From Candidatus Paceibacter sp. (GTDB taxonomy: Bacteria > Patescibacteriota > Minisyncoccia > UBA6257 > JAGOQP01): 64,000 bases of DNA. The translations under genes and the position numbers were made by a program. Each line of letters opens with the position of its first letter. Within the stretch, counting starts at the first letter, position 1. The stretch spans positions 1,431-65,430 of the forward strand of contig DYGB01000003.1 of assembly GCA_020724905.1 (NCBI GenBank). The letters are read 5' to 3'. This document shows, one piece after another, positions 1-64,000 of the stretch. The notes under the pieces are model-generated. The model did no database searches, was not told the DNA's origin, and worked only from the letters and a program-made list of their open reading frames with translations.

Positions 1-524
1 AGAAAGAGGGTGTGGTGTTGTTTTGAGATTGGTGAGAGAACAAGATCAAGAGCTTTTTTTCGTGGAATATCTTGTGGTTGAATACCAATACGAATACGAT
101 AAAAGGCATTTGTTTGTAGCATCTGTATAATAGAAGAAACACCATTGTGCCCCGCATCACTCTTTTCAAATGATATTTTATATTCTCCAAGTGCAATATC
201 ATGATCATCATGAATAACAACAAGGTGATCGGGAGAAAACGAGAAAAAGGAGAGGGCACGAGCAAGAGGCTCTCCTGAAGTGTTCATGTAGGAGTTATTT
301 TTTATCAATATTCTGTTATGAGAACATTCCCAAGCAGATACACGATGCTTTGAGGGGAGAGACTTTTTACGAATATGTTCACTATGTGTTTCAAGAATAT
401 AATCAATACAAAGGAACCCTATATTATGATAGGTGTTGGTATAGAGAGGGTCATCATTTCCAATACCAGCAATGATAATTGGTTCTTGAGAGGCTAGAAG
501 TGGGTGCATTTGATTTTTACTCAT
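1..524 (-). CDS. pth: peptidyl-tRNA hydrolase (partial, C-terminus runs off window start)
   Basis: Manual minus-strand translation from ATG at 524-522: MSKNQMHPLLASQEPIIIAGIGN...YMNTSGEPL...VIHDDHDIALGEYKISFEKSDAGHNGVSSI, matching Pth family motifs (NxGF, MNxSG, HDDxD, GHNG). No stop before position 1. Confidence 0.8.
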   Translation of the reverse strand, partial: MSKNQMHPLLASQEPIIIAGIGNDDPLYTNTYHNIGFLCIDYILETHSEHIRKKSLPSKHRVSAWECSHNRILIKNNSYMNTSGEPLARALSFFSFSPDHLVVIHDDHDIALGEYKISFEKSDAGHNGVSSIIQMLQTNAFYRIRIGIQPQDIPRKKALDLVLSPISKQHHTLF

Positions 525-561
525 ATTCTCTGTAATATTACCACAAAATCCCAAAACAACT

Positions 562-1119
562 ATGAAAAAGTTTATTCACGCAGTATGGGAGGTTGCTGAA
601 GTCTTTATTATTGCATTTATTGCAGTGGCGGCAATCAAATACTTTCTTATACAACCCTTTATTGTTAATGGAGCAAGTATGGAGCCCTCATTTTATGATG
701 GTGATTACTTACTCGTTGATGAAATTAGTTATCGATTCTCAGATCCTCAAAGAGGGGATGTAGTGGTGTTTCATTCCCCAGATGATTCTTCTATCTACTA
801 TATTAAACGTATTATTGGGCTTCCTGGAGAAACCCTACAGATACAAGGAAATGATATTGATGTGTACAAGGACACAGAAAAACTTCTCACCCTTAATGAG
901 GTCTATATTCCAGAACGTATTCAGGCACAGTGGTCTGCTGATATGGAGATTACCCTTGGAGAGGAAGAATACTTCGTTATGGGAGATAATCGTGTGAATA
1001 GTAGGGATTCTCGATCGTGGGGCCCACTGCATGAAGAAAGTATTATTGGACTGGTCAAGGTTCGTCTCTGGCCATTTTCTCACGTCACATTTTTTAACAC
1101 TCCTTCCTATGCCTATTAA
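562..1119 (+). CDS. lepB: signal peptidase I
   Basis: GASMEPSF, RGDVVVF, YIKRIIGLPGE, GDNRVNSRDSR motifs of S26 signal peptidase. Confidence 0.9.
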   Translation: MKKFIHAVWEVAEVFIIAFIAVAAIKYFLIQPFIVNGASMEPSFYDGDYLLVDEISYRFSDPQRGDVVVFHSPDDSSIYYIKRIIGLPGETLQIQGNDIDVYKDTEKLLTLNEVYIPERIQAQWSADMEITLGEEEYFVMGDNRVNSRDSRSWGPLHEESIIGLVKVRLWPFSHVTFFNTPSYAY

Positions 1120-1195
1120 AATTCCAAAGGCACAAAAAAAGAAAGAAAAAAAGGTATCATCACGGAAAAAGTTTCTCTTTTCCTCTCCTCGAGGA

Positions 1196-2440
1196 ATGCA
1201 TGATTTATTCAAAAAAGATTTTGAGTATCGAGATAAAATAGAACAAGCAACAAAAAAAGTAGCTTCCTTTTATGGATTTGATCGGATAGAAACACCAATA
1301 CTTGAAGATGCAAAAATATTTGAGCGAGGGACAGGGTTGAGTTCTGAGGTGGTTTCAAAACAGATGTTCTATGCAAAGTCTCGAGGAAGTGAGGGGAGGC
1401 TTGCGCTTCGTCCTGAAATGACCCCTGGAGTACTTCGTGCCTATATACAAAAAGGACTTCAACAGGTACTTGTTCCCGGGAAGTTTTTCTACATCAGTCC
1501 TTTATTTCGATATGAACGTCCACAAGCAGGACGATTTCGTCAATTCTGGCAACTTGGATTTGAGGTGATACAGAGCCCTCAGGCTATTTATGATGCTCAG
1601 ATTATTATCGCGACATACAAAATATGTCAGGAATTACATATCAAAAATCCTATCATCAAGATTAACAGTATTGGAGGAAGATTGAGCAGAAATGGATATA
1701 TAAAGAAGCTCAAAGACTACTATCGAGGAAAAACAACAAAGATGTGTAAGGATTGTCAGAAACGATATAAAGACAATCCACTGCGTATGCTTGATTGTAA
1801 GAATGAACGATGTCAGGTATTTAAAGATGAAGCCCCACAAGCAATAGATGCTCTTGTTGGAGAGGATAGGAATCACTTCAAACAGGTACTTGAGTATCTT
1901 GATGAGGTTGAAATTCCCTACCTTATTGATCACGCATTAGTACGAGGTCTTGATTACTACACACGAACCGTATTTGAAATATTTAGTGAAAACTATGACG
2001 CTGCTCTTGGAGGAGGAGGTCGCTATGACTACCTTTCTGAGACACTTGGGGGTCCAAAGATGGCAGGGGTTGGTTCTGCGATGGGGATAGAGCGTATTAT
2101 TGATATCCTCAAAGAACAAGAAAAACCACGAAAGACATCACAAAAAAGACAAGGAATTTTTCTGGTACAGATGGGTCAGGAAGCAAAGAAACGATCCTTA
2201 AGAATTCTTGAACTGTTGTATGAAGCAAGAATTCCGATAAAAGAATCATTTACAAAAGATTCTATGAAAGCGCAACTGAAGGCAGCTGATAAAGAAGGGT
2301 CTCGATTTGCGCTTATTTTAGGGCAACGAGAAGTTTTTGAAGATACAATACTACTTCGTGATATGAAAACGGGAAATCAAGAAGTGGTTGCCTGTGAAAA
2401 GCTTGTATCCGAAGTGAAAAAAAGATTGAAAAAGAAATAG
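1196..2440 (+). CDS. hisS: histidyl-tRNA synthetase
   Basis: Class II aaRS HisS motifs (MHDLF start, FYGFDRIETPILE, RPQAGRFRQFWQ, GGGRYD). The ORF is listed from 1031 overlapping lepB; the likely true start is the ATG at 1196. Confidence 0.9.
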   Translation: MHDLFKKDFEYRDKIEQATKKVASFYGFDRIETPILEDAKIFERGTGLSSEVVSKQMFYAKSRGSEGRLALRPEMTPGVLRAYIQKGLQQVLVPGKFFYISPLFRYERPQAGRFRQFWQLGFEVIQSPQAIYDAQIIIATYKICQELHIKNPIIKINSIGGRLSRNGYIKKLKDYYRGKTTKMCKDCQKRYKDNPLRMLDCKNERCQVFKDEAPQAIDALVGEDRNHFKQVLEYLDEVEIPYLIDHALVRGLDYYTRTVFEIFSENYDAALGGGGRYDYLSETLGGPKMAGVGSAMGIERIIDILKEQEKPRKTSQKRQGIFLVQMGQEAKKRSLRILELLYEARIPIKESFTKDSMKAQLKAADKEGSRFALILGQREVFEDTILLRDMKTGNQEVVACEKLVSEVKKRLKKK

Positions 2441-2441
2441 T

Positions 2442-2852
2442 ATGGATTGTTTGTTTTGTAATATCATTAAAGGAGATATTCCTGCATATACGATTCATTC
2501 AGATGCATCAAGTATCGCATTTCTAGATATTCATCCACAGTCTTTAGGGCATACTGTTATTATTCCTCCTCGTCACATGGAAACAGTTCTTGATATGGAG
2601 GAGTCTGAAGTCGAAGGGTACTGGAAGGGAGTGAAAAAGACGCTAAGTATTCTTAAAGAGCATCTGAAGGCAGATGGATTTACAATTGGAATCAATCATG
2701 GTAAGGTAAGCGGACAATCTATCAACCATCTTCATTGTCATATCATTCCTCGCTATGAAGGAGATAGGGGAGGATCGATACATAGTGTAGTATCATATCC
2801 TTCCAATGAAACGGTTGAGGATCTGTATCAAAGAATAATTACACATATATGA
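2442..2852 (+). CDS. HIT-family (histidine triad) protein
   Basis: HLHCHIIPR histidine-triad motif; TGA stop. Confidence 0.85.
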   Translation: MDCLFCNIIKGDIPAYTIHSDASSIAFLDIHPQSLGHTVIIPPRHMETVLDMEESEVEGYWKGVKKTLSILKEHLKADGFTIGINHGKVSGQSINHLHCHIIPRYEGDRGGSIHSVVSYPSNETVEDLYQRIITHI

Positions 2853-3058
2853 TTGAAGTAAAAAGAAAAGAGGGAGAATCTTCAAATGCATTCCTGTATC
2901 GTTTTACAAAGAAAATACAACAATCAGGACTCTTAAAAGAAGCTCGTCGAAAACGATTTCATCTTCGAAAGGAGAATAAGAGAGCAAAGAAAGAAGCAAC
3001 ACTCTATCGCATTGATAAGAAGCAAGAGATCGATCGATTGAGAAAGTTAGGACGATAA
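2849..3058 (+). CDS. rpsU: 30S ribosomal protein S21
   Basis: KRKEGESSNAFLYRFTKKIQQSGLLKEARRKRFHLRKENKRAKKEA typical S21. Confidence 0.85.
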   Translation: MIEVKRKEGESSNAFLYRFTKKIQQSGLLKEARRKRFHLRKENKRAKKEATLYRIDKKQEIDRLRKLGR

Positions 3059-3061
3059 CCT

Positions 3062-3517
3062 ATGGAGCATATTGAAGCGTATCTGGAAGAAACCCTCAAG
3101 ATAGCCCTTAAAGAACACGACAGCCACACAGCTGAGATTGTTCGTGGGCTTCGTTCTGTTATTCATAATGCAAGGATTGAGGCGCGAGAGAGAGGGGGTG
3201 AGATAGAAGACAGTGATATTATTGTCTTACTGAAGCGTGAACTTAAAAAGAGACATGAGTCAGCAGAGATGTTTGAAAAAGGTGGTGCAACAGAGCGGGC
3301 AGAAAAAGAGAAAAAGGAAGCAGTCTTTATTGAAACATTACTTCCTCCACAGCTTTCTCAAGAAGCACTTGAAGCTATTGTGCAGACAGTTCTACAAGAA
3401 CATCCTGACGCAACACAAAAAGATATGGGTATGCTTATAAAAGCAGTACTAGAGAAAGCAGAGGATGGAGCTGATGGAAAACGTGTTAGTGAAATGGTAA
3501 AAAACCATCTCTCATAA
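3062..3517 (+). CDS. GatB/YqeY-domain protein
   Basis: YqeY-like helical protein pattern (LKEHDSHTAEIVRGLRSVI...LLKRELKKRHESAEMFEKGG). Confidence 0.75.
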   Translation: MEHIEAYLEETLKIALKEHDSHTAEIVRGLRSVIHNARIEARERGGEIEDSDIIVLLKRELKKRHESAEMFEKGGATERAEKEKKEAVFIETLLPPQLSQEALEAIVQTVLQEHPDATQKDMGMLIKAVLEKAEDGADGKRVSEMVKNHLS

Positions 3518-3521
3518 TGTT

Positions 3522-3935
3522 ATGGGAAATATCATAGAAGTGTATACTCAGAAAAAAGAGTATGAGCGTGAAATTCCTACAGCAAAAAAATATATAACAG
3601 CGCTGTTTCAATATTTCCACATAAAGAACGCACATCTTGCGCTCTTTTTTGTTTCTCCTCAAAAAATGAGGGTGTTAAATAGGAAGTTTCGAGGGAAAGA
3701 TAAGACAACAAATGTCCTTACCTTTGTAGAGCCATCTGATTTTATCCATTCTTCAAAAAGAACACATCTGGGGGAACTCTATATAAATCTTGAGTATATA
3801 AAAAAACACAACCAATCGTTAGTACACATGATTGTACATGGATTTCTTCATATACAGGGGTATGACCACAAGAACGATAAAGAAGAAAAGGAGATGGTGA
3901 CAAAGGAGGGGGAAGTCTTGACTTTTATTGGGTAA
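3522..3935 (+). CDS. ybeY: rRNA maturation endoribonuclease YbeY
   Basis: HGFLHIQGYDH metal-binding motif (H..H..GYDH). Confidence 0.85.
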   Translation: MGNIIEVYTQKKEYEREIPTAKKYITALFQYFHIKNAHLALFFVSPQKMRVLNRKFRGKDKTTNVLTFVEPSDFIHSSKRTHLGELYINLEYIKKHNQSLVHMIVHGFLHIQGYDHKNDKEEKEMVTKEGEVLTFIG

Positions 3936-4029
3936 TATAGTATAATACTATTGTGAACATTAACATTCTACTTAGAGCCTTTGAAAAAGAGTAAAGGGTA
4001 GAGAGTAGAAAAATAAAAGGAGCTATATC

Positions 4030-4674
4030 ATGAAAAAATCAGCAATGATTTCAGGAATGAATTTCGGAAGTGAATTTTTAACAAGTCTGTATAAATCTGT
4101 CTTAAAGGCAGGTGGTACAGAGGAAGACATCTACAACAAGTGCAAAACAGGGAGCTCATTGTTTGAAAAATGGGCAAAGGATATTGTAGAAAACAAAAAA
4201 TCCTATCAACACCTCACAGTCATTGACCAAAATATCCAAATTCCCAAAGCAACCTTCAACAAAGATGAATTCTTCTCTCAAAAATTCATCTGGATGTCAC
4301 CTTCATTTCAGAAAGATATTCTTCCTGAAATAGAACAAGAAATTACTTCTGCTGACTACACCCTTACCTCTCTTAAACTCAACCATCCTCTTTCTAATCA
4401 CGAAATCAGAAAAGACCTTGGAGAAGATGAGGTAGTATCACCTCATCAATGGGCACAAGAACAGTGTGCATTGATAAATACACAATCCCAAGGAAAACCC
4501 GGTTCACTGCTTGTTAACGGATATGCAAATATTCGTTACGTACAACTCAGTAATGGAACAACCCTTGCTGTGTTCGTGCTCTGGGATGCGAATGCTCGCC
4601 AGTGGGACTGCGACACGTGGGAGTTGGACGATGATGGTTGGGATACCGAGTTCAGATTTTTGGCTAGGAGCTAG
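4030..4674 (+). CDS. DGR target protein (C-terminal variable region, likely C-type-lectin-like ligand-binding fold)
   Basis: 214-aa ORF with a good SD (AAGGAG 8 nt upstream). The last ~35 codons (AVFVLWDANARQWDCDTWELDDDGWDTEFRFLARS) are the VR copy. No obvious signal peptide. Confidence 0.8.
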   Translation: MKKSAMISGMNFGSEFLTSLYKSVLKAGGTEEDIYNKCKTGSSLFEKWAKDIVENKKSYQHLTVIDQNIQIPKATFNKDEFFSQKFIWMSPSFQKDILPEIEQEITSADYTLTSLKLNHPLSNHEIRKDLGEDEVVSPHQWAQEQCALINTQSQGKPGSLLVNGYANIRYVQLSNGTTLAVFVLWDANARQWDCDTWELDDDGWDTEFRFLARS

Positions 4675-4676
4675 TT
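4565..4676 (+). repeat. DGR variable repeat (VR)
   Basis: ~110-bp near-repeat of 4999-5109. 16 differences in the ~102-bp core, all where the TR has A (TR AAC/AAT codons become TTC, CTC, GAT, GAC, GGT etc.). No differences at C/G/T positions until the 3' boundary. Confidence 0.85.
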
Positions 4677-4733
4677 CTTAATCTTATCTCCTTATATCCT
4701 TTTCTTGCTTTTTCTCTTTTCCCCTTTTTCTTA

Positions 4734-4761
4734 TTCCCTCTTTTCATATGAAAAGAGGGAA
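4734..4761 (+). other. perfect 11-bp-stem hairpin (ttccctctttt/aaaagagggaa, 6-nt loop) ~60 bp downstream of VR; terminator of target gene and/or DGR homing-associated cruciform
   Basis: Inverted repeat read directly; follows a ~60-nt polypyrimidine tract (4676-4733). Confidence 0.5.
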
Positions 4762-4998
4762 TTTTAATATATACTTAAATTAAGATTTTTAACATTGTTT
4801 TGGTTACGACTAATACAGGAGATCTTCTTGTAAATATATACTGAGATTTTTAACGGACATGTCTGTTAAAAGGGTAGATGTATGTACATGTAAAAAATAA
4901 AACTAGCTCGTACATAATTCTAATGAGTAAAAAAACTCAGCATACGATACAACAATGAGAACATTCGAATTGTGGTGAAAAGGAGGGGATTATGTATT

Positions 4999-5109
4999 TT
5001 GCTGTGAACGTGAACTGGAATGCGAATGATCACCAGTGGAACTGCAACACGTGGAAGTTGGACGATAATGATTGGAATACCGAGAACAGATTTTTGGCTA
5101 GACGCTTGT
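4999..5109 (+). repeat. DGR template repeat (TR)
   Basis: Invariant copy rich in AAC/AAT codons (AVNVNWNANDHQWNCNTWKLDDNDWNTENR in VR frame). Preceded by AGGAGG+ATG, but presumably it functions as an RNA template rather than a coding gene. Confidence 0.85.
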
Positions 5110-5110
5110 T

Positions 5111-5490
5111 TTATTCCTCTCTTCTTCTTTGAAGGGAGGTTTTTGTTTTTCTACTCCATCCATAGAGCATTCTTCCAATCTCAAGAAGTTGTTCTGAAAG
5201 GTGTGTGTACAAAGAATGAGATATGCATTTTTCTTCCCAGGCAAGCTGGAGAAAGAATTTTAGTGTATCGAGTGTTGCAAGGGCAGATTCAATTGTGGCT
5301 AGCTTATCTTGAGGTGGAAGATGAAGAGATATAAATATGGATTCTAATAAATTTAGAAAAGAGTTCTCTATTCTACTTCCAAGTGTATAACGATAGACCT
5401 TTGGAAAATTTTTAAAACATAAAAACCATGCGCTGTATGCATGTTTTGTCTTATATATGATAGACGGTTCTTGCGGGGGGGGGTATTCAT
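5111..5490 (-). CDS. avd: Avd-like accessory variability determinant (four-helix-bundle protein), start disrupted or shifted at a poly-C tract
   Basis: Manual minus-strand translation ...YKTKHAYSAWFLCFKNFPKVYRYTLGSRIENSFLNLLESIFISL...LATIESALATLDTLKFFLQLAWEEKCISHSLYTHLSEQLLEIGRMLYGWSRKTK* matches the Avd / TIGR02436 four-helix-bundle pattern (FPK.eRY.L.sqi, El.eiGkmL.GW). The only upstream ATG (5490-5488) is +1 out of frame across a C9 run (plus-strand G9 at 5475-5483). Confidence 0.55.
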
Positions 5491-6481
5491 GGAAATATTA
5501 CACAATATGTTTAATAGTATAACGTCTCTTGAAAATATATTGCAGGCGTGGTCTGAGTTTAGCAAAGGAAAAAGGAAGAGGAAAGACGTTCAAGAATTTT
5601 CAGTAACATTATTTGATAATATATTTCTTCTTCATAAAGACCTTGTGAATCAAAGGTATGCACATGGTCCATATGAACATTTTAGAATATGTGATCCAAA
5701 ACCAAGGGATATTCATAAGGCTTCTGTAAGGGATCGTATTGTTCATAGAGCTGTATACAGAATTCTGTATCCATATTTTGATAAAACATTTATTTCTGAT
5801 TCGTATTCATGTAGAAATAAAAAAGGGACACACAAGGCTTTAAGACAATTTGAGTCGTATGTGAATAAGGTTACAAAAAATAACACAAAACAATGCTGGG
5901 TTTTGAAATGTGATATAAGAAAATTCTTTGCAACAATTGACCATAAAATTCTTTTAAACATAATACGCAGAGATAGTATTGATGAAAAAACTATGATGAT
6001 ATGTGGGGAGATTATTAAGAGCTTTTCGTATTATTCTGGGAAAGGGCTCCCGCTTGGAAATTTAACATCACAACTGTTTTCTAATATCTATATGAATGAG
6101 TTGGATAAATGTATAAAACATATCCTTAAAATAAAATATTACATTCGATATGCTGATGATTTTATTATTTTAGATAATGACTATAAAAAACTAGAATACA
6201 TAGTGAATGAGATTCAATCGTTTCTTTTAAAAGATCTTAGGTTAGAGTTACATCCTCAAAAGATCTTTATAAAAACTATTTATTCGGGAGTGGATTTTCT
6301 CGGGTGGGTTCATTTTGTTGATCATCGAGTTCTACGCACAAGTACAAAAAGAAGAATGTTTTCAAACACAAGAAATAACAATAAAAAAGAATCATACTAT
6401 TCATATAAAGGGCTTCTTTCTCACGGGAATGCATATAAACTTGCAAGAGAACTAGAGAGGATAAAAGATAATCCCCTATAA
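5489..6481 (+). CDS. DGR reverse transcriptase
   Basis: Group II-like RT domains 0-7 (LENILQAWSEF..., PRDIHKASVRDRIVHRAV, CDIRKFFATIDH, YADD) with LGNLTSQ in place of the group II QGxxxSP, the DGR RT hallmark. No maturase or endonuclease domain (~330 aa). The ORF is listed from 5441; the likely start is Met at 5489 (MEILHNMF). Confidence 0.85.
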   Translation: MEILHNMFNSITSLENILQAWSEFSKGKRKRKDVQEFSVTLFDNIFLLHKDLVNQRYAHGPYEHFRICDPKPRDIHKASVRDRIVHRAVYRILYPYFDKTFISDSYSCRNKKGTHKALRQFESYVNKVTKNNTKQCWVLKCDIRKFFATIDHKILLNIIRRDSIDEKTMMICGEIIKSFSYYSGKGLPLGNLTSQLFSNIYMNELDKCIKHILKIKYYIRYADDFIILDNDYKKLEYIVNEIQSFLLKDLRLELHPQKIFIKTIYSGVDFLGWVHFVDHRVLRTSTKRRMFSNTRNNNKKESYYSYKGLLSHGNAYKLARELERIKDNPL

Positions 6482-6550
6482 TTTGCTCTTGACCCATTTT
6501 TCCTTTAGAATGGAGTACACAGAGTAACGAGATTCTTTCTATTTATATCT

Positions 6551-7813
6551 ATGTTTATTACCGCACTTGACTTAGGATCATCCACGATAAAAGGGGTTAT
6601 TGCCCAACAGAGAAAAGATGGTTCTGTTGTGTTTGTAAAGACGATAAAGAAGGAATCAAAGGGAATAAAGAGGGGAGATATTCAGTATCCAAATGAAACA
6701 GTAAAAGCACTCTCTGATGTCCTTAACGAAATTCGTCATTTTGAAAAGAAAGCTCTTAAGAATCTTGTGATAGGACTTTCTAGTACAAAAACTGGATTTC
6801 ATCTTTCTCGTGCTGCCGTTTCAATTCCTCGTCCTGATTTTGAAATTATTCAAGAAGATGTAGAACGAGTACTTCAAGAATCAACTGCAGTTAATATTCC
6901 TCCAGGATGGCAGATTCTTCACTCACTTCCTCGTGAGTTTGTTATCGATGGTATTGAAGTTGATGATACTGATGTGGTGGGACTTTCAGGGAAAAAACTA
7001 GAAGTGAATGTTGTTCTTATTACTGCATTTTCTTCAGTGTATAAAAACTTTCTTAAAGTATCCCAACTTCTTTTTGGAAAGAAGGCAGGACTTGCAGGAA
7101 CATTGGTATTCACTCCTCTTGCTTCAGAACGTGCTGTACTCACAAAGAATCAGCGAGAACTTGGTGTTGCAATGGTTGATATTGGATTTGGGACAACAAG
7201 TATTGTGGTATATCAAGATGGAAGAATGTTGCTTTCAAAAGTACTCCCTATTGGGGCAGGAAATATCACCAATGATATAGCGATTGGATTGAAATGTTCA
7301 GTATCTGTTGCTGAGAAGATAAAGCGCTCATATGGATGTGCGTATGCTCGGGATATTTCAGTAAAAGAGAAAATTGATCTATCTGAATATGATGAAAATC
7401 TGTCATCAAATATATCACGACGATATGTTGCTGAAATTATCGAAGCACGGGTACGAGAGATTTTTTCCCTTGTTGATGCTGAACTAAAAGGAATAGCAAA
7501 AGCAGGAAAGCTCCCAGCAGGAGCAGTACTGGTTGGGGGAGGGGCTCGTCTTTCAGGTATCGTTGATATTGCACGAGATGAACTAAGGTTCCCTGCACAG
7601 GTTGGATTTCCTAATACTGAAGAATATGAAACGTCTCATGGGAGCGTTGCTGACAATCTTGATGCCCCTGAAATGGTGGGAGCATGCGGTCTTATTTTCA
7701 CCAAAACTGATACGACATCAAAGCACAGACCATCAATATTTCCTTCACAACAGAAGGAGGAATATGGATCGTGGATTAAAAAAATCTTTGCTATAGTAAA
7801 AGCATCTGAATAA
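6551..7813 (+). CDS. ftsA: cell division protein FtsA
   Basis: Actin-like ATPase, MFITALDLGSSTIKGVI, VDIGFGTTSIVVYQDG. Confidence 0.9.
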   Translation: MFITALDLGSSTIKGVIAQQRKDGSVVFVKTIKKESKGIKRGDIQYPNETVKALSDVLNEIRHFEKKALKNLVIGLSSTKTGFHLSRAAVSIPRPDFEIIQEDVERVLQESTAVNIPPGWQILHSLPREFVIDGIEVDDTDVVGLSGKKLEVNVVLITAFSSVYKNFLKVSQLLFGKKAGLAGTLVFTPLASERAVLTKNQRELGVAMVDIGFGTTSIVVYQDGRMLLSKVLPIGAGNITNDIAIGLKCSVSVAEKIKRSYGCAYARDISVKEKIDLSEYDENLSSNISRRYVAEIIEARVREIFSLVDAELKGIAKAGKLPAGAVLVGGGARLSGIVDIARDELRFPAQVGFPNTEEYETSHGSVADNLDAPEMVGACGLIFTKTDTTSKHRPSIFPSQQKEEYGSWIKKIFAIVKASE

Positions 7814-7818
7814 TACCT

Positions 7819-9102
7819 ATGCCAACACAAAAGAAACAAAATACAATAGAAAAAAAGTCCTCTCCAAAGAAAACAACGAAGAGTATTTCAACTAAGAAAA
7901 AAAAGAACGTAGTTACAAGTAGCACAAGAAAATCCTCTTCAAAAAAGAACACACATGTTGCAAGAATAAAGGTGGTAGGAATTGGAGGAGGGGGTGGAAA
8001 TGCACTCACTCGTATGACTGATCATTTTCCTCGATCAGTTGAAATGATTGCGATTAATACAGATTTACAAGATCTCGAACAAACACAGGCACGAAAAAAG
8101 ATATATATTGGAAAACAACTCACTAAGGGACTCGGGGCTGGTATGGATCCAGAACTTGGCATGAGAGCTGCTGAAGAGAACAGAGATGATATTGCAGAGT
8201 CTCTTAAAGGAGCTGACATCGTATTCCTTACCGCAGGATTTGGAGGAGGAACAGGAAGTGGTGCAACACCTGTTGTTGCAGAAATTGCTCAAGAACTTGG
8301 CATCCTTACCGTTGCGGTAGTAACAAAACCTTTTTCATTTGAAGGTTCTCAACGAGCAACGATAGCACAAGATGCTCTAGGAAGACTCAAAGACAGAGTT
8401 GATGCCTACATTACCGTATCAAACGATAAGATCTTTTCTGTTATCAATAAAGAGACCTCTCTGAAAAAAGCCTTTGAAGCAATTGATGATGTATTACAAA
8501 ATGCAGTCCTTGGAGTGACTGAGATTATTATTACCCCAGGCATTATTAACGTAGATTTCGCTGATGTTCGTGCCATTATGCAGGGAGCAGGACCTTCCAT
8601 TATTGGTCTGGGGGTTGGGTCAGGAAAAGAACGAGGTATTATGGCTGCCAATGTTGCCCTTAACTCTCCACTGCTTGAAACCACTGTTGATGGAGCAAAA
8701 GGAGTACTCTTTAGTGTTTCTGGACACAAGGATATTACCATGAATGAAATCAATGAGATTGCTCAGTCTATTGCAGAAAACGCAGATCCTTCAGCACGTA
8801 TTATCTTTGGAACGTATCATGACAGGAAGCTTTCAAAAGGAAAGATAAAGGTAACACTTATCGCTACCGGATTTGGGTCTTCGTATGGAAGAAATGTTTC
8901 TCTCTTTGGCGAACCATCATTTTCTCAAGCAACACTCTTTGGAGATGAAGGCAATGATGAAAGTGAAGATACCTACGTCCCAGAAGAACAGAAAGAAGAA
9001 TCTAGGCCAGTAATAACAAAAGATACTGAAGAGACAAGTGAAGAAGAGTTGTGGGATATTCCCGCATTTTTGAGAAAAAAGAAAGGGAAAAAGGGTAAAT
9101 AA
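7819..9102 (+). CDS. ftsZ: cell division GTPase FtsZ (with lysine-rich N-terminal extension)
   Basis: GGGGGNA tubulin signature, GGGTGSGATPVVAEIA, T7 loop region. Confidence 0.9.
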   Translation: MPTQKKQNTIEKKSSPKKTTKSISTKKKKNVVTSSTRKSSSKKNTHVARIKVVGIGGGGGNALTRMTDHFPRSVEMIAINTDLQDLEQTQARKKIYIGKQLTKGLGAGMDPELGMRAAEENRDDIAESLKGADIVFLTAGFGGGTGSGATPVVAEIAQELGILTVAVVTKPFSFEGSQRATIAQDALGRLKDRVDAYITVSNDKIFSVINKETSLKKAFEAIDDVLQNAVLGVTEIIITPGIINVDFADVRAIMQGAGPSIIGLGVGSGKERGIMAANVALNSPLLETTVDGAKGVLFSVSGHKDITMNEINEIAQSIAENADPSARIIFGTYHDRKLSKGKIKVTLIATGFGSSYGRNVSLFGEPSFSQATLFGDEGNDESEDTYVPEEQKEESRPVITKDTEETSEEELWDIPAFLRKKKGKKGK

Positions 9103-9123
9103 GTAACCACATAACAACAGCAT

Positions 9124-11661
9124 ATGTTTGATACCATTATCAAGCGCAATGGGGAAAAAGTGTCGTTTGATCAGAGCAAAATCACTGATGCAATTCTGCG
9201 AGCATTTGAAGCTGAAGGGGAGGGAGATAGAAAACTTGCTCAGAGAATATCTGACCTTACCCTTGCATCACTTCAAGATAAGGGGAAAAAGATCCCAAGC
9301 GTTGAAGATGTACAAGATGCTGTTGAAAAAACTCTTATAGAGAAAGGATTTGCAAAAATTGCAAAATCATACATTTTATACAGACGACGACGAGCTGAAA
9401 TTAGAACAGAAAAACAACAAGTCCTTAAAAAAGATACCCTTGATGAGGTAGATAAAACATTTGATGTAAATGCTCTTCGGGTACTTGCATCTCGATACCT
9501 ACGAAAAGATGATGAGGGGACAATTATCGAAACACCAAAAGAACTTTTTGAACGTGTTGCCTTGCATACAGCACTTCCTTCTCTTTTTTATGAAGCAAAA
9601 ATATTTTCAAAGAGAAAGGTGAAAAAAAGTTTTGAAGCTGCAGATGAAAAGAATCCATTCCTTAAAAAGACACTGCGTATTGGATCTTATACACTTAATG
9701 AGTTTCACAAAAAAGGATTGGTACTCCTGTACAATCGTTTTAATGAGAGGGGACAGGTTGCTGTTTCTTTTGATACGATTCTTACAAAATTGGAGAAAGG
9801 AGAATTTGATACCCATGAGAAACAGGTGAAGGAATTTTACAATACCATGGTGCGAAGAAAGTTTCTCCCTAACACTCCAGCGCTTGCAAACTTTGGTAAT
9901 CATCTTGGAATGGGGAGCGCGTGTTTTGTACTTGATGTAGAGGATTCCATTGAACATATTATGGATACCTTAAAATCAGCATCAATTATCTTTAAAGCAG
10001 GTGGTGGTGTTGGATATAATTTTTCTCATCTTCGTCCTGAAGGAGATTTTGTAAAAACAACAGGAGGAGTTGCTTCTGGACCTATTAGTTTTATGAGCAT
10101 GTTTGATAGCATGACTGATGTTATCAAACAGGGAGGAATCCGAAGAGGAGCAAATATGGGCATTGTTAACTCAAACCACCCTGATATTCTCAAGTTCATA
10201 AAAGCAAAAGAGGGGAATAAAGCGTTAAAGAATTTTAATATTTCAGTACTCCTTACCGAGGATTTCTGGGGTTACTATGAAAGTAAAAAACCCTATCCAC
10301 TTCGAAATCCTCGAACCAATAAGATAGTAGCGACTGTTGACCCACAACAACTCTTTAACTTACTGGTATACCAAGCATGGGAATCAGCTGAACCCGGAGT
10401 GCTCTTTGCTGACAGAGCAAATGCATACAATCCATTTAAAGATCACCTTGGTCCTATTGAAACAACAAATCCATGTGGAGAGGTTTTACTCTATCCAAAT
10501 GAATCATGTAACCTTGGATCTATTAACGTGTGGTCATTTGTTCATGCTGATGATAAAGGAAAGCCACAGTTTGATTGGGAGGGTCTTAGGGAAACAATTG
10601 AAACAGCAGTACGATTTCTTGATAACGTGACTGATGTTAATAGGTATCCTCTTAAAAGTATAGAAGAGATGACACTCTTTACCAGAAAGATTGGTCTTGG
10701 AGTCATGGGAGTTGCTGATGCACTTTATGAATTAGAACTCCCGTATAACGGGAAAGCGGGGCTTTCCTTCATGGAGAAATTAATGGAGTTTGTAAATTAT
10801 CATTCGAAAGTTGTATCTGTTCAGTTAGCTCGTGAGCGAGGAGCACTTCCTGCACTTAAAAAATCATTTTATCCAGAGGGGAAACTGCCATTTGCAGGAT
10901 TTGATGATAAAAAGGGACAAACACTTCCATGGAGCGCACTCAGTAAAGATGTGAAAAAGTATGGTATCCGTAATGGATATACAACAGTTATTGCTCCAAC
11001 AGGATCAATTTCTATGATTGCAGGGTGTTCATCAGGGATAGAGCCTGTCTACAGTCTTGTCTTTGAAAAACATGTTTCGGTAGGGAGTTTTTACTACGTT
11101 GATCCTGTGTTTGAGAAAGCAATGCAGAAAGAAGGTCTTATGGGAGATGATCTCATTAAAGATGTGGCTCAAAACAAAGGAAGTATAAAACAATTCTCAT
11201 ATATTCCTCCAAAGTTAAAAAAGATATTTGTTACCGCACAGGACATTACTCCTCCTGATCATATTCGAGCCCTTGCTGCATTTCAAAAATGGGTAGACTC
11301 ATCTATCTCAAAGACAAATAACTTTCCATCAGATGCAACGATTCAAGATGTAAAAGATGTATACCTTCTTGCGTACAAGATGGGATGTAAAGGAGTTACC
11401 GTGTATCGAGACGGATCAATTCAGAGCCAGGTACTCGTTTCAGGTGATGGAAAGGAAAAGAAACAAAAGAAACCATCAGAAACAACACTCACCTCAAAGA
11501 AAGATGAAAAGGCACAAGGTCTTTCAGTATACAGCGAATCTTCAGCGCATGAGAGTGAGAATGGACTCGATCTTTCCCCAACATTAATGTCCTATGAAGA
11601 AGAAGGGGAGGATGATATTGATCTTAATGGTCCAGTATCATGTAAATTATGTAATCTATAA
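9124..11661 (+). CDS. nrdJ: ribonucleotide reductase, class II (adenosylcobalamin-dependent), with ATP-cone
   Basis: N-terminal ATP-cone ([14 protein letters not shown]), active-site TNPCGEVLL...CNLGSINV typical of class II RNR. Confidence 0.8.
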
Positions 11662-11663
11662 TT

Positions 11664-12107
11664 ATGAGTTCTCCTGAGCGTATACGAAATGTTGTTGCAA
11701 GTATCATTGGGATACTTGCTTTTGGGGGCCTTTTTAATGCGCTTGCTATCTTTCATCAGTGGTACGGGGAAGCTGAAGAAAGTATTTCATGTGTGTTTGG
11801 AGGAGGGTGTGATACTGTTCTTTCTTCTTCCTATGCATCTTTATTCTCTATTCCTCTTAGTGTCTGGGGGATAGCATACTATCTCATTATTCTAACTCTC
11901 GTGCTTATATTTCTTGGAAGAAAGAATATCCATGTAATACGTCTTTTGATGGTAGGGGTGTTATGTGGACTTGCATTCTCCCTCTATCTTTTTTTGATAC
12001 AGGCACTCGTGCTTGGGACATTTTGTTCATCCTGTCTTCTCTCTTTTGCTGATGTTATCCTTATGACAGGTCTTATCATGGGATTTTTTAAACATATCGT
12101 ACGATGA
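11664..12107 (+). CDS. vitamin K epoxide reductase (VKOR)-family membrane protein
   Basis: 4-5 TM segments; Cys pairs CVFGGGC and CSSC with the downstream SIPLSVWG pattern as in VKOR/DsbB-like proteins. Confidence 0.6.
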   Translation: MSSPERIRNVVASIIGILAFGGLFNALAIFHQWYGEAEESISCVFGGGCDTVLSSSYASLFSIPLSVWGIAYYLIILTLVLIFLGRKNIHVIRLLMVGVLCGLAFSLYLFLIQALVLGTFCSSCLLSFADVILMTGLIMGFFKHIVR

Positions 12108-12976
12108 AATCACTTCGAGATACAGCACAAGAAGCAGTAGCGAATTATAAAGCAATTGGTCATTTTAATATTTCAAATAGAGAGGGCTTTAATGCAGTAT
12201 GTCTCGCAGCACAGAAAAAGAATGCCCCAGTTATCATAGGTCTTTCTGAAGGAGAAAGAGAGTTTCTTGGGCTTGATATAGTGGTTCGTATGGTACAGGA
12301 GGCACGAGAAACATATCAGATTCCACTCTATCTCAATGCAGATCATACACATTCACTTAAAGCTGTATATGAAGCAGTCCAGGCAGGATGTGATGCAGTA
12401 CTCTTTGATGGGACAGGTATGTCATGGGAAGAAAATATAGAACAGACAAAGAAGGCTCGGGAATATATAGATGCATATAATAAAAAACAAGGGACTGATG
12501 TTCTTTTAGAAGCTGAGGTAGGATATATTGGATCAGGTTCAGTTATTTTTGAAGATCTTCCAAAAGGAGTATCTCTTGATGATGCTTCTTTGACTACCCC
12601 TCAACAGGCAGAGACATTTGTGAAAGAAACAGGGGTAGATTTATTTGCTCCTGCGGTAGGGAATGTACATGGCATGTATAAAAATAAGAAGAATCCAGAA
12701 CTTGATACTAAACGCATTGGACAGATTGTAGAGCAGATAGATGCACATCTTGTCCTTCATGGGGGATCAGGGATTGATGATACTAATATGAAGGATGCTA
12801 TTAAAGCAGGAATAGGAATCGTTCATGTGAGTACTGAATTGAGAATTACCTGGAAGGAGGGGATTGAGGAAGCATTTGGAAAAGGAGAACTCGCTCCCTA
12901 CAAGGTAGCAGCATACGCACAAAAGAAGATGCAAGATGTTATTGAAACAAAATTAGCATTGTATGGATGGAACTAA
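12104..12976 (+). CDS. fba: fructose-bisphosphate aldolase, class II
   Basis: HFNISNREG, LNADHTHS, HGGSGI motifs. Confidence 0.85.
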   Translation: MKSLRDTAQEAVANYKAIGHFNISNREGFNAVCLAAQKKNAPVIIGLSEGEREFLGLDIVVRMVQEARETYQIPLYLNADHTHSLKAVYEAVQAGCDAVLFDGTGMSWEENIEQTKKAREYIDAYNKKQGTDVLLEAEVGYIGSGSVIFEDLPKGVSLDDASLTTPQQAETFVKETGVDLFAPAVGNVHGMYKNKKNPELDTKRIGQIVEQIDAHLVLHGGSGIDDTNMKDAIKAGIGIVHVSTELRITWKEGIEEAFGKGELAPYKVAAYAQKKMQDVIETKLALYGWN

Positions 12977-14138
12977 AAGAGGATTTACTCTTGTTGAGAT
13001 TCTTATCGCTATTGCCATTTTGGGTATTCTTTCTGCTGCATCATTTGTTGCAATAAATCCATCTGAACGATTTAAACAGTCTCGGGATACTGAGCGGGTT
13101 GCAGACATTTCAAACTTGAATACGTTAATAAGTCAGAAAAGATATTCTCATGTACGACGTGATTTGGGGAATGCTCAGGTAGTATATATTTCTCTTCCTG
13201 ATACATCTGCAACCTGTAGTTCATATACACTCCCTACACTTCCCTCAGGATGGTCATATGCATGTGTTGCCCAAGAAGATGTGCTCAATGTTGATGGGAC
13301 AGGATGGCTTCCTGTAGATATATCAGAATCACGAGCAATGAGTGCACTTCCTCTTGATCCGCTTAATACGCAAGACTATTTCTATGCCTATACTATTGAT
13401 AGTAATGAGGCGTTTGTATTAACATCAGCGCTTGAATCAGAAGAGAAGTTAAAAGGAACAGCTACAACTGATGGAGGAAATGATGATGTACGATTTGAAA
13501 AGGGGACTAATCTTGCTCTGTGGAGTGAAACACTCTCTTTGTTGGGGAAATGGAATCTTAATGATGGAAGTGGCTCAGTTGCAAAAGATGCATCTTCTGA
13601 ACAGAATGATGGGACAGTTTATAGTGGGGTATGGGAACAGGAGGATTGTATCTCAGGAGGATGTCTGTCATTTTCAGGGGCAACGTGGGTTGATTTAGGC
13701 AATTTGGGTGATCCTAATGCAGGAACAATTGCTTTATGGTTTAAGAAACCAAATATAAATTCGGGAGCTCAGTACTTTCTTGATGGAAGGGGAACGGGGA
13801 ATTGGTGGTTTTTACAAGACTATGTTTCTGGATCATGTACCGATTCAAATGGGAATGCCTGTTTTTATGGTAGAGTTCAAGCTCCATCTTCCTCTTTTTC
13901 CAATAATACGTGGCACCATCTTGTTTTAACAACAGACGGAAGTGCATCAAATATATATGTAGATGGAGATCTTATATCATCAGGATCAGGACTAGATCCT
14001 AACTTTACATCTGTGCGAGTGGGTGCTCGCTATACGACCACAAGTTTTTTTGTAGGGACGATGGATGAGATTGCATTATATGGAAGAGCGCTGACAGCCA
14101 CAGAAATAAATTCTCTATACAAGGCCCAATCAGAATAA
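12963..14138 (+). CDS. type IV pilin-like protein with C-terminal LamG/concanavalin-like domain
   Basis: Prepilin N-terminus GFTLVEILIAIAILGILSAASFV; C-terminal LamG-like pattern (WHHLVLTTDG...IYVDG...MDEIALYGRALTATEINSLY). Confidence 0.75.
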   Translation: MDGTKRGFTLVEILIAIAILGILSAASFVAINPSERFKQSRDTERVADISNLNTLISQKRYSHVRRDLGNAQVVYISLPDTSATCSSYTLPTLPSGWSYACVAQEDVLNVDGTGWLPVDISESRAMSALPLDPLNTQDYFYAYTIDSNEAFVLTSALESEEKLKGTATTDGGNDDVRFEKGTNLALWSETLSLLGKWNLNDGSGSVAKDASSEQNDGTVYSGVWEQEDCISGGCLSFSGATWVDLGNLGDPNAGTIALWFKKPNINSGAQYFLDGRGTGNWWFLQDYVSGSCTDSNGNACFYGRVQAPSSSFSNNTWHHLVLTTDGSASNIYVDGDLISSGSGLDPNFTSVRVGARYTTTSFFVGTMDEIALYGRALTATEINSLYKAQSE

Positions 14139-14195
14139 ACTTGCTTTTTTCCCTCCTTTCCGGTAGTCTAGCTTGTGTATTAAAGACAGACACTT

Positions 14196-14840
14196 ATGTT
14201 TCAATTAAAAGCTGAAAAAAGAGAACGTGTAGGAACACAACTTGCAGCCCTCAGAGAAGAAGGGAAAATTCCTGCTGAAATCTATGGAGAGGGGATTGAT
14301 GAGAATATTCATCTCTTTATTAACGAAAAAGAGTTTCTTGGTGTATTTAAAGAAGCAGGAGAAAGCTCTATCGTTGAAGTTGAATTTGAAGGAAAGAAAA
14401 TTCCAGTTATTATTCATGACCTTCAAAAAGATCAGCTAGGAGATAGGTTTCTTCATATTGACCTCTATGCTGTTGATATGAATAAAGAAATTACCGCTGA
14501 AATTCCACTTCACTTTATCGGAGAATCACCACTTGCACGCACAGGAAGCGCTGTACTTGTAAAATCACTGAATGAAATTGAAGTTGAAACACTTCCATCT
14601 CATCTTCCTCAGCATGTTGATATTGATGTTTCAGTACTTGTTGAATTGAACGATACGATCCATGTGAAAGATCTCTCACTTCCAAAAGAAGTTAAGGTTC
14701 TCACAGACCCTGAAACAGTTATCGTATCAGCAACAGAAATACAAGAAGAAGAACCAGAAGAGGTAGAAACTCCAGAAGAGGAGGGAGCAAAGGAAGAATC
14801 TTCAGAGAAAGAGGTCTCAGAAGAAGAAGCAAAAGAATAA
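14196..14840 (+). CDS. rplY: 50S ribosomal protein L25 / general stress protein Ctc (acidic C-terminal tail)
   Basis: MFQLKAEKRERVGTQLAALREEGKIPAEIYG; followed by intrinsic terminator 14841-14875. Confidence 0.85.
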   Translation: MFQLKAEKRERVGTQLAALREEGKIPAEIYGEGIDENIHLFINEKEFLGVFKEAGESSIVEVEFEGKKIPVIIHDLQKDQLGDRFLHIDLYAVDMNKEITAEIPLHFIGESPLARTGSAVLVKSLNEIEVETLPSHLPQHVDIDVSVLVELNDTIHVKDLSLPKEVKVLTDPETVIVSATEIQEEEPEEVETPEEEGAKEESSEKEVSEEEAKE

Positions 14841-14900
14841 AACAAATAACCCCTTTAGGGGGTTATTTTTTTATGAGAGAGGAAATGATATACTTGTAGC

Positions 14901-16358
14901 ATGAAGCGGGTAGAAAGCGAGTATATGGAAGAACAGAAAAGAACAGTACGTATTCCCTACATGCGTATTCTTTCCTATGTCGTTATTTCTTCTGCTATCT
15001 GTACCTTTGTGTTTGGATCAGCATATGCCCCTATCCAACACTATTCCCTTGCTGCTCCAGATGTTGAATTAGAGAGACAGTCACTTGAGGCACAACTCCG
15101 TGCACTTGAAGAAGAGATTGCTCAAAATGAGGCACAGGTGAATGCGTATCGACAACAAGGACAAACACTTCAGGGAGAAATCAACTCTCTTAATGCAAAA
15201 ATTAGTAGTATTAATCTTCAGATTCGTGCTATTACCCTTACCCTTCAGAGATTAAATGGTGATATTTCCACAACCGAAGAGGAGATTGAAGGAAAAGAAA
15301 ATCAAATAGAAGAATACAAGGAATATTTAAGTAATGTACTTCAGAATCTCTATGAAAATGATCAGCAGAGTGCCATTGAAATGATTATGTCCAATCCTCG
15401 TTTTTCAGATTTTTTTCTTGATGTGAGTAACATGCTTGCACTACAAGATAATCTACGAGGAACCTTAGAGAAAGTTATTGAATTGAAAAACCAACTTATT
15501 ATGCAAAAGGAGGCCCTTGCTCTTGATTACGAAGAAGCAGCAGATCTTCGAGAATATCAGGAGTATCAAAGAAATCTTACCAAACAGATAGAAGATGAGA
15601 AAAAGTATCTCCTTACTATTACAAAAGGACAAGAATCAAAGTATCAACAGATTGTAAATGAAAAGAAGAAAACGGCAACTGAAATTAGAAGCCGTATCTA
15701 CACCCTTATTGGAGGAGGGGAGCTTTCATTTGGAGATGCATATAATCTGGCTAAGATTGCATCAGATGCAACAGGAGTACGTACTGCTATGATTCTTGCG
15801 GTACTTGATCAAGAATCAGCTCTTGGACGAAATGTTGGGCAGTGTACCTATGATGTGAACCCCTACTACCCTGACAGAGCAACAAACAAAACAACAATGC
15901 ATCCAACACGAGATATTCCATCATTTCTTTCTATTCTCTCAGAGCTTCGTAATGCAGGTTCCTATGTTCCAGAGCCTCCTCTAGTATCATGTCCAATTCC
16001 TCGTGATGGAGCCTATGGAGGAGCAATGGGTCCAGCACAGTTTATTCCATCAACATGGGAGATGTATAAAGATAGAGTTGGTTCGGTGACTGGGAATAAT
16101 CCTCCATCTCCATGGAGAAATGTTGATGCCTTTGTGGCAACAGGACTCTATCTCTCTGATGCATACAACTCAGCATCATGTCGAAAGTATGGTACTGATT
16201 ATGATCACATTCTACCCGAAAGAACGCTTCGAGAACGATGTGCGGCAGCACAATACTACGCAGGAGGACGATGGTGGGATTATCGCTTTATCTATGGAGA
16301 CCCTGTTGTTGAGAGAGCAAATCGATTTGAGGAAGATATCAAGATCCTCAATAGTTAA
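14901..16358 (+). CDS. coiled-coil protein with C-terminal lytic transglycosylase (SLT)-like domain
   Basis: N-terminal TM and long coiled coil; C-terminal ESALGRN and GAMGPAQFIPSTW motifs of SLT-family glycosylases. Confidence 0.65.
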   Translation: MKRVESEYMEEQKRTVRIPYMRILSYVVISSAICTFVFGSAYAPIQHYSLAAPDVELERQSLEAQLRALEEEIAQNEAQVNAYRQQGQTLQGEINSLNAKISSINLQIRAITLTLQRLNGDISTTEEEIEGKENQIEEYKEYLSNVLQNLYENDQQSAIEMIMSNPRFSDFFLDVSNMLALQDNLRGTLEKVIELKNQLIMQKEALALDYEEAADLREYQEYQRNLTKQIEDEKKYLLTITKGQESKYQQIVNEKKKTATEIRSRIYTLIGGGELSFGDAYNLAKIASDATGVRTAMILAVLDQESALGRNVGQCTYDVNPYYPDRATNKTTMHPTRDIPSFLSILSELRNAGSYVPEPPLVSCPIPRDGAYGGAMGPAQFIPSTWEMYKDRVGSVTGNNPPSPWRNVDAFVATGLYLSDAYNSASCRKYGTDYDHILPERTLRERCAAAQYYAGGRWWDYRFIYGDPVVERANRFEEDIKILNS

Positions 16359-17086
16359 GATTGTTTTCTAAACGCTTTTACGATAGGAGAGAGATCTCCT
16401 GCAAGAATGGTTTCAATATTATGAAACTTCTTTCCAATACGATGATCGGTAATACGATCATTAGGGAAGTTATAAGTTCTAATTTTTTCTGATCGGTCCA
16501 TTGACCCAATTTGTTCTTTTCTAAGTTCTCCAAGAGATGCAGCTTCTTGTTCTCTCATTGCTTCATAGAGTTTTGATCGGAGAATATTCATAGCACTTTC
16601 TTTGTTTGCATTCTGAGAACGTTCTTTTTGAGATGCAACAACAACTCCGGTAGGGATGTGAGTGATACGAACAGCGGTTTCTACCTTGTTTACGTTTTGT
16701 CCTCCAGGTCCAGATGATCGAAAGAATGATATATCAAGATCACTTGGTACAATTTCAACTTTCTGAGGTTCTACCTCTGGGAGGATAGCAACTGAAGCGG
16801 TTGAGGTATGCACGCGCCCTGATTTTTCTGTTGAAGGAACTCTTTGAACTCGATGTACTCCTGATTCTTGTTTGAGTTCGTCATATACGCCATCACCCTT
16901 TATTTTTCCAATAAAGGTTTTATATCCATCAAGAGATGTTTTGTTTGAATCGAGTTCGATAAATTTCCATCCCCTTATTTGGGCATAGCGTTGATACATA
17001 GTGACAAGATTTCCAGCAAAAAGACTGGCTTCATCGCCACCTGCTCCTGCACGAACTTCCATGATAATTGATTGCATACTACGCAA
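16355..17086 (-). CDS. prfA: peptide chain release factor 1, N-terminal domain 1 absent
   Basis: GGQ motif (SGPGGQNVN), RF1-type tripeptide region [17 protein letters not shown]. Aligns to E. coli RF1 from about residue 104 onward; the start overlaps the rpmE stop by 8 nt. Confidence 0.8.
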
Positions 17087-17372
17087 CGATTTTCTTTTTC
17101 GTCTCTTTCTTTGTTTGAGTTTTCTTTCGAGATGCTCGTTTTTCTGTTTTGCTTCGAGTTGTTTTCTTTGCAGCTTTTTCTTGTCGTGCCTTAAACTTCT
17201 CTACACGACCAGCAGTATCAATAAGCTTCTTTTTCCCTGTATAGGTAGGATGGCAAGCATAACAAATTTCAACAGAAATTTCTTTATGTGTTGATCCTAT
17301 CGTAAAGGTATTTCCGCATGCGCAAGACACTTTTGCTTTTGGATGATATTCTGGATGAGTTTCCTTTTTCAT
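17079..17372 (-). CDS. rpmE: 50S ribosomal protein L31 with ~30-aa lysine-rich C-terminal extension
   Basis: MKKETHPEY...CACGNTF...[24 protein letters not shown]. Confidence 0.85.
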
Positions 17373-17423
17373 ATAATAAATAAAATAAATCTACGTTGAG
17401 CAGTGTAGCGCATATAGAGTGTC

Positions 17424-17451
17424 TTGACAAGAGATAAAAGGTGAGTATACT
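17424..17451 (+). promoter_or_regulatory. sigma70-type promoter upstream of 16S rRNA (TTGACA, 16-nt spacer, TATACT)
   Basis: Exact consensus hexamers read in sequence ~100 nt upstream of the 16S 5' end. Confidence 0.6.
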
Positions 17452-17551
17452 AATCTCTTGTGTACACTACAACAGAATAAAGACACAAACATGTATAACA
17501 ACTAGTATATATTTTATATATTTTTCTAGTTGCCTCGTTTATTTTTTTATT

Positions 17552-19285
<1,734 letters not shown>

Positions 19286-19410
19286 CACTACAACGGTTGA
19301 TCTACATTCGTAGAGGAATTAGTCGAGGATCCTTAAGTTTCGACTCCTCATGGTTACATGAGGTAGGACAACAATAACGAGGCAACTAGAAAAGTATATA
19401 CATGTGTCAC

Positions 19411-19446
19411 ACAAAAAACTCCTTTTACTTGAAGGAGTTTTTTGAT
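19411..19446 (+). terminator. intrinsic terminator after rRNA trailer
   Basis: aactcctt/aaggagtt stem, then T-run. Confidence 0.6.
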
Positions 19447-19462
19447 ATGATAGAGGGGAACT

Positions 19463-19852
19463 ATGGAAAACCAGACACCACATACAGTACTGCTTATTGA
19501 GGACGATCAGTTTCTTTCCTCATTATTAAAAAACCGTCTTATCAAAGAAGGGCTTGGAGTCGTTCATGCACGAGATGGAGAAGAGGCACTTGCCTTACTC
19601 ACAGAAAAGAAACCAGATGTTATTCTTCTTGACCTTATCTTGCCAAAGAAATCAGGATTTGAAGTTATGGAGGGGATTCGTCAAGATCCACAATTAGAGA
19701 ATGCTCCTATTATCATCATCTCAAACCTTGGACAACCAGAAGATATTCAGAAAGGGCAGAACTTGGGAGCAGTTGAATATTTCGTAAAAGCTAAAACATC
19801 TATTGATGATTTAGTAAAAAATGTCACATCGTTTCTTTCAGGGGATAAATAG
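19463..19852 (+). CDS. response regulator receiver-domain protein (CheY-like, stand-alone)
   Basis: LIEDD...DVILLDLILPKKSGFEV receiver-domain pattern. Confidence 0.8.
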   Translation: MENQTPHTVLLIEDDQFLSSLLKNRLIKEGLGVVHARDGEEALALLTEKKPDVILLDLILPKKSGFEVMEGIRQDPQLENAPIIIISNLGQPEDIQKGQNLGAVEYFVKAKTSIDDLVKNVTSFLSGDK

Positions 19853-19933
19853 GTTTTCAACAGAACCATTTCCCTCATAAACAAAAGATGCTACAATAAA
19901 ACATATATTTATTTGGAACTCTAATTTAACTAC

Positions 19934-20491
19934 ATGAATACAAAAGGATTTACACTCGTTGAGCTTCTGGTCGTTATTGGTATTCTAGCTATTTTAACTG
20001 CTGCAGTGGTTATTATCTTAAATCCTGCTGAGTTGTTGAGACAAGCTCGAGACAGTCAACGATTTACTGATCTTGATGCAGTGAGAAATGCTATCTCTCT
20101 CTATCTTGCTGACCGGGGATCAAGTGCTAGCCTTACAGGAAGCGCAAGCAATTGTTATGTGTATACAGGAGGTGCAACTTCAACTGAATGTGGGGGAAGA
20201 TTTGAAAGCTCACAGACAGCTGTCCCAGTAAGTTCGCTCAGCGTTGTTGGTGGTGCGGGTTGGATTCCTATTGATTTTTCAGCCATTTCATCTGGATCAC
20301 CATTATCAGTTCTTCCTCAGGACCCAAGTCATGGAGCAACGTATTACTATGCGTATACAGCAGACAATACATCATATGACTTTGAATTGAATGCCGTTCT
20401 AGAAAGTACAAAATATGTAGGTGATAAAGATGCAAATGATGGAGGAGATAATGTAAATGTGTACGAAGTGGGAAGCGATCTAACTCTATAA
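19934..20491 (+). CDS. type IV pilin-like protein (paralog A)
   Basis: MNTKGFTLVELLVVIGILAILTAAVVIILNP prepilin leader and N-terminal helix. Confidence 0.8.
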   Translation: MNTKGFTLVELLVVIGILAILTAAVVIILNPAELLRQARDSQRFTDLDAVRNAISLYLADRGSSASLTGSASNCYVYTGGATSTECGGRFESSQTAVPVSSLSVVGGAGWIPIDFSAISSGSPLSVLPQDPSHGATYYYAYTADNTSYDFELNAVLESTKYVGDKDANDGGDNVNVYEVGSDLTL

Positions 20492-20694
20492 TGGTGATTG
20501 TTATTTCGGTTGGTATTTGTTTAGTACTATTAGGAGCGCAGATATTTCTGCGCTCTTTTTATATTTTTCTCAAAAATAGAGATGTTAATAGATAAGTAGT
20601 CTAATTAAAATAGATTATCCACAGAACCATTTCCCTCATAAACAAAAGATGCTACAATAAAACATATATTTATTTGGAACTCTAATTTAACTAC

Positions 20695-21243
20695 ATGAAT
20701 ACAAAAGGATTTACACTCGTTGAGCTTCTGGTCGTTATTGGTATTCTAGCTATTTTAACTGCTGCAGTGGTTATTATCTTAAATCCTGCTGAGTTGTTGA
20801 GACAAGCTCGAGACAGTCAACGATTTACTGATCTTGATGCAGTGAGAAATGCTATTTCTCTCTATCTTGCTGATCGAGGTTCAAGTGCCAACATTGGGAA
20901 CTCATCACTTTGTTATATATATGACAGCGCAACAAGTACAGCCCTATGTGGTGGTAGATTTGCAACAGGAACAACAACATCTTCTGCAGCACGGACGGTT
21001 GCAGGAAGTGGATGGATTCCTATTAACTTTTCAGCCATTTCATCTGGATCACCACTGTCAGTACTACCCGTTGACCCAAGTAATGGAGCAACATATTACT
21101 ATGCATACAAAGGAAATAGTACATCGTATGATTTTGAGATAAATGCCGTTCTAGAAAGTACAAAATACGTAGGTGATAAAGATGCAAACGACGGAGGAAA
21201 TAGCTCTAGTATCTACGAAGTGGGAAGCGATCTAACTCTATAA
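20695..21243 (+). CDS. type IV pilin-like protein (paralog B, tandem duplicate with diverged central region)
   Basis: Identical leader, N-terminus and C-terminal ~45 aa; 5' UTR from 20621 is identical to 19860-19933. Confidence 0.8.
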   Translation: MNTKGFTLVELLVVIGILAILTAAVVIILNPAELLRQARDSQRFTDLDAVRNAISLYLADRGSSANIGNSSLCYIYDSATSTALCGGRFATGTTTSSAARTVAGSGWIPINFSAISSGSPLSVLPVDPSNGATYYYAYKGNSTSYDFEINAVLESTKYVGDKDANDGGNSSSIYEVGSDLTL

Positions 21244-21806
21244 TGGTGATTGTTATCTCGGTTGGTATTTGTTTAGTACTATTAGGAGCGCAGATATTTC
21301 TGCGCTCTTTTGTATACACGTATAGGAAGGAAATAGCATATGGAACAGTATTGGTACTCGCAGGAACATTATTGTTCCAAACATTTTTACAATACAACAC
21401 ATGGAAAGTAGGTGGACTTGGAGAGTTTCTTCTTCCTCCTCATAACTCAATTGGATATTTTCTTATCTATGTGTTTTTTAGAATATGGGCTCCTTATATC
21501 ATCTCATTTCTTTTTGGAGTGATGCTCGTTGTTGCTATGAAATGGGGAAATAGAAAGAAAGAGGGGGTGCTATTCTTTGATGATGAGTATACTATTGGAT
21601 TTGTAGCAATGGTAAGTGTAGGGTATCCTACTCTGATTCCATTCATACTTGTTTTTCTCTTTTCATATACCTCAATCCTTCTTTTTCAAAGGAAACAAGA
21701 GCGATTTTCATCATATTTTCTGTGGCTTCCGGTGGCTCTGTGTGCTATACTTTTGAGTGAATACATATTTGAAGGTACAGATATGTGGGCACTTCTATCG
21801 ATATAG
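21243..21806 (+). CDS. polytopic membrane protein, unknown function
   Basis: Multiple hydrophobic segments. Its first ~20 codons are also duplicated after pilin paralog A (20492-20560). Confidence 0.4.
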   Translation: MVIVISVGICLVLLGAQIFLRSFVYTYRKEIAYGTVLVLAGTLLFQTFLQYNTWKVGGLGEFLLPPHNSIGYFLIYVFFRIWAPYIISFLFGVMLVVAMKWGNRKKEGVLFFDDEYTIGFVAMVSVGYPTLIPFILVFLFSYTSILLFQRKQERFSSYFLWLPVALCAILLSEYIFEGTDMWALLSI

Positions 21807-23518
21807 CTATGGCATACCCTATCCCAAAAGATCAGTTACAACAGAGACTTTTAAAAGAAGGTCTCGTTACCAAAGAACAGTTTGAAACTGCTGTTGAGGA
21901 GGCGCGTCGTATGAATCAAGACGTTGCCGATGTCCTTGTTGCAGAGCAACTTATTACCTATGACTATCTGTATAAACTTCTTTCAGACTATTTTGGTGTT
22001 GAGCGGGCACAGATTAATACACGAGGAATAGATGATCAGGTGTTAGGGCTCGTAGAGAAGAAGTTTGTTCAAGAAAAAAAAGCAATTCCATTTTCACGAG
22101 ATGAAGATGGTACCATTAACGTAGCAATGGAGGATCCAAGTGATCTTCAGACTGTTGAATTTCTTGAAAAAAGACTTGGTGCACGAGTGCGACCATACTT
22201 TGCATCACCTCAAGATCTTGCACGGGGACTTTCTTTTTATTCTCATAAAGCGACAGAAGACTTTAAGGGTATTATTGATAGGAATATTAAAATATCCCTA
22301 CAACAGGGGATAGATACTGAAGAAGAAGCAGCAAAACAGATTCCTATCGTTGAATTGGTAAATAACCTTATCGGATATGCTGCGTATCTTAATGCTTCAG
22401 ATGTGCACGTTGAAGCAATGGAGGATGAGGTGCTTGTTCGATTTCGTATTGATGGCATCTTACATGAAATTATGAGTATTCCTCGACAGGTGCTTCCTGC
22501 AATTCTTGCTCGCATAAAACTTCTTGGAGCGCTTAAAGTGGATGAACATCAAAAACCACAGGATGGACGATTCAGACATGAACTAGGGGATGCTGTTGTT
22601 GATATTCGTGTTTCTATTATTCCTACCCTCTACGGAGAAAAGATCGTACTTCGTTTGTTGACCGCATCACAAAGACCATTGTCTCTTACTGAACTTGGTA
22701 TGGATGATCGAATGAAAGAAATTGTTGAAGAGAACGTGAAAAAATCATACGGAATGGTGCTGATAACAGGACCTACCGGATCGGGAAAAACAACAACACT
22801 TTATTCTATCCTAAGCATTCTTAACAGACCTGAGGTAAACATTGTGACTGTTGAGGATCCTATCGAATACAATATTAAATATATAAACCAGGTACAGATT
22901 AATCAAAAAGCAGGTATTACCTTTGCTTCAGGACTTCGATCAATTCTACGACAAGACCCTAACATTATCATGGTGGGTGAAATTCGTGACGAAGAAACAG
23001 CAGAAATTGCTGTGCAATCAGCTCTTACCGGGCATATTGTGCTTTCGAGCTTGCACACAAATGATGCACCATCAACAATTGCTCGTATGCTTGATATGAA
23101 TGTTCCTTCATTCCTTGTTGCAGCAGTGCTTAACATTGCAGCAGCACAGCGACTAGTTAGAAAAATCTGTATCGATTGTATTGAATCATACCAGGTTGAT
23201 GAGAAGATGAGGGTATCAATTGAAAAACAGATGGAAGAACTCCATGTTCCTCACAAGGATATCCCAAAGACACTCTATCGGGGGAAGGGGTGTAAGACAT
23301 GTAACGGAATTGGATATAAAGGAAGAATGGGTATTTTTGAAATACTCGAAGTTGATGAAGATATGAGATCTCTTATCACTTCTCCTGATTTCACACTTGA
23401 AAAATTAATCAAGCAGGCAGAAGAAAAAGGAATGAAAACGATGTTCCAAGATGGTCTTGAAAAAGCTGCCCTTGGGCAGACAACCATTGAAGAAGTACTT
23501 CGAGTTATTCGCGAATAA
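21785..23518 (+). CDS. pilB: type IV pilus assembly ATPase PilB/GspE family
   Basis: N-terminal GSPII_E_N-like domain, Walker A LITGPTGSGKTTTLYS, C-terminal CxxC zinc motif. Confidence 0.85.
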   Translation: MGTSIDIAMAYPIPKDQLQQRLLKEGLVTKEQFETAVEEARRMNQDVADVLVAEQLITYDYLYKLLSDYFGVERAQINTRGIDDQVLGLVEKKFVQEKKAIPFSRDEDGTINVAMEDPSDLQTVEFLEKRLGARVRPYFASPQDLARGLSFYSHKATEDFKGIIDRNIKISLQQGIDTEEEAAKQIPIVELVNNLIGYAAYLNASDVHVEAMEDEVLVRFRIDGILHEIMSIPRQVLPAILARIKLLGALKVDEHQKPQDGRFRHELGDAVVDIRVSIIPTLYGEKIVLRLLTASQRPLSLTELGMDDRMKEIVEENVKKSYGMVLITGPTGSGKTTTLYSILSILNRPEVNIVTVEDPIEYNIKYINQVQINQKAGITFASGLRSILRQDPNIIMVGEIRDEETAEIAVQSALTGHIVLSSLHTNDAPSTIARMLDMNVPSFLVAAVLNIAAAQRLVRKICIDCIESYQVDEKMRVSIEKQMEELHVPHKDIPKTLYRGKGCKTCNGIGYKGRMGIFEILEVDEDMRSLITSPDFTLEKLIKQAEEKGMKTMFQDGLEKAALGQTTIEEVLRVIRE

Positions 23519-23573
23519 CGTTTTATTTACACAGTAAATGCGATATACTAAAGAGAGATAATCTCTTGACTCT

Positions 23574-24788
23574 ATGCGTTTTCACTATAAAGCACTCGAT
23601 GAGAAGGGGAAAATTGTTGAAGATACGATTGAGGGGGTAGATAAGGCAGATGCAATTAATAAAATTGCAACAAAAGGCTATAAACCTCTTGCGTTAAACG
23701 AACTTTCTTTTTCTCAAAAAAAGACATTCTTTAGTACGCTGTTTAGTCAGAAAATAACCCTCGAAGACAAGGTTTTTTTGACAAAATACCTTTCATTGAT
23801 GTTGAAAGTAGGAACAGATCTTTTTAAAGCAATTAATATTCTTATTGATGACTTTGAAAAGCCAGTAGTAAAAAACCTTCTCATAGAGATTAGAGAAAAC
23901 CTAGAAAAAGGAAGACCATTCCATGAAACATTTGCAAAGTATGAGAAATCGTTTTCTCCCGTGTTTATAAACTTAGTACGCGCAGGAGAAGTATCAGGAA
24001 ACTTAGAGGAGGTATTTGGAGAGTTAAGTGAGACGCTTGAGAAGCAAAATGATTTGCGACAGAAAATTAAATCAGCGCTTACCTATCCAATTATTCTCTT
24101 TGTTGCTTCTATTGTTATTTTGATTTTGCTGGTGAGCTTTTCTCTTCCAAAAATTGCAAATGTTTTCTTGAGCGGAGGTCTTGAACCACCAACATTTTCA
24201 AAAGTCATTTTTACCGTAGGGTTATTTATTGGAGATCATCTTGCAATCCTTCTTACCCTTCTTGCTATCGTTGCTATTGGAGGCTTTATATTCTTTTCAA
24301 AAACATTACTGGGAAAAAAAATTCTCTATGATATTGGTCTTAAAACACCAGTGATAAAGAATGTGATAAAACAGGTATCTTTGCAACGATTTGCCGCAAC
24401 ACTTTCTTCACTTCTTTCTTCAGGGCTTTCTATCGTTGAGTCACTAGAGGTAACCTCAGGATCTGTGGGGATGCCTGAACTACGAGTGGCACTTGTTCGC
24501 ATTGCCCGAGAAGGGATCTCAAGAGGGCTTACTGTTGGAGAGGCATTTAAAAAAGAAAAAGTATTTCCTCCAATTGTTTCAAACCTAGTCGCAATTTCTG
24601 AAAAATCAGGACATTTAGAAGAAATTCTTGAGACACTCTCAGAATTCTATGCAAAAGAAATTGAAGCAGCGGTAAAATCTCTCGTGTCGTTTATCGAACC
24701 AGTTATGCTTCTCCTTATTGGTGTTGTTATTGGAACCATTGCGCTTGCAGTGATCGTGCCGGTCTATCAGCTCACCAGCACGTTTTAG
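23574..24788 (+). CDS. pilC: type IV pilus platform protein PilC/GspF family
   Basis: Two GspF-type repeats, 3 TM, typical N-terminus MRFHYKALDEKGKIVEDTIEG. Confidence 0.85.
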   Translation: MRFHYKALDEKGKIVEDTIEGVDKADAINKIATKGYKPLALNELSFSQKKTFFSTLFSQKITLEDKVFLTKYLSLMLKVGTDLFKAINILIDDFEKPVVKNLLIEIRENLEKGRPFHETFAKYEKSFSPVFINLVRAGEVSGNLEEVFGELSETLEKQNDLRQKIKSALTYPIILFVASIVILILLVSFSLPKIANVFLSGGLEPPTFSKVIFTVGLFIGDHLAILLTLLAIVAIGGFIFFSKTLLGKKILYDIGLKTPVIKNVIKQVSLQRFAATLSSLLSSGLSIVESLEVTSGSVGMPELRVALVRIAREGISRGLTVGEAFKKEKVFPPIVSNLVAISEKSGHLEEILETLSEFYAKEIEAAVKSLVSFIEPVMLLLIGVVIGTIALAVIVPVYQLTSTF

Positions 24789-24795
24789 TATTCAT

Positions 24796-25875
24796 ATGAA
24801 CCTATCAGGAAAACAATCCTTTACCTTAGTTGAAGTTCTCATTACTGTGGGGATTCTTTCTATTATCGTTGGTGTGGGGTTTTTAAACCTCACTGGGTTT
24901 AAGAGTAAACATAGTTTTGATCTTGATGCTGAGAACGTTGTTGCATCAATACGAAATACACAGAATAGAGCACTACTTGGAGAAGGGGGTACCTCATGGG
25001 GGATTCGATTTGTGAGTAGTGCAACAGGCGGATCATATGAAATATTTTCCGGGACAGAATATGCTCCCTCATCAGTGGTGGTTAGTGATGCTTTGAGTGT
25101 TTCTTCTCGTTTTTATAACCCTCCAAGTGGTTTTTCTAAAACAATTGTTTTTTCTCCCATATCAGGACTCCCTAGTAATGCAGATACGATTGTTTTGGGG
25201 AGGTCTTCAGGGGATGATCTCTATATTATTTCAATAAACGCTCTGGGAAGAGTATCAATATCATATGAAACAGGATTGGTAGGATATTGGGCGTTTGATG
25301 AAGGACTTGGGACAGAAGCGCGAGACAGTTCACTGAGTGGAAATCATGGAACATTGGTAAATACACCAACATGGCAGAGCGCATGTAGAAATGGGGGGTC
25401 ATGTCTTTATTTTACTAACACGGCACATGTTTCATTTTCTTCTTCCACCAATATTCCAATGGAAAACTCTAACTACTCTATTGCTGCATGGATAAAGACG
25501 GATTCTATGGGTATTAGAGGTATTGTTGGGTGGGGAAATTATGGGGTTGCAAACCAGGTAAACGCACTACGACTTTCTGGAACTGGATTTAGACACTACT
25601 GGTGGGCAAATGATCTTGACGGGAGTACAAGTAGTCTTTCTGGTGTGTGGCATCATGTCGTTGCTGTGTTTGATGGGACTAATAGAATTATTTATCTTGA
25701 TGGTGTAGAGCTGGTTTCAGACACTCCTTCGGGGCACAACGTTCCTAATGCAGATAATTTAACAATTGCTAAAACGTATACAACTGAATATTTTGAAGGA
25801 TATATTGATGAGGTAAGAATCTATGATTACGGACTTACACCCACACAAGTAGAACAACTCTATGAATCATATTAA
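24796..25875 (+). CDS. pilin-like protein with LamG-like domain
   Basis: FTLVEVLITVGILSIIVG N-terminus; WHHVVAVFDGTNRIIYLDGVEL...IDEVRIYDYGLTPTQVEQLY. Confidence 0.75.
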   Translation: MNLSGKQSFTLVEVLITVGILSIIVGVGFLNLTGFKSKHSFDLDAENVVASIRNTQNRALLGEGGTSWGIRFVSSATGGSYEIFSGTEYAPSSVVVSDALSVSSRFYNPPSGFSKTIVFSPISGLPSNADTIVLGRSSGDDLYIISINALGRVSISYETGLVGYWAFDEGLGTEARDSSLSGNHGTLVNTPTWQSACRNGGSCLYFTNTAHVSFSSSTNIPMENSNYSIAAWIKTDSMGIRGIVGWGNYGVANQVNALRLSGTGFRHYWWANDLDGSTSSLSGVWHHVVAVFDGTNRIIYLDGVELVSDTPSGHNVPNADNLTIAKTYTTEYFEGYIDEVRIYDYGLTPTQVEQLYESY

Positions 25876-27442
25876 GACGATACAAGAAGAAAAAGGACAA
25901 CTTCTTATTGAGGTGCTTGTTGCCTTACTTGTGGGTGGGATATTTCTTCTTGGGGCAACACTAGGAGTGTCTTCATTGTTACGATACAGCTTTGAATCAC
26001 GAGGAAATCAGGTTGCCTCATCGTTTGCTGTTGAAATGTTAAGTGATGTTGAATCATTTATCGATACAAAGTGGCACAATATCTATGATCTTGATAAAGG
26101 AGTGGTCAATGCGTACTATCTTATCCCTCATCCCACCTCAACGATAGCGGTAAAGGGAGAGGAGAGCATGTTGTTTGTTGATGTTACAGCAGGAAGAGTT
26201 GGACACTGGAAGTTTGATGAACTATCTGGTGATACAGCATATGATTCATCAGGTAATTTTGCCAACGCAACTTCAACAAGTTTCCCTACACGTCTAGAAA
26301 GTTCTCAGTGTCAGGCAGGGAAATGTCTAAGTTTAAATGGAGGGAATAATTTTATAAGTGCAGGGAACCAATCACTATTTGATTTAGTTGATGAGGGGTC
26401 AGTAAGTGTGTGGGTAAAGATACCATCATCATGGACAGGAGGAACGTATCCAAATGTTGTGAGCAAAGGGGCAGCATATGGATGGGATACAAATGGATGG
26501 AGCCTCTACATGTTTCAGGACAATAGAATTGGTATTGGGTTTAGAAATGGTGCAACAACAAATACGTTGAATTTTTCAAATACGATAAAAGATGAATGGA
26601 CACATATTGTTGGTACTTGGGATGGATCAACAATCAGCATCTATCAAGATGGTGTTCTAAAAAACAGCACTGTACAAACAATAACTCCTGCAACAACAAC
26701 TGTTGCATTAGAAATTGGAAGGGGAGTGTCACATTATTTTGGAGGACTTCTTGATGATGTCCGGGTCTATAACAGAGACCTCTCAGTACAAGAAATTAAA
26801 AATCTCTATGAAGCAGCTCTGTATACACGATATTTTTATGTTGATAATGTTTCCCGAGATATCTCAGGAAATATTGTAACCAGTGGAGGAGAAGATGACC
26901 CTGCGACACAGAAGATAACTATTGGTGTTGATTGGGAAGGAGGAAGGAATATGAGACTAACGGAGTATAGTACGCGTAATAATCCAAAAAACTATATGCA
27001 GACAGATTGGACAGGAGGAGGTGGTGTTGCAGGTCCTGTTACCTCTGCAACAAGTACCTATTTTGATGCATCAAATGTTACTACCGCATCATATTCTCTT
27101 CAGCTTGCTTCAACAACAGTTTCAGGGTGGCTTGAATCTGCTACGTTTGATACTCAGATAGAGGAGGGGGCACGGTTAAATAATATTCTCTGGCAAGGAT
27201 CAAAACCATCAGGAACTGTCGTAAAATTCCAACTTGCATATGCTGCTACCTCTACTGGACCATGGTCGTTTGTAGGGGATGATGGGACAGGCAATTCATA
27301 CTTTATCCCAGCAACAAGTGATATTGCCCTTAAACTCGAAGATATCCATAACTACAGGTATTTTAGGTATAAGGTATTTCTTGAACCAGCAAGTAGTACG
27401 AGCCCTATTATTGATGATATCTTTATTAACTGGACAAAATAA
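25862..27442 (+). CDS. pilin-like protein with LamG-like domain
   Basis: Hydrophobic prepilin-like N-terminus; EWTHIVGTWDGSTISIYQDG...LDDVRVYNRDLSVQEIKNLY. Confidence 0.7.
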   Translation: MNHIKTIQEEKGQLLIEVLVALLVGGIFLLGATLGVSSLLRYSFESRGNQVASSFAVEMLSDVESFIDTKWHNIYDLDKGVVNAYYLIPHPTSTIAVKGEESMLFVDVTAGRVGHWKFDELSGDTAYDSSGNFANATSTSFPTRLESSQCQAGKCLSLNGGNNFISAGNQSLFDLVDEGSVSVWVKIPSSWTGGTYPNVVSKGAAYGWDTNGWSLYMFQDNRIGIGFRNGATTNTLNFSNTIKDEWTHIVGTWDGSTISIYQDGVLKNSTVQTITPATTTVALEIGRGVSHYFGGLLDDVRVYNRDLSVQEIKNLYEAALYTRYFYVDNVSRDISGNIVTSGGEDDPATQKITIGVDWEGGRNMRLTEYSTRNNPKNYMQTDWTGGGGVAGPVTSATSTYFDASNVTTASYSLQLASTTVSGWLESATFDTQIEEGARLNNILWQGSKPSGTVVKFQLAYAATSTGPWSFVGDDGTGNSYFIPATSDIALKLEDIHNYRYFRYKVFLEPASSTSPIIDDIFINWTK

Positions 27443-27444
27443 TA

Positions 27445-27866
27445 TGAAATGGATACGAAGTAAAAAAGGAATTATTTCCCTGACCACCGTTCTTATTGTG
27501 AGTACTGTTATTGTAGAGACAGCACTTGTAGGGCTCTCTATTGCATACCTTGCAGGGGAGGAAGGATTTGGGCTTAAAGCATCACGTCATGCTATCGCAG
27601 CAGCACGATCCGGTATTAATGATGCAGTCCTAAGAATTATTGATAATAAAGACTACCTTTCAAATTCATATACATTGTCTGTTGATTCATATGAGGCTGA
27701 TGTCACGATTACGCGTAGTTCCATTGATACGAGGTATGCTCGCTATGATATTGAGTCACTTGGGAAAACATTTGGGAAGCGAATTAAAATCAGTGGTGTC
27801 CTCACCGTTGATGAATATTCTGGAGAGGTTACCATTCAATCATTCCAAGAAACAGGAATTGAGTAG
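27445..27866 (+). CDS. minor pilin / PilX-like pseudopilin
   Basis: MKWIRSKKGIISLTTVLIVSTVIVETALVGL N-terminus; ORF listed from 27279 overlaps the upstream gene, likely start 27445. Confidence 0.55.
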
Positions 27867-27902
27867 TGGAGAGGGTAACTTTTTGATATACTAAGAGAAA
27901 TC

Positions 27903-29414
27903 ATGCATAAGAGTCTGCGACATATACGAAAATTGCTTCGAGTACTTCGTCCTCGTATTGAGGTAGGAGGTCTTGATATTACTAATGGAGGAGCAGTGTT
28001 TGTATCCTTTCATCCAGAGACCTATGCCCTAAAGAAGGGGTCAATTGCATTCCCCCCAGGAACAGTAGAAGGAGGAATTATCAAAGACAAAAAAGCATTT
28101 ATAGCATCACTACAAAAACTAGCTCAGACAGTTGGATTTAAAAAAGGAAAACAGATTCCTGTTGTTGTTTCTATTTCTGATGAGCATGTATATACACAGA
28201 CCTTTACGCTTCCTCGAATGAAGCGCAAAGAATTTAAAGAAGCAGTTGGGCTCAATATGCAGAGCGTTTCACCAATTGATTTTAAAGATGTACATGCTGA
28301 CTGGGAAGACATTGGAGAAAAAGAAGAAACAGGGGAGAGAGAAATTTTAGCTTCTTTTATAGAAAAAAAATATGTTGATCCTCTTTCAGAGGCACTTGAA
28401 ACAGCTGGATTTTTAGTACTTGCGATAGAACAAAGAGCTTCATCAATTACTCGTGTTCTCTCACAGCAGGAAAAAGCATTTCATCAGCAGACTCCATACT
28501 TTCTTGTCTCAGTACACATTGATGGTATTTCATTTTCAATTCTTCGAAATGGAAGGGTCTATTTTAACAGATTTACCCCATGGAAAGATGTGATTGACAA
28601 TGAAAAAAGAACAGTATCATTTGATGCCTTCAAGGGGTTAATTCAACGTGAAATAAATCAGCTCAGTAATTTCTTTTTCTCACGATTTCATAAAGAGTTA
28701 GGAGGAATCTATGTAGTAAGCCATACCTTCCAAAAAGAGATTGTAGAGACACTTTCTCAGGCAACATCATTTCCTGTACGAAGACCAGTACTCAAAGGGG
28801 GTACATTTCCTGATGTATGGCTCTCTTCTCTTGGATGTGCGCTTCGAGGATTACTTCCACGTTCAAAAGACACGAAGATAAGTATTGCCTCAGAGGGAAC
28901 AGAAGAGCAATTCTTCCATTCACAGGTAATATCCTTTATTACTTTATGGAGAACAATTCTTATAACTATCTCCTTTATTCTTCTTGCTTCATTCTTTATT
29001 GGACATCTCTTTTTAGTTTCATTTAAAGACACAATACAGGCTGATGTCAGTGGAGCATTTTCAAACTCTCAGGTTATCTCAGAGTATCTTGGTCTCAAAG
29101 AAGAGGCTCAAAACTTTAATACCGCAATAGATGAGGCACGGGTGGTAAAGCAGCAACAACAAGCATGGCATCCAATGATCCAAGCAGTCTTTGATAATGC
29201 AGGATCACAGGTATTAGTTGAACGTGTTCATTTTCAATCACCAAGTCAACCAGTTATTGTGACTGCTCGAACAACAGAAGAACAGTATGCCCTTGAATTT
29301 AAAAACAAACTAGCAGCCGTTGAGGGGATTGGAAATGTATCACTCCCACTTTCAGCGTTTAATAGGAATGATGCAGTCACCATCAATTTTCAAATGACAT
29401 TTGAGGTACAGTAA
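27903..29414 (+). CDS. fused PilM-PilN type IV pilus assembly protein
   Basis: Actin-like PilM N-terminal ~350 aa, then a TM helix (ITLWRTILITISFILLASFFIG) and a PilN-like periplasmic part. Confidence 0.65.
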   Translation: MHKSLRHIRKLLRVLRPRIEVGGLDITNGGAVFVSFHPETYALKKGSIAFPPGTVEGGIIKDKKAFIASLQKLAQTVGFKKGKQIPVVVSISDEHVYTQTFTLPRMKRKEFKEAVGLNMQSVSPIDFKDVHADWEDIGEKEETGEREILASFIEKKYVDPLSEALETAGFLVLAIEQRASSITRVLSQQEKAFHQQTPYFLVSVHIDGISFSILRNGRVYFNRFTPWKDVIDNEKRTVSFDAFKGLIQREINQLSNFFFSRFHKELGGIYVVSHTFQKEIVETLSQATSFPVRRPVLKGGTFPDVWLSSLGCALRGLLPRSKDTKISIASEGTEEQFFHSQVISFITLWRTILITISFILLASFFIGHLFLVSFKDTIQADVSGAFSNSQVISEYLGLKEEAQNFNTAIDEARVVKQQQQAWHPMIQAVFDNAGSQVLVERVHFQSPSQPVIVTARTTEEQYALEFKNKLAAVEGIGNVSLPLSAFNRNDAVTINFQMTFEVQ

Positions 29415-29432
29415 GAGAGGTGATATGCTGAG

Positions 29433-31886
29433 ATGACTATGGTGCCTTACAATCCCAGTACAATAGAAGAAAAGTGGAAAGCTCGTTGGAAAGACATGGG
29501 TATCTTTGAGGTAGATATAGCAGGAACACGCCCTTTTTATTGTCTTGTTGAATTTCCATATCCTTCAGGAGAAGGGCTTCACGTTGGGCATACTCGTTCA
29601 TACACAGCACTCGATGTTGTTGCTCGAAAAAAAAGAATGGAAGGAGAGAATGTCCTCTTCCCTATGGGATGGGATGCTTTTGGCCTTCCTGCTGAGAATT
29701 TTGCCCTTAAAACAGGAAGACATCCAGCAGAAACAACAGAAAAAAATATCGCACGATACAGAGAACAGCTCCAGTCCTTGGGGCTCTCATTTGATTGGAG
29801 TCGAGAGGTAAGTACGATTGATCCTTCGTATTATAAATGGACACAATGGATTGTTACAAAACTATTTGATACAGGGTTAGCATATAAAAAGAAAACACAG
29901 GTAAACTGGTGTACGTCATGTAATGTGGTATTGGCAAATGAAGAAGTTGAAGGAGGAGTCTGTGAGAGGTGTGGGGGAGAGGTTATTGGAAAAGAAAAGG
30001 AACAATGGATGCTAGAGATAACTGCATATGCACAACGACTCATTGATGATCTTGATCAGGTATCATATCCTGCACGAGTCAAAAAACAACAAATTGATTG
30101 GATTGGGAAATCTAAAGGAGCATTAATACAGTTTTCACTTCAGAACACAGATAGAACAATTGAAGTCTTTACCACTCGTCCTGATACACTATTTGGAGTT
30201 ACCTATCTTGTACTTGCTCCAGAACACCCACTAGTGAAAGATATTGTAGTAGAAGATAAAAAGGATGAGGTGTCCGCATATATAACACAAACACGAAAGA
30301 AGAGCCAACAAGAACGTATTGCACAAGGTGATATCAAAACAGGAGTCTGGACAGGATCATATGCATCTCATCCAGCAACAGGAGAAGCTCTCCCTGTGTG
30401 GATAGGGGACTATGTTCTTATGGAATATGGGACAGGGGCAGTTATGGCAGTACCTGCTCACGATCAGCGTGATTATGAGTTTGCTCATGCCTATAACCTT
30501 CCAGTACGTCCAGTGATAGAATCTGATAACACTCCTCAGAATGAGGCATACGAAGGAGAGGGAACACTTATTAATTCAGGAGAGTATTCAGGAAAAACAA
30601 GTCAGGAAGCACGAAATACCATTACAAAAGATTTTGGAGAAGAAAAAGTTATTTACAAACTACGTGATTGGGTGTTTGCTCGACAGCGATACTGGGGAGA
30701 GCCAATGCCTCTTGTATTTTGTGTAACATGTAAGGAACAGATAGAAAAGGGAGACACAGAAGGAAGAACACAAGGAGAGATACGAAATCCAGGATGGATG
30801 AGTGTTACCCAAGAACAGCTCCCAGTTATTCTTCCTGATATTAAAGAATACAAAACAACAGAAGATGGAGAGTCTCCTTTGGCACGTGTTGATGAATGGG
30901 TAAAAACTACCTGTCCACGATGTGGAGGAGCGGCACAGAGAGAAACAGATACAATGCCACAATGGGCAGGATCATCATGGTACTACATTCGTTATATTGA
31001 TTCACAAAACAATACTTCTCTAGGAAAAAAAGAACTCTTAGACAAGTGGCTTCCTGTGGATTGGTACAATGGAGGTATGGAACACACAACACTTCATTTA
31101 CTCTATTCTCGATTCTGGCATAAATTCTTGTACGACCAGGGAGTTATTTCTTCTCCAGAGCCCTACATGAAAAGAACATCTCATGGGCTCATTCTTGGAG
31201 AAGGAGGAGAGAAGATGTCAAAATCAAAAGGAAATGTTATTAACCCTGATGATATTGTAAAAGAGTTTGGGGCTGACGCACTTCGTCTCTACATACTCTT
31301 TATTGGGCCTTTTGAGGAATCTATCCCCTGGAATAATAATGGACTTATCGGAATGGAACGGTTTTTAAAACGAGTATGGAATCTGTATCAGACAGTATCA
31401 TTTGTGGATAAGGGAGATGGAACGATAGAATCTGAAACACAAAAGACACTTAAAAAAGTGTCACATGATATTGATGCTCTTAAGTATAATACAGCGATTG
31501 CTGCATTAATGAGTCTCTTTAAAATATACGAAGAGAAGAAGAATGAGATCTCAAAAGAATCTGCAAAACTATTCCTATTACTCCTTTCTCCATTTGCTCC
31601 ATTTATAGCCGAAGAACTATGGGAAACGGTATGTCATGAAACTAATTCCATACAAAAAAGTGAGTGGCCGTCGGTAGATGAGAAAAAAATACAAACAGAA
31701 CAGGTTACGATTGCAATTCAGGTAAATGGAAAAATGAGAGGAACAGTCACCGTTCCTCCTGCATCTAATGAAGATGTAGTGTGGGAAGAGGCGATACAAC
31801 AAAAACAGGTAGCTTTATATATAGAGGGAAAAGATATCAAAAAGAAGATATTTGTAAAAGATAAGATTCTTAATATTGTTTTGTAA
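29433..31886 (+). CDS. leuS: leucyl-tRNA synthetase
   Basis: HVGH (HIGH) and KMSKS motifs, CP1 editing domain, length 817 aa. Confidence 0.9.
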   Translation: MTMVPYNPSTIEEKWKARWKDMGIFEVDIAGTRPFYCLVEFPYPSGEGLHVGHTRSYTALDVVARKKRMEGENVLFPMGWDAFGLPAENFALKTGRHPAETTEKNIARYREQLQSLGLSFDWSREVSTIDPSYYKWTQWIVTKLFDTGLAYKKKTQVNWCTSCNVVLANEEVEGGVCERCGGEVIGKEKEQWMLEITAYAQRLIDDLDQVSYPARVKKQQIDWIGKSKGALIQFSLQNTDRTIEVFTTRPDTLFGVTYLVLAPEHPLVKDIVVEDKKDEVSAYITQTRKKSQQERIAQGDIKTGVWTGSYASHPATGEALPVWIGDYVLMEYGTGAVMAVPAHDQRDYEFAHAYNLPVRPVIESDNTPQNEAYEGEGTLINSGEYSGKTSQEARNTITKDFGEEKVIYKLRDWVFARQRYWGEPMPLVFCVTCKEQIEKGDTEGRTQGEIRNPGWMSVTQEQLPVILPDIKEYKTTEDGESPLARVDEWVKTTCPRCGGAAQRETDTMPQWAGSSWYYIRYIDSQNNTSLGKKELLDKWLPVDWYNGGMEHTTLHLLYSRFWHKFLYDQGVISSPEPYMKRTSHGLILGEGGEKMSKSKGNVINPDDIVKEFGADALRLYILFIGPFEESIPWNNNGLIGMERFLKRVWNLYQTVSFVDKGDGTIESETQKTLKKVSHDIDALKYNTAIAALMSLFKIYEEKKNEISKESAKLFLLLLSPFAPFIAEELWETVCHETNSIQKSEWPSVDEKKIQTEQVTIAIQVNGKMRGTVTVPPASNEDVVWEEAIQQKQVALYIEGKDIKKKIFVKDKILNIVL

Positions 31887-32019
31887 CTATGGAAGGGACA
31901 AAGAAATTCGCGATACTTCTTATCGCTCTGTTAAGTATTATATATATAACCCAAGGGTTGCTTTCTTCAGTGCAATCATCTCCTGCCGAAAATATCTCTC
32001 CACACAAAGGGTATTTTGA

Positions 32020-33048
32020 TTAAGATCCGTTTTGTAATGTTGCTGAGAGGCGCTTCTTTTTGCCTTTTCTAATAATCTCTATAGACACTCTCATTCCTTC
32101 TTCTGATTCTTCGAGGGCATCTTCAAGAGTGTATGAGGGGCTGAGGGGTTTTGCATTAAATGAGACAAGAATGTCTCCTTCTTTAATTCCTGCTATGGCA
32201 GCAGGACTACGAGGAACAACTGCAGGAACTGATGATGAGGGACTTTGGACGACATGAACAAGATCATGGACTGATGATAAAGGGACGAGTGTATAACGAA
32301 CACCAAGGAATGCACGCTTAATTTTTCCGTAACGGGCAATATCATCAAGGTCGTTTTGTATGGTATCGATAGGGATACAAAATGCTACGTTCTCAGCGTG
32401 TCGTATTGCTGCTGATGTTATCCCTACAACTTTTCCTTCTGAATTTATAACAGGTCCTCCTGAGTTTCCTGGATTGATAGCAGCATCAATTTGAAAGAGT
32501 CCATGAAATTCTTTTTTGGTATGTTCATTGTATGCTTCAAGACTACGAGAGAGTCCAGATACGATTCCCATAGTAACGGTATTAGGGAATTGCCCAAGCA
32601 CTGTTCCAAGAGCATATACCGTTGTTCCAAGTTCAAGTGCATGTGCTGACCCAAGAGAAAGAGGAGCAGGGGAGTGTTTTTTCTCAGAAAGAGAAAGGTA
32701 TGCGATATCATGAAGAGGATCAGTATCAATAAGAGTCGCTTTTAGATACTCACCAGCATGGGTAATGATTGTGTAATCAAGAAATGCTTCTGAGATAACA
32801 TGAGTGTTGGTAATGATAATTCCTTTTTTATGAACGACAAAGCCACTTCCTCCACCAAAATCAAGAAGTGGTCCCTCTATCTTTTTAGAGAGAAATCGTT
32901 GTCGAGATGATCCTTTTTCAAAAACAGGAAACAGAGATGAAGGATCTGATTTTTGAAAGTCTTCTATCTTTTTTGTGGCGATGACGGATACAACTGAGGG
33001 GAGTGTTTTTTTAATAATGGTGATACGTTTTTTTTCTTCTGATGTCAT
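32020..33048 (-). CDS. HtrA/DegP-family serine protease with PDZ domain
   Basis: GNSGGPVINSEGKVVGI catalytic Ser motif, C-terminal PDZ-like region. Confidence 0.85.
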   Translation of the reverse strand: MTSEEKKRITIIKKTLPSVVSVIATKKIEDFQKSDPSSLFPVFEKGSSRQRFLSKKIEGPLLDFGGGSGFVVHKKGIIITNTHVISEAFLDYTIITHAGEYLKATLIDTDPLHDIAYLSLSEKKHSPAPLSLGSAHALELGTTVYALGTVLGQFPNTVTMGIVSGLSRSLEAYNEHTKKEFHGLFQIDAAINPGNSGGPVINSEGKVVGITSAAIRHAENVAFCIPIDTIQNDLDDIARYGKIKRAFLGVRYTLVPLSSVHDLVHVVQSPSSSVPAVVPRSPAAIAGIKEGDILVSFNAKPLSPSYTLEDALEESEEGMRVSIEIIRKGKKKRLSATLQNGS

Positions 33049-33073
33049 ATATGTCTAGTATATCGTTTTTTGT

Positions 33074-33161
33074 GCGGAGGGTACAGGATTCGAACCTGTG
33101 TTTCCAGAAAGGAAACTGCATTTCGAGTGCAGCGCATTAAACCACTCTGCCAACCCTCCAC
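33074..33161 (-). tRNA. tRNA-Ser(CGA), long variable arm
   Basis: Cloverleaf folded by hand; anticodon loop cuCGAaa; T-loop GGTTCGAAT. Confidence 0.7.
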
Positions 33162-33169
33162 TATATATG

Positions 33170-33242
33170 TGTCCTTGGCAGGAGTTGAACCTGCATCTGA
33201 AACTTAGGAGGTTTCCGTTCTATCCATTGAACTACAAGGACA
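33170..33242 (-). tRNA. tRNA-Arg(CCT)
   Basis: Acceptor tgtcctt/aaggaca, anticodon loop ctCCTaa. Confidence 0.7.
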
Positions 33243-33300
33243 TATTGTGTTCGTTGAATCTTTTGGTATTGTAATATACACAGTATATTTTACAACGTAA

Positions 33301-33373
33301 GGGCCTATAGTATAGCGGTAGAACGCTTCCATGGCATGGAAGAGGTCGGGGTTCGACTCCCCGTAGGTCCACC
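33301..33373 (+). tRNA. tRNA-Ala(GGC) with G3:U70
   Basis: Acceptor gggccta/taggtcc gives a G3-U70 pair; anticodon loop atGGCat. Confidence 0.65.
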
Positions 33374-33389
33374 TTCGGTCGTATTTATA

Positions 33390-33423
33390 ATGTCAAACTT
33401 ATTAACATCTATATGTTTGACAT
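33390..33423 (+). promoter_or_regulatory. 9-bp inverted repeat (atgtcaaac ... gtttgacat) upstream of the HTH antitoxin gene; candidate autoregulatory operator
   Basis: Read directly; arms 33390-33398 and 33415-33423. Confidence 0.4.
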
Positions 33424-33435
33424 TTTTACATATAC

Positions 33436-34143
33436 TTGTGTATACTTGTAGATATGAGTAATAAACATGCACAATTTATCAAAGCGCTGAGAGTTAAGCG
33501 TGGTTTTTCTCAATCCGAACTTGCTATAAAACTTGGAATGTCCAGACCTTCGTATATAGCAGTAGAACAAGGAAAGAAGGAATTAACTCTTTCAGAAGCA
33601 GAAAAACTTTCTGAGATTTTTGGGGTGTCTCTGAAAGAAATGGAAAGTGGTGTCTTTGCGAATTATGAAAAATATAAACAAATGATCATTGCTTATATAA
33701 GAAATGCTGGATCAAAGAAAAACGGGTGTATCACAAAAACAAAGCTAGCTAAACTTGTATATTTAGCGGATTTTGCATGGTTTTATAACCACTTAGAAAG
33801 CATGAGTGGTATGCAGTATAGAAAAATTCAATATGGACCTGTCCCAGATTCTTATTTCCGTGCTATAGATGAGCTTTTTGAAGATGGGCAAATTGAGATT
33901 ATTCCAACAGAAGATGGGGCTATGCTTATTTCTCAAACGAGAAATGGAGCAAAGATTGCGCTATCTGAAATTAATAAAGACGAAAAAAAACTTATAAAAA
34001 ATATTTCAGATAAGTGGAAAGACAAGAATACGAAAGAGATAGTTGCTTTTACTCATAACCAACTTCCATACGCTGTCTGTTTAGATAATGAAATTATTCC
34101 GTATGAATTAATAACTCAGGAAAATCCAGAAGATGTCTACTAA
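33436..34143 (+). CDS. HTH (XRE-family) plus Panacea/DUF4065-domain protein, antitoxin-like
   Basis: N-terminal XRE HTH (LRVKRGFSQSELAIKLGMSRPSYIAVEQG). C-terminal KLAKLVYLADFAWF...QYRKIQYGPVPDSYF matches the DUF4065/Panacea pattern. Confidence 0.7.
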   Translation: MCILVDMSNKHAQFIKALRVKRGFSQSELAIKLGMSRPSYIAVEQGKKELTLSEAEKLSEIFGVSLKEMESGVFANYEKYKQMIIAYIRNAGSKKNGCITKTKLAKLVYLADFAWFYNHLESMSGMQYRKIQYGPVPDSYFRAIDELFEDGQIEIIPTEDGAMLISQTRNGAKIALSEINKDEKKLIKNISDKWKDKNTKEIVAFTHNQLPYAVCLDNEIIPYELITQENPEDVY

Positions 34144-34528
34144 GTATGTTGTTATCATAGAACCATTTGCCGATAGGCACTACATAAGAACCTTTGCTAA
34201 AAAATATAAAAAGGCTTGGGATTTCACTTTATCAGCTATAGTTCGTGAACTTCAAAGTTTTGACGTCATTCTGAAAAAGAGTATTACTGAAGAAATTACA
34301 GATAAAAATGCTGATATTGTTATTTGTAAAACAGAATTTAAGATTTCAGGAACGCAAGAATCAAGACATGGCTCAGGTAATAGATGCATTGTGGCAAAGC
34401 ATAAAAATACGAACAAGATTTGTGTTTTACTTGTGTATCATAAAAACGATCTAGGTGGTGGAAATGAGACTGCAAATTGGAAAAATGTAATTAAAGAAAA
34501 TTATCCAGAATATAAAGATTTACTTTAA
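34133..34528 (+). CDS. putative toxin partner (RelE/ParE-superfamily-like), overlaps upstream gene by 11 nt
   Basis: 131 aa with basic residues; C-terminal ...RCIVAKHKNTNKICVLLVYHKNDL resembles the RelE/ParE beta-sheet core. Operon position immediately downstream of the Panacea gene. Confidence 0.35.
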   Translation: MSTKYVVIIEPFADRHYIRTFAKKYKKAWDFTLSAIVRELQSFDVILKKSITEEITDKNADIVICKTEFKISGTQESRHGSGNRCIVAKHKNTNKICVLLVYHKNDLGGGNETANWKNVIKENYPEYKDLL

Positions 34529-34598
34529 TTTCTCAACATTAGAAATAAAGACAACAAAAAACCCGCAGATTAATCTACGGGGTTTTTGTATATATCTG

Positions 34599-34670
34599 TC
34601 GGGCCACCGGGACTCGAACCCGAACTAAATCCTCCCAAAGGACTCGTGCTAGCCATTACACTATGGCCCG
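34599..34670 (-). tRNA. tRNA-Pro(TGG)
   Basis: Anticodon loop ttTGGga with G37; acceptor cgggcca/tggcccg. Confidence 0.65.
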
Positions 34671-34675
34671 AGATG

Positions 34676-34747
34676 TGCCGCGAGAGGGAATCGAACCCCC
34701 GACGCTATCCTCTTCAGGGATACGCTCTACCACTGAGCTATCGCGGC
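34676..34747 (-). tRNA. tRNA-Phe(GAA)
   Basis: gccgcgatagctcagtggtagagcg..., anticodon loop ctGAAga. Confidence 0.75.
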
Positions 34748-34886
34748 TATTTGATGTTATAAAAGACCTGCTTATCATAGCACGCTATTATTTCTTTGCA
34801 ATATAAATTAGTACCCCTGGATCAGGGATGTTAGAAATTCACTTAAGGGGAGGTAAATTTTGAATAGGGTGTGATAAAATAAAGGC

Positions 34887-35360
34887 ATGGAAAAATCGGT
34901 ATATATAAAGAAAAAAAAGGAAGCCGAAGATATCTACAATAGACAAAGCAAGATTTACAGCCCCTTTTTTAAAGAAAACATAGTTTTAAATTCTGATGGA
35001 TTTCATCATCTTAGATATTCTGCAAGAAAAGAAAGGAAAAAGGAAGAACAAGTATTAAAGTTCATTCTACTACCAAAAGGGCTTCATATTTTAAAGAAAG
35101 CAACCACCGTTCAAGAATACAGAAAGATTTTAATGCCTATAGGAAAAAGATCTAAACGAGATGGATCCATTCAAATGAAGTATGTTGAATGGTGGGGTTT
35201 TATTGCTATATTCATGGAAAGCAAAAATAAAACAAAAGTAAGAGTCGTCTTAAGAAGGATTGGGCAAGGAAATGTTCATTTTTGGAGTGTGATGCCTCAT
35301 TCAAAAATTAGAAATGACAGAACACAGAAGCTTTTTACACAAGGTTTGGAGGATGATTGA
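34887..35360 (+). CDS. hypothetical protein (basic, 157 aa) in tRNA island
   Basis: ORF only; followed by an 11-bp-stem hairpin at 35365-35399. Confidence 0.4.
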   Translation: MEKSVYIKKKKEAEDIYNRQSKIYSPFFKENIVLNSDGFHHLRYSARKERKKEEQVLKFILLPKGLHILKKATTVQEYRKILMPIGKRSKRDGSIQMKYVEWWGFIAIFMESKNKTKVRVVLRRIGQGNVHFWSVMPHSKIRNDRTQKLFTQGLEDD

Positions 35361-35587
35361 AATAAACAAAAACACCATCAATAAGACAGTGTTTTTGTTG
35401 TGCTTGTCTTCAGCTTTGGAACTCCTTAGCTGAACGGGGCTTTCGCCCACAAGCACATTTGTATACTAGCACAAATAGATTAAAAGTCAAAATAAGGATG
35501 TGGATATGAAAAAGACGAAACTTCTATAATGAGGAAGAATTTTTATATGCTTTTTATATTTTACACCCTGTATTAATTTCGTTAATG

Positions 35588-35659
35588 TACCCCCGGAGGG
35601 AATCGAACCCCCATCCGCTCCTTAGAAGGGAGCTGTTCTATCCGTTGAACTACGGGGGC
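35588..35659 (-). tRNA. tRNA-Arg(TCT)
   Basis: Anticodon loop ctTCTaa; acceptor gcccccg. Confidence 0.7.
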
Positions 35660-35746
35660 AAGGATACAAGCTGATTGTATCTGTATAGAGCATTTAAATC
35701 AACCTATTGCTTTTTTGTAGTCTGTCTCATACAATGAGGTTCTGAT

Positions 35747-35823
35747 GGTGGGCGTAGCTCAGTTGGTAGAGCGTCAGGTTGTGGCCCTGAAGGTCGCCGG
35801 TTCAAGCCCGGTCGCTCACCCCA
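35747..35823 (+). tRNA. tRNA-His(GTG) with genomically encoded G-1 and CCA
   Basis: Extra 5' G opposite discriminator C73; anticodon loop ttGTGgc; 3' ...cgctcac c cca. Confidence 0.8.
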
Positions 35824-35917
35824 CCAAAAACTCTCCTCTATATAAGGGAGAGTTTTTATATGCACACCTTCACTATGAAAAGGTGCTATACTATAGGTAA
35901 GTAATAAATAATAAACG

Positions 35918-36778
35918 ATGAAACACAGTATTATCATCCTTGTTGCCTTGGCAGTTGCTCTTCCTGCAATGGCACAGCCAGCACTCCAGAACGCTCCACG
36001 AGAGCGTGGAGGAGAGATGGAAAGGGAAAGAATCGGTGAAATAGAGGGACTTCAAGAAGAAGTTCGAGAAAGAGCAAACGAGATGCGTGAAGTAATGAAT
36101 CAAGAAAGGGAAGTAATGAAAAATGAGCTGCAAGAAAAAAGAGCAGAACTTCAATTGCAGCATCAGGAGGTAAGAGGACAGATTCTTGATAATGGTGTTG
36201 TGGGAGAAGAAGAGATGATGCAGCTTCAGGAGAAGCGAGAAGCGATGAAGCAAGAGATAGAGCAAAAGAGAGAAGCATTCAAGCAAACATATGAAGAAAG
36301 AAAGGCTCAGTATGAGCAAGAACGAGAACAGTACAAAGAACGTATACAAGAGTCTGCAAGAGCATTTTCTGATGAAAGAAAACAGCAGGCAGCACTCAGA
36401 GCTCATGATGCTATAGGGACAGTTAATGAAAAGATAACTGAGAACTTTAGCAGGATGATTGAAAGGCTTGAAGGAGTATTACTCGGAGCAGTATCTCAAA
36501 TGGAAACGTATCAAGGGGAGGGGGTGAATGTAGATGCACTTTCATCAGCAATTGATAACGCACAAGGAGCACTTGATCTTGCACGAAATGCAGTTGAAGA
36601 ACAAAGACTTAAGGTGTATGAAATTCCAGAAACAATAACAGAAGATGAAGTACGTGATGTTCTCAAAGAAGTCAGAGACATGCTCCATGAAGATCTTTCT
36701 GCTATACGAGATCTTCTCAAGGATGCACTTGAGTATGTTGGTACAGTTCGTTCAACACTTTCAGTAACTAATCAATAA
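35918..36778 (+). CDS. secreted coiled-coil protein, Glu/Arg/Gln-rich
   Basis: Signal peptide MKHSIIILVALAVALPAMAQ, then repetitive charged helical sequence. Confidence 0.6.
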   Translation: MKHSIIILVALAVALPAMAQPALQNAPRERGGEMERERIGEIEGLQEEVRERANEMREVMNQEREVMKNELQEKRAELQLQHQEVRGQILDNGVVGEEEMMQLQEKREAMKQEIEQKREAFKQTYEERKAQYEQEREQYKERIQESARAFSDERKQQAALRAHDAIGTVNEKITENFSRMIERLEGVLLGAVSQMETYQGEGVNVDALSSAIDNAQGALDLARNAVEEQRLKVYEIPETITEDEVRDVLKEVRDMLHEDLSAIRDLLKDALEYVGTVRSTLSVTNQ

Positions 36779-36780
36779 GT

Positions 36781-36996
36781 ATGAAAAAATCACTTATTAC
36801 ACTCATTGTCATTGTATTTATCGTGCTTCTTGCACTTCTTGCATGGCAACTTGGGTATTTTTCTTCTTCAGATGTAGACACAATTGAAGAAACTCCACAA
36901 GAACAAACAGAAACATTTAGTGAACTAGAGGCATCTTTACAGACAGATTTTGAAGCAGATTTTCAAGAAATAGATCAGGAACTGGAAAACCTCTAA
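36781..36996 (+). CDS. small membrane protein with acidic tail
   Basis: One TM helix; terminator hairpin at 37005-37032. Confidence 0.4.
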   Translation: MKKSLITLIVIVFIVLLALLAWQLGYFSSSDVDTIEETPQEQTETFSELEASLQTDFEADFQEIDQELENL

Positions 36997-37109
36997 AAAA
37001 CATCAAAAACCCGCTTTTAAAGCGGGTTTTTATGTGGTAAAAAAGATGATTTTTTAGATATTCTATGCTAGAATAAAAGGAGATTCAACATAAGGGCGTT
37101 GTATTTTTT

Positions 37110-39059
37110 ATGGCTGAAAAGAAACAAAAAGAAAAAGAAAATAAACCCTCATATAGTGCGAAAGATATTTTTGTACTTGAGGGACTTGATCCTGTTCGAA
37201 AACGACCAGGAATGTATATTGGTTCAACGGGTGTTGATGGACTTCACCACCTTATTTGGGAAGTTATCGACAACTCCATTGACGAAGCAATGGCAGGACA
37301 TGCAACATTTGTCCGATTACGCCTGCTCAAAGATGGTATTGTTGAAGTAACTGACAATGGACGAGGTATTCCAGTCGACCCTCATCCACAAACAAAAAAA
37401 TCAGCTCTTGAGACAGTACTTTCAACACTTCATGCTGGAGGAAAGTTTGGTGGAGAATCATACAAAGTATCAGGAGGACTTCATGGAGTAGGAGTATCTG
37501 TAGTCAATGCACTTTCTGAATACCTGAAGGCAGAGGTTCATAGAGATGGGGGAGTATATGTTCAGGAATATGAACGAGGAAAACCAAAAAAAGCAGTAAA
37601 AAAGATTGGGAAAACAGATACAACAGGAACCACAATAACCTTTAAAGCAGACAAAGAAATATTCTCAGAAATACGTTACGACAGAAAAAAGATTATTGAT
37701 CATCTGCGACAACAAGCATTTCTTGTAAAAGGAATGTATATAGAAATTATTGATGAACGAGAAGAGATTCCATTTTTCCATGCATTTAAATTTGACGGAG
37801 GACTTCTTTCATTCTTGGGGTATTTAAATGAATTTGGAGATCAGGTTCAAAATAAACCATTCTATGTTAATAAAGAACACGAAGAAATTGAAGTAGAGGT
37901 AGCTTTTCTATATAACAATGACGCAGAAACACAAGAATTGAGTTTTGCAAATAACATCTATACACCTGATGGGGGAATGCATTTGACTGGATTTCGAACA
38001 GCTCTTACCCGTGTGTTAAATGATTTTGCTCGAGAAGGAAACTATATTAAAGACAAAGAAGAGAATCTCACTGGGGAAGATGCTCGTGAGGGAATTGTTG
38101 CAGTGGTATCAGTAAAGATACGAGAACCACAGTTTGAAGGGCAAACAAAGGCTCGCTTAGGAAATCCTCCAGCACGAACAGCTGTTGAGAGCGTTGTAGC
38201 CGAAGCACTTAAAGAATTCTTGGAAAAGAATACACAAGAAGGAAGAGCTATTATTGGAAAAGCACTTCTTGCAGCAAAGGCACGAAAAGCAGCAAAAGCG
38301 GCAAAAGATACAGTACTTCGAAAAGGACCACTTGAAGGATTAACACTTCCTGGAAAACTTGCAGACTGTACGTCAAAGAATCCAGAAGAGTCAGAACTCT
38401 TTATTGTTGAGGGAGACTCTGCTGGTGGATCAGGAAAACAGGGGAGAGATAGACGATTCCAAGCCATCCTTCCTCTCAAAGGAAAAATTCTAAACGTAGA
38501 GAAATCTCGTTTGGATAAAATGCTTGCAAACAATGAAATAAAATCTATCGTTATTGCTCTAGGAACAGCTATTGGTGTTGATTTTACCGTTGAAAAGATT
38601 CGGTATCATAAAATTATCATCATGACGGATGCTGATGTTGATGGAGCTCACATTAGAACACTTCTTTTAACTCTTTTCTTTAGGTATTTCAGAGATACGA
38701 TTGATCAGGGATATATTTATATAGCCCAACCACCACTATATCGTATTCAACAGGGAAGACAGTTTGAATATGTGTATTCAGAACAAGACAAGGATGTTAT
38801 CTTAAAGCAGTTACGAAAAGAGAAAGGGGATGACCTTAAGGGTGTTTCCATCCAACGATATAAGGGTCTTGGAGAAATGAATGCGAACCAACTCTGGGAG
38901 ACAACAATGGATCCAGAAACACGTCGTCTTAAAAAAGTAACCATTCAGGACGCACAGGAGGCAGATCGTATCTTTGATGTGTTGATGGGAGAGAAAGTAG
39001 CTCCTCGAAAACATTTCATCCAAAGTCGAGCAACAACAGTGAAAAATCTTGACATTTAG
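37110..39059 (+). CDS. gyrB: DNA gyrase subunit B (type IIA topoisomerase B subunit)
   Basis: GHKL ATPase, Toprim (EGDSAGGS) and C-terminal domain motifs, 649 aa. Confidence 0.85.
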   Translation: MAEKKQKEKENKPSYSAKDIFVLEGLDPVRKRPGMYIGSTGVDGLHHLIWEVIDNSIDEAMAGHATFVRLRLLKDGIVEVTDNGRGIPVDPHPQTKKSALETVLSTLHAGGKFGGESYKVSGGLHGVGVSVVNALSEYLKAEVHRDGGVYVQEYERGKPKKAVKKIGKTDTTGTTITFKADKEIFSEIRYDRKKIIDHLRQQAFLVKGMYIEIIDEREEIPFFHAFKFDGGLLSFLGYLNEFGDQVQNKPFYVNKEHEEIEVEVAFLYNNDAETQELSFANNIYTPDGGMHLTGFRTALTRVLNDFAREGNYIKDKEENLTGEDAREGIVAVVSVKIREPQFEGQTKARLGNPPARTAVESVVAEALKEFLEKNTQEGRAIIGKALLAAKARKAAKAAKDTVLRKGPLEGLTLPGKLADCTSKNPEESELFIVEGDSAGGSGKQGRDRRFQAILPLKGKILNVEKSRLDKMLANNEIKSIVIALGTAIGVDFTVEKIRYHKIIIMTDADVDGAHIRTLLLTLFFRYFRDTIDQGYIYIAQPPLYRIQQGRQFEYVYSEQDKDVILKQLRKEKGDDLKGVSIQRYKGLGEMNANQLWETTMDPETRRLKKVTIQDAQEADRIFDVLMGEKVAPRKHFIQSRATTVKNLDI

Positions 39060-39111
39060 TAGGTCCATTGTATACTTCTGCTGTGCAGGTATATGAACCC
39101 TCAGGTATAGT

Positions 39112-39297
39112 ATGATACAAAAAATACAAACATATTTTACAGAGTCATATAAAGAGCTTCGAAAGGTAAATTGGCCAACATCACAAGAAACGGTCCGATT
39201 AACAGGTATTGTGATAGCGCTTTCCTTAGGAGTAGCTCTCTTTTTAGGGCTTTTAGACATTGGTTTTACCTATATTCTTTCTCAACTTATTACCTAA
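39112..39297 (+). CDS. secE: preprotein translocase subunit SecE
   Basis: 61 aa, KVNWPTSQETVRLTGIVIALSLGVALFLGLLD. Confidence 0.8.
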   Translation: MIQKIQTYFTESYKELRKVNWPTSQETVRLTGIVIALSLGVALFLGLLDIGFTYILSQLIT

Positions 39298-39301
39298 CTT
39301 T

Positions 39302-39922
39302 ATGGAAGAGAAAAAAGAAGACCAAACAACAGAAGAAACAACAGAACGAAAAACTCCTAAACAGCTTCGTTTTGACGAGAAAACAAAGTCACAACGAGCA
39401 TGGTATGCAGTGCATACCTATTCAGGGTATGAGGATGCAGTTGCACGATATTTAAAACAGCGTGTTGAATCACTCTCAATGAACGACAAGATCTTTAATG
39501 TGATCGTTCCAAAAGAGAAGAAGATCAGAATAAAGAATGGAAAACGAAAGACAGTTGAAGAGAAGATCTACCCAGGATATGTGCTTGTTGATATGAACCT
39601 CACAGAAGATTCATGGTATGTTGTTCGAAATACTCCTCGTGTTATGGGATTTGTTGGACCAGATTCAACAAAACCAACACCACTTTCAAAATCAGAGATA
39701 GATTATCTCATGTCAAAGATAAAAGGTGATGAAGGAGAAGCACGATATCGAGTTGAATACAGTGAAGGAGATTTAGTGAAAGTTATCGATGGTCCATTTA
39801 ATGATTATGAAGGGAAGATTATAGAAGTTGATGAAGAACAGGGGAGAGTAAAAGTATCCATTCCTGTCTTTGGTCGAGAAACAATAACAGAGATTGATTC
39901 ACTACAAGTTCAAAAAATATAA
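39302..39922 (+). CDS. nusG: transcription antitermination protein NusG
   Basis: NGN domain ([11 protein letters not shown]) and KOW ([16 protein letters not shown]). The ORF is listed from 39260; the likely start is the MEEKK at 39302. Confidence 0.85.
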
Positions 39923-39924
39923 CT

Positions 39925-40347
39925 ATGGCAAAAGCAATAAAAAAAGTAGTAAAACTACAACTACAAGCAGGGGAAGCAACACCAGCTCCTCCTACCGGAA
40001 CAGCACTTGGTCCACATGGAATTAACATTGGTCAGTTCTGTCAGCAGTTTAATGACGCAACAAAAGAAATGAAAGGGAGTATTATCCCAGCAGAAATTAC
40101 CATCTATGAAGATCGTTCATTTGATTTTAAATTAAAAACTCCTCCAGCATCAGATATGTTGCGAAAAGCAGCTGGGATAGGAAAGGGAGCAGCAAATCCA
40201 TTGAAAGACAAAGTAGGGAAGGTAACAAAGGCTCAAATAAAGGAAATTGCTGAAAAGAAAATGGAAGATTTGAATGCTACAAGTATCGAAGGAGCTATGA
40301 AGATTATCGAAGGAACAGCACGATCAATGGGCATTGAAGTTAAATAA
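39925..40347 (+). CDS. rplK: 50S ribosomal protein L11
   Basis: [43 protein letters not shown]; terminator at 40361-40390. Confidence 0.9.
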
Positions 40348-40429
40348 CATCTCAGTATATAAAAATCCGTCTCTTTAAGGCGGATTTTTTGTGCAAAAAT
40401 GGTAATATAAGACGTGTTAGTTTATACTT

Positions 40430-41884
40430 TTGTATATGACGTATCATCCAACAATCGGACTTGAAGTACACGTTGAGCTTCTTACAGAACGGAAGATGTT
40501 TTGTGATTGTCGTAATGATGAAACAGAACTTCAGGCAAATAAGAATACCTGTCCTATCTGTCTAGGCCATCCTGGAACACTTCCTCGTGCAAATAAAAAG
40601 GCAATTGATTACGTTATTAAAACAGGGAGAGCACTTCACTGTTCTATTAACAAAGAATCGAAATTTGACAGAAAAAACTATTTTTATCCAGATCTTCCAA
40701 AGGCATATCAGATTAGTCAGTACGATCAACCACTCTGTATTGATGGATTTTTAGAACTTCCTTTTTCAAAACATACCATACGGATAAAACGTATCCATCT
40801 TGAAGAAGATACAGCACGACTCTCTCATGCGGCAGATGGGAAACATAGTCTTGTTGATTTTAATCGTGCTGGAGTTCCCCTTATGGAACTTGTCACAGAA
40901 CCTGATTTCCATTCAGCAAGTGATGTTGTTGAATTTGCTCAAGAATTTCAGCTCATTCTTCGCTACCTTGGGGTATCAGACGGTGATATGGAAAAGGGGC
41001 ACCTTCGTCTTGAAGCGAATATTTCTGTTGCTCCTGAGGGGAGTGAAACACTTGGAACAAAAGTTGAGATAAAAAACCTTAACTCATTTAAAGTTCTTGA
41101 AAAATCTATTTCTTTTGAAATTGAGAGGCAGTCAAAGGTATATGAAGAAGGAGGATCAATTACACAAGAGACACGAGGATGGGATGAGGAAAAAGGGGAG
41201 ACAGTATCACAACGATCAAAAGAGGAAGCACATGACTATCGATATTTCCCCGAACCAGATCTTCCACCACTTCATTTTTCAGATGAAGATATACGGGTAA
41301 TAGAAGAAAGCATCGCAGAACTTCCTCAAGAAAGAAGAGAAAGACTCTCAAAAGAATATGGACTCTCAGAGAAACAATCTCATGAGCTTGCAAAAGATAT
41401 CTTTTATACAGATTTCTTTGAAGAAGCGGTATCAGAAGCACGAGCACTTGATAAGGGTATTGATCCAAAGAAAGTATACAACTACCTCTTTTCAGATGTA
41501 CGAGGAATAGAGCTTGATATTGCACTCAGTTTAGATGATTCTCATCTCACTCCTCAGAAATTAGCAGATATTGTGGTAAGGGTCACAAGAGGAGATATTT
41601 CAAGTAGAGTCGCAAAAGATATACTCAGCGTTATGTTTCAAGAAGATATATCTGCTGAAGGATATATCAAAGAACATAACCTTGGACAGATATCAGACCC
41701 AGATGCTCTTAGAGGTATTGCAGCAGGCGTGATTAAGGAACATCCTGATGCGGTAGAACAATTTCAGAAAGGAAAAGAGAATGCTGTTCAATTTCTTCTA
41801 GGGCAGGTGATGGCAAAAACAAAGGGAGCTGCAGACCCAAAAGAAAGTAAAGACATCCTCCTAGACCTTCTTAAGAAAATGTAG
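40430..41884 (+). CDS. gatB: aspartyl/glutamyl-tRNA amidotransferase subunit B
   Basis: YHPTIGLEVHVEL...CDCRND N-terminus, GatB core and C-terminal YqeY-like domain. Confidence 0.85.
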   Translation: MYMTYHPTIGLEVHVELLTERKMFCDCRNDETELQANKNTCPICLGHPGTLPRANKKAIDYVIKTGRALHCSINKESKFDRKNYFYPDLPKAYQISQYDQPLCIDGFLELPFSKHTIRIKRIHLEEDTARLSHAADGKHSLVDFNRAGVPLMELVTEPDFHSASDVVEFAQEFQLILRYLGVSDGDMEKGHLRLEANISVAPEGSETLGTKVEIKNLNSFKVLEKSISFEIERQSKVYEEGGSITQETRGWDEEKGETVSQRSKEEAHDYRYFPEPDLPPLHFSDEDIRVIEESIAELPQERRERLSKEYGLSEKQSHELAKDIFYTDFFEEAVSEARALDKGIDPKKVYNYLFSDVRGIELDIALSLDDSHLTPQKLADIVVRVTRGDISSRVAKDILSVMFQEDISAEGYIKEHNLGQISDPDALRGIAAGVIKEHPDAVEQFQKGKENAVQFLLGQVMAKTKGAADPKESKDILLDLLKKM

Positions 41885-42781
41885 GACATCTTTTTCTATC
41901 TGAGAAAGGGATGGTGAGGAAATCCACTCTATATCTGTATTTCGTTTAAACCACGTCATTTGTCTTTTTACAAATTGACGTGTTTTTGTTTCTAGTAAAG
42001 GAATCATTTCCTCAAGCGTCATTTTTCCTTGGAGCACATAAGAGCAGTAGGTGTATTCAAGTCCAAGTGATTCAAGGCGTTTCCATGAAACACCTTCTGT
42101 GTGGAGAAAAGAAACTTCCTCAAGCATTCCCTCGTGTATTCTTCTAAGGAGCCGCGTATGAATACGTTCATAGAGGATATTTTGAGGAAGATCTATTCCA
42201 TAGATACGAAGACTATAGGGAAGTGTTTTTTGTAAAGAAGGAACAGATTCTTTCTCATCGAGTATTTCAAGAGACCTAATAAGGCGTCTTTTATTTTGTG
42301 GATCAACGGTCTTTGCTCGTTGTGGGTCCTTATCCTTGAGGAGTATAAATAGTTCCTCTGATGTTTTTGAAGATAATACTTTTCGTAACTGTGTTTTTGG
42401 AGGAATAGCAGGGAACTGATATCCATACAGAAGTGCATCTACATAAAGTCCACTTCCCCCACAAACGATAGGAATGGTAGAAGAGGCATGAAGACGCGTA
42501 ATAACAGAAGAAGCTTTCTTTTGGAATTGAGAAACGCTGTATGTTTTTTTTGGAGAGGCAACGTCAAGCATGTAGTGGGGGATACCTCTCATCTCTTTGT
42601 CTGTTATTTTCCCAGAACCAATATCAAGTCCTTTGTATACTTGTCGAGAATCAGCAGATACAACGGCTGAAGAATAATCTGTGTGGGTAGTAATTAAAAG
42701 AGCAAGGTCAACAGCAAGATCTGATTTTCCACTTGAAGTTGGTCCTACAATTCCTATAACGGGTGGTTTTGTATTTGACAT
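41861..42781 (-). CDS. miaA: tRNA dimethylallyltransferase
   Basis: P-loop VIGIVGPTSSGKSDLA, MiaA family length and motifs. Confidence 0.85.
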   Translation of the reverse strand: MSNTKPPVIGIVGPTSSGKSDLAVDLALLITTHTDYSSAVVSADSRQVYKGLDIGSGKITDKEMRGIPHYMLDVASPKKTYSVSQFQKKASSVITRLHASSTIPIVCGGSGLYVDALLYGYQFPAIPPKTQLRKVLSSKTSEELFILLKDKDPQRAKTVDPQNKRRLIRSLEILDEKESVPSLQKTLPYSLRIYGIDLPQNILYERIHTRLLRRIHEGMLEEVSFLHTEGVSWKRLESLGLEYTYCSYVLQGKMTLEEMIPLLETKTRQFVKRQMTWFKRNTDIEWISSPSLSQIEKDVLHFLKKV

Positions 42782-43224
42782 GGTATGTGCTCTATGATAC
42801 CATACGAATCTGCTCTTTTCAGTACATTAATATAAGAAGGAGGTATCATGATCGCTCTTCTGATTACTTCACCATTTCAAATGGTGATACCGGTAACAAA
42901 GAAGGAGGGGCGATGCTGTAAGTCCAACAACAGTTATAAAAGGAATTTCCCGTCAGGGTTTACATAACAAAGGAAACTCTTACTATAACAGAGACAGAGA
43001 CCTACATATCGTTCTTGATTTAAATACCTTTTCTTCACACAATTTTAGAGGGCCTTTTTGGCCCTCTTTTTTTATATTGACTATTATATATAAATACTAT
43101 ATTCTGCGGGCAGATTAGACCTTAACAAATTAACAATTGTTCCTCCTTTTTTATGAAAAAGCTGCCTATGCATATAAAAAAGGAATGTACCCACTCATGT
43201 AGCCTCATGGATATTTCTATGGGG

Positions 43225-45003
43225 CTACCTTTTTTTTATTTCTTTGTGGAGTTTTTCTACTGTTTTTTCCAAAGAAAGCTCTCCAAGTGTACCTTTTTTA
43301 TAACTACGAAGGTTAAGTGTTTTGTTCTTTTTCTCAGCATCTCCAATAATGACACTGTAAGGAATTTTTTGCATTTCAGCGAGTCGTATTCGTTTTCCAA
43401 GTGTTTCTCCACTATCAAGTGTCACTACCCTAAATCCTTCTTTTTCCAATGTTTTCCTAATAGATTGTGTATATGAAGTGTGTTTTTCTGAAATGGAGAT
43501 AAGTGCAATCTGAACAGGGGAGAGCCAGAGAGGAAATGCTCCTGCAAGGTGTTCGATAAGGACAGCAAGAAATCTTTCAATAGATCCCATAATAGCAGCA
43601 TGGATCATTGCAACACGTTCTTCTTTTCCTTTTTCATTAATATATCCCAGTGAGAATCGTTGAGGCATATTCATATCAAGTTGTATGGTAGCAACTTGCC
43701 ATTCACGCTGAAGTGAGTCTTTTGCAATAAAGTCTATCTTTGGTCCATAGAATGCTGCCTCTCCAATAGCTTCATAGTAATTTTTTCCAATACGAGAAGT
43801 AACAAGTTCTCTGAGGGCTTTTTCTGATTTCTTCCAGAGTGCTTGATCACCAAGATACTTTTCAGGGTGTTGTGGATCACCAAGAGAGAGTCGAACAGAA
43901 AGATCAAATCCAAATGAGGTGTAGAACGTATCAATAATATCCCAAATATTTCCCATCTCCTCTTTTATCTGATCGTATCGACAAAAGACGTGAGCATCAT
44001 CTTGTGTAATACAGCGTACGCGTGAGAGCCCTGCAAGCTCACCACTTTGTTCATCACGATATACCATAGTGGTGTTTGCGTATCGTTGAGGGAGATCCCT
44101 GTAGCTATGAAGTTTTCGTGCATAAATCTGTGTATGATGAGGACAATTCATTGGCTTTAAGGCAAAAAGATGATCTTCACGTGTTTGTACTTTAAAGAGT
44201 TCATCTTTAAATTTGTCCCAGTGACCACTTGTTTCATAGAGGTCTTTTTTTGTGATGTGAGGAATATCTATTTTCTCATATCCTTTTTCATGTCTCAGTT
44301 CCCAGACAAAGTCATCAAGAAGATTTCGTATCAATGTTCCTCGAGGGGTCCAAAGAGGAAGTCCTGCTCCTACAAGGGGAGAGAATGTGAACAAATCAAG
44401 TTCGACACCAAGTTTTTTATGATCCCGTTTCTTTGCTTCTTCAAGGAGCGCAAGATGTGTGTCTAATTCTTTCTTTGTTGCAAAGGCAACACCATAGATA
44501 CGGGTAAGCATGGTATTTTTCTCATCTCCTTTCCAATATGCTCCTGCAAGGTGAGTAAGTTTAAATGCCTGTGGATCTATTTCTTTTGTATTTTTCACAT
44601 GTGGCCCTGCACACAAATCAACAAACACAAGTTCTTTTTTAGTTCCTTTTTTTCTGTACGTCTCATAGAGCGAAAGTGGTTTTTTCTCACGGGTGAGTTC
44701 AGCGATAAGTTCATGTTTATATGGCTGAGACGAGAGTATTTTTTTTATCGCAGCTGGTGTTGTTGATTTCTTTTGGAATACAAGGTGTTCTTGTATGAGT
44801 TGCTTCATTCGTTTTTCAATAGAATGAAGATCTTTTTCTGAAAGGGGAGAAGGGAGGTCAAAATCGTAATAAAACCCATGTTCAATAACAGGGCCAATTC
44901 CTAATTTTGCAGTAGGGACTGTTTCAAGTACGGCGGTAGCAAGAATATGTGAAAGTGAGTGACGGACCTTGTGAATATGGTTTTCTGACGATTCTTTTTT
45001 CAT
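43225..45003 (-). CDS. thrS: threonyl-tRNA synthetase (no N-terminal TGS domain)
   Basis: HSLSHILATAV...GFYYDFD (second additional domain), class II motifs (MNCPHHTQIY, YRDE, GLSRVRCITQDDAHVFC), C-terminal anticodon-binding domain. The ORF is listed from 45261; the likely start is the MKKESSENH at 45003. Confidence 0.85.
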   Translation of the reverse strand: MKKESSENHIHKVRHSLSHILATAVLETVPTAKLGIGPVIEHGFYYDFDLPSPLSEKDLHSIEKRMKQLIQEHLVFQKKSTTPAAIKKILSSQPYKHELIAELTREKKPLSLYETYRKKGTKKELVFVDLCAGPHVKNTKEIDPQAFKLTHLAGAYWKGDEKNTMLTRIYGVAFATKKELDTHLALLEEAKKRDHKKLGVELDLFTFSPLVGAGLPLWTPRGTLIRNLLDDFVWELRHEKGYEKIDIPHITKKDLYETSGHWDKFKDELFKVQTREDHLFALKPMNCPHHTQIYARKLHSYRDLPQRYANTTMVYRDEQSGELAGLSRVRCITQDDAHVFCRYDQIKEEMGNIWDIIDTFYTSFGFDLSVRLSLGDPQHPEKYLGDQALWKKSEKALRELVTSRIGKNYYEAIGEAAFYGPKIDFIAKDSLQREWQVATIQLDMNMPQRFSLGYINEKGKEERVAMIHAAIMGSIERFLAVLIEHLAGAFPLWLSPVQIALISISEKHTSYTQSIRKTLEKEGFRVVTLDSGETLGKRIRLAEMQKIPYSVIIGDAEKKNKTLNLRSYKKGTLGELSLEKTVEKLHKEIKKR

Positions 45004-45114
45004 ATACAGAAAGTGTAGCAGATTCCATGCATCAAATACAAAGGAGGCTTGTGTAGTGATAAAGAATAAGGTATATAAAGTGATAAGAACATTAATAGGA
45101 TAAAGGAGGGATGT

Positions 45115-45573
45115 ATGGATATACAAAAGAATACGATCTTTTTTGGACGGTATTTCTTTCTTAAAAAAACGAGTGGAGAAAGAAATCTTAAGGATCTTAC
45201 TGTATGTACTATTAATCCTGATGAATATAAACAATGTGGGCTCGGAGAGAAATCTCAACAAAGAGACATGTCCTCAGTGAGAACTGTAAGATTGAAAGAT
45301 ACTGTACCGTTCCGAAGAATTTTGCAGATGCTTAGTCTCAAATCAAGAGGTCTCGCGCTCACAGAGCACCAGGTATGTGAACTCTTTTCTGTTGGAGATT
45401 TTATAGTATGGTTGTCACATATTAATTCTGATGTAGTTCTATTTCTTCGGGGAGCATCGGGTCTGTGTACACTTACTCTTAAGCATAAAGATGTAGTACG
45501 GGGTACACTACAACCATGTACCTCAAACACGCTCTACAAACCGTCTGTATTACTTGTCCCATTCCATAGATAA
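45115..45573 (+). CDS. hypothetical protein (152 aa) with strong SD
   Basis: AAAGGAGGG 6 nt upstream of ATG; ends at a bidirectional terminator hairpin at 45573-45600. Confidence 0.4.
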   Translation: MDIQKNTIFFGRYFFLKKTSGERNLKDLTVCTINPDEYKQCGLGEKSQQRDMSSVRTVRLKDTVPFRRILQMLSLKSRGLALTEHQVCELFSVGDFIVWLSHINSDVVLFLRGASGLCTLTLKHKDVVRGTLQPCTSNTLYKPSVLLVPFHR

Positions 45574-45594
45574 AAGCCCCCTTTGTTAGGGGGT

Positions 45595-48500
45595 TTAATT
45601 TAATCGCAATACTTGATCACAGACAATTTTTGGATCCTCATCTCTTTCAGAGAGTTTTCCTTGAATGATAACAACGCTATTATCTTCCCATGCTTCAGGG
45701 CGTCTCTCAAGAACCTCAGAAAATACAATAATTTCAATCATATCTTTTGTATCTTCTATCTTTACAAAAGCAATGTGTTTTTTTTGTTTTGTGAGTATTC
45801 TTTTAACTGATGTTACAATTCCTCCAATGCGAATAGGGGTATGTGTGGAGACGCGTCGTTGGAGTACCTGAGAAAGGGGAGTTACCTTCTTTTTTTTAAA
45901 GAGTGTGGTATATGCGTTAAGGGGATGATCTGAAATATAAAATCCGATAAGTTCTTTTTCCCAGAATAGTTTTTGTTCAGTAGAGGCCGCTGGAGCTTCC
46001 TTAAGTGAGAGGGCTTGATCTGATGAAAAAGAAGGTCCAAAAAGATCATGGTGTCCATTAGTGGTATGTTTCTTTGCGTGTTGTGAAAACCCTAGTATCT
46101 TATCAAGGTTCTCAAGCAACACATTCCTATCGATTTCAAAACAATCAAACGATCCTGCTCGAATGAGAGATTCTAGAGATTTCTTATTTACATCTTTGTG
46201 AAGTACACGAGAAAGGAAATCAGAAAGACTTCTAAATACTCCTGCTCGTTCTCGTTCTTCAACAACAGCTTCAACGATAGCTGAACCAACATTTTTAATA
46301 GCACTTAATCCAAATCGAATACCATCATCTTCTGGGGTAAAATCGTGGAAACTTTTATTAATATCTGGGGGAAGAATAGGAATATGAACTTTTCGTGCTT
46401 CACTCACAAGAAATGAAATACGATCAATGTCATTCTTGTCTGCGTTAAACAGACTGGTCATGAATGCAATAGGGTAGTGTGTTTTAAGATACGCTGTTTG
46501 GTATGCAATCGATGCGTATGAAACAGCATGACTTCTGTTAAATCCGTATCGAGCAAAAGGAGGGAACAGATCCCAAATTTTTCGCGCTGTTTTTGGATCA
46601 ATACCACGGGTGATCATTCCTTGAGTGAGTTTTTCTTTTTGTTGATCAAGAAGTTCTTTAATTTTTTTTCCAATAGCTTTTCTGAGTGTGTCAGCTTCCG
46701 AAAGAGAGTATCCTGCCAAATCTCGTGCAATACGCATCATCTGTTCTTGGTAGATACCAATACCATAGGTAGGAGAGAGAATTGGTTCAAGTTGAGGGTG
46801 GAGATAGGACACCTCTTCTCGTCCATGCTTTCTGTTAATATAGCTTGGGATAAGTTCCATAGGTCCTGGACGATACAGGGCAACCATAGCAACAATATCT
46901 TCAAATTCTGTAGGGAGAAGCTGTCGTAGATAGCGTCTCATGCCACTTGATTCAAATTGAAATACACCGGTGGTGAGTCCTTTTTGAAATGTTTCATAGG
47001 TAGGAGCATCATCAAGAGGAAGAGACGAGGGGACAATGTCCACTCCTTCTTGATCTCTAATAAGTTTTATCGTCTTTTCTATAATCGTAAGGTTTTTGAG
47101 TCCAAGTAAATCCATTTTCAAAAGCCCTAGTGATTCAACCGTATTCATCTCAAACTGAGTAATAATTGTTGAAGGATCTTGAGGGGCAAATTGAAGTGGA
47201 AGGTATTGAGTAAGGGAACCTTTTGAGATAACAATACCGCATGCATGCACAGAAGCGTGTCGTACAACTCCCTCAAGGTGTTGTGCTGCATCAATGAGTT
47301 TATGAGCATCTGAATTGGTATCATATTCCTTTTTAAATTCAGAAACTTCAGCAAGTGTTTTTTGCAAGGTGAAGTTGAAAGGAATCATTTTTGCAATATG
47401 ATCACAGAAGGTATAAGAGAGTCCAAGAGCTCTCCCAACATCTCTGATAGCAGCACGTGATGCCATTGTTCCAAAGGTAATAATATGAGCAACACTATTT
47501 TCTCCATACTTTTCTCGTAGATATCCCATAACTTCGTCACGTCGGATATCGGTAAAATCAATATCGATATCGGGCATTTGAATACGATCAGGATTAAGGA
47601 AACGCTCAAAGAGAAGGTTGTATTTGATTGGATCAATATCGGTAATATTGAGGATATAAGATACGATACTTCCAGCGGCAGATCCTCTTCCTGGTCCAAC
47701 AACAATTTTTCGTTCCTTGGCCCAGTTTACAAAATCTTGAACAATGAGAAAGTAATCAGCATATCCAGTTTTTTCAATAACAGAGAGTTCATAGGCGATA
47801 CGATCTTTTATTTCTTGTGTTATCGTTTCATATCGCTCTGATGTTCGTTGTGATACAAGATTGGTAAGGTATTGGAAACTGGTAAGGTCTTCTGGGATAG
47901 GGAATGAAGGGAGATGAATAGTATCTAGATCAATATCAACCTGACAACGCTTCGCAATTCGTTCTGTGTTTTCTATCGCTTCTGGAATATCAGAAAAAAG
48001 CTCTTTCATTTCCTGAGGACTTCTCATTGAAAAGTCTCCAGCACGAAGAGACATACGATCAGGATCTTCTATATTGTTTCCTGTTTGTACCGCAAGAAGG
48101 ATTTCATGATAGAAGGCGTCTTCTTTTCGGAGGTAGTGAATATCTTGTGTTGCAACGAGAGGGATCTGCTCCTCACGAGCAAGGGCCACTAACAGGGGAT
48201 AGACTTTCTTTGTTTCAGGAATCTGTTCTTGTTTCCAGACTTCAATATAAAATCGATCACCAAACACGTTTTTCATTTCTCGTGCATATGCATATGCTTC
48301 TTCTTTCTGATTGTTGAGAAGAAGGTGAGAGATATATCCACTCATACATCCAGAAAGAGCAATAACACCTTCCTGGTGTTCAAAGAGAAGTTCGGTATCG
48401 ATACGTGGTTTATAATAAAAACCCTCAAGATGGGCTTTTGTAATAAGTTGTATAATATTTTGCCACCCTATAGTGTTTTGTGCCAGAAGCGTAATATGAT

Positions 48501-48756
48501 GATACGCTTTTGTTGTATGATTCTTCTTTTCAAATCTGCTTTTTGGGGCAATGTAGGCTTCAACTCCAAGAATTGGATGAACACCCTCCTTCTTTGCTTT
48601 CTTATAAAATTCTATCGCTCCATAGAGGTTCCCATGATCGGTAAGGGCGATGGCATCCATCCCCAGTTCTTTTGTGTGTGCAACTAATTCATCGATTTTA
48701 GCCAATCCATCAAGGAGAGAATAATGGGAGTGTGTGTGAAGATGAACAAAAGCCAT
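45595..48756 (-). CDS. dnaE: DNA polymerase III alpha subunit
   Basis: PHP domain (HLHTHSHYSLLDG), palm and fingers motifs. The ORF is listed to 48816; the likely start is MAFVHLHTHS at 48756. Confidence 0.9.
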   Translation of the reverse strand: MAFVHLHTHSHYSLLDGLAKIDELVAHTKELGMDAIALTDHGNLYGAIEFYKKAKKEGVHPILGVEAYIAPKSRFEKKNHTTKAYHHITLLAQNTIGWQNIIQLITKAHLEGFYYKPRIDTELLFEHQEGVIALSGCMSGYISHLLLNNQKEEAYAYAREMKNVFGDRFYIEVWKQEQIPETKKVYPLLVALAREEQIPLVATQDIHYLRKEDAFYHEILLAVQTGNNIEDPDRMSLRAGDFSMRSPQEMKELFSDIPEAIENTERIAKRCQVDIDLDTIHLPSFPIPEDLTSFQYLTNLVSQRTSERYETITQEIKDRIAYELSVIEKTGYADYFLIVQDFVNWAKERKIVVGPGRGSAAGSIVSYILNITDIDPIKYNLLFERFLNPDRIQMPDIDIDFTDIRRDEVMGYLREKYGENSVAHIITFGTMASRAAIRDVGRALGLSYTFCDHIAKMIPFNFTLQKTLAEVSEFKKEYDTNSDAHKLIDAAQHLEGVVRHASVHACGIVISKGSLTQYLPLQFAPQDPSTIITQFEMNTVESLGLLKMDLLGLKNLTIIEKTIKLIRDQEGVDIVPSSLPLDDAPTYETFQKGLTTGVFQFESSGMRRYLRQLLPTEFEDIVAMVALYRPGPMELIPSYINRKHGREEVSYLHPQLEPILSPTYGIGIYQEQMMRIARDLAGYSLSEADTLRKAIGKKIKELLDQQKEKLTQGMITRGIDPKTARKIWDLFPPFARYGFNRSHAVSYASIAYQTAYLKTHYPIAFMTSLFNADKNDIDRISFLVSEARKVHIPILPPDINKSFHDFTPEDDGIRFGLSAIKNVGSAIVEAVVEERERAGVFRSLSDFLSRVLHKDVNKKSLESLIRAGSFDCFEIDRNVLLENLDKILGFSQHAKKHTTNGHHDLFGPSFSSDQALSLKEAPAASTEQKLFWEKELIGFYISDHPLNAYTTLFKKKKVTPLSQVLQRRVSTHTPIRIGGIVTSVKRILTKQKKHIAFVKIEDTKDMIEIIVFSEVLERRPEAWEDNSVVIIQGKLSERDEDPKIVCDQVLRLN

Positions 48757-48787
48757 AGCTCTCTCATTATATGGATAGAAACGAATA

Positions 48788-49411
48788 TTGCAAAAAGGTA
48801 TACTAGATACATTCATGAAAAAACGCTATACACACATCCTAGGAATTGATGAAGCGGGGAGGGGACCGCTTGCAGGGCCCCTCTATGTTGGTGCTGTGCT
48901 TCTTCCTCTGTCTATGCATTCATTTCCTTTTCCTCTTCGTGACTCAAAACAGATGAGCTCTCAACAACGAAAAGAAGTATTTGCATGGATACGAACCTCT
49001 CCCTTACTTTCTTATACTTTCTCATATGTATCTGCCAAGCGTATCGATACAGAAGGAATTTCTCGAAGTGTTTCTCGAGCCGCTCTTCGGTGTGTAGAAC
49101 GTATACCTCAAAAGAAGCATGCAAACTATCACCTCATTACCGATGCAGGGATAAGGGTAGAAGGATATACACATGATTCTTTTCCTCGAGCTGATGAAAC
49201 TATCCGAGCCGTCTCACTTGCCTCAGTTGTTGCAAAAGAAATGAGGGACAGATATATGGAGAGGATACATAAAGCATATCCTCAGTATGGATTTGATCAC
49301 CATAAAGGGTATGGAACAGCACACCATCAAAGGATGATACAAAGACATGGTATCTGTGCCCTACATCGGTTGACTTTCACCCGAAAGTTCCATACACTAA
49401 GCAAGACTTAA
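48788..49411 (+). CDS. rnhB: ribonuclease HII
   Basis: ILGIDEAGRGPLAGPLYVGAV active-site motif. Confidence 0.85.
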   Translation: MQKGILDTFMKKRYTHILGIDEAGRGPLAGPLYVGAVLLPLSMHSFPFPLRDSKQMSSQQRKEVFAWIRTSPLLSYTFSYVSAKRIDTEGISRSVSRAALRCVERIPQKKHANYHLITDAGIRVEGYTHDSFPRADETIRAVSLASVVAKEMRDRYMERIHKAYPQYGFDHHKGYGTAHHQRMIQRHGICALHRLTFTRKFHTLSKT

Positions 49412-49423
49412 CACATTTTAGAT

Positions 49424-49603
49424 ATGGGAGGAGTACCAAAAAAACATCATACGAGTTCGAAAGTAGGAAGAAGGCGATCACATCTTGCATTAAAAAAGCA
49501 GGCGGTTGTTCCGTGTTCTGAATGTAAACGTCCTCGATTACCACATCGTGCATGTGCACACTGTGGATTTTACAAAGGAAAGAAAGTTATTGAGGTAAAG
49601 TAA
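49424..49603 (+). CDS. rpmF: 50S ribosomal protein L32
   Basis: Manual translation [59 protein letters not shown] (59 aa); below the ORF-track size cutoff. Confidence 0.8.
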
Positions 49604-49610
49604 ATATTAT

Positions 49611-50054
49611 ATGGCAACTCGACACCTTGCTCGATCTATCATCTTACAATCCCTCTACGAGTGGGATTTTTCTGGGAAGGAGGGAGACTTGGTATCTATT
49701 GCACAGCGAAACCTCGATGAATTCGGGCCAGGTATTAATGAGCCTGATTTTTTTTGGAAAATCATCAAAGGAGTTGTTGAACATCTTTCAGATATAGATG
49801 ATATTATCGCAAAATCTGCAACAGAATGGCCTCTTGATCAAATTACGATTATCGATCGTAACGTACTTCGTGTTGGTGTTTATGAGCTACTGTATGCTGA
49901 CCATGGGGAGGTTCCCTACAAGGTAGCCATCAATGAAGCGATTGAACTTGCAAAGAATTACGGAGGGATCAATTCAGGAAAATTTATCAATGGAGTTTTG
50001 GGGACAGTATATAAACAGGTCGCTGACGTATCTGAAGAAGAAAAGGATGAGTAA
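49611..50054 (+). CDS. nusB: transcription antitermination factor NusB
   Basis: [14 protein letters not shown]... NusB fold pattern. Confidence 0.8.
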
Positions 50055-50733
50055 GTATACAGATATTCAAGAGAAACTTGGTATTTCATTTTCAGATGAG
50101 ACGCTCCTTGAGGAAGCGTGTACACATCGATCATTTGTAAATGAACACCCTGAATATAAGGGAAACCATAACGAGCGACTCGAATTTCTTGGAGATGCAG
50201 TACTTGAGCTTGTGGTAACAGAATTTCTTTTTTCATCGTATCCTTCACTTGATGAAGGAACGCTGAGTGGAGTACGTGCATGGATCGTTAATACGCAGTC
50301 ACTAGCAAAAAGTGCACAGTCACTTACCCTTGATACATTTCTTCGAACCTCAAAAGGAGAGGAGGCAACAAAGGGAAAAGATTCTCTCAGGGCAAATATG
50401 CTTGAAGCAGTGTTTGGGGCACTGTATCTTGATCAAGGATATGATGCGGCAAAGGAGGTTATCACAAAGCTGTTACTACAGAATGTTGATGAAAGCATTC
50501 AAAAACAGGAGTATCGAGATCCAAAAAGTGTATTCCAAGAAAAGGCACAGGAAGAATTTAGAAAAACTCCTACCTATAAAGTAATACAACAATCTGGTCC
50601 AGATCATGATAAACTATTTGTGGTAGGTATTTATATTGGGGATAAAGAAATAGCACAGGGAGAAGGATCATCAAAACAAGAGGCCGAAACAAACGCAGCA
50701 CGAACGGGTATGTATGTTTTTAAAAAGACTTGA
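50047..50733 (+). CDS. rnc: ribonuclease III
   Basis: [15 protein letters not shown] catalytic signature plus C-terminal dsRBD. The ORF is listed from 49933; the likely start is MSKYTDIQ at 50047. Confidence 0.85.
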
Positions 50734-52867
50734 AATAACAGGGTTTAAATCATTTGCTCAAAAAACCGTCTTCACATTTCCAGACGGTATTGTTGGTATT
50801 GTAGGACCAAATGGGTCAGGAAAATCAAACGTTATTGATGCAGTGAGATGGTTGCTTGGTGAGCGAGAAGCAAAAAATCTTCGAGGAGGTAAAATTGAAG
50901 ACCTTATCTTTTCAGGTACCGCAACTAAAGCCCGTATGTCCTATGCGCAGGTGAGTATGGTGTTTGATAATACCGATGGTCAGATACCTCTTGAGTATAA
51001 GGAGGTTGTAGTATCACGTTCTGTATCTCGATCAGGAACATCTCAATACTATATTAATGATAGTGAAGTTCGTCTCAAAGACATTGTTGATTTCTTCTCA
51101 AAGATAAAATTAGGAACAAAAGGGTTAAGTGTTATTGGACAAGGAGCGGGGGATATTTTTGTTCGGGCAAGTGCACAGGAACGAATGACAATGATTCAAG
51201 AAATTCTTGGCCTCAGGGAGTACGAGATAAAAAAACATCAGGCTCAAAGAAAGCTTTCTCATACGGTAGATAATCTTGAAAAAATACAGGCAATGATGCA
51301 AGAAGTATCTCCACGACTCCGTATGTTAAAAAAACAAACAAGTCGCTGGGAGCAACGCCTTGATGTTCAAAAGGAGTATGAAACACTGTCTCACGATGCC
51401 TACACCTATATTCTTCGCGATCTTCTAAAACAAGAAGAAGAAAGTACACGTCCTCTAGAGAGTGTAGAAAAAACAATTACAGCACTTTCAGAAGAATACG
51501 CAGAAGCGAAAAAGAAACTTGAAGCACTTGAAGAACAACATGTGACCAACGACGAGATGGAAGCTATCACAAAGCGTAAACAGGTCTGCACCCAACAACT
51601 TCAAGAAATTCAAAGAGAGATATATAAAATAGAGGCTCGAAGGGATATCCAGGAGGAAAAAGAGAAAGATACGTCAGTACGAGTGTCTTCTGAGAGTATT
51701 ACCTGGATACGTGAAACACTTAAAAAAATTCTTTCAAGTACATCACTTGAAGAGGCATTTTCGTACGTAAAAGAGATACAAAATACTGTAGAGACGATTT
51801 CTCCTCATAAACAAGTAGAAAAAGATACATCACAAGAAGAGGAGAAGCTGTATCAAGAATACAAAAAGAAACAAAAAGAAATTGAATCAGAACTCGAGAC
51901 ACATGAGAAACGAGAACATGAAATATCACAATCCCTACAATCATTTCAGGGACGATTTAAAGAGGTGTATGATATTCTTGAAACAATACGACAGAAACGT
52001 GACAGGGCACTTTCTCAAAGAGAAACACTTCATATTAATGCTGAAAGAGTTCGTTTCAAAAAGGAGGAAATTGAGCGTCAGATACGAGAATATGGGGAAG
52101 ATCTTAACGCAATCTATGCCTACGTTAAGAATGACGCACACATATCATCAATTACATCTCGTGATGAATACGAAAAGGCCCAAAGAACACTTTCAAAACT
52201 TCGAGGAGAGTTGGCAAGTATAGGGGATATTGATGAAGCTGTGGTACAAGAAGCCCAGGAAGTTGAAGCTCACTACAACCATCTTCTTCATGAGTATGAA
52301 GATCTCTCAAAGGCACTTGAAGATATAAGAACACTTATTACCGAACTTGAAGAAAAAATAACAAATGAATTCTATGAAGCCTTCAAGAAAGTGAATGAAG
52401 CATTTCATACATTTTTTGTACAAATGTTTGGAGGAGGATCAGCGCGAATGAAAGTTGTTGAAAAAAGTAGGGGTGAAGATCAAGAAGGGGAGTCAGATGC
52501 GGAACTTTACGGTATTGATATTTCACTTACCATACCTCGAAAAAAGATCCAAAGCCTCGATGTACTCTCTGGAGGAGAAAAGAGTTTAGTTTCCCTTGCT
52601 GCTCTCTTTGCGCTCATTTCTGTATCTCCACCACCATTCTTGGTTCTTGACGAGGTTGACTCAGCACTTGATGAGAAGAATTCTCGTCGATTTTCAAATA
52701 TGATCAAATCATTTTCTCAAAACACACAGTTTATTGTGGTGACACACAATAGAGTAACAATGGAAGTGGCTAATGCTCTTTATGGGGTTACCATGGATGA
52801 TGGAGGTATGTCTAAGGTTCTTTCCTTAAAACTCACTGATGATGCAGTAGAAGAACTGAATGCATAA
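50714..52867 (+). CDS. SMC-family chromosome-segregation ATPase, short form (717 aa)
   Basis: N-terminal Walker A (GPNGSGKSN) SMC head, long coiled coil, C-terminal LSGGEKSLVSLA...VLDEVDSALD signature and D-loop; too short for a canonical ~1150-aa SMC. Confidence 0.7.
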   Translation: MFLKRLEITGFKSFAQKTVFTFPDGIVGIVGPNGSGKSNVIDAVRWLLGEREAKNLRGGKIEDLIFSGTATKARMSYAQVSMVFDNTDGQIPLEYKEVVVSRSVSRSGTSQYYINDSEVRLKDIVDFFSKIKLGTKGLSVIGQGAGDIFVRASAQERMTMIQEILGLREYEIKKHQAQRKLSHTVDNLEKIQAMMQEVSPRLRMLKKQTSRWEQRLDVQKEYETLSHDAYTYILRDLLKQEEESTRPLESVEKTITALSEEYAEAKKKLEALEEQHVTNDEMEAITKRKQVCTQQLQEIQREIYKIEARRDIQEEKEKDTSVRVSSESITWIRETLKKILSSTSLEEAFSYVKEIQNTVETISPHKQVEKDTSQEEEKLYQEYKKKQKEIESELETHEKREHEISQSLQSFQGRFKEVYDILETIRQKRDRALSQRETLHINAERVRFKKEEIERQIREYGEDLNAIYAYVKNDAHISSITSRDEYEKAQRTLSKLRGELASIGDIDEAVVQEAQEVEAHYNHLLHEYEDLSKALEDIRTLITELEEKITNEFYEAFKKVNEAFHTFFVQMFGGGSARMKVVEKSRGEDQEGESDAELYGIDISLTIPRKKIQSLDVLSGGEKSLVSLAALFALISVSPPPFLVLDEVDSALDEKNSRRFSNMIKSFSQNTQFIVVTHNRVTMEVANALYGVTMDDGGMSKVLSLKLTDDAVEELNA

Positions 52868-52921
52868 GTTGACTTTTTATTATTTTTGGATAGACTAAGG
52901 TTCTGAGTAAAAACGAAATTC

Positions 52922-53443
52922 ATGCTAAGTATAAAATTACGACCAATCGGAAAAAAGAAACAGATATCATATCGTGTTGTTGTTATGCCAAAGCGATCAA
53001 AGCTACAAGGCAAATTTGTTGATGATTTGGGATGGTATAACCCACACACAAACCTTTTTAAAATAGAAAAGGAACGAGCAACTGCATGGCTCCAAAAGGG
53101 AGCACAGCCAACAGATTCAGTTCATAACATTCTCGTTGCTGCAGGAGTCAAAGAAGGAGAAAAGAAAGCAGTACATGCAAAGAGTAAGAAAGAAAAGGCT
53201 CCACAAGAAAATGCAGCGCCACAAGTAGAGGAGAAAAAAGATGAAGCGGTGGCTCAAGAAGAATCAGCACCAGCAGAACCTGCTCAAGAAGAACAAAAAG
53301 AAGAAGCGCCTCCAGTAGAGTCTGCTCCAGAAGAGAAAAAGGAAGAGGCTCCCGCAGAAGAAGCAAAACCTGAAGAAACAGCTTCTCAAGAAAAACAAGA
53401 AGAACCTCAGGAAACAAAAGAAGAAGAAGAGAAAAAAGAGTAA
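52922..53443 (+). CDS. rpsP: 30S ribosomal protein S16 with ~90-aa Glu/Lys/Ala-rich C-terminal extension
   Basis: MLSIKLRPIGKKKQISYRVVVMPKRSKLQGKFVDDLGWYNP. Confidence 0.85.
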   Translation: MLSIKLRPIGKKKQISYRVVVMPKRSKLQGKFVDDLGWYNPHTNLFKIEKERATAWLQKGAQPTDSVHNILVAAGVKEGEKKAVHAKSKKEKAPQENAAPQVEEKKDEAVAQEESAPAEPAQEEQKEEAPPVESAPEEKKEEAPAEEAKPEETASQEKQEEPQETKEEEEKKE

Positions 53444-53532
53444 CGTTGACGTTACTCTTTTTTTATCATAGCATTACTTCTAGAGCATAAAGGTCGACCT
53501 TTATACGTATAACTAATTACACAACCGCATTC

Positions 53533-53889
53533 ATGGAAAAAGACAAAGACTTTCTTGAGACTCTTGTAAAATCTCTCGTGAACTATCCTGAAGATGTTCA
53601 GGTAGAGAGAAAGATAGATGAAATGGGTGTACTTCTTACCCTGCGTGTGAACCGAGCTGACATGGGTCAGATCGTAGGACGCAACGGTTCAACAGCAAAA
53701 GCGATTCGTTCATTGCTTCGTATTGTTGGATTGAAGAACAATGCCCGTGTAAATCTCAAGATTCTTGAACCAGAAGTTGGAGAAGCTCCACAAAGAACTG
53801 AAGAAAGAACGCAGGCGCCTGCTCCAGAGCAAGCACCAGCAGCGCAATCAGAAGTGGACAAAGCAATGGAGGACCTTAAGAATCTTTAA
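53533..53889 (+). CDS. KH-domain RNA-binding protein (YlqC/UPF0109-like)
   Basis: GQIVGRNGSTAKAIRSLLRIVG KH GxxG loop; conserved position between rpsP and trmD. Confidence 0.75.
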   Translation: MEKDKDFLETLVKSLVNYPEDVQVERKIDEMGVLLTLRVNRADMGQIVGRNGSTAKAIRSLLRIVGLKNNARVNLKILEPEVGEAPQRTEERTQAPAPEQAPAAQSEVDKAMEDLKNL

Positions 53890-53981
53890 AGTGTAACAAC
53901 ACTATTTTATGCTCAGAAAAACTTCCCAGATATGGGGAGTTTTTTCTTTTCTACCTCTTTTCTGTCATACTATAAATACAT

Positions 53982-54656
53982 ATGCACACATTTCATATCA
54001 TTACGTTATTTCCAAAGATTATTGATACGTATGCCAATACTTCAATTTTAAAGCGTGCACAGGAAAACAAAAGTATTTCTGTTATTTCTCATGATCTTCG
54101 TATATATGGAGAGGGGAGACACAAGAAAGTTGATGACACCCCCTATGGAGGAGGTCCTGGGATGGTGATGAAGGTAGAACCAATCTATCGTGCTGTTGAA
54201 GGAATAAAGAAAAATTATCCATCTCGAAAAAAACGACAGGGACAACGAGTTGTACTATTCTCAACACGAGGAAAACAATTTACTAACAAAGAGGCAAAAC
54301 GACTCTCACGCTATGATCAGTTGATATTCATATTAGGACGATATGAAGGAGTTGATGAACGTGTTGCAACGCATATTGCTGACGAGGAACTTTCGGTAGG
54401 GCCTTTTGTTCTCTCAGGAGGGGAGCTTCCATCATTAATTGTGCTTGATGCAGTTGCTCGCTACATTCCTGGGGTTCTAGGGAAAGAAGAGTCTCTAGAA
54501 GATATAAAGGGAAGTTATCCTGTCTATACACGTCCTGATGAATTTGCACCACATAGTGCAAGTAAGAAAAAGAAATGGACAGTTCCTTCTGTGCTGATGT
54601 CAGGGGATCACAAGAAAATAGCAGCATGGAGGAAGAAATTTGATAAGAACCATTGA
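53982..54656 (+). CDS. trmD: tRNA (guanine37-N1)-methyltransferase
   Basis: SPOUT/TrmD motifs (ITLFPKI, DDTPYGGGPGMVM, RYEGVDERV). Confidence 0.85.
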   Translation: MHTFHIITLFPKIIDTYANTSILKRAQENKSISVISHDLRIYGEGRHKKVDDTPYGGGPGMVMKVEPIYRAVEGIKKNYPSRKKRQGQRVVLFSTRGKQFTNKEAKRLSRYDQLIFILGRYEGVDERVATHIADEELSVGPFVLSGGELPSLIVLDAVARYIPGVLGKEESLEDIKGSYPVYTRPDEFAPHSASKKKKWTVPSVLMSGDHKKIAAWRKKFDKNH

Positions 54657-55080
54657 TATTTTTAAAGACTCTGCTAAGGTAAAAACAGTTCTTACTATTT
54701 TTATAACGAGAAAAGGAGAGGTGTATTGGAACCGAAAAAAGAACAAATGCCCAATAAATATTTTTTGTTAGGTATGATAATTCCTGTAACAGGACTTATC
54801 ATTTTGTATTTTGCATTTCATGTCGTTCCACACATGATCTAACAAGAGATATGTTCCGTATCTTCTTTTACTATGATCTGATAGGGTATCAACAATGTTA
54901 GGTACGATGACGTTTCATACAGACATTCCCATCATTCTGTGTATGAATGTCTTCTATGCGCTTTGGTTAGCACCGAAGTTTCAAACATTGAAAAGAAAGA
55001 ACATCTCTTAAGTAATTCCTATCTATGCCTTGTGAAAGGGTTGCAAAGCAATCTTCGAGCTTCACAGGGAGAAACATTAC

Positions 55081-55180
55081 GCCGATCATGTGAGGCGTAG
55101 CAGGGTTCGACTGCAGCGCGCGCAAACGCTGGTCCCGCTCCATATTCTCTTTATCCCGCTTTCCGGAGCGGGATTTTTTA
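55081..55180 (+). promoter_or_regulatory. GC-rich structured leader (55081-55150) followed by intrinsic terminator (atcccgct ttcc ggagcgggat + T6), directly abutting the start codon of a membrane-protein gene; riboswitch/attenuator-like, class unresolved
   Basis: Local GC content far above the surrounding ~30%; contains gcag-GGTTCGA-ctgc stem-loop and GCGCGCGC; no convincing match to tmRNA, SRP RNA or RNase P RNA by eye. Confidence 0.35.
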
Positions 55181-55641
55181 TGTACACTAAGTGTATGGAA
55201 TACGCACTATTTATTATTGTAGCGGGATATATTATCGGACTTGGTGCAGTCACTGTTATTGATATTCATGGATTTTTAGGAAGACGTTCTTCATATTGGA
55301 CAGAAGCAACAATACGGACACACAAAGTAACTAAACCGCTTATTTGGATTGGAACGGTTCTTATTTTAAGTGGAACACTGTGGTTGTATCAGGATAGTCT
55401 TGATTCATATATTCCTTTTATACACTGGGGAATACTGGCAATAGTAATTGGAAATGGATTATTTCTTACATTCAATATTAGTGACTTTTTATTAACACAA
55501 GAAAGAGAGGGGAGGGAAAAGGAACTTCTTCCTTCTTCATTACAAAAGAGAATTATCGCTCATAGTATTGTATCGTTTGTGGGGTGGTGGGGGAGTCTTG
55601 TTCTCTTTATCTTTTTTCTGTACAAAAACCTTGCTTTTTGA
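55180..55641 (+). CDS. small polytopic membrane protein (about 4-5 TM), unknown function
   Basis: Hydrophobic segments. The ORF is listed from 55090 but its first 30 codons run through the GC-rich leader and terminator, so the likely start is MYTKCMEY at 55180. Confidence 0.45.
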   Translation: MYTKCMEYALFIIVAGYIIGLGAVTVIDIHGFLGRRSSYWTEATIRTHKVTKPLIWIGTVLILSGTLWLYQDSLDSYIPFIHWGILAIVIGNGLFLTFNISDFLLTQEREGREKELLPSSLQKRIIAHSIVSFVGWWGSLVLFIFFLYKNLAF

Positions 55642-55650
55642 TAGGGTATC

Positions 55651-56454
55651 TTGTATACTCGTTGCGTTACGCACAATATGACACATATAGAGAATACAAC
55701 TGAAAAAAAGGAAGAAAAAAAGGAGGAGGCAAAGCACCCAGCTTCATTTCAACTAAACCTTAAAAAGGATGGTGTAGTAAACGAAGAAAAGTTTGAAGAA
55801 ATGATGAAAGCAGGGGTATTGTATGGACATAAGAAAACAAGGAAAAATCCTCATTTTTCTGATTACGTCTTTACTGTACGAAATGGTATTGAGTTAATTG
55901 ATCTCTCAAAGACACTTGCTGCCATTGATATTGTTTCTCAAATGCTCAAAAAGTTTGTTGCAGAAAAGAAACGCATTCTTGTTATTGGAACACAGCCAGC
56001 AGCACATGATGCCGTTGAGAAACTCTCAGCAGCACTTGAGGGAAGTTCGTATGTAACAAAGAAGTGGATTGGTGGTCTTATTACTAACTTTCCTGTACTT
56101 TCAAAGAGACTTGCGACATACAAGAAAATGAAGAAAGATTTTGAAGAAGGGAAGTTTGAAAAATATACAAAACGAGAACGACTTCTTTTGGAAAGAGATA
56201 TTCAGAAAATGTCTAACAAGTTTGAAGGGCTTGAAGATTATGAAGCACTTCCTGATGTTGTTTTTGTTATTGATACCTCTTTGAAAAATCACATTACTGC
56301 ACTCCGAGAAGCACAAAAGAAAGGAAATGTCGTTATGGGTATTATCGATACTGATGATAATCCACATGATTTTGACTACTTTATTCCAGCAAACGATCAT
56401 TCAAAGAAAGCTATTGAATGGGTTGTTGATTCTATCATTGCTAATCTTTCATAA
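55651..56454 (+). CDS. rpsB: 30S ribosomal protein S2 (N-terminal Lys/Glu-rich extension)
   Basis: KAGVLYGHKKTRKNP, ILVIGTQPAA, VVFVIDT motifs. Confidence 0.85.
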   Translation: MYTRCVTHNMTHIENTTEKKEEKKEEAKHPASFQLNLKKDGVVNEEKFEEMMKAGVLYGHKKTRKNPHFSDYVFTVRNGIELIDLSKTLAAIDIVSQMLKKFVAEKKRILVIGTQPAAHDAVEKLSAALEGSSYVTKKWIGGLITNFPVLSKRLATYKKMKKDFEEGKFEKYTKRERLLLERDIQKMSNKFEGLEDYEALPDVVFVIDTSLKNHITALREAQKKGNVVMGIIDTDDNPHDFDYFIPANDHSKKAIEWVVDSIIANLS

Positions 56455-56456
56455 CC

Positions 56457-56897
56457 ATGGATCAAACATTGTTAACACTTCGTAAAGAGACGGGGGCAGG
56501 AGTTATGGATTGTAAAAAAGCTCTTGATGACGCAGGGGGTGATTTAGAAAAAGCAAAGAAACTCATCATTGAAAGGGGAGTTGCCAAAGCACAAAAGAAA
56601 GGTGAGAGAAATACTGGAGCAGGACTTCTTACCACCTATATTCATGGAGATCGCATTGGTGTCCTTCTTGAGATGAGATGTGAAACAGACTTTGTTGCAA
56701 AGAATGAAGACTTTAAAAAAGTTGCTCATGATATTGCAATGCAGATTGCATCAATGAACCCTGAGACTGTTGACGAATTGCTTGCACAAGAATACATTAA
56801 AGATCCGTCTCAGAAAATTGAAAGTCTTGTGACGCAAGCTATTGCACGAATCGGAGAAAACATTAAAATAGAGAGGTTCTGTCGTTACGAACTATAG
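56457..56897 (+). CDS. tsf: elongation factor Ts (short form)
   Basis: LRKETGAGVMDCKKAL N-terminal UBA-like motif. Confidence 0.8.
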   Translation: MDQTLLTLRKETGAGVMDCKKALDDAGGDLEKAKKLIIERGVAKAQKKGERNTGAGLLTTYIHGDRIGVLLEMRCETDFVAKNEDFKKVAHDIAMQIASMNPETVDELLAQEYIKDPSQKIESLVTQAIARIGENIKIERFCRYEL

Positions 56898-56900
56898 AAC

Positions 56901-57224
56901 ATGTATATCTACATTCTTGAGATTATTTTCTTTCTAAGCGCTGGTACCATGGTATTTCTTCTTACCCGTGCGATTCCTCACGTTGAAGAAGAGCATCATG
57001 ATAAGAAAGTATGGAAGAGTGAAGGAGTGTTGCATAAATTAGATCAACAACTTCTCTCAAGAATTGGAAAGATGTTACGAAAAGTTCATGTATTAGTGAT
57101 GAGATTAGATAGAACATTGTTTAAGTATATTGATGCGATAAAGAAGCAAGGCGGAAATGGGGGAGAAGAAAGAAGTATTTTTACTGAACTTGAAGAAAAG
57201 AATAACGAAGAAGACAAAGGGTAG
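56901..57224 (+). CDS. hypothetical small membrane protein
   Basis: ORF with one N-terminal TM. Confidence 0.3.
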   Translation: MYIYILEIIFFLSAGTMVFLLTRAIPHVEEEHHDKKVWKSEGVLHKLDQQLLSRIGKMLRKVHVLVMRLDRTLFKYIDAIKKQGGNGGEERSIFTELEEKNNEEDKG

Positions 57225-57303
57225 GTAGTCCCGTAGGGGCCGGGGGCGGTCTGTAAAACCGTTGGCCATTGTGCCCGCGTGAGTTCGACTCTCACTCTGC
57301 CCA
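57219..57303 (+). tRNA. tRNA-Tyr(GTA), type II (long variable arm), irregular acceptor-to-D-stem spacing
   Basis: Acceptor gggtagg/tctgccc (with G-U pairs), anticodon loop ctGTAaa, T-loop TTCGACT; 4 nt rather than 2 between acceptor and D stem in my fold. Confidence 0.55.
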
Positions 57304-57310
57304 CAGGTGC

Positions 57311-57382
57311 GCCACCTTAGCTCAGTGGTAGAGCAACTGTTTTGTAAACAGTAGGTCGTCGGTTCAAATCCGACAGGTGGCT
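57311..57382 (+). tRNA. tRNA-Thr(TGT)
   Basis: Perfect acceptor gccacct/aggtggc, anticodon loop ttTGTaa; terminator at 57385-57420. Confidence 0.8.
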
Positions 57383-57477
57383 CAAGAAAAAAAACGTTCT
57401 TTTTGGACGTTTTTTTTTGCGTAATTACTTTGTTATAATAGAATAGTATCTATACTTGGTGTCATTCTATTATCTTT

Positions 57478-58104
57478 ATGAAAAAGGATATGTTTCAAAA
57501 AGAGGAGTTGAAGAACTTGTATTTTATAGAAAATAGATCAATAAGGGATATAGCAAATATATCTTCCTGTTCAGAGGGAAAAGTAAATTATTGGTTCAAA
57601 AAATATAATATAAAAAAGAGAAACATATCGGATGCTATATATTTAAAACACCATCCAGACGGAGATCCTTTTTCTCTCCGCATGCCCAGAAATAAGAAAG
57701 AGGAGAGGCTTTTTGGATTAGGGATCGGCATCTTCTTAGGTGAAGGAAATAAAGTTGATAAGTCCACTATAAGAGTCGGGAATACTGACGTAACAATATT
57801 GAGAATATTTGTAACATTTTTATTAGTATTTTTTAATATACATAAGGACAACTTAAGATTTCATTTGCAAATATTTAGTGATGTTGATACAATTGAAGCG
57901 CAAAAGTATTGGATTAAGGAATTAGGTATTACAAAAAATCAATTTTATAAAACCTCAATTACCAAATCTATTAAAAAGGGGACTTATAAGCATAAAAATA
58001 AAAGAGGAGTTCTTACGGTTTATTACAGCAATGTAAAAGCACGAAAACTTCTTGATGACATTATAAGCCAATGTAGCTCAGTTGGTAGAGCAACTCCATG
58101 GTAA
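57478..58104 (+). CDS. hypothetical protein; weak HTH and LAGLIDADG-like (LFGLGIGIFLGEGNK) features
   Basis: ORF ends inside exon 1 of the intron-containing tRNA-Thr; similarity to homing endonucleases is speculative. Confidence 0.3.
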   Translation: MKKDMFQKEELKNLYFIENRSIRDIANISSCSEGKVNYWFKKYNIKKRNISDAIYLKHHPDGDPFSLRMPRNKKEERLFGLGIGIFLGEGNKVDKSTIRVGNTDVTILRIFVTFLLVFFNIHKDNLRFHLQIFSDVDTIEAQKYWIKELGITKNQFYKTSITKSIKKGTYKHKNKRGVLTVYYSNVKARKLLDDIISQCSSVGRATPW

Positions 58105-58341
58105 GTCTTTTGCCCTTCTCAATGGAAACGTTGAGAAGAATCCCGAATAACGGTTAAAGGCCTTTGTATAGGTTCAGACCGTAGCGTTATATACGCTCGA
58201 ACGACTGACAAGGGAGGCTACGGTTCTTGTGGAGCTATGCCTAAGATACAGTCTAATCCTCTTGTATAAATACAGTAGATATGATAAAAGAAGAGGTATT
58301 CATGAAGGAGTAGGTCACCGGTTCAAATCCGGTCATTGGCT
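58067..58341 (+). tRNA. tRNA-Thr(GGT) interrupted by a ~202-nt intron in the anticodon loop (probable group I)
   Basis: Exon 1 58067-58102 (gccaatg ta gctcagttggtagagc a actcc atggt); exon 2 58305-58341 (aa ggagt aggtc accggttcaaatccggt cattggc t). Acceptor and anticodon stems pair perfectly only across the insertion. The intron follows U36 and ends in G, with an S-like AAGATACAGTCT and an R-like TTCAGACCGTAG. Confidence 0.65.
58103..58304 (+). ncRNA. probable group I intron within tRNA-Thr(GGT)
   Basis: See tRNA entry; no ORF inside. Confidence 0.55.
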
Positions 58342-58360
58342 CAAGATATAAAATAAAGAT

Positions 58361-58531
58361 ATGGCAAAATCAAAATTTAGTGAACATATTGTGAAGTTAC
58401 GATGCGCTGAGTGTAAGCGTATTAATTACTATACTCGTAGAAATAGAAAGAGTACTGAGGAAAAGCTTGATATAAAGAAACACTGTAAATGGTGTCGAGC
58501 ACATACTCCACATAAAGAAGCAAAGAAATAA
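58361..58531 (+). CDS. rpmG: 50S ribosomal protein L33
   Basis: Manual translation MAKSKFSEHIVKLRCAECKRINYYTRRNRKSTEEKLDIKKHCKWCRAHTPHKEAKK (56 aa); terminator at 58532-58562. Confidence 0.8.
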   Translation: MAKSKFSEHIVKLRCAECKRINYYTRRNRKSTEEKLDIKKHCKWCRAHTPHKEAKK

Positions 58532-58569
58532 TAAAAAACCTGGTATCATACCAGGTTTTTTCTTTCTTG

Positions 58570-58640
58570 CGGGGCCACTAGGATTTGAACCTAGATCAGC
58601 GGTTTTGGAGACCGCCATTCTACCATTGAACTATAGCCCC
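58570..58640 (-). tRNA. tRNA-Trp(CCA)
   Basis: ggggctatagttcaatggtagaat..., anticodon loop ctCCAaa. Confidence 0.75.
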
Positions 58641-58765
58641 ATGAGTAGAATAAAGTATTATTGATAAAGAGGCAAGAATATTGACGTAGGTTTTTATTTA
58701 TGGTAGTACTAGGGTAGGACGTTATAATAAAATAAATCAGAAAACAAATTGCCAGGAGGCAGATA

Positions 58766-59497
58766 ATGAATAAAGTAATAGTAGTACTTTTGTTTATAGG
58801 TGTTTTTATGAGCAATATATTTGCTCAAACATATTTACAGATTGGGGCAGACCCAGTCGAAATCACTCGAGGGCTTGAGCCAGGACGTATGTGGGTCAAG
58901 TACAGCGAAGACGTTATAGGTTATACGAACTCTGGTAGCGGTAAGTGGTCATGGGGTATTATTCGAGCTGGAGAGATTTTTGATATCGCAATACAAGATT
59001 ATGAAAATGATGCGGTACAAGATATGGTTATTGCTCATTGCGGGAATGATTTTTATATTCCTGAAGGGGGTAGTGCTCATACACTCCCGCGAAAAAAGAA
59101 ACTTGAAAAGAGCAAAATTCAAGTTATTATTTCTCATGATCAGTTAAAAGCTCAAGGGGGATGCATTACCGAGGAGCAGTATAACCAGTTAAGAGATGAT
59201 CATAATTTTATTATCTCTCTGCTCGGTAACATGAATGGCACCCTTAATGAAACAAATAAGCGGACAAAAAGCATTCAAGAACTCATTATAGAGATGAAGA
59301 ATAGAATGTCAGGGCAAGGGGAAGGATCTGACAGTGACGATGATTCTGGTGCTGGATTTTGGAATACTGCAAAGTGGGTAGGTATTGCAGCTATTGTTGC
59401 ATGGGTTATCTATGAGGTGGTTAAGATGTTCATAAATGATGATAATGGTGGGGATAAGGCTCCAATAGGCGGCCCGGCTCCAGATCCATGGAATTAG
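58766..59497 (+). CDS. secreted protein with C-terminal TM anchor, unknown function
   Basis: Signal peptide MNKVIVVLLFIGVFMSNIFAQ; TM near the C-terminus. Confidence 0.5.
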   Translation: MNKVIVVLLFIGVFMSNIFAQTYLQIGADPVEITRGLEPGRMWVKYSEDVIGYTNSGSGKWSWGIIRAGEIFDIAIQDYENDAVQDMVIAHCGNDFYIPEGGSAHTLPRKKKLEKSKIQVIISHDQLKAQGGCITEEQYNQLRDDHNFIISLLGNMNGTLNETNKRTKSIQELIIEMKNRMSGQGEGSDSDDDSGAGFWNTAKWVGIAAIVAWVIYEVVKMFINDDNGGDKAPIGGPAPDPWN

Positions 59498-59672
59498 TCT
59501 TTTCTGATTTATTTGTAATGGTACACGGGAAGTAGCGGCTCTGTAATATAGAGCCGCATTTTTTTTAGATATATCTAGGACACAATTAGATGTATCTAGA
59601 AAGGTATTGACAACAGTCAGTACATTATATATAATGTATGCTACACCATAAATAAATGGAATAATCATAATT

Positions 59673-62600
59673 ATGACAATCTTAAAGAGAATAACAGTAG
59701 TAGTTTTAATGGTCGGAACAGTTCTTGTTGGAACTGGGCCTCTATTTCCCGTTGAAGCTATCACCACCGCAAAATCAACCAATATAGTCGAAGGAGGCTC
59801 TTCTGGAGTTGCTCCAGTGACAACATCAATAACAAAATCCACTGAATCAGCTACTGTTGTTACCGAAGGAACATCAACAACTAACACATCACTTCGTTCA
59901 GTAGTGCGTGTTGATGATGTCAAAAAGACAACCTCAGGAACTTCTTCAGTGAAAGTTGTTAAAGAAACAGTTTCAGATCCAACAGTAGGAAGTATTGTAA
60001 AAGATACAAAACTACAAGTATTTGAAGAAAAAGTAGTTGAAGGAGAAGAAACAACAGAAGAAATAACTGGAACCGCATGGTTTAATACTGATCCACAAGA
60101 CAAGAAAACACTTCGAACTTCAAACTATTCTCGAAATCCACAGTGTAATACCTGTTGGGAATCAAGTACCTATGCATCACAAGGAGAAATTGTGAGTTTT
60201 GTTGTGTACTATCACAATACGTCAAACAGTATTGCAGAAGATACACGTATCAATCTTTCAGCATCTCCACAATATAGTAATAACAAGATTGTTGTTACCT
60301 CAAATCTCTGGGCAGGTAATGCAGATACAGTAACTGACACGGTTGACGTTATGATGGAATCGGGTTCATCAGAACCATGGAATGTATCGTTTGATGCTGC
60401 CTTCTGGTATCCCAATCAAGATTCAAATAATCCAGATCCACTTCCCTATGGACAGAATGGATCAACAAGTCTTTCCTCATCAGGAGTACGTATTGGAAAT
60501 ATAACTCCAGGATGGGCAAGTCAAGGATACTTAGTTATACGTCTTTTACTTGAAAAGAATGGTGGAGGAGGAAATGAACCATCATCACCACGTGTTGTTA
60601 CAACAGATGCAACGAATATAGGGAAAACAGAAGCGACAATTAATGCTGATATTACTCCAAATGGACTTGCAACACAGTACTGGTTTGAGTATGGAAAAAC
60701 ACGTTCTCTTGGAACGGTAACACTTCAAAAGACACTTGCTTCAAGTGGATATGATGCAGAGTCAGTTAATCAGGAATTACGAGGCCTTACTCCAGACGCA
60801 GTATATTATGTACGTGCAGTTGCAAAGAACAGCCAAGGAAAAACCTATGGAAATATAAAAGAATTTCGTACAGTTTCTGTTGATGGTCTACGAGCCCCAG
60901 AAGTACAAACTCTTTCCCCAGACACTATCACCAGCTCATCAGCACGACTCAATGGAAGAGTGAACCCACATGGCCTTGCAACTACCTATACCTTTGCCTA
61001 TGGAACATCACAATCATTAGGTAACACAGTCACAACACATTCAGCAGGAAATGGATCAAGCTGGAAAGATGTCTCATTTACCCTTTCTGGACTTTCTTCA
61101 GATACCACCTATTACTATCGTATTGAGGCAACCAATGAAAAAGGAACAGTATATGGAGACATCATGTCTTTCTCAACACAAGGAACAACAGATCCAACTG
61201 GTGCTCCTATTGTCTCAACATTATATCCTTCAAATATAACTCAAACACAGGCAACGCTTCAAGGAACAGTAAATCCACAAGGACTCTCAACACAGTACTG
61301 GTTTGAATATGGAACAACGGCAAATCTTGGAAATCAAACAAGTGTATCATACGTATCAGGAACTGGGTTTAGCACAGTGAGCGTAGAAAAGGCACTTTCA
61401 GGACTCTCTCCAGATACACAGTATTATGTTCGAATTGTTGGAGAGAATAATAAAGGAACAACCTATGGAACATTAGTATCATTCAGAACAGATGATGCTG
61501 GAGGTGGAGGGGGAAATGCTCCGTTTGTTGAAACTATCGCAGCAGACAATATTACCGGAACTGCAGCTCGAATAAAGGGTACAGTTAATCCACAAGGAGT
61601 TACTGGTACTTATTGGTTTGAATATGGAACAACACCACAGCTTGGTACCGTTACCATACAACAGTCAATTAGTGCTATTTCATATAATCTTTCAGTATCA
61701 CAGAATCTTCGAGGATTAGATGAAAATACTACCTACTTTTATCGAGTTGTTGGAAAGAATGCCACAGGAAAAACATATGGAAACATCATGTCTTTCTCAA
61801 CAACAGGAGGAGGGACAACAGGATCAGCCCCAGAAGTACAAACTCTTTCCCCAGACACTATCACCAGCTCATCAGCACGACTCAATGGAAGAGTGAACCC
61901 ACATGGCCTTGCAACTACCTATACCTTTGCCTATGGAACATCACAATCATTAGGTAACACAGTCACAACACATTCAGCAGGAAATGGATCAAGCTGGAAA
62001 GATGTCTCATTTACCCTTTCTGGACTTTCTTCAGATACCACTTATTACTATCGTATTGAGGCAGATAACAGTAAAGGAAGAGATGTTGGTGATATATTTA
62101 GCTTTACCACAGAAGAAGGTGGGGGAGGAGGAGACTTTACACCAACAGCGGTGACACAAAGTACAATCAATATTACCTCAAATTCTGGAACAATCAGAGG
62201 AACAGTAAATCCAAAAGGATTCACTGGTACCTACTGGTTTGAATATGGAACAAACGAAACATCACTTGGTTCACAAACAACACACAGTACTATTTCTGCA
62301 ACGACAGACAATACAGATGTGTCAGCTAATATTAGTGGTCTAAGTGAAAATACTTCTTACTTCTACCGTGTTGTTATTGAAACAGCCATGGGACGAGCAG
62401 TCGGAAGCACTCTCTCATTCCTTACCGCAGGAGGCGGTGGAGGAGGCGGAGGAGGCGGTGGAGGTGGACCACGAGCTCCATTGACACAAACCTGGAACTC
62501 ATCAGATATTACTCAGAATACTGCTATTCTTTACGGAGGAGCACTCGCAAATGGATCAACAGCATATGGATGGTTTGAGTACGGAGAAAATCGATACAAT

Positions 62601-63695
62601 CTTTCTCAGACAACACAAGAGGTTCGAGTTGAATACTCTTATGACATTGAGCCATTCCAACAGGGTATTTCTGGATTGAAGAGAGGAACTACCTATTACT
62701 TCCGTGCAGTTGCACGAAACAACTATGGAGAATCAAAGGGTCAGATACTTTCATTTACCACCTTTGGTGAAGGAAGTACCGGACAGATTCCTTCGGTAAC
62801 AACACAACTTCCTACCTTTACTTCTCAGAATGCATTGATTCTCTCAGGTTCAGTAAATCCAAATGGAACATCAGATACCAAGGCATGGTTTGAGTACGGT
62901 GTCACTGCAACACTTGGTTCACAAACAGGTTCTCGTGACATTGGTTCTGGAACTCAGTCAGCACAGTTTGCCTATGCACTTACAGGACTTACCCCAAATA
63001 CCTCTTACTTCTACCGAGCAGTTGCGCAAAACGAATACGGTATTGTGAAAGGAGCTATTCTTGTAGGGACAACGCGATCTGTTATAACTGGTCCAATCCC
63101 TCCAAACCCAACTCCAGTTCCAACACCAATTGTTGTGCAGACATCAAGCACAGGAGCAGGATCATGTCTTCTCCTTATGCCAACACTTGATACCACAGGA
63201 CTAGATGAAGGAGAACCATTTATCTTCTCAGTATCATATACCAACAACTGTACCTATGATCTTGAGAACGCATATCTTAAAGTTATTCTCCCAACAGAAA
63301 CAGTATACCAATCAACAAACTTCCCATTCTTTGACAGAGATGCAAATGGTATCACCTACAACTTGGGAACAGTACGAGCAGGAGCACAATCATCTATCAG
63401 TCTTGAAGGAGAATTAAGTGGTGGAGCAAATATAGGAGATAGTGTTATCTTCAGCTCTGTCCTTAATTACATTGACCCTGAGGAACAACCACAATCAATT
63501 AGTGCCTATCTTACCGCACAGGTAACCTCAGAAAGAACCCTTACTGCTACTATCTTAGATGCCCTTGGTGGACTCTTTGAATCATGGTGGTTTAGCCTTC
63601 TTCTCTTACTCCTCGTTCTTGGTCTTATCTTCTGGATTTTCTTTAGAAAGAGAAAGGGAGAGGAAAAAGAACAGGTTGATGTGTTAAAAGTATAA
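59673..63695 (+). CDS. giant cell-surface protein: N-terminal signal/TM, ~9 tandem fibronectin-III-like repeats separated by Gly-runs, C-terminal CARDB/DUF11-like domain and TM anchor
   Basis: Repeating W(F/Y)EYG...LG...T...GLSPDTxYYYR(I/A)VA.N..G.TYG...SFxT units; C-terminal WWFSLLLLLLVLGLIFWIFFRKRKGEE membrane anchor; terminator hairpin at 63705-63732. Confidence 0.7.
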   Translation: MTILKRITVVVLMVGTVLVGTGPLFPVEAITTAKSTNIVEGGSSGVAPVTTSITKSTESATVVTEGTSTTNTSLRSVVRVDDVKKTTSGTSSVKVVKETVSDPTVGSIVKDTKLQVFEEKVVEGEETTEEITGTAWFNTDPQDKKTLRTSNYSRNPQCNTCWESSTYASQGEIVSFVVYYHNTSNSIAEDTRINLSASPQYSNNKIVVTSNLWAGNADTVTDTVDVMMESGSSEPWNVSFDAAFWYPNQDSNNPDPLPYGQNGSTSLSSSGVRIGNITPGWASQGYLVIRLLLEKNGGGGNEPSSPRVVTTDATNIGKTEATINADITPNGLATQYWFEYGKTRSLGTVTLQKTLASSGYDAESVNQELRGLTPDAVYYVRAVAKNSQGKTYGNIKEFRTVSVDGLRAPEVQTLSPDTITSSSARLNGRVNPHGLATTYTFAYGTSQSLGNTVTTHSAGNGSSWKDVSFTLSGLSSDTTYYYRIEATNEKGTVYGDIMSFSTQGTTDPTGAPIVSTLYPSNITQTQATLQGTVNPQGLSTQYWFEYGTTANLGNQTSVSYVSGTGFSTVSVEKALSGLSPDTQYYVRIVGENNKGTTYGTLVSFRTDDAGGGGGNAPFVETIAADNITGTAARIKGTVNPQGVTGTYWFEYGTTPQLGTVTIQQSISAISYNLSVSQNLRGLDENTTYFYRVVGKNATGKTYGNIMSFSTTGGGTTGSAPEVQTLSPDTITSSSARLNGRVNPHGLATTYTFAYGTSQSLGNTVTTHSAGNGSSWKDVSFTLSGLSSDTTYYYRIEADNSKGRDVGDIFSFTTEEGGGGGDFTPTAVTQSTINITSNSGTIRGTVNPKGFTGTYWFEYGTNETSLGSQTTHSTISATTDNTDVSANISGLSENTSYFYRVVIETAMGRAVGSTLSFLTAGGGGGGGGGGGGGPRAPLTQTWNSSDITQNTAILYGGALANGSTAYGWFEYGENRYNLSQTTQEVRVEYSYDIEPFQQGISGLKRGTTYYFRAVARNNYGESKGQILSFTTFGEGSTGQIPSVTTQLPTFTSQNALILSGSVNPNGTSDTKAWFEYGVTATLGSQTGSRDIGSGTQSAQFAYALTGLTPNTSYFYRAVAQNEYGIVKGAILVGTTRSVITGPIPPNPTPVPTPIVVQTSSTGAGSCLLLMPTLDTTGLDEGEPFIFSVSYTNNCTYDLENAYLKVILPTETVYQSTNFPFFDRDANGITYNLGTVRAGAQSSISLEGELSGGANIGDSVIFSSVLNYIDPEEQPQSISAYLTAQVTSERTLTATILDALGGLFESWWFSLLLLLLVLGLIFWIFFRKRKGEEKEQVDVLKV

Positions 63696-63732
63696 TACTG
63701 TCTTCACTACCCCCTCATCTGAGGGGGTAGTG

Positions 63733-63868
63733 ATTTGACAGGGGAGTGTCTGTGCGTTACTATGAAAAACAACAGTCCGCAGACAGTAGGCGCACCTATA
63801 AGTCCTACCGAGGAACTAACGTATGTTGTGCGGCTGTATAAAGGTCGCTTTTTTATATAAAAAAACGT
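63733..63868 (+). promoter_or_regulatory. putative rplJ leader (L10 autoregulatory leader-like structured 5' UTR) with TTGACA -35-like hexamer
   Basis: ~135-nt UTR between the terminator and rplJ with stems such as gtctgtgcg...cgcagacag; position is typical for the L10 leader. Confidence 0.35.
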
Positions 63869-64000
63869 ATGAAGACACGACAACAAAAAGAACAACAAGT
63901 TCAAAAAGGAAAAGAACTCTTAGAAAATGCACAATCAGTGGTATTTGTTGATTTCTCAAAAACACCAGTAAGTGCTATTGGAACTATGAAGAATGCACTT
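63869..64000 (+). CDS. rplJ: 50S ribosomal protein L10 (partial, N-terminus only)
   Basis: MKTRQQKEQQVQKGKELLENAQSVVFVDFSKTPVSAIGTMKNAL matches the L10 N-terminus. Confidence 0.7.
   Translation, partial: MKTRQQKEQQVQKGKELLENAQSVVFVDFSKTPVSAIGTMKNAL

Follow-up and report, generated by a model that had tools for sequence, protein, structure and literature searches.

Among the diversity-generating retroelements (DGRs) of CPR bacteria, 90% have the order template repeat (TR), accessory variability determinant (avd, in brackets in the published scheme) and reverse transcriptase (RT), that is TR-(avd)-RT, designated architecture B3 (Wu et al. 2018, PMC5758913). The CPR elements of DGR clade 2 have been reported to be cellular, and targets that lack a signal peptide or a known domain are typical for them (Roux et al. 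2021, PMC8144416). The paradigm for the mechanism comes from the Bordetella phage BPP-1, in which the order is mtd-avd-TR-brt.

The element described here is located between ybeY (3522-3935) and ftsA (6551-7813) in a window of 64 kb, by which we mean the whole stretch of DNA that was analysed. This location had been given in the initial annotation and was confirmed. The order is target gene with the variable repeat (VR) at its end, spacer, TR, avd on the minus strand and RT, and gene order, strands and host group are those of the CPR B3 elements and of DGR clade 2 (PMC8144416). Like other CPR DGRs, the element is chromosomal and has a small target without transmembrane (TM) segment, signal peptide or known domain. 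Nothing categorical sets it apart from them; the differences are the small target subfamily and an avd gene that here has no canonical start codon. The cytoplasmic-looking target and the architecture had been put forward as distinctive, and both are already the norm among CPR DGRs (PMC8144416, PMC5758913). We are confident, at roughly 93%, that this is a chromosomal CPR (Patescibacteria) DGR between ybeY and ftsA that acts by the mechanism proposed below. It typifies a kind of DGR whose frequent occurrence in these ultra-small bacteria was known before.

With the BPP-1 element it shares the adenine-specific transfer from TR to VR, a basic Avd, an RT with homology along the entire protein (E 1e-40) and an I/LGxxxSQ motif in both, and a stem-loop of about 9-11 bp after the TR; the IMH-like boundary of the VR and the inverted repeat beyond it may be further counterparts. 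The avd gene is located 3´ of the TR on the opposite strand, whereas in BPP-1 it lies upstream on the same strand. Because of this position and orientation, the stretch of RNA that separates TR from RT runs antisense to avd, and the TR is preceded by a non-coding structured leader instead of the 3´ end of avd. Furthermore, the element described here is cellular, its target is not Mtd-like and its IMH-like sequence is not GC-rich.

Adenine-specific repeat pair and its 3´ boundary

A direct repeat of 112 nt was found at 4565-4676 and 4999-5110, with an offset of 434. The first copy contains the VR core (4565-4667, plus strand), corresponding to the final 34 codons of the target gene, and the second copy is the TR (4999-5110, plus strand), which consists of a core (4999-5101) and an IMH*-like end reaching to 5110. 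The two cores align in exact register over 103 nt with 15 mismatches. All of these are located at TR adenines (15/15) and none at the non-adenine positions (0/71), an adenine-only pattern with a hypergeometric P of 1.4e-9; read from TR to VR, the substitutions are eight A>G, five A>T and two A>C. Differences confined to TR adenines had been proposed in the initial annotation, and the alignment bears this out, with one correction of the count: 16 differences had been assigned to the core, and the 16th (5102, A>G) is a position of the 3´ boundary, beside two non-adenine differences (5103, 5107). If every adenine of the TR is replaced by N, the resulting pattern matches twice in the 64-kb window, namely at the VR and the TR themselves, with 0 matches expected.

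The described richness of the TR in AAC and AAT codons was also found, with five AAC and four AAT codons counted. Of the 32 TR adenines, 31 are located at codon positions 1-2, and all 15 changes in the VR are non-synonymous and fall at codon positions 1 or 2 of the ORF 4030-4674. Among target homologs of different species, variation occurs exactly at the codons templated by TR adenines and the scaffold residues are invariant. Such a distribution fits, without proving, the action of a DGR in this lineage.

The 3´ boundary of the VR (4653-4680, plus strand) contains 15 nt shared with the TR (CAGATTTTTGGCTAG), including three unmutated adenines; past this segment VR and TR diverge at three of the next six positions (4668, 4669 and 4673). 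By analogy with the IMH/IMH* sequences of Wu et al. (PMC5758913) we assign it as IMH-like, and it may have the corresponding function. The conserved 3´ flank of the VR (4675-4765, plus strand) comprises a CT-rich tract, a palindromic hairpin and a T-tail. The hairpin is a perfect one of 13 bp (4733-4762), located 66 nt past the VR core, and a compensatory change in the palindrome was seen in one related locus (L008). Mean column identity of the flank over three genomic contexts is 83%, compared with about 55% at synonymous sites. The flank is thus far a candidate for the terminator of the target gene and/or for the inverted repeat following the IMH. A homology between the hairpins downstream of VR and TR is seen in the window and missing from most relatives, and it was rejected.

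Non-coding elements around the template repeat

Upstream of the TR, an alignment of 50 loci evaluated with RNAalifold revealed a structured RNA leader (4924-4998, plus strand). It consists of a hairpin P1 (4924-4927 / 4936-4939), the linker GCATACGATACA and a hairpin P2 (4952-4956 / 4969-4973), and 3´ of P2 a GGUG is found, with a purine-rich segment reaching to the TR. In the 50 loci, 83.5% of the cells are paired, compared with 62% in shuffled and 35-52% in slid alignments, and the covariation score is 0.56 versus 0.22, a value of 0.56 being attained by none of the 500 shuffles. The initial annotation had ascribed the best Shine-Dalgarno (SD) sequence of the window to the cassette. An SD-like run does exist before the TR, however, it is part of the conserved leader and no conserved start codon follows it. 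The ORF 4992-5132, which has an SD and an ATG and is in the frame of the TR, was considered as a translated TR peptide and rejected, since relatives carry TCG, CCG, TCA or other triplets in place of the ATG and the purine-rich run belongs to the conserved leader. Likewise rejected was the ORF 5020-5334, listed as a gene in the JGI record, which has no family match and overlaps avd in antisense orientation.

A stem-loop with a U-tract (5116-5150, plus strand) starts 15 nt after the TR and overlaps the 3´ end of avd, which is encoded on the opposite strand. It has a stem of 9 bp (CCUCUCUUC / GAAGGGAGG) and a 6-nt loop and is followed by UUUUUGUUUU. Such a stem-loop was present in 43 of 51 loci, with varied inner pairs, compared with 1.3% of random windows. 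An Avd-binding stem-loop has been predicted for 207 of 278 Avd-containing DGRs (bioRxiv 10.1101/2023.10.23.563531), and the structure found here agrees with the reported element. By this resemblance it is a candidate for an Avd-binding element and/or a terminator of the TR RNA.

A scan for the sigma-70 consensus yielded no promoter candidate for the TR RNA that passed, and the Rfam search of 3500-7000 found no family. In the Bordetella RNA a long-range duplex is formed around the TR, whereas here the analogous pairing of TR-upstream and TR-downstream sequences (a cPRT-Stop analogue) is without statistical support, RNAduplex energies being no better than for shuffles (mean z -0.24). A GGUGG:CCACC pairing recurs among the loci and is confounded by the conserved G-G-W codons of Avd.

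The avd gene and the adjoining G tract

An Avd occurs in about 74% of DGRs, and here its gene separates TR from RT in minus-strand orientation (5111-5464; about 116 amino acids, pI 9.3, stop codon TAA at 5113-5111). The frame 5461-5114 matches the Pfam family bAvd (PF22296) with 57.7 bits at a cutoff of 40, and phrog_3206 ("Avd protein of DGR") with an E of 1e-20. The same minus-strand layout was present in all 100 of the 100 relatives for which enough upstream DNA was available. The gene had been overlooked in the initial annotation as well as by gene callers because it is located on the minus strand and has no ATG, GTG or TTG start. The interpretation as a DGR is supported, and those of the proposed refuting checks that were run, on the mismatch pattern and on the grouping of the RT, favoured it.

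Neither the window nor a diverged relative, L007, has an ATG, GTG or TTG in frame with avd; the two lineages differ at 45% of synonymous sites. Translation likely starts at ATC (5461-5459) or ATA (5458-5456), positions at which GTG, ATG or TTG is found in relatives. The lack of a canonical avd start extends to about 16 of 67 relatives and suggests that initiation is non-canonical, not that the gene is decaying. Since a canonical start codon is lacking, the expression level of avd is uncertain. The minus-strand ATG at 5490-5488, which could be joined to avd by slippage in the C9 run, was rejected as a start: it is the reverse complement of the RT start and ribosome binding site region, and across 65 loci its frame relative to avd is nearly uniformly distributed (16/30/19). 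In most relatives avd starts with a TTG, GTG or ATG downstream of the homopolymer run.

The missing start codon in both lineages might also indicate that the element is a DGR by descent that is now inactive or barely active, with a frozen VR and an Avd that is translated poorly or not at all. Such a view could also draw on the VR, which is identical across the three assemblies carrying the element, assemblies that may sample one population, and on the target homologs, some of which appear to be orphans, neither RT nor TR being present within 6-10 kb of them. We consider this reading unlikely: avd is under strong purifying selection (dN/dS 0.098 against L007), purifying selection also acts on the RT (0.18) and the scaffold of the target (0.24) in the same comparison, and the cis elements have stayed intact at the RNA and the DNA level. 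In addition, a relic would gather non-adenine differences, whereas TR and VR match at each of the 71 non-adenine core positions, and the relatives without a canonical avd start argue against decay as stated above.

Between the 5´ end of avd and the ATG of the RT at 5489, a stretch of nine G residues (5475-5483, plus strand) is located 5 nt upstream of this ATG; it is the only G/C run of at least 7 in the window. Of 98 related loci, 83 have a G or AG tract at the avd/RT junction, and tract length varies even among elements that are otherwise identical, with no difference in the neighbouring 400 nt. An explanation of the run as a plain SD sequence of the RT fits the window and does not fit the clade, in which the distance varies from 4 to 52 nt and, downstream of the G or AG tract, there is usually a distinct SD of the AGGAG type. 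It might be possible that the tract acts as a slippage-prone switch for the expression of avd and/or RT and, at the same time, that the target, which like most of its family has no export signal, is an intracellular hypervariable binder with a minimal fold new to the PDB; we regard this combination as rather improbable. If true, the hypermutator would be under stochastic control, with mutagenesis being switched on and off at the population level. For the leader hairpins and the G/AG tract, no description was found in the literature covered, to which Paul et al. 2017 does not belong.

Target protein, genomic context and reverse transcriptase

The target gene (4030-4674, plus strand) encodes an acidic protein of 214 amino acids (pI 5.1). 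Upstream, a promoter-like site (3918-3946, plus strand; TTGACT-17-TATAAT) has 11 of 12 matches to the consensus and would serve as the promoter of this gene, and an SD sequence, AAAGGAG, lies ahead of the ATG at 4030. The protein is made up of an N-terminal three-helix module and an alpha/beta domain, with the VR as the last part of the latter. Its structural model is confident, and in this model the similarity to the systems compared, the C-type-lectin-fold variable proteins (Mtd, TvpA 2y3c and the archaeal AvpA) and the FGE-sulfatase-like domains, appears weak. No match for the target was obtained in Pfam, NCBIfam, PHROGs, PADLOC or the sequence and profile searches of the PDB, nor with Foldseek in PDB or BFVD. 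The subfamily has only seven close homologs, and the whole family has more than 1000 members. Up to 20 codons could be recoded, giving about 10^17.8 possible proteins with changes on the C-terminal beta-strands, and the fixed residues of the scaffold are W, A, Q, C, L, F and R.

DGRs are often phage-borne, and RT and Avd both match PHROG families (phrog_1423 with 342 bits for the RT). It could be argued on these grounds that the cassette belongs to a prophage or another mobile element and that, as in the Bordetella phage BPP-1, the protein being diversified is a receptor-binding protein of a phage. The genomic context makes this very improbable: the neighbours are the housekeeping genes ybeY, ftsA and ftsZ, phage genes are not found nearby, and the arrangement ybeY-DGR-ftsA is kept in the diverged relative, in which YbeY is 91% and FtsA 97% identical. 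The target has neither a PHROG match nor a structural match in BFVD, and a cellular nature is what has been reported for the CPR clade 2 DGRs (PMC8144416). The approximately 120 relatives of the RT (52-65% identity), from which the host group was judged, all come from Patescibacteria MAGs or from groundwater and sediment metagenomes; the layout is common to these loci, and TR/VR pairs with adenine-specific differences are present in most of them.

The RT (5489-6481, plus strand) has 330 amino acids, with LGNLTSQ at residue 189 and YADD at 221, and it ends past the thumb region without a maturase, endonuclease or other extra domain. The fingers and palm (RVT_1) are common to this RT and the group II intron RTs, in which motif 4 reads QGxxxSP. 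The initial annotation had derived a DGR-type RT from the LGNLTSQ motif and had noted the lack of a maturase domain, and motif, assignment and lack of the domain stand. The best match in the PDB is 8ub7, which we take to be the RT of the Bordetella phage DGR (E 9.5e-41 over residues 5-296, LGNLTSQ aligning with its IGSLTSQ); the best group II RT reaches 6e-19.

In NCBIfam, the RT matches the group II RT/maturase family TIGR04416 best, with weaker matches to Drt3a and retron RTs and to an AbiA model, and PADLOC models for DRT match the RT domain. That an ordinary duplication happens to lie beside an unrelated RT (group II intron, retron or DRT/Abi), with the adenine pattern being coincidental, is nevertheless effectively refuted already, since these scores are far below the curated cutoffs (148.8 bits versus 300 for TIGR04416, 82 versus 200 among the weaker matches, AbiA likewise), 8ub7 outscores every RT of group II introns and retrons by about 20 orders of magnitude, extra domains are lacking, Rfam has no group II intron or retron RNA in 3500-7000 (group II tested to E 1), the neighbours are avd and housekeeping genes, and the adenine-only pattern (P about 1e-9) recurs in TR/VR pairs with the same layout in about 50 related loci.

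For the chromosomal DGR, we observed the repeat pair with its adenine-only pattern, the identity of RT and Avd, the conservation and covariation of RNA and DNA elements and the variability of VR positions in homologs; for transcript boundaries, cDNA synthesis, homing and the pairing of proteins with RNA elements we follow the Bordetella phage paradigm. The spacer would give rise to a non-coding RNA made up of the two-hairpin leader, the 103-nt TR and the stem-loop with U-tract. RT and the basic Avd would bind this RNA and reverse-transcribe the TR with random bases being incorporated opposite adenines. The cDNA would then be exchanged for the VR that closes the target gene, with the IMH-like boundary setting the 3´ limit and the conserved VR flank and its palindrome probably assisting homing. 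As a result, the C-terminal beta-strands of a small target without signal peptide would be recoded, with the scaffold remaining fixed.

As a DGR, the element adds little, since DGRs with this architecture and with targets that have neither known domain nor signal peptide are known in abundance from CPR bacteria. Its value is that of a clean, compact and intact example in a conserved chromosomal context. Together with the approximately 120 relatives, it makes the non-coding anatomy of a CPR-type element readable, with leader, stem-loop, homing flank and variable tract; the covarying leader, the stem-loop after the TR, the VR flank, the G/AG tract and the target model are the new details. The cis elements provide constructs for an in vitro reconstitution of a CPR DGR and sites that can be inspected in metagenomic reads. 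The model of the target family is a starting point for a question raised in the literature: are the targets of CPR DGRs truly proteins outside the membrane, and which partners do they bind?

The repeat pair, the reverse transcriptase and the cassette architecture

The cassette is a complete diversity-generating retroelement (DGR), as stated in the initial annotation, and with the accessory variability determinant gene (avd) it is more complete than described there. A repeat finder paired 4565-4676 with 4999-5110 as direct repeats of 112 nt (offset 434), confirming the earlier placement at 4565-4676 and in the region 4999-5109. The in-register alignment of the 103-nt core, comparing the variable repeat (VR, 4565-4667) with the template repeat (TR, 4999-5101), contains 15 mismatches, all of which are an A in the downstream copy (five A>T, two A>C and eight A>G), whereas none of the 71 non-adenine positions differ. 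With 32 A in 103 positions, the chance of all 15 mismatches falling on adenines is 1.4e-9. Tabulating the alignment by TR base thus bore out the claim that differences are confined to TR adenines; of the 16 differences originally counted in the core, 15 are located there, but the sixteenth (5102) lies at the 3´ boundary of the repeat, beside non-adenine differences at 5103 and 5107. With each TR adenine replaced by N, the pattern matches just the VR and TR sites in the 64-kb window (0 expected by chance). All 15 substitutions are at codon positions 1 or 2 of the target ORF (4030-4674); read in the same frame, the TR contains five AAC and four AAT codons and has 31 of its 32 adenines at these positions. 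The coding capacity of the TR is about 10^17.8 protein variants (20 codons).

ORF 5489-6481 encodes a 330-aa reverse transcriptase (RT; Pfam RVT_1) with the motifs LGNLTSQ and YADD and a match of 342 bits to phrog_1423. The first assignment as a DGR-type RT with LGNLTSQ holds: the motif is present and the best solved relative is 8ub7 (328-aa chain, residues 5-296 aligned, E 9.5e-41), compared to 6e-19 for the best group II intron RT and about 1e-6 for retron RTs, and none of the NCBIfam models for group II, Drt and retron RTs came near its cutoff. We take 8ub7 to be linked to a preprint on the Bordetella phage bRT-Avd-RNA complex. That complex has been investigated by cryo-EM (bioRxiv 10.1101/2023.10.23.563531).

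RT scans yielded relatives with 52-65% identity, 41 of them at genome loci and 79 at metagenome loci, the named ones all being Patescibacteria/CPR MAGs, or groundwater and sediment metagenomes. Wherever enough upstream sequence was available (100 loci), avd is without exception located on the minus strand directly upstream of, and divergent from, the RT gene. A DGR-finder-style scan detected TR/VR pairs with adenine-dominated mismatches at about 50 of about 60 distinct loci, and in loci with such pairs the order is invariably VR, spacer, TR, avd(-), RT(+); the spacer between VR and TR ranges from about 240 to 410 nt and is most commonly about 320-350 nt. The layout of our cassette matches architecture B3, "TR-(avd)-RT", of Wu et al. 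(PMC5758913), which is published for 90% of CPR DGRs, and is therefore known and typical; as a whole the cassette is likewise typical of the CPR clade and a DGR of known type. One related locus (L061) carries two VR copies (1486-1600 and 2965-3079) for a single TR (3354-3468), with 15 adenine-only mismatches each, as well as a 168-nt exact repeat (1778-1945 and 3257-3424), and its sequence indicates a tandemly duplicated target.

The gene context agrees with the reported location between ybeY and ftsA: the cassette is flanked by ybeY on one side and ftsA/ftsZ on the other. A diverged relative, L007, keeps the ybeY-DGR-ftsA context (YbeY 91%, FtsA 97% and target 71% identical), which was found in none of the other RT relatives. 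This conservation argues that the element is chromosomal and vertically inherited in this lineage. Across the DGR the window does not differ from a Logan contig or from an independent JGI contig; the latter (L005) shows just five differences to the window over 14.7 kb, all within 46 nt of ftsZ (8739-8784), a cluster that could be a local strain polymorphism or a recombination patch. The identity of the DGR across contigs is uninformative on current activity.

The avd gene

On the minus strand, 127 codons from 5494 to 5114 form an open frame, which was recognised as avd by its matches to Pfam bAvd (PF22296; 57.7 bits, cutoff 40, model positions 6-106 of 107) and to phrog_3206, "Avd protein of DGR" (E 1e-20). 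The pI of its product (9.3) is close to the average of published Avd proteins (9.5). The gene was present neither in the ORF list of the window nor in the initial annotation, because the frame contains no ATG, GTG or TTG ahead of its last 20 codons. L007 carries an avd likewise lacking a canonical start; the start regions without in-frame ATG, GTG or TTG are 5456-5464 in the window (minus strand) and 1922-1930 in L007. Between the two, avd is more constrained than the RT or the target scaffold, with a dN/dS of 0.098 (pS 0.45) compared to 0.18 and 0.24, and each of the other five frames of the avd DNA contains 4-7 stops. Strong constraint together with these stops argues that avd is a functional gene. 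At or adjoining the site matching ATC ATA of the window (5461-5456) most relatives have TTG, GTG or ATG, which suggests that avd initiation is non-canonical at this site. About 16 of 67 related elements have no canonical avd start.

Two plus-strand ORFs without family matches (4992-5132 and 5020-5334), both in the ORF list, overlap the TR and are antisense to avd. The JGI record calls one such ORF as a 102-aa gene and leaves the opposite-strand avd uncalled.

The target protein and its homologs

For the 214-aa target no Pfam, NCBIfam, PHROG, PADLOC or PDB sequence match was found, and just seven close homologs were present among 5.8 billion sequences. Their alignment shows variation at the TR-adenine-templated positions on an invariant scaffold of W, A, Q, C, L, F and R residues; the TR-encoded scaffold AVNVNWNA..QWNCN.W.L..N.WN..NRF was found again in many RT relatives. 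By profile search the target belongs to a large family, with 1143 representatives (E<1e-3) that are mostly 200-230 aa long, and a hydrophobic N-terminal segment is absent in 108 of 122 full-length members. Roux et al. (PMC8144416) reported that targets with neither signal peptide nor known domain are typical of the CPR clade. Three homologs (P0005, P0006 and P0007) are located in two other genomic settings (fmt/ribonucleotide reductase; pspC/DUF975), where neither an RT nor a TR was found within 6-10 kb; the homologous genes lie at 6001-6579 in L001, L002 and L004, at 2357-2935 in L003 and at 9963-10487 in L008. P0005 and P0006 have a hydrophobic N-terminal anchor in place of the soluble N-terminal module. 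The conserved VR 3´ flank with its palindrome is also present in the homologs of these contexts, which may be either orphans or targets served remotely by a DGR at another site of the genome.

Non-coding elements and the variable G tract

Upstream of the target a near-consensus promoter-like site (3918-3946) and a strong SD are present. At the VR 3´ boundary, 15 nt match the TR exactly, including three unmutated adenines, ahead of the VR/TR divergence (IMH/IMH*-like). Beyond it the sequence is first CT-rich and then forms a perfect palindrome of 13 bp with T-tail (4733-4762). The VR 3´ flank of about 95 nt is 83% conserved in five loci from three genomic contexts, compared to an identity of about 55% at synonymous sites of the window and L007, which argues that the flank is under selection; the palindrome shows a compensatory double change among the five loci. 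This conservation fits a predicted homing-site or terminator role. In most relatives a strong hairpin is found 42-66 nt past the VR.

Upstream of the TR, a motif of about 75 nt with two hairpins and conserved linkers is common to 50 loci. The paired cells of P1 (4924-4927/4936-4939) and P2 (4952-4956/4969-4973, recovered by RNAalifold) amount to 83.5%, compared to 62% after shuffling and 35-52% with the partner slid, and the covariation score of 0.56 (0.22 shuffled) was reached by 0 of 500 shuffles. This strong covariation points to a conserved two-hairpin RNA leader at 4924-4998, for which Rfam gave no match. What had been taken for the best SD of the window lies within a purine-rich part of this leader, and the next ATG is unconserved; the apparent strong SD and ATG at 4978-4994 belong to the leader and are not a conserved translation start. 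At 5116-5150, 15 nt past the TR, a 9-bp stem-loop and UUUUUGUUUU overlap the final codons of avd on the opposite strand. The stem-loop (CUCCC...GGGAG with U-tract) is present in 43 of 51 loci compared to 1.3% of random windows, with a modal stem length of 9 bp, variable inner pairs and, most commonly, a tetraloop. It fits the Avd-binding stem-loop predicted downstream of the TR in 207 of 278 Avd-containing DGRs (bioRxiv 10.1101/2023.10.23.563531), and it also looks like an intrinsic terminator. Support for a long-range duplex bracketing the TR was sought and none was obtained.

The region separating the avd 5´ end from the RT start contains G9 (5475-5483), the sole G/C homopolymer of at least 7 in the 64-kb window. 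At the same position 83 of 98 related loci have such a tract, (G) of at least 7 (up to 13) in 74 and (AG)n of 9-27 nt in nine. Its length differs within six groups whose adjacent 400-nt RT coding sequence is 100% identical (13/10, 10/13, 10/11, 9/8, 6/10 and AG 17/21 nt). The G/AG tract thus resembles a slippage-prone sequence within a divergent control region and may be a contingency tract, but the length differences may also be homopolymer sequencing or assembly errors. The RT SD alone does not account for the tract, which is located 4-52 nt from the RT start and mostly has a separate SD after it, and comparison of avd frames across related loci rejected an avd frameshift site. No description of the G/AG tract was found in the DGR literature searched. 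For specialists, the map of cis-elements and this variable tract might be of value for follow-up.

Follow-up and report, generated by a model that had tools for sequence, protein, structure and literature searches.

The window, a stretch of 64 kb from Candidatus Paceibacter sp. (contig DYGB01000003.1), carries a complete CPR-type DGR of the B3 architecture, consisting of a target gene with a variable repeat (VR), a template repeat (TR), an avd gene on the opposite strand and a reverse transcriptase (RT) gene. The target gene (4030..4674, + strand) is an ORF of 214 aa with the VR at its C-terminus; it has a syntenic homologue in the sister locus L008, and a Pfam search assigned no domain to it. 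The VR (4565..4668, +) aligns to the TR (4999..5102, +), which contains 33 adenines within the 112 nt aligned. Within 4565-4668 the two repeats differ at 16 positions, all of them TR adenines and none at other bases, and two non-adenine differences lie just beyond the 3' boundary of the VR core. A 13-bp hairpin followed by a T run (4733..4762, +) lies 3' of the VR and the target gene and may act as a terminator and/or a DGR-type hairpin; its counterpart is kept in L008 at 1196-1225. A consensus scan also returned a weak promoter-like site (ATGAAA-16-TATACT, 4748..4775, +) that could start the TR RNA and is found in L008 at 1211-1238, with the scan yielding four sites against 3.7 expected, a count not above shuffled controls. 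Directly 3' of the TR, inside the 3' end of the opposite-strand avd, there is a terminator-like hairpin with a T run (5116..5139, +), whose position is kept with a different sequence in L008 (1585-1602) and L002 (5376-5356) and which is present in L004 too. An Rfam search of the cassette gave nothing at gathering score, and a weak match to RT-16 upstream of the TR (E = 0.85) was rejected, being absent from the 20 related loci examined.

The RT gene (5489..6481, +) encodes 330 aa, scores 91.8 bits against RVT_1 (Pfam) and shows the motifs LGNLTSQ and YADD that characterize DGR-type RTs. The protein falls into a large clade of Patescibacteria DGR RTs, its nearest relatives being Patescibacteria DGR-type RTs. 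Its start at ATG 5489 agrees with the N-termini of homologues, and also with L008, in which the RT call begins at the CATG, the ATG farther upstream being out of frame. The avd frame on the minus strand (5111..5474, QEPSIIYKTK...RRREE) comprises 120 codons and the stop TAA at 5113-5111. It is preceded by a homopolymer tract (5475..5483), C9 on the avd strand and G9 on the RT strand, the putative slipped-strand switch, and by the avd start ATG (5488..5490, −), which in the C9 allele is not in phase with the Avd domain. The reading of this region in the first-pass annotation was confirmed in its essentials. The minus-strand frame is open from the TAA to 5474 and through C9 up to an in-frame TAA, it holds no ATG, GTG or TTG, and the sole ATG (5490-5488) lies one frame off across C9 (5483-5475). 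A tenth C restores the frame, giving MNTPPPQEPSIIYK..., and C7 does so as well; in-frame lengths are hence C7, C10 or C13, while C8 and C9 are out. The two genes start back to back, the CATG at 5488-5491 carrying both start codons. The tract lies 7 nt after the avd ATG, inside the 5' coding region, and the position of this ATG matches the N-terminus of the intact homologues P0001 and P0002. Besides G9, no run of 7 or more G or C occurs in the window, the GC content of which was measured at 38.8% rather than the approximately 30% assumed earlier.

The suggestion that the minus-strand frame at 5111-5490 encodes an Avd-like protein also held, since both the Pfam bAvd family and the predicted four-helix-bundle structure identify it as a genuine Avd. 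In profile searches, the conceptual protein reached 57.7 bits against Pfam PF22296 (bAvd; cut-off 40), and it scored 66.4 bits against NCBIfam NF033474 (DivGenRetAVD), below the stricter equivalog cut-off of 80. The AF2 model (pLDDT 91) contains helices at residues 2-20, 25-49, 54-80 and 86-119, of which helix 1 begins directly after the tract, and the protein is predicted to be basic (pI 9.1). A profile sequence search of the PDB gave no match for Avd, while the fold search with Foldseek returned bAvd structures, with 8ub7_E and 4dwl as best matches (TM 0.8-0.88, rmsd 1.4-2.0). These structures belong to the DGR of Bordetella phage BPP-1 (mtd-avd-TR-brt; bAvd-bRT, PDB 4DWL and 8UB7), which the window's cassette resembles in Avd fold and Pfam bAvd membership, in the basic character of Avd, in an RT with an (I/L)GxxxSQ-type motif and YADD, and in adenine mutagenesis. 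However, the window Avd is only about 15% identical to bAvd, which has no repeat tract, and in contrast to BPP-1 the window's avd faces the RT head-to-head from the opposite strand, and the spacer behind the TR runs antisense to the avd 3' end.

The antisense avd had been regarded as an unusual arrangement, which proved wrong: the order TR-(avd)-RT with avd reversed was described in CPR DGRs by Wu et al. (2018, PMC5758913) as architecture B3, and avd and RT are head-to-head in 137 of 141 related loci. CPR/Patescibacteria DGRs of this architecture (Wu et al., 2018; "DGR clade 2" of Roux et al., 2021, PMC8144416) share with the window the gene order and the inverted avd, as well as the RT clade, a target without recognizable domain and adenine-specific TR/VR mismatches. 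Neither these two studies nor the other searchable papers, Paul et al. (2017) excepted, refer to out-of-frame avd genes or to a repeat, whether homopolymer or dinucleotide, within avd.

The same tract length, G9, was found in three assemblies, namely the window, JGI 3300029893 and Logan SRR5011275, the last two of which may share reads, and the VR is identical across all assemblies of the window's strain. Scans of genomic and metagenomic contigs for the tract flanks with a variable tract yielded no further alleles of the strain, and a comparison of the corrected Avd with 5.8 billion proteins returned no near-identical in-frame allele, only relatives at 49-53% identity. Only OFF lengths were seen in the window's species, C9 here and C8 in the sister locus. 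The latter, L008, has the same synteny and an RT 79% identical to that of the window, and its C8 is likewise out of frame with the shared ATG. Over the 360 nt of avd past the tract, the two lineages differ by 52 substitutions (9/11/32 by codon position) and no indels, which corresponds to a dN/dS of 0.11 at a dS of 0.64, below the dN/dS of the RT (0.14-0.18). Furthermore, at 16 of the 16 non-adenine sites at which the two TRs differ, each VR follows its own TR, pointing indirectly to retrohoming (TR-to-VR transfer) after the two lineages split. The tract itself, being found in both lineages, was presumably already present at that time. With a second out-of-frame length in the sister lineage, an avd without indels and VRs that track their TRs, the comparison indicates that the frameshift is not decay.

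Of the 153 related avd loci, 72 were found to have a run of C7-C13 where the window has C9, an enrichment of more than 200-fold over background; the count covered C runs of at least 7 within 116 nt at the avd 5' end (17 kb summed), as against only 12 runs of G or C in the other 611 kb of these loci. Four further loci carry (AG)n or (CA)n repeats in place of the run, bringing those with a repeat of either type to 76 of 153. The orientation of the run is constant, with C on the avd strand and G on the RT strand, and its length ranges from 7 to 13 with a mode of 10. Conserved avd-frame residues, P-[S/T/A]-V-L-x-K, directly follow the tract with no start codon between, which means that translation must pass through the tract. 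An open ATG lies at most 30 nt upstream of it in 57 of 64 loci, as compared to 30% at control positions. A GTG at the "PSV" valine of some loci (ATC or ATA in the window) was considered as an alternative downstream start and rejected, as it is not conserved and the conserved residues already set in directly behind the tract. Mapped on a tree of 117 unique Avds, the repeat switches between present and absent only eight times and spans Avds down to 31% identity, indicating long-term maintenance.

Of the unique alleles preceded by an ATG (62), those in frame number 12, while a change of +1 nt would be needed in 20 and of −1 nt in 31. About 80% (50/62 unique) are out of frame, and ON alleles are fewer than the 1/3 expected for random phase (12/62, p = 0.02). 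The ORF is intact in 51 of 52 unique out-of-frame alleles, and 30 OFF-OFF pairs gave a median dN/dS of 0.058. Selection of this strength (dN/dS of about 0.06-0.11) is unusual for a gene in the OFF state in about 80% of the alleles sampled, and residual Avd production from OFF alleles would make it easier to understand. Length differences were also seen between almost identical contigs. When matching contigs were compared over 4.8-5.4 kb, the tract was the sole difference, with no mismatches over about 5 kb, between L047 (C12, ON) and L053 (C11, OFF) and between L085/L123 (C10, OFF) and L086 (C11, ON), while L045 (C12) and L054 (C11), both out of frame, differ by the tract and one mismatch over 1,024 bp; such differences between assemblies could partly be homopolymer consensus noise.

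We consider it probable, on this comparative basis, that the C-run is a conserved slipped-strand switch acting on Avd, either ON/OFF or high/low. The C9/G9 run between the avd ATG and helix 1 would be a conserved hypermutable simple-sequence repeat, the length of which is altered by replication slippage, and only lengths in the right phase (C7, C10 and C13 in the window) would join the ATG to the four-helix bundle of Avd. For the Bordetella prototype, cDNA synthesis is known to require Avd together with the RT, and bAvd is a pentamer that binds RT. Given that requirement, the tract would gate mutagenic retrohoming, placing it under stochastic and reversible control through Avd. The C9 allele of the window would then be OFF, possibly with some leakage if RNA polymerase or ribosomes slip on the run. 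We infer that Avd is essential in the window's DGR, that Avd expression follows the reading frame, and that the tract is likely to be heterogeneous in length within populations and reversible. In addition, we lean, by a little more than an even chance, toward the view that the poly-C (GA or CA in some lineages) is a selected contingency locus, maintained since early in the radiation of the Patescibacteria Avd/DGR family to which the window belongs, with most cells OFF at any given time. The deficit of ON alleles relative to 1/3 means that the switch reading needs the added assumption that OFF is favoured.

The avd tract resembles the simple-sequence contingency loci of pathogens, such as poly-G/C in Campylobacter, Neisseria and Haemophilus and the CT/GA dinucleotides in 5' coding regions of Helicobacter pylori. 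Like them, it consists of 8-13 G/C residues (mode about 10), lies within the 5' coding region of an otherwise intact gene and varies in length among near-identical strains, and ON or OFF would depend on frame. In contrast to those loci, the avd tract occurs in an uncultivated environmental Patescibacteria bacterium and not in a host-adapted pathogen, and avd is an accessory factor of hypermutation rather than a surface-structure or restriction-modification gene, so that one hypermutable site would gate another; the selection on it is also unusually strong. Three of the features by which phase-variable loci are recognized are present, namely a repeat in the 5' coding region, frame-changing length variation in relatives and an intact gene under selection. 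The slipped-strand switch listed among the possibilities in the first-pass annotation has thus gained strong comparative support from the conserved variable tract, the near-identical contigs and the purifying selection; the window's own strain shows C9 in 3/3 assemblies. No published description of a conserved slipped-strand switch on Avd was found in the searchable literature, Paul et al. (2017) excepted.

A different explanation, which we hold to be rather unlikely, is that the frame is restored at the RNA level, by polymerase stuttering on C8-C13 and/or tRNA-Pro slippage on CCC, so that the tract would act as a constitutive low-Avd "dimmer". The very strong purifying selection on out-of-frame alleles and their excess are in line with it, and the window's ATG frame, ACC CCC CCC, offers a perfect X XXY YYZ heptamer (C CCC CCC) for a −1 shift; CCC-C sites are also prone to a +1 shift. 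Homopolymer frameshifts rescued by transcriptional slippage are known from Thermus dnaX, Shigella mxiE and Blochmannia/Buchnera, where ancient frameshifts in poly(A) tracts have been kept by selection. The window shares with these cases a small-genome, symbiont-like host, a homopolymer frameshift kept across species and a downstream frame under purifying selection. However, RNA polymerase slippage is best documented on A or T runs and not on C runs, and the avd tract, in contrast to those cases, is poly-C, varies in DNA length between otherwise identical contigs and occurs in all three phases. On the avd mRNA, the sequence 3' of the tract was predicted to form no stable structure (z = −0.5; nearest hairpin 31 nt away), homologues would need shifts in both directions (20 vs 31) while 12 need none, and the dinucleotide repeats in four loci do not fit a ribosomal slippage specific to homopolymers. 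A classical programmed ribosomal frameshift, another of the earlier suggestions, is unsupported given the lack of downstream structure and the mixture of +1 and −1 needs among homologues. A hairpin or pseudoknot 5-9 nt downstream, as a stimulator of −1 frameshifting, was sought in the window and not found. An RNA-level dimmer could nevertheless coexist with variation of the tract at the DNA level.

It is improbable that the run has another main role, as part of the RT 5' UTR, a ribosome-binding site, a promoter spacer or a DGR DNA/RNA element, with Avd starting independently of the ATG. Such a role would suit the position of G9, which ends 5 nt before the RT ATG as a Shine-Dalgarno (SD) sequence might, the invariable presence of G on the RT strand, and the closeness of the avd and RT starts, whose regulatory signals must overlap. 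However, depending on the locus, tract and RT start lie between about 4 and 38 nt apart, (AG)n/(CA)n replace the run in some of them, and, as already mentioned, conserved Avd residues adjoin the tract without a possible start, whereas an open upstream ATG is present in 57/64. SD motifs are moreover rare in the genome (8/45 genes); together with the variable distance between tract and RT, this led us to reject G9 as a general Shine-Dalgarno sequence for the RT.

A homopolymer sequencing or assembly error, with a true tract of C10 (or C7) and an intact avd, had been another early suggestion, and it now seems very improbable: long runs of G or C are more difficult to call and the tract is the sole difference in several contig pairs, but G9 recurs in the window and the separately produced JGI and Logan assemblies, the sister locus shows a different out-of-frame length, the frame is disrupted in 50/62 unique alleles, which come from many studies and assemblers, and the discordant pairs show no other indel over about 5 kb of AT-rich sequence. 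Equally hard to sustain is a recent inactivation, in which avd would be a young pseudogene of a dying DGR, since the identical VR in all assemblies of the strain and the lack of an in-frame allele found for the species, which would suit it, stand against two lineages at a dS of about 0.64 that are both out of frame with an avd free of indels and stops (dN/dS 0.11), against 51/52 intact out-of-frame alleles family-wide, and against an intact RT, TR and VR in which the VR follows its own TR.

To our knowledge, the regulation of DGR mutagenesis is largely unknown, and CPR/Patescibacteria hold a large share of all natural DGRs. If the slipped-strand reading is correct, a switch on Avd would provide a simple genetic answer to DGR regulation, with hypermutation being bet-hedged, and metagenomes already available would allow the proposal to be tested directly, by setting tract-length spectra against VR diversity. 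Such a switch would also explain seemingly Avd-less or inactive CPR DGRs in catalogues. In this respect, avd was not called by gene callers in any assembly of the locus, and since such genes are missed, DGR surveys may under-count Avd and wrongly label cassettes as Avd-independent. Finally, Avd OFF would amount to a heritable and reversible "lock-in" of a successful VR variant, from which a one-base slip would restart diversification.

On the minus strand of the window the avd frame is open from a run of nine C (5483-5475) to the TAA at 5113-5111, with no ATG, GTG or TTG in frame between these points. The sole ATG for avd (5490-5488, minus strand) is one frame off across the tract, and C10 or C7 in place of C9 would bring it into frame. 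The window sequence thus confirms the out-of-frame start and the restoring tenth C proposed in the first-pass annotation, as well as the back-to-back starts of avd and the reverse transcriptase (RT) gene, since the CATG at 5488-5491 contains both the avd ATG and the RT start (5489). The plus-strand G9 is the only run of at least seven G or C in the 64 kb, and the GC content is 38.8%, instead of the ~30% initially assumed.

With one C added, the avd protein matched Pfam bAvd at 57.7 bits (cut-off 40), in support of the identity first proposed, and NCBIfam DivGenRetAVD at 66 bits, under the family cut-off of 80. The 120 residues coded directly by the window were predicted to form four helices (pLDDT 91), and the structures closest to this model, at TM of 0.8-0.88, were Avd from the DGR ribonucleoprotein of Bordetella (8UB7) and crystallized bAvd (4DWL). 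The neighboring gene encodes an RVT_1 reverse transcriptase with LGNLTSQ and YADD motifs, belonging to a large Patescibacteria DGR clade. The template repeat (TR, 4999-5102) is paired with a variable repeat (VR, 4565-4668) at the end of a 214-aa target gene, and the 16 mismatches in their core all fall at TR adenines, with none at other bases. Taken together, these elements make the cassette a complete DGR.

The antisense orientation of avd had been considered unusual. [quoted passage not shown] Among 141 related loci whose upstream sequence was long enough, 137 have the RT immediately upstream of avd and on the other strand, and two intact Avd homologues (P0001 and P0002) are also head-to-head with their own RTs, with start codons ~10 bp apart. 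Two loci with a poly-C-bearing avd, L042 and L098, are exceptions, no RT being detected within ~1.9-2.5 kb upstream. A terminator-like hairpin followed by a T run (5116-5139) lies directly 3' of TR, within the avd 3' coding region of the other strand, so that the TR RNA may stop after covering ~40 nt of the avd 3' end and not be antisense to the whole gene. The position of this element, and not its sequence, is conserved in the sister locus L008 (1585-1602), in L002 (5376-5356) and in L004; it may be a TR RNA terminator or the counterpart of the Bordetella spacer structure. Directly upstream of TR, a weak, sub-threshold match to the Rfam RT-16 RNA was noted (4911-4996; 22.5 bits, E = 0.85), and none of 20 related loci had a match at the gathering score. 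The intergenic region 4675-4990 is 84% identical to that of L008.

Metagenome and GTDB genome contigs were searched with an Avd alignment, yielding 153 loci from Nomura-, Moran-, Falkow-, Uhr-, Andersen-, Lloyd- and Doudnabacteria, Paceibacterota and others. A run of at least seven C, always on the avd strand, was present in 72 loci within a zone of 116 nt at the 5' end of avd, while the rest of the 153 loci (611 kb) held just 12 G or C runs, i.e., a >200-fold enrichment. Tract lengths range from 7 to 13 (mode 10), and in four more loci (AG)8-13 or (CA)5-15 replaces the C run. A P-[S/T/A]-V-L-x-K motif is conserved in the avd frame straight after the tract with no start codon between, and in 57 of 64 loci the 30 nt upstream of the tract include an open ATG, as opposed to 30% at control positions; on these patterns, avd translation must enter through the tract. 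No in-frame ATG, GTG or TTG was available for avd in 41 of 64 loci. Taking the nearest open upstream ATG as the start codon, an assumption on which all ON (in frame) and OFF (out of frame) calls rest, 12 of the 62 unique alleles that have an ATG upstream are in frame, below one third (p = 0.02), while 20 need one base more and 31 one base less. Two sets of loci differ in the tract alone: L047 (C12, in frame) and L053 (C11, out) over 4,776 bp, and L085/L123 (C10, out) and L086 (C11, in) over 5,358 bp, both with 0 mismatches. Repeats were gained or lost just 8 times along a neighbor-joining tree built from 117 unique Avds; Avds with a repeat diverge down to 31% identity, and one large clade has no repeat and a plain ATG start. 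One tract-less clade (L068, L069, L072, L114 and L116) carries a C8 at the extreme avd 3' end, ~+325 nt from the K14 codon. A G27 run in L140 (2380), 151 nt upstream of avd, and a second C11 adjoining an N run in L135 (~2400) are probably assembly artefacts.

L008 shares the order ybeY-target-TR-avd-RT-ftsA with the window, and its RT is 79% identical. Its C8 likewise leaves the shared ATG out of frame, by the other phase than C9; as both lineages carry the tract, it was presumably present at their split. The 360 nt of avd past the tract contain no indels, compared with 10 gap columns in the adjacent intergenic region. The 52 avd substitutions are distributed 9/11/32 over codon positions, and dN/dS is 0.11 at dS 0.64, with higher values for RT (0.14-0.18) and the target gene (0.18-0.24). 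At all 16 non-adenine sites differing between the two TRs, the base in each VR is that of its own TR, and TR-to-VR transfer therefore took place after the split. Judging from these comparisons, the avd frameshift is not decay.

Of the three explanations initially put forward, the comparative evidence best supports a slipped-strand (simple-sequence-repeat) switch within the avd coding region, given the family-wide tract, the tract-only differences and the intact OFF alleles; this reading is based on consensus assemblies throughout, and the window's species was seen with out-of-frame lengths only. Replication slippage would alter the C-run length, one phase in three would join the ATG to the Avd bundle, and the C9 allele of the window would be OFF. 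The main rival, and a possible addition, is decoding of the tract at the RNA level, including the programmed frameshift of the first-pass annotation. The ATG frame in the window reads ACC CCC CCC, a perfect -1 heptamer, and some Avd from OFF alleles would make the OFF excess and the very strong purifying selection (median dN/dS 0.058 over thirty OFF-OFF pairs) easier to explain. However, no stimulatory structure was found downstream of the tract, alleles needing either shift direction occur along with in-frame ones, and dinucleotide repeats stand in for the C run in some loci. Recent pseudogenisation appears unlikely, as L008 is also out of frame yet its avd is constrained and indel-free relative to the window, and 51 of 52 out-of-frame alleles keep a full-length frame. 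A homopolymer assembly error is also unlikely, G9 being present in the JGI 3300029893 and Logan SRR5011275 assemblies too.

The G run was also considered as a ribosome-binding site for RT, a role that fails to generalize across loci; Shine-Dalgarno motifs are scarce in the window (8 of 45 long ORFs). TATACT-like -10 boxes only ~6-12 nt before the ATG of many window genes (e.g., 33454, 14901, 40436, 27903 and 48815) suggest leaderless or very short-leader mRNAs; for avd, TGTGTAATAT lies 4 nt upstream of the ATG. Over ~7 kb the window differs from the JGI and Logan assemblies only by five SNPs within 46 bp of ftsZ (8739-8784), which look like a small recombination tract or strain variant. The 16S rRNA gene (17546-19042) carries a group I intron (18983-19233) close to its 3' end, a trait typical of CPR bacteria and consistent with the relatives of RT and Avd being Patescibacteria. 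Two type IV pilin-like paralogues in tandem (19934-20491 and 20695-21243) share an N_methyl motif and are 77% identical, and fully so over the first 60 residues and 25 nt upstream.

In no assembly of the window locus is avd among the called genes (gene calls of L001, L005 and L008); in L008 a spurious 87-aa ORF is called in its place, and in L009 an in-frame avd is present yet uncalled. Such genes will therefore escape DGR surveys that rely on called proteins. DGRs, the B3 layout and SSR phase variation are already known. No description of a frameshifted avd, or of a repeat tract, in any DGR was found in 8 million full texts, in a review or in the papers that catalogue DGRs; this coverage did not extend to Paul et al. 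(2017), and an earlier mention may thus exist. Avd acts together with RT in the Bordetella system, and a switch on Avd would thus gate mutagenic retrohoming. What would be new here is the control of a hypermutation system by a site that is itself hypermutable, an arrangement conserved in a large share of CPR DGRs.

Follow-up and report, generated by a model that had tools for sequence, protein, structure and literature searches.

A small IC3-like group I intron most probably interrupts the tRNA-Thr(GGU) gene of Candidatus Paceibacter, downstream of a tRNA-linked ORF

Within the window, the 64,000-nt stretch of Candidatus Paceibacter sp. contig DYGB01000003.1 analysed here, the tRNA-Thr(GGU) gene is almost certainly interrupted between U36 and A37 by a small, 202-nt, ORF-less group I ribozyme intron of IC3-like architecture, as in other bacterial tRNA genes.

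Results

An interrupted tRNA-Thr(GGU) gene with a single insertion site

Removal of the 202-nt insert and joining of the two exons (Table 1) yielded a perfect 73-nt tRNA-Thr(GGU) in which the acceptor (7/7) and anticodon (5/5) stems are fully paired, the D stem has 4 bp and the T stem 5 bp, and U8, G18G19, U33 and GTTCAAATCC are present as usual; the 3′ exon carries the discriminator U73 and does not encode CCA. ARAGORN called the joined sequence tRNA-Thr(ggt) and, when introns were allowed, reported tRNA-Thr(ggt) i(37,202) at 58067–58342 of the genomic DNA. The 73-nt cloverleaf and the call on the joined sequence agree with the first-pass annotation, in which the two halves had been proposed to pair perfectly across 58103–58304. 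Because the joined product was identical at 66 of 73 positions to uninterrupted tRNA-Thr(GGT) genes of relatives (loci L057 and L019), and the same 5′ exon and split recurred in ~170 other loci, the split goes beyond chance.

Homologous introns were assembled as an aligned set of 55 distinct sequences from Patescibacteria genomes, with ~120 more from metagenomes. At every resolvable locus among ~170, the host gene was tRNA-Thr(GGT) and the intron lay exactly at 36/37, after U36, and the exon halves remained perfect cloverleaf halves in every homologous locus. The intron family is restricted to this one site, tRNA-Thr(GGU) 36/37. The −1 nucleotide, which is U36 of the 5′ exon, was U and the ω nucleotide was G in all 55 aligned homologues, bearing out the earlier reading that the insert follows U36 and ends in G. 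That reading had wavered between splice points 36/37 and 37/38; since 34 of the 55 homologous introns start with a base other than A, no ambiguity is left and the splice site is 36/37. ARAGORN calls of 'tRNA-Arg(gcg)', 'His' and 'Pro' in related loci all proved to be this same tRNA-Thr(GGU), its splice point set 1–4 nt away from the true one.

Comparative structure of the insert

A secondary structure drawn by hand on the window sequence was tested on a MAFFT alignment (A2) for 50 pairs in ten helices (P1–P9 and P9.0). The proposed pairs were formed in 94.5% of cells, compared with 29–43% when the partner strand was slid by 1–3 columns, a comparison that is tilted toward the structure by its having been drawn on the window sequence itself; free of such bias were the compensatory changes on both sides, found in 31 of the 50 proposed pairs. 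None of 500 shuffles reached the observed pairing and covariation values. In the window copy all 50 pairs are standard and all 54 invariant columns are shared, and unguided RNAalifold recovered P2 and P4–P9; the MFE z-score of the window intron alone was modest (−2.58). IC3 introns are compact, with a P2 whose GNRA loop docks in P8, neither P2.1 nor P5abc, and a simple P9 with P9.0. The window fold has no extra domains and departs from the classical IC3 consensus in its J3/4-P4 and J6/7 core. Judged by this comparative structure, the insert is a group I intron with IC3-like architecture, which supports the first-pass assignment to a bacterial-type group I intron in the anticodon loop.

P1, which had escaped confirmation by eye, was found as a pairing of exon G34-G35-U36 with intron G10-C11-C12 that places a U36·G10 wobble at the 5′ splice site; its three core pairs were invariant (55/55), and intron A1A2G3 is able to extend the stem through U7U8U9. 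P1, with three conserved base pairs, and P3, with 3 bp, are both short; a short P1 is usual among tRNA introns. Alternatively, the U-run at 58108–58111 might form P10 with AAGG/AGGA of the 3′ exon, and most homologues carry CCU before GCC that could pair with AGG of the 3′ exon; P10 is weak and its register is not conserved.

Loop L2 belonged to the GNRA class in 53 of the 55 homologues, and in 15 of 55 relatives P8 contained CUAAG...UAUG, resembling the 11-nt GAAA-tetraloop receptor, with L2 being GAAA in 12 of these 15; the window copy reads CUACG...UAUG. J3/4 is GAAUA and J4/5 is AAA. P4 was invariant except for U·G to C-G changes in two sequences, four P5 pairs showed compensatory changes, and the closing pair of P6 varied among homologues (G-C in 38, A-U in 12, C-G in 5). 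The P7 5′ strand, A(C)GACUG with a bulged C (58201–58207), was paired with CAGUCU in 100% of cells, and the A-U pair across the bulge was replaced by G-C in two sequences; the P7 pocket would bind guanosine. Both P9.0 pairs covaried (G-C 29 and A-U 26; U-A 29, C-G 22 and U·G 4), with none unpaired, and five of the six P9 pairs showed compensatory changes.

The S element AAGATACAGTCT had been assigned correctly at the outset and agrees with the Rfam consensus AAGAUAUAGUCu. The R-like element TTCAGACCGTAG named in the same reading does exist, at 58173–58184, where it makes up the P5 3′ strand, J5/4 and the P4 3′ strand; folding and alignment ruled it out as the R element, which is CGAACGACUGACAAGGG at 58198–58214.

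Table 1. Features of the split tRNA-Thr(GGU) locus in window coordinates; intron elements are as predicted from the comparative structure
Feature	Coordinates	Strand	Description	Support
Upstream ORF	57478–58104	+	208 aa; N-terminal HTH domain and conserved alpha/beta domain of unknown function; context, separate from the intron	
tRNA-Thr(GGU) 5′ exon	58067–58102	+	36 nt; acceptor 5′ strand, D arm, anticodon stem 5′ strand, loop 32–36 (AUGGU)	
Putative group I intron	58103–58304	+	202 nt; no ORF; IC3-like architecture	Covariation in 55 homologues, RNAalifold, weak Intron_gpI match
P1 hairpin	58100–58114	+	Exon GGU (58100–58102) with internal guide GCC (58112–58114)	
P2 hairpin	58115–58138	+	10 bp; GAAA (GNRA) loop L2	Compensatory changes in 9/10 pairs
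P3 5′ strand	58142–58144	+	CCC, pairs with GGG (58212–58214); pseudoknot with P7	C-G to U-A in 2/3 pairs
P4 and P5	58150–58182	+	P4 58150–58155 with 58177–58182, enclosing P5 58159–58163 with 58170–58174	
P6 hairpin	58183–58197	+	AGCGU/ACGCU	Compensatory changes in 4/5 pairs
R element	58198–58214	+	CGAACGACUGACAAGGG; J6/7 CGA, P7 5′ strand, J7/3 ACAA, P3 3′ strand GGG	
P8 hairpin	58215–58242	+		Compensatory changes in all four outer pairs
S element	58243–58254	+	AAGATACAGTCT; J8/7 AAGAUA and P7 3′ strand CAGUCU	Nearly invariant in 55 sequences
P9.0 and P9	58256–58303	+	P9.0 AU (58256–58257) with AU (58302–58303), enclosing P9 (58258–58263 with 58291–58296)	
ω G	58304	+	Last intron nucleotide	G in 55/55 homologues
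tRNA-Thr(GGU) 3′ exon	58305–58341	+	37 nt, begins AAGGAGU; A37 A38, anticodon stem 3′ strand, variable loop, T arm, acceptor 3′ strand	

Behaviour of gene finders and Rfam at the locus

Default ARAGORN and Rfam at gathering thresholds called neither a tRNA-Thr(GGU) nor an intron at the site. In its long-intron mode ARAGORN also reported tRNA-Thr(cgt) i(34,1012) at 12792–13894, a ghost lying inside an aldolase gene (12104–12976) and a pilin-like gene (12963–14138); because such a ghost tRNA is called in the same window, an ARAGORN intron call by itself is insufficient. In E-value mode, the Rfam model RF00028 (Intron_gpI) gave the intron 17.3 bits (E = 0.058), where the gathering score is 50; its alignment covered the S element and P9, misplaced the 5′ end into the upstream ORF and was unusable for boundaries; the homologue at locus L003 reached 34.9 bits. 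As described by Williams 2020 (bioRxiv 10.1101/2020.01.27.920355), the Intron_gpI seed is without bacterial sequences, so the sub-threshold score is due to the model, not to the RNA. The first-pass annotation had proposed to count a missing tRNAscan-SE split call or a missing group I model match against the intron; these tests are invalid, because tRNAscan-SE is not designed for detecting group I introns (PMC8450103) and the Rfam score stays at 17.3 bits even though covariation strongly supports the structure.

The 16S intron mentioned in the same annotation was recovered as an Rfam group I match of 80 bits. The supposed tRNA-rpmG-tRNA-Trp context ahead of secE-nusG needs correction: tRNA-Trp is encoded on the opposite strand, and in place of secE-nusG the region 58766–63695 contains two unrelated ORFs.

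Predicted splicing and alternative fates of the insert

The intron RNA most likely splices itself out in the cell, by a mechanism that we infer from standard group I chemistry. In the folded precursor, P1 would join GGU, the end of the 5′ exon, to the internal guide GCC, U36·G10 being the wobble pair, and a free guanosine held in the P7 pocket would attack after U36. The terminal G202 would enter the same P7 pocket, its register kept by the 2-bp P9.0, and the 3′-OH of U36 would attack after G202, joining the exons so that the anticodon loop reads AUGGUAA and freeing the intron; RNase P and CCA addition would finish the tRNA.

An alternative is that the insert is dead and tRNA-Thr(GGU) is a pseudogene, its ACY codons being read by another tRNA such as tRNA-Thr(UGU) at 57311–57383; this second tRNA-Thr indeed lies 700 nt upstream, and the silence of default gene finders on tRNA-Thr(GGU) would suit such a view. 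Decay, however, would leave neither ~170 loci with the same site, 54 invariant columns and ten helices kept by compensatory changes, nor exons that are perfect cloverleaf halves in every locus, and we consider this fate very improbable. There is even less reason to expect a protein-spliced intron, removed by an endonuclease and ligase of archaeal/eukaryal type, or a group II or other ribozyme, a reading to which we give hardly any credence. The anticodon loop is also the location of protein-spliced introns, and the Rfam group I model stayed below threshold on the insert; yet the canonical protein-spliced site is 37/38 and this intron sits at 36/37, 202 nt is far too short for group II, and a search against Rfam families matched the insert to Intron_gpI and tRNA alone. 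The U−1·G pair in P1, the ω G, the P3/P7 pseudoknot, the bulged P7, J8/7 AAGAUA and the covarying P9.0 all argue for a group I intron over these other classes.

An upstream ORF linked to the tRNA gene

The ORF preceding the split gene shares 36 nt with the tRNA 5′ exon and ends on a TAA made of U36 and the first two intron bases; the stop codon of its homologues is usually the tRNA's own U8-A9-G10. The family spans 441 species genomes with 22 invariant residues, and the nearest relatives come from Parcubacteria/Paceibacteria MAGs. In all 75 resolvable genomes, a homologue of the ORF stands immediately before tRNA-Thr(GGU), intron present or not; 52 of these ORF-bearing loci (69%) contain the intron and 23 do not. 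Among 91 intron-bearing metagenome loci, 48 had no ORF and 10 had truncated remnants only; these counts do not amount to an unbiased 2 × 2 table of ORF versus intron. With about half of the intron-bearing loci free of the ORF and others holding remnants, a need for the ORF in splicing was rejected. Within a conserved tRNA cluster, the ORF comes and goes as a ~0.7-kb cassette. It is a separate element that goes with the tRNA gene, whether or not an intron is there, and this linkage is a side finding that was new to us.

In Pfam, the HTH was the only recognisable domain of the family. This N-terminal HTH resembles DNA-binding domains of phage HNH endonucleases, and Foldseek gave weak matches to phage proteins annotated as LAGLIDADG endonucleases; one homologue (P0106) is named 'predicted transcriptional regulator' in one source. 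Pfam LAGLIDADG_1/2/3 did not match the window ORF, and LAGLIDADG_3 matched 3 of 38 family members at E ~0.07. A profile of the ORF retrieved no LAGLIDADG enzyme from PDB sequences at E up to 10, Foldseek against PDB found no nuclease family with the whole model or the domain alone, and the protein did not show the alpha-beta-beta-alpha-beta-beta-alpha fold of solved LAGLIDADG enzymes. The invariant G80-x-G82-x-G84-x-x-x-G88-E89-G90, at the C-terminal end of helix 73–89, bears no more than a local likeness to the LAGLIDADG motif, in which a Gly-rich helix ends in a catalytic acidic residue with G after it. Identity as a LAGLIDADG enzyme was thus unsupported by Pfam, PHROGs, the PDB profile search and Foldseek (PDB twice, BFVD), and a profile search with the family alignment (A1) returned close family members only, with no bridge to a known family.

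Discussion

Possible roles of the ORF

Our guess is that the ORF is a mobile or homing gene. Zeng, Bonocora and Shub reportedly described in 2009 a collaborative homing system, cyanophage S-PM2 psbA with F-CphI, in which a free-standing homing endonuclease sits beside an ORF-less group I intron. The window resembles it in having an ORF with a DNA-binding domain just outside a gene with an ORF-less group I intron, both patchily distributed; unlike there, no nuclease domain was identified in the window ORF, which is tied to the tRNA gene rather than to the intron. If ORF and intron formed one cooperating mobile unit of this kind, the ORF product would be a free-standing homing endonuclease cutting tRNA-Thr(GGU) alleles that lack the intron or the ORF, and repair would copy ORF and intron together; another version makes it a maturase on which splicing depends. 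Such cooperation would fit the unvarying position of the ORF, the intron in 69% of its loci, the come-and-go of the cassette with remnants in 10 loci that is typical of selfish genes, and the likenesses to phage HNH and annotated LAGLIDADG proteins. It is nevertheless unlikely, given how often ORF and intron occur independently (23 of 75 and 48 of 91 loci) and that Pfam, the PDB profile search and Foldseek against PDB returned no nuclease family.

The ORF might instead be an unremarkable gene, passed down vertically in Patescibacteria, that became fixed beside this tRNA by chance and has nothing to do with the intron; it could, for instance, encode an HTH-type transcription factor of the tRNA/rpmG cluster. 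We find this view plausible without favouring it. The HTH as sole recognisable domain, the name given to P0106, and the wide occurrence and good conservation of the family with and without the intron speak in its favour; against it, roughly half of the intron-bearing loci lack the ORF and others have it in degraded form, and a junction so tight and site-specific, with the tRNA U8-A9-G10 usually serving as stop, suits an inserted element better than a regulator. A bolder proposal, which we advance as speculation with a rather small chance of being correct, is that the protein founds an undescribed site-specific homing-type gene family inserting at the 5′ edge of Patescibacteria tRNA-Thr(GGU) with U8-A9-G10 as its stop; together with the intron, the tRNA gene would become a double landing pad for selfish elements that possibly cooperate.

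Relation to known tRNA introns

Self-splicing has been demonstrated for the introns of Azoarcus tRNA-Ile(CAU) (Ile2.5Ug), Agrobacterium tRNA-Arg(CCU) (Arg.5Ug) and cyanobacterial tRNA-Leu(UAA) (Leu.3Ug); for the window intron it is a prediction. These ORF-less introns of ~200–250 nt lie in the anticodon loop, the Azoarcus and Agrobacterium ones also at 36/37, and have a short P1, a GNRA P2 loop, no P5abc, and P9.0 with ω G; the window intron is alike in these respects. They come from other host tRNAs and phyla, and their J3/4-P4 and J6/7-P7 core differs from that of the window family.

The window intron, inserted into tRNA-Thr after loop position 5 (U36) with U−1 and ω G, belongs to a type already catalogued in bacteria, the Thr.5Ug type (tRNA-Thr, after GGU, U−1, ω G) of the seed alignment in Williams 2020 (bioRxiv 10.1101/2020.01.27.920355). 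The Thr.5Ug member of that alignment, Rba53.Thr.5Ug, shares the anticodon GGU, the insertion after the third anticodon base, U−1, ω G and the P1 pairing GGU/GCC. Its core as given there is classical IC3, AAAUUCGGGGAAA ... AAUCCCGAGCC and GUAGAGACCA, whereas the window family has GAAUAACGGUUAAAG ... AAGACCGU and CGAACGACUGACAA. Mba143.Tyr.4Ug and Pgr210.Thr.2Ug of that catalogue, and the tRNA-Tyr(GUA) intron at locus L056 (2171–2382), have in common with the window family an unusual P3-P4 region, GAUAACGGUGAAA ... ACCGU, together with the S element AAGAUAUAGUCC, size and overall architecture. These three differ in residing in another tRNA or at another loop position and in having a 6-bp P3 and the canonical P7 GUAGAGACUA, in place of the A(C)GACUG of the window family.

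Implications

Current understanding is not overturned by any of these findings. For annotation, they mean that this tRNA-Thr(GGU) is missed by standard tools (default ARAGORN, tRNAscan-SE and the Rfam gathering score), and genomes of the candidate phyla radiation would seem to be without a tRNA-Thr(GGU) gene that they do possess and that most likely works. To RNA biology, the family offers more than 170 copies at one insertion site with rich covariation and a compact core off the classical IC3 consensus; covariance models could be improved with it, and it could become a small model ribozyme. For the study of mobile elements, the ORF, tied strictly to tRNA-Thr(GGU) and coming and going independently of the intron, may be a new site-specific mobile gene of organisms whose genomes are very small, a candidacy open to testing.

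A tRNA-Thr(GGU) gene split after U36

Joining the two exons produced a 73-nt cloverleaf identified by ARAGORN as tRNA-Thr(ggt), which matched the uninterrupted tRNA-Thr(GGT) of related genomes at 66 of 73 positions. The gene was missed in the window by default ARAGORN and by Rfam at the gathering score; with introns allowed, ARAGORN reported tRNA-Thr(ggt) i(37,202) from the genomic DNA. The same search also reported tRNA-Thr(cgt), interrupted by 1012 nt, at 12792–13894, a false positive within an aldolase gene (12104–12976) and a pilin-like gene (12963–14138), and ARAGORN was therefore not trusted as sole evidence for the split. The match to uninterrupted genes and the recurrence of the split in other genomes confirmed the first-pass annotation of an interrupted tRNA-Thr(GGT) at 58067–58341.

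A profile built from 38 homologues of the ORF directly upstream of the tRNA found numerous relatives in 441 species genomes, all Patescibacteria/CPR, from which 80 loci carrying the ORF were retrieved. The sequence downstream was long enough in 75 loci, and in every one of them tRNA-Thr(GGT) came directly after the ORF, with an insert of 165–241 nt in 52 and none in 23. ARAGORN labels of “Arg(gcg)”, “His” and “Pro” among the relatives represented the same tRNA-Thr(GGT) with the splice point misplaced by a few bases. Searched independently with the intron-core pattern GAACGACTGACAANGG...AANATACAGTC, metagenome contigs yielded at least 120 loci, and every resolvable one was tRNA-Thr(GGT) with an insert of 169–254 nt at the same site. 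Some relatives contained extra hairpins of 40–70 nt in the P1 loop, P6 or P8 (locus L028, 3060–3120; L016, ~3250–3330; P8 of L021 and L049), none of which carried an ORF. Group I introns usually tolerate insertions at these peripheral sites.

Because the intron and the 3′ exon both begin with AAG, the window sequence alone leaves the junction ambiguous between 36/37 and 39/40, and the first-pass annotation had hesitated between 36/37 and 37/38. The first intron base was G or T in 34 of 55 distinct homologues, fixing the 5′ junction after U36, and the last was G in all 55, as that annotation had read both ends. The predicted splice site is thus GGU/...G/AAGGAG (36/37); the −1 base is U and the omega base G.

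Covariation in the group I core

A group I structure was drawn on the window sequence, in which all 50 proposed pairs were standard. In a MAFFT alignment of the 55 introns, 94.5% of the cells were paired, compared to 29–43% when the 3′ partners were slid by 1–3 columns; 31 of the 50 pairs showed changes on both sides, and none of 500 shuffles matched the observed values by any measure. The most diagnostic structural details covaried: two P3 pairs changed from C-G to U-A, A-U became G-C at the P7 pair spanning the bulge, restoring the textbook G(A)GACU form, and both P9.0 pairs alternated A-U/U-A with G-C/C-G in step. RNAalifold recovered P2, P4, P5, P6, P7, P8 and P9 from the alignment alone. 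Of the 55 introns, 53 had a GNRA tetraloop as L2, and a P8 motif CUAAG...UAUG, resembling the 11-nt GAAA receptor, was present in 15, with GAAA as L2 in 12 of these.

Coordinates of the split gene, the intron structure and other window features
Feature	Window (strand)	Intron numbering	Description
16S rRNA	17546–19042		Rfam whole bacterial SSU model
16S group I intron	18983–19233		80 bits
Upstream ORF	57478–58104 (+)		208 aa
5′ exon	58067–58102		GCCAATGTAGCTCAGTTGGTAGAGCAACTCCATGGT
Intron	58103–58304	1–202	
P1		G10-C11-C12	paired with exon GGU
P2		13–36	GAAA loop
P3		40–42 with 110–112	
P4		48–53 with 75–80	
P5		57–61 with 68–72	
P5 end, J5/4, P4 3′ strand	58173–58184		TTCAGACCGTAG
P6		81–85 with 91–95	
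R element	58198–58214		CGAACGACUGACAAGGG
P7		A99(C100 bulged)G101-G105 with C147-U152	
P8		113–140	
S element	58243–58254		J8/7 and P7 3′ strand
J8/7			AAGAUA
P9.0		154–155 with 200–201	
P9		156–161 with 189–194	
Omega G		202	
3′ exon	58305–58341		AAGGAGTAGGTCACCGGTTCAAATCCGGTCATTGGCT
Hairpin	58533–58561		13 bp, perfect
tRNA-Trp	58569–58640 (−)		
Large ORF	59673–63695 (+)		1340 aa

These results make it very probable that the insert is a group I intron, as first proposed. The S-like element of the first-pass annotation was placed correctly, and its R-like element TTCAGACCGTAG proved to lie upstream of the true R. In architecture the intron resembles the small IC3 introns known from bacterial tRNAs, with short P1, GNRA-looped P2, P9.0 and no P2.1 or P5abc; the family differs from the classical IC3 consensus in its J3/4-P4 and J6/7 sequences. 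The Rfam Intron_gpI model, proposed as a check, began its alignment in the wrong place and reached only 17.3 bits (34.9 bits in one homologue), and tRNAscan-SE is not built to find group I introns (PMC8450103), so that using either to refute the intron would have misled.

Proposed splicing and the anticodon stem

By standard group I chemistry, a guanosine in P7 would attack after U36, held by the U·G wobble of P1; omega G would then take its place at P7 in the register set by P9.0, and attack of U36 after G202 would yield the anticodon loop AUGGUAA. The anticodon stem carried C30-C31/G39-G40 in ~95% of intron-bearing tRNA-Thr(GGU) among the related loci L008–L207, and in only 4 of 19 intron-less copies adjoining the upstream ORF, most of which had other pairs. 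This bias could reflect a P10 between AGG in the 3′ exon and a CCU ahead of the guide GCC, a requirement of a homing site, or simply phylogeny, as the Peribacteria loci, all of them intron-less, illustrate. P10 is weak in the window, which has a U-run at 58108–58111.

Relation to known introns

The intron belongs to an already known kind, a well-supported assignment. A 2020 preprint by Williams brought bacterial tRNA group I introns to 21 settings, and Lui et al. 2021 (PMC8172020) noted in passing group I introns in some CPR tRNAs. The Williams seed Rba53.Thr.5Ug shares the tRNA, position and P1 of the present intron but has a classical IC3 core, whereas the Tyr.4Ug and Thr.2Ug seeds are closer in their cores. 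Similarly close is the group I intron of a tRNA-Tyr(GUA) gene in a related MAG (L056, gene at 2135–2429), which is 212 nt long, separates U35 from A36 (GU/A), has canonical R GUAGAGACUA and S AAGAUAUAGUCC elements and a P3-P4 region like that of the Thr intron, and corresponds to Tyr.4Ug.

Genomic surroundings

The tRNA-rpmG-tRNA-Trp context that normally precedes secE-nusG had also been suggested. tRNA-Trp is on the minus strand here, an inversion compared with most related loci, in which rpmG and the tRNA-Trp downstream of it share a strand; secE-nusG is not downstream. Between rpmG (+) and tRNA-Trp, the hairpin with flanking A- and T-runs can be predicted as a terminator on both strands. 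The large ORF, which has stretches of as many as 14 glycines and many ~95-aa tandem repeats (“TxYWFEYGT...”, “YYYRxxAxN”), probably encodes a large surface protein. The 60-nt overlap of the 16S model with its intron makes the 16S 3′ end and the nearby insertion point provisional.

The upstream ORF

AlphaFold modeled the upstream protein (pLDDT 90.4) as an N-terminal HTH followed by an α-β-α-β-α-β-β-α domain (C-terminal domain, 91.5); 22 residues were invariant across the 38-member alignment, among them G80xG82xG84xxxG88-E89-G90, N102 and D135. The HTH, matched by Pfam HTH_23 in 21 and HTH_28 in 17 of the 38 members and by DNA-binding regions of PHROG “HNH endonuclease” entries, is the only recognised domain. 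Pfam, a PDB profile search and Foldseek against PDB identified no nuclease family; Foldseek against BFVD gave only weak matches to phage proteins annotated as LAGLIDADG. The ORF of most loci extends 10 nt into the tRNA and stops at its U8-A9-G10 (TAG), with C-terminus ...LLP[LM]. The window uses a different frame, which reaches 36 nt into the 5′ exon to a stop formed by U36 and intron bases 1 and 2.

Upstream sequence of at least 700 nt was present at 91 intron loci, of which 33 carried the full ORF, 10 truncated or internally deleted remnants beside the tRNA and 48 none; the intron was absent from 23 of the 75 ORF loci. The ORF and the intron thus occur independently, so the ORF is not a maturase. 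The literature searched contained no description of its linkage to tRNA-Thr(GGU). The ORF behaves like a dispensable, site-specific cassette between tRNA-Tyr or tRNA-Thr(UGU) and tRNA-Thr(GGU), and our preferred guess is a mobile or homing gene.
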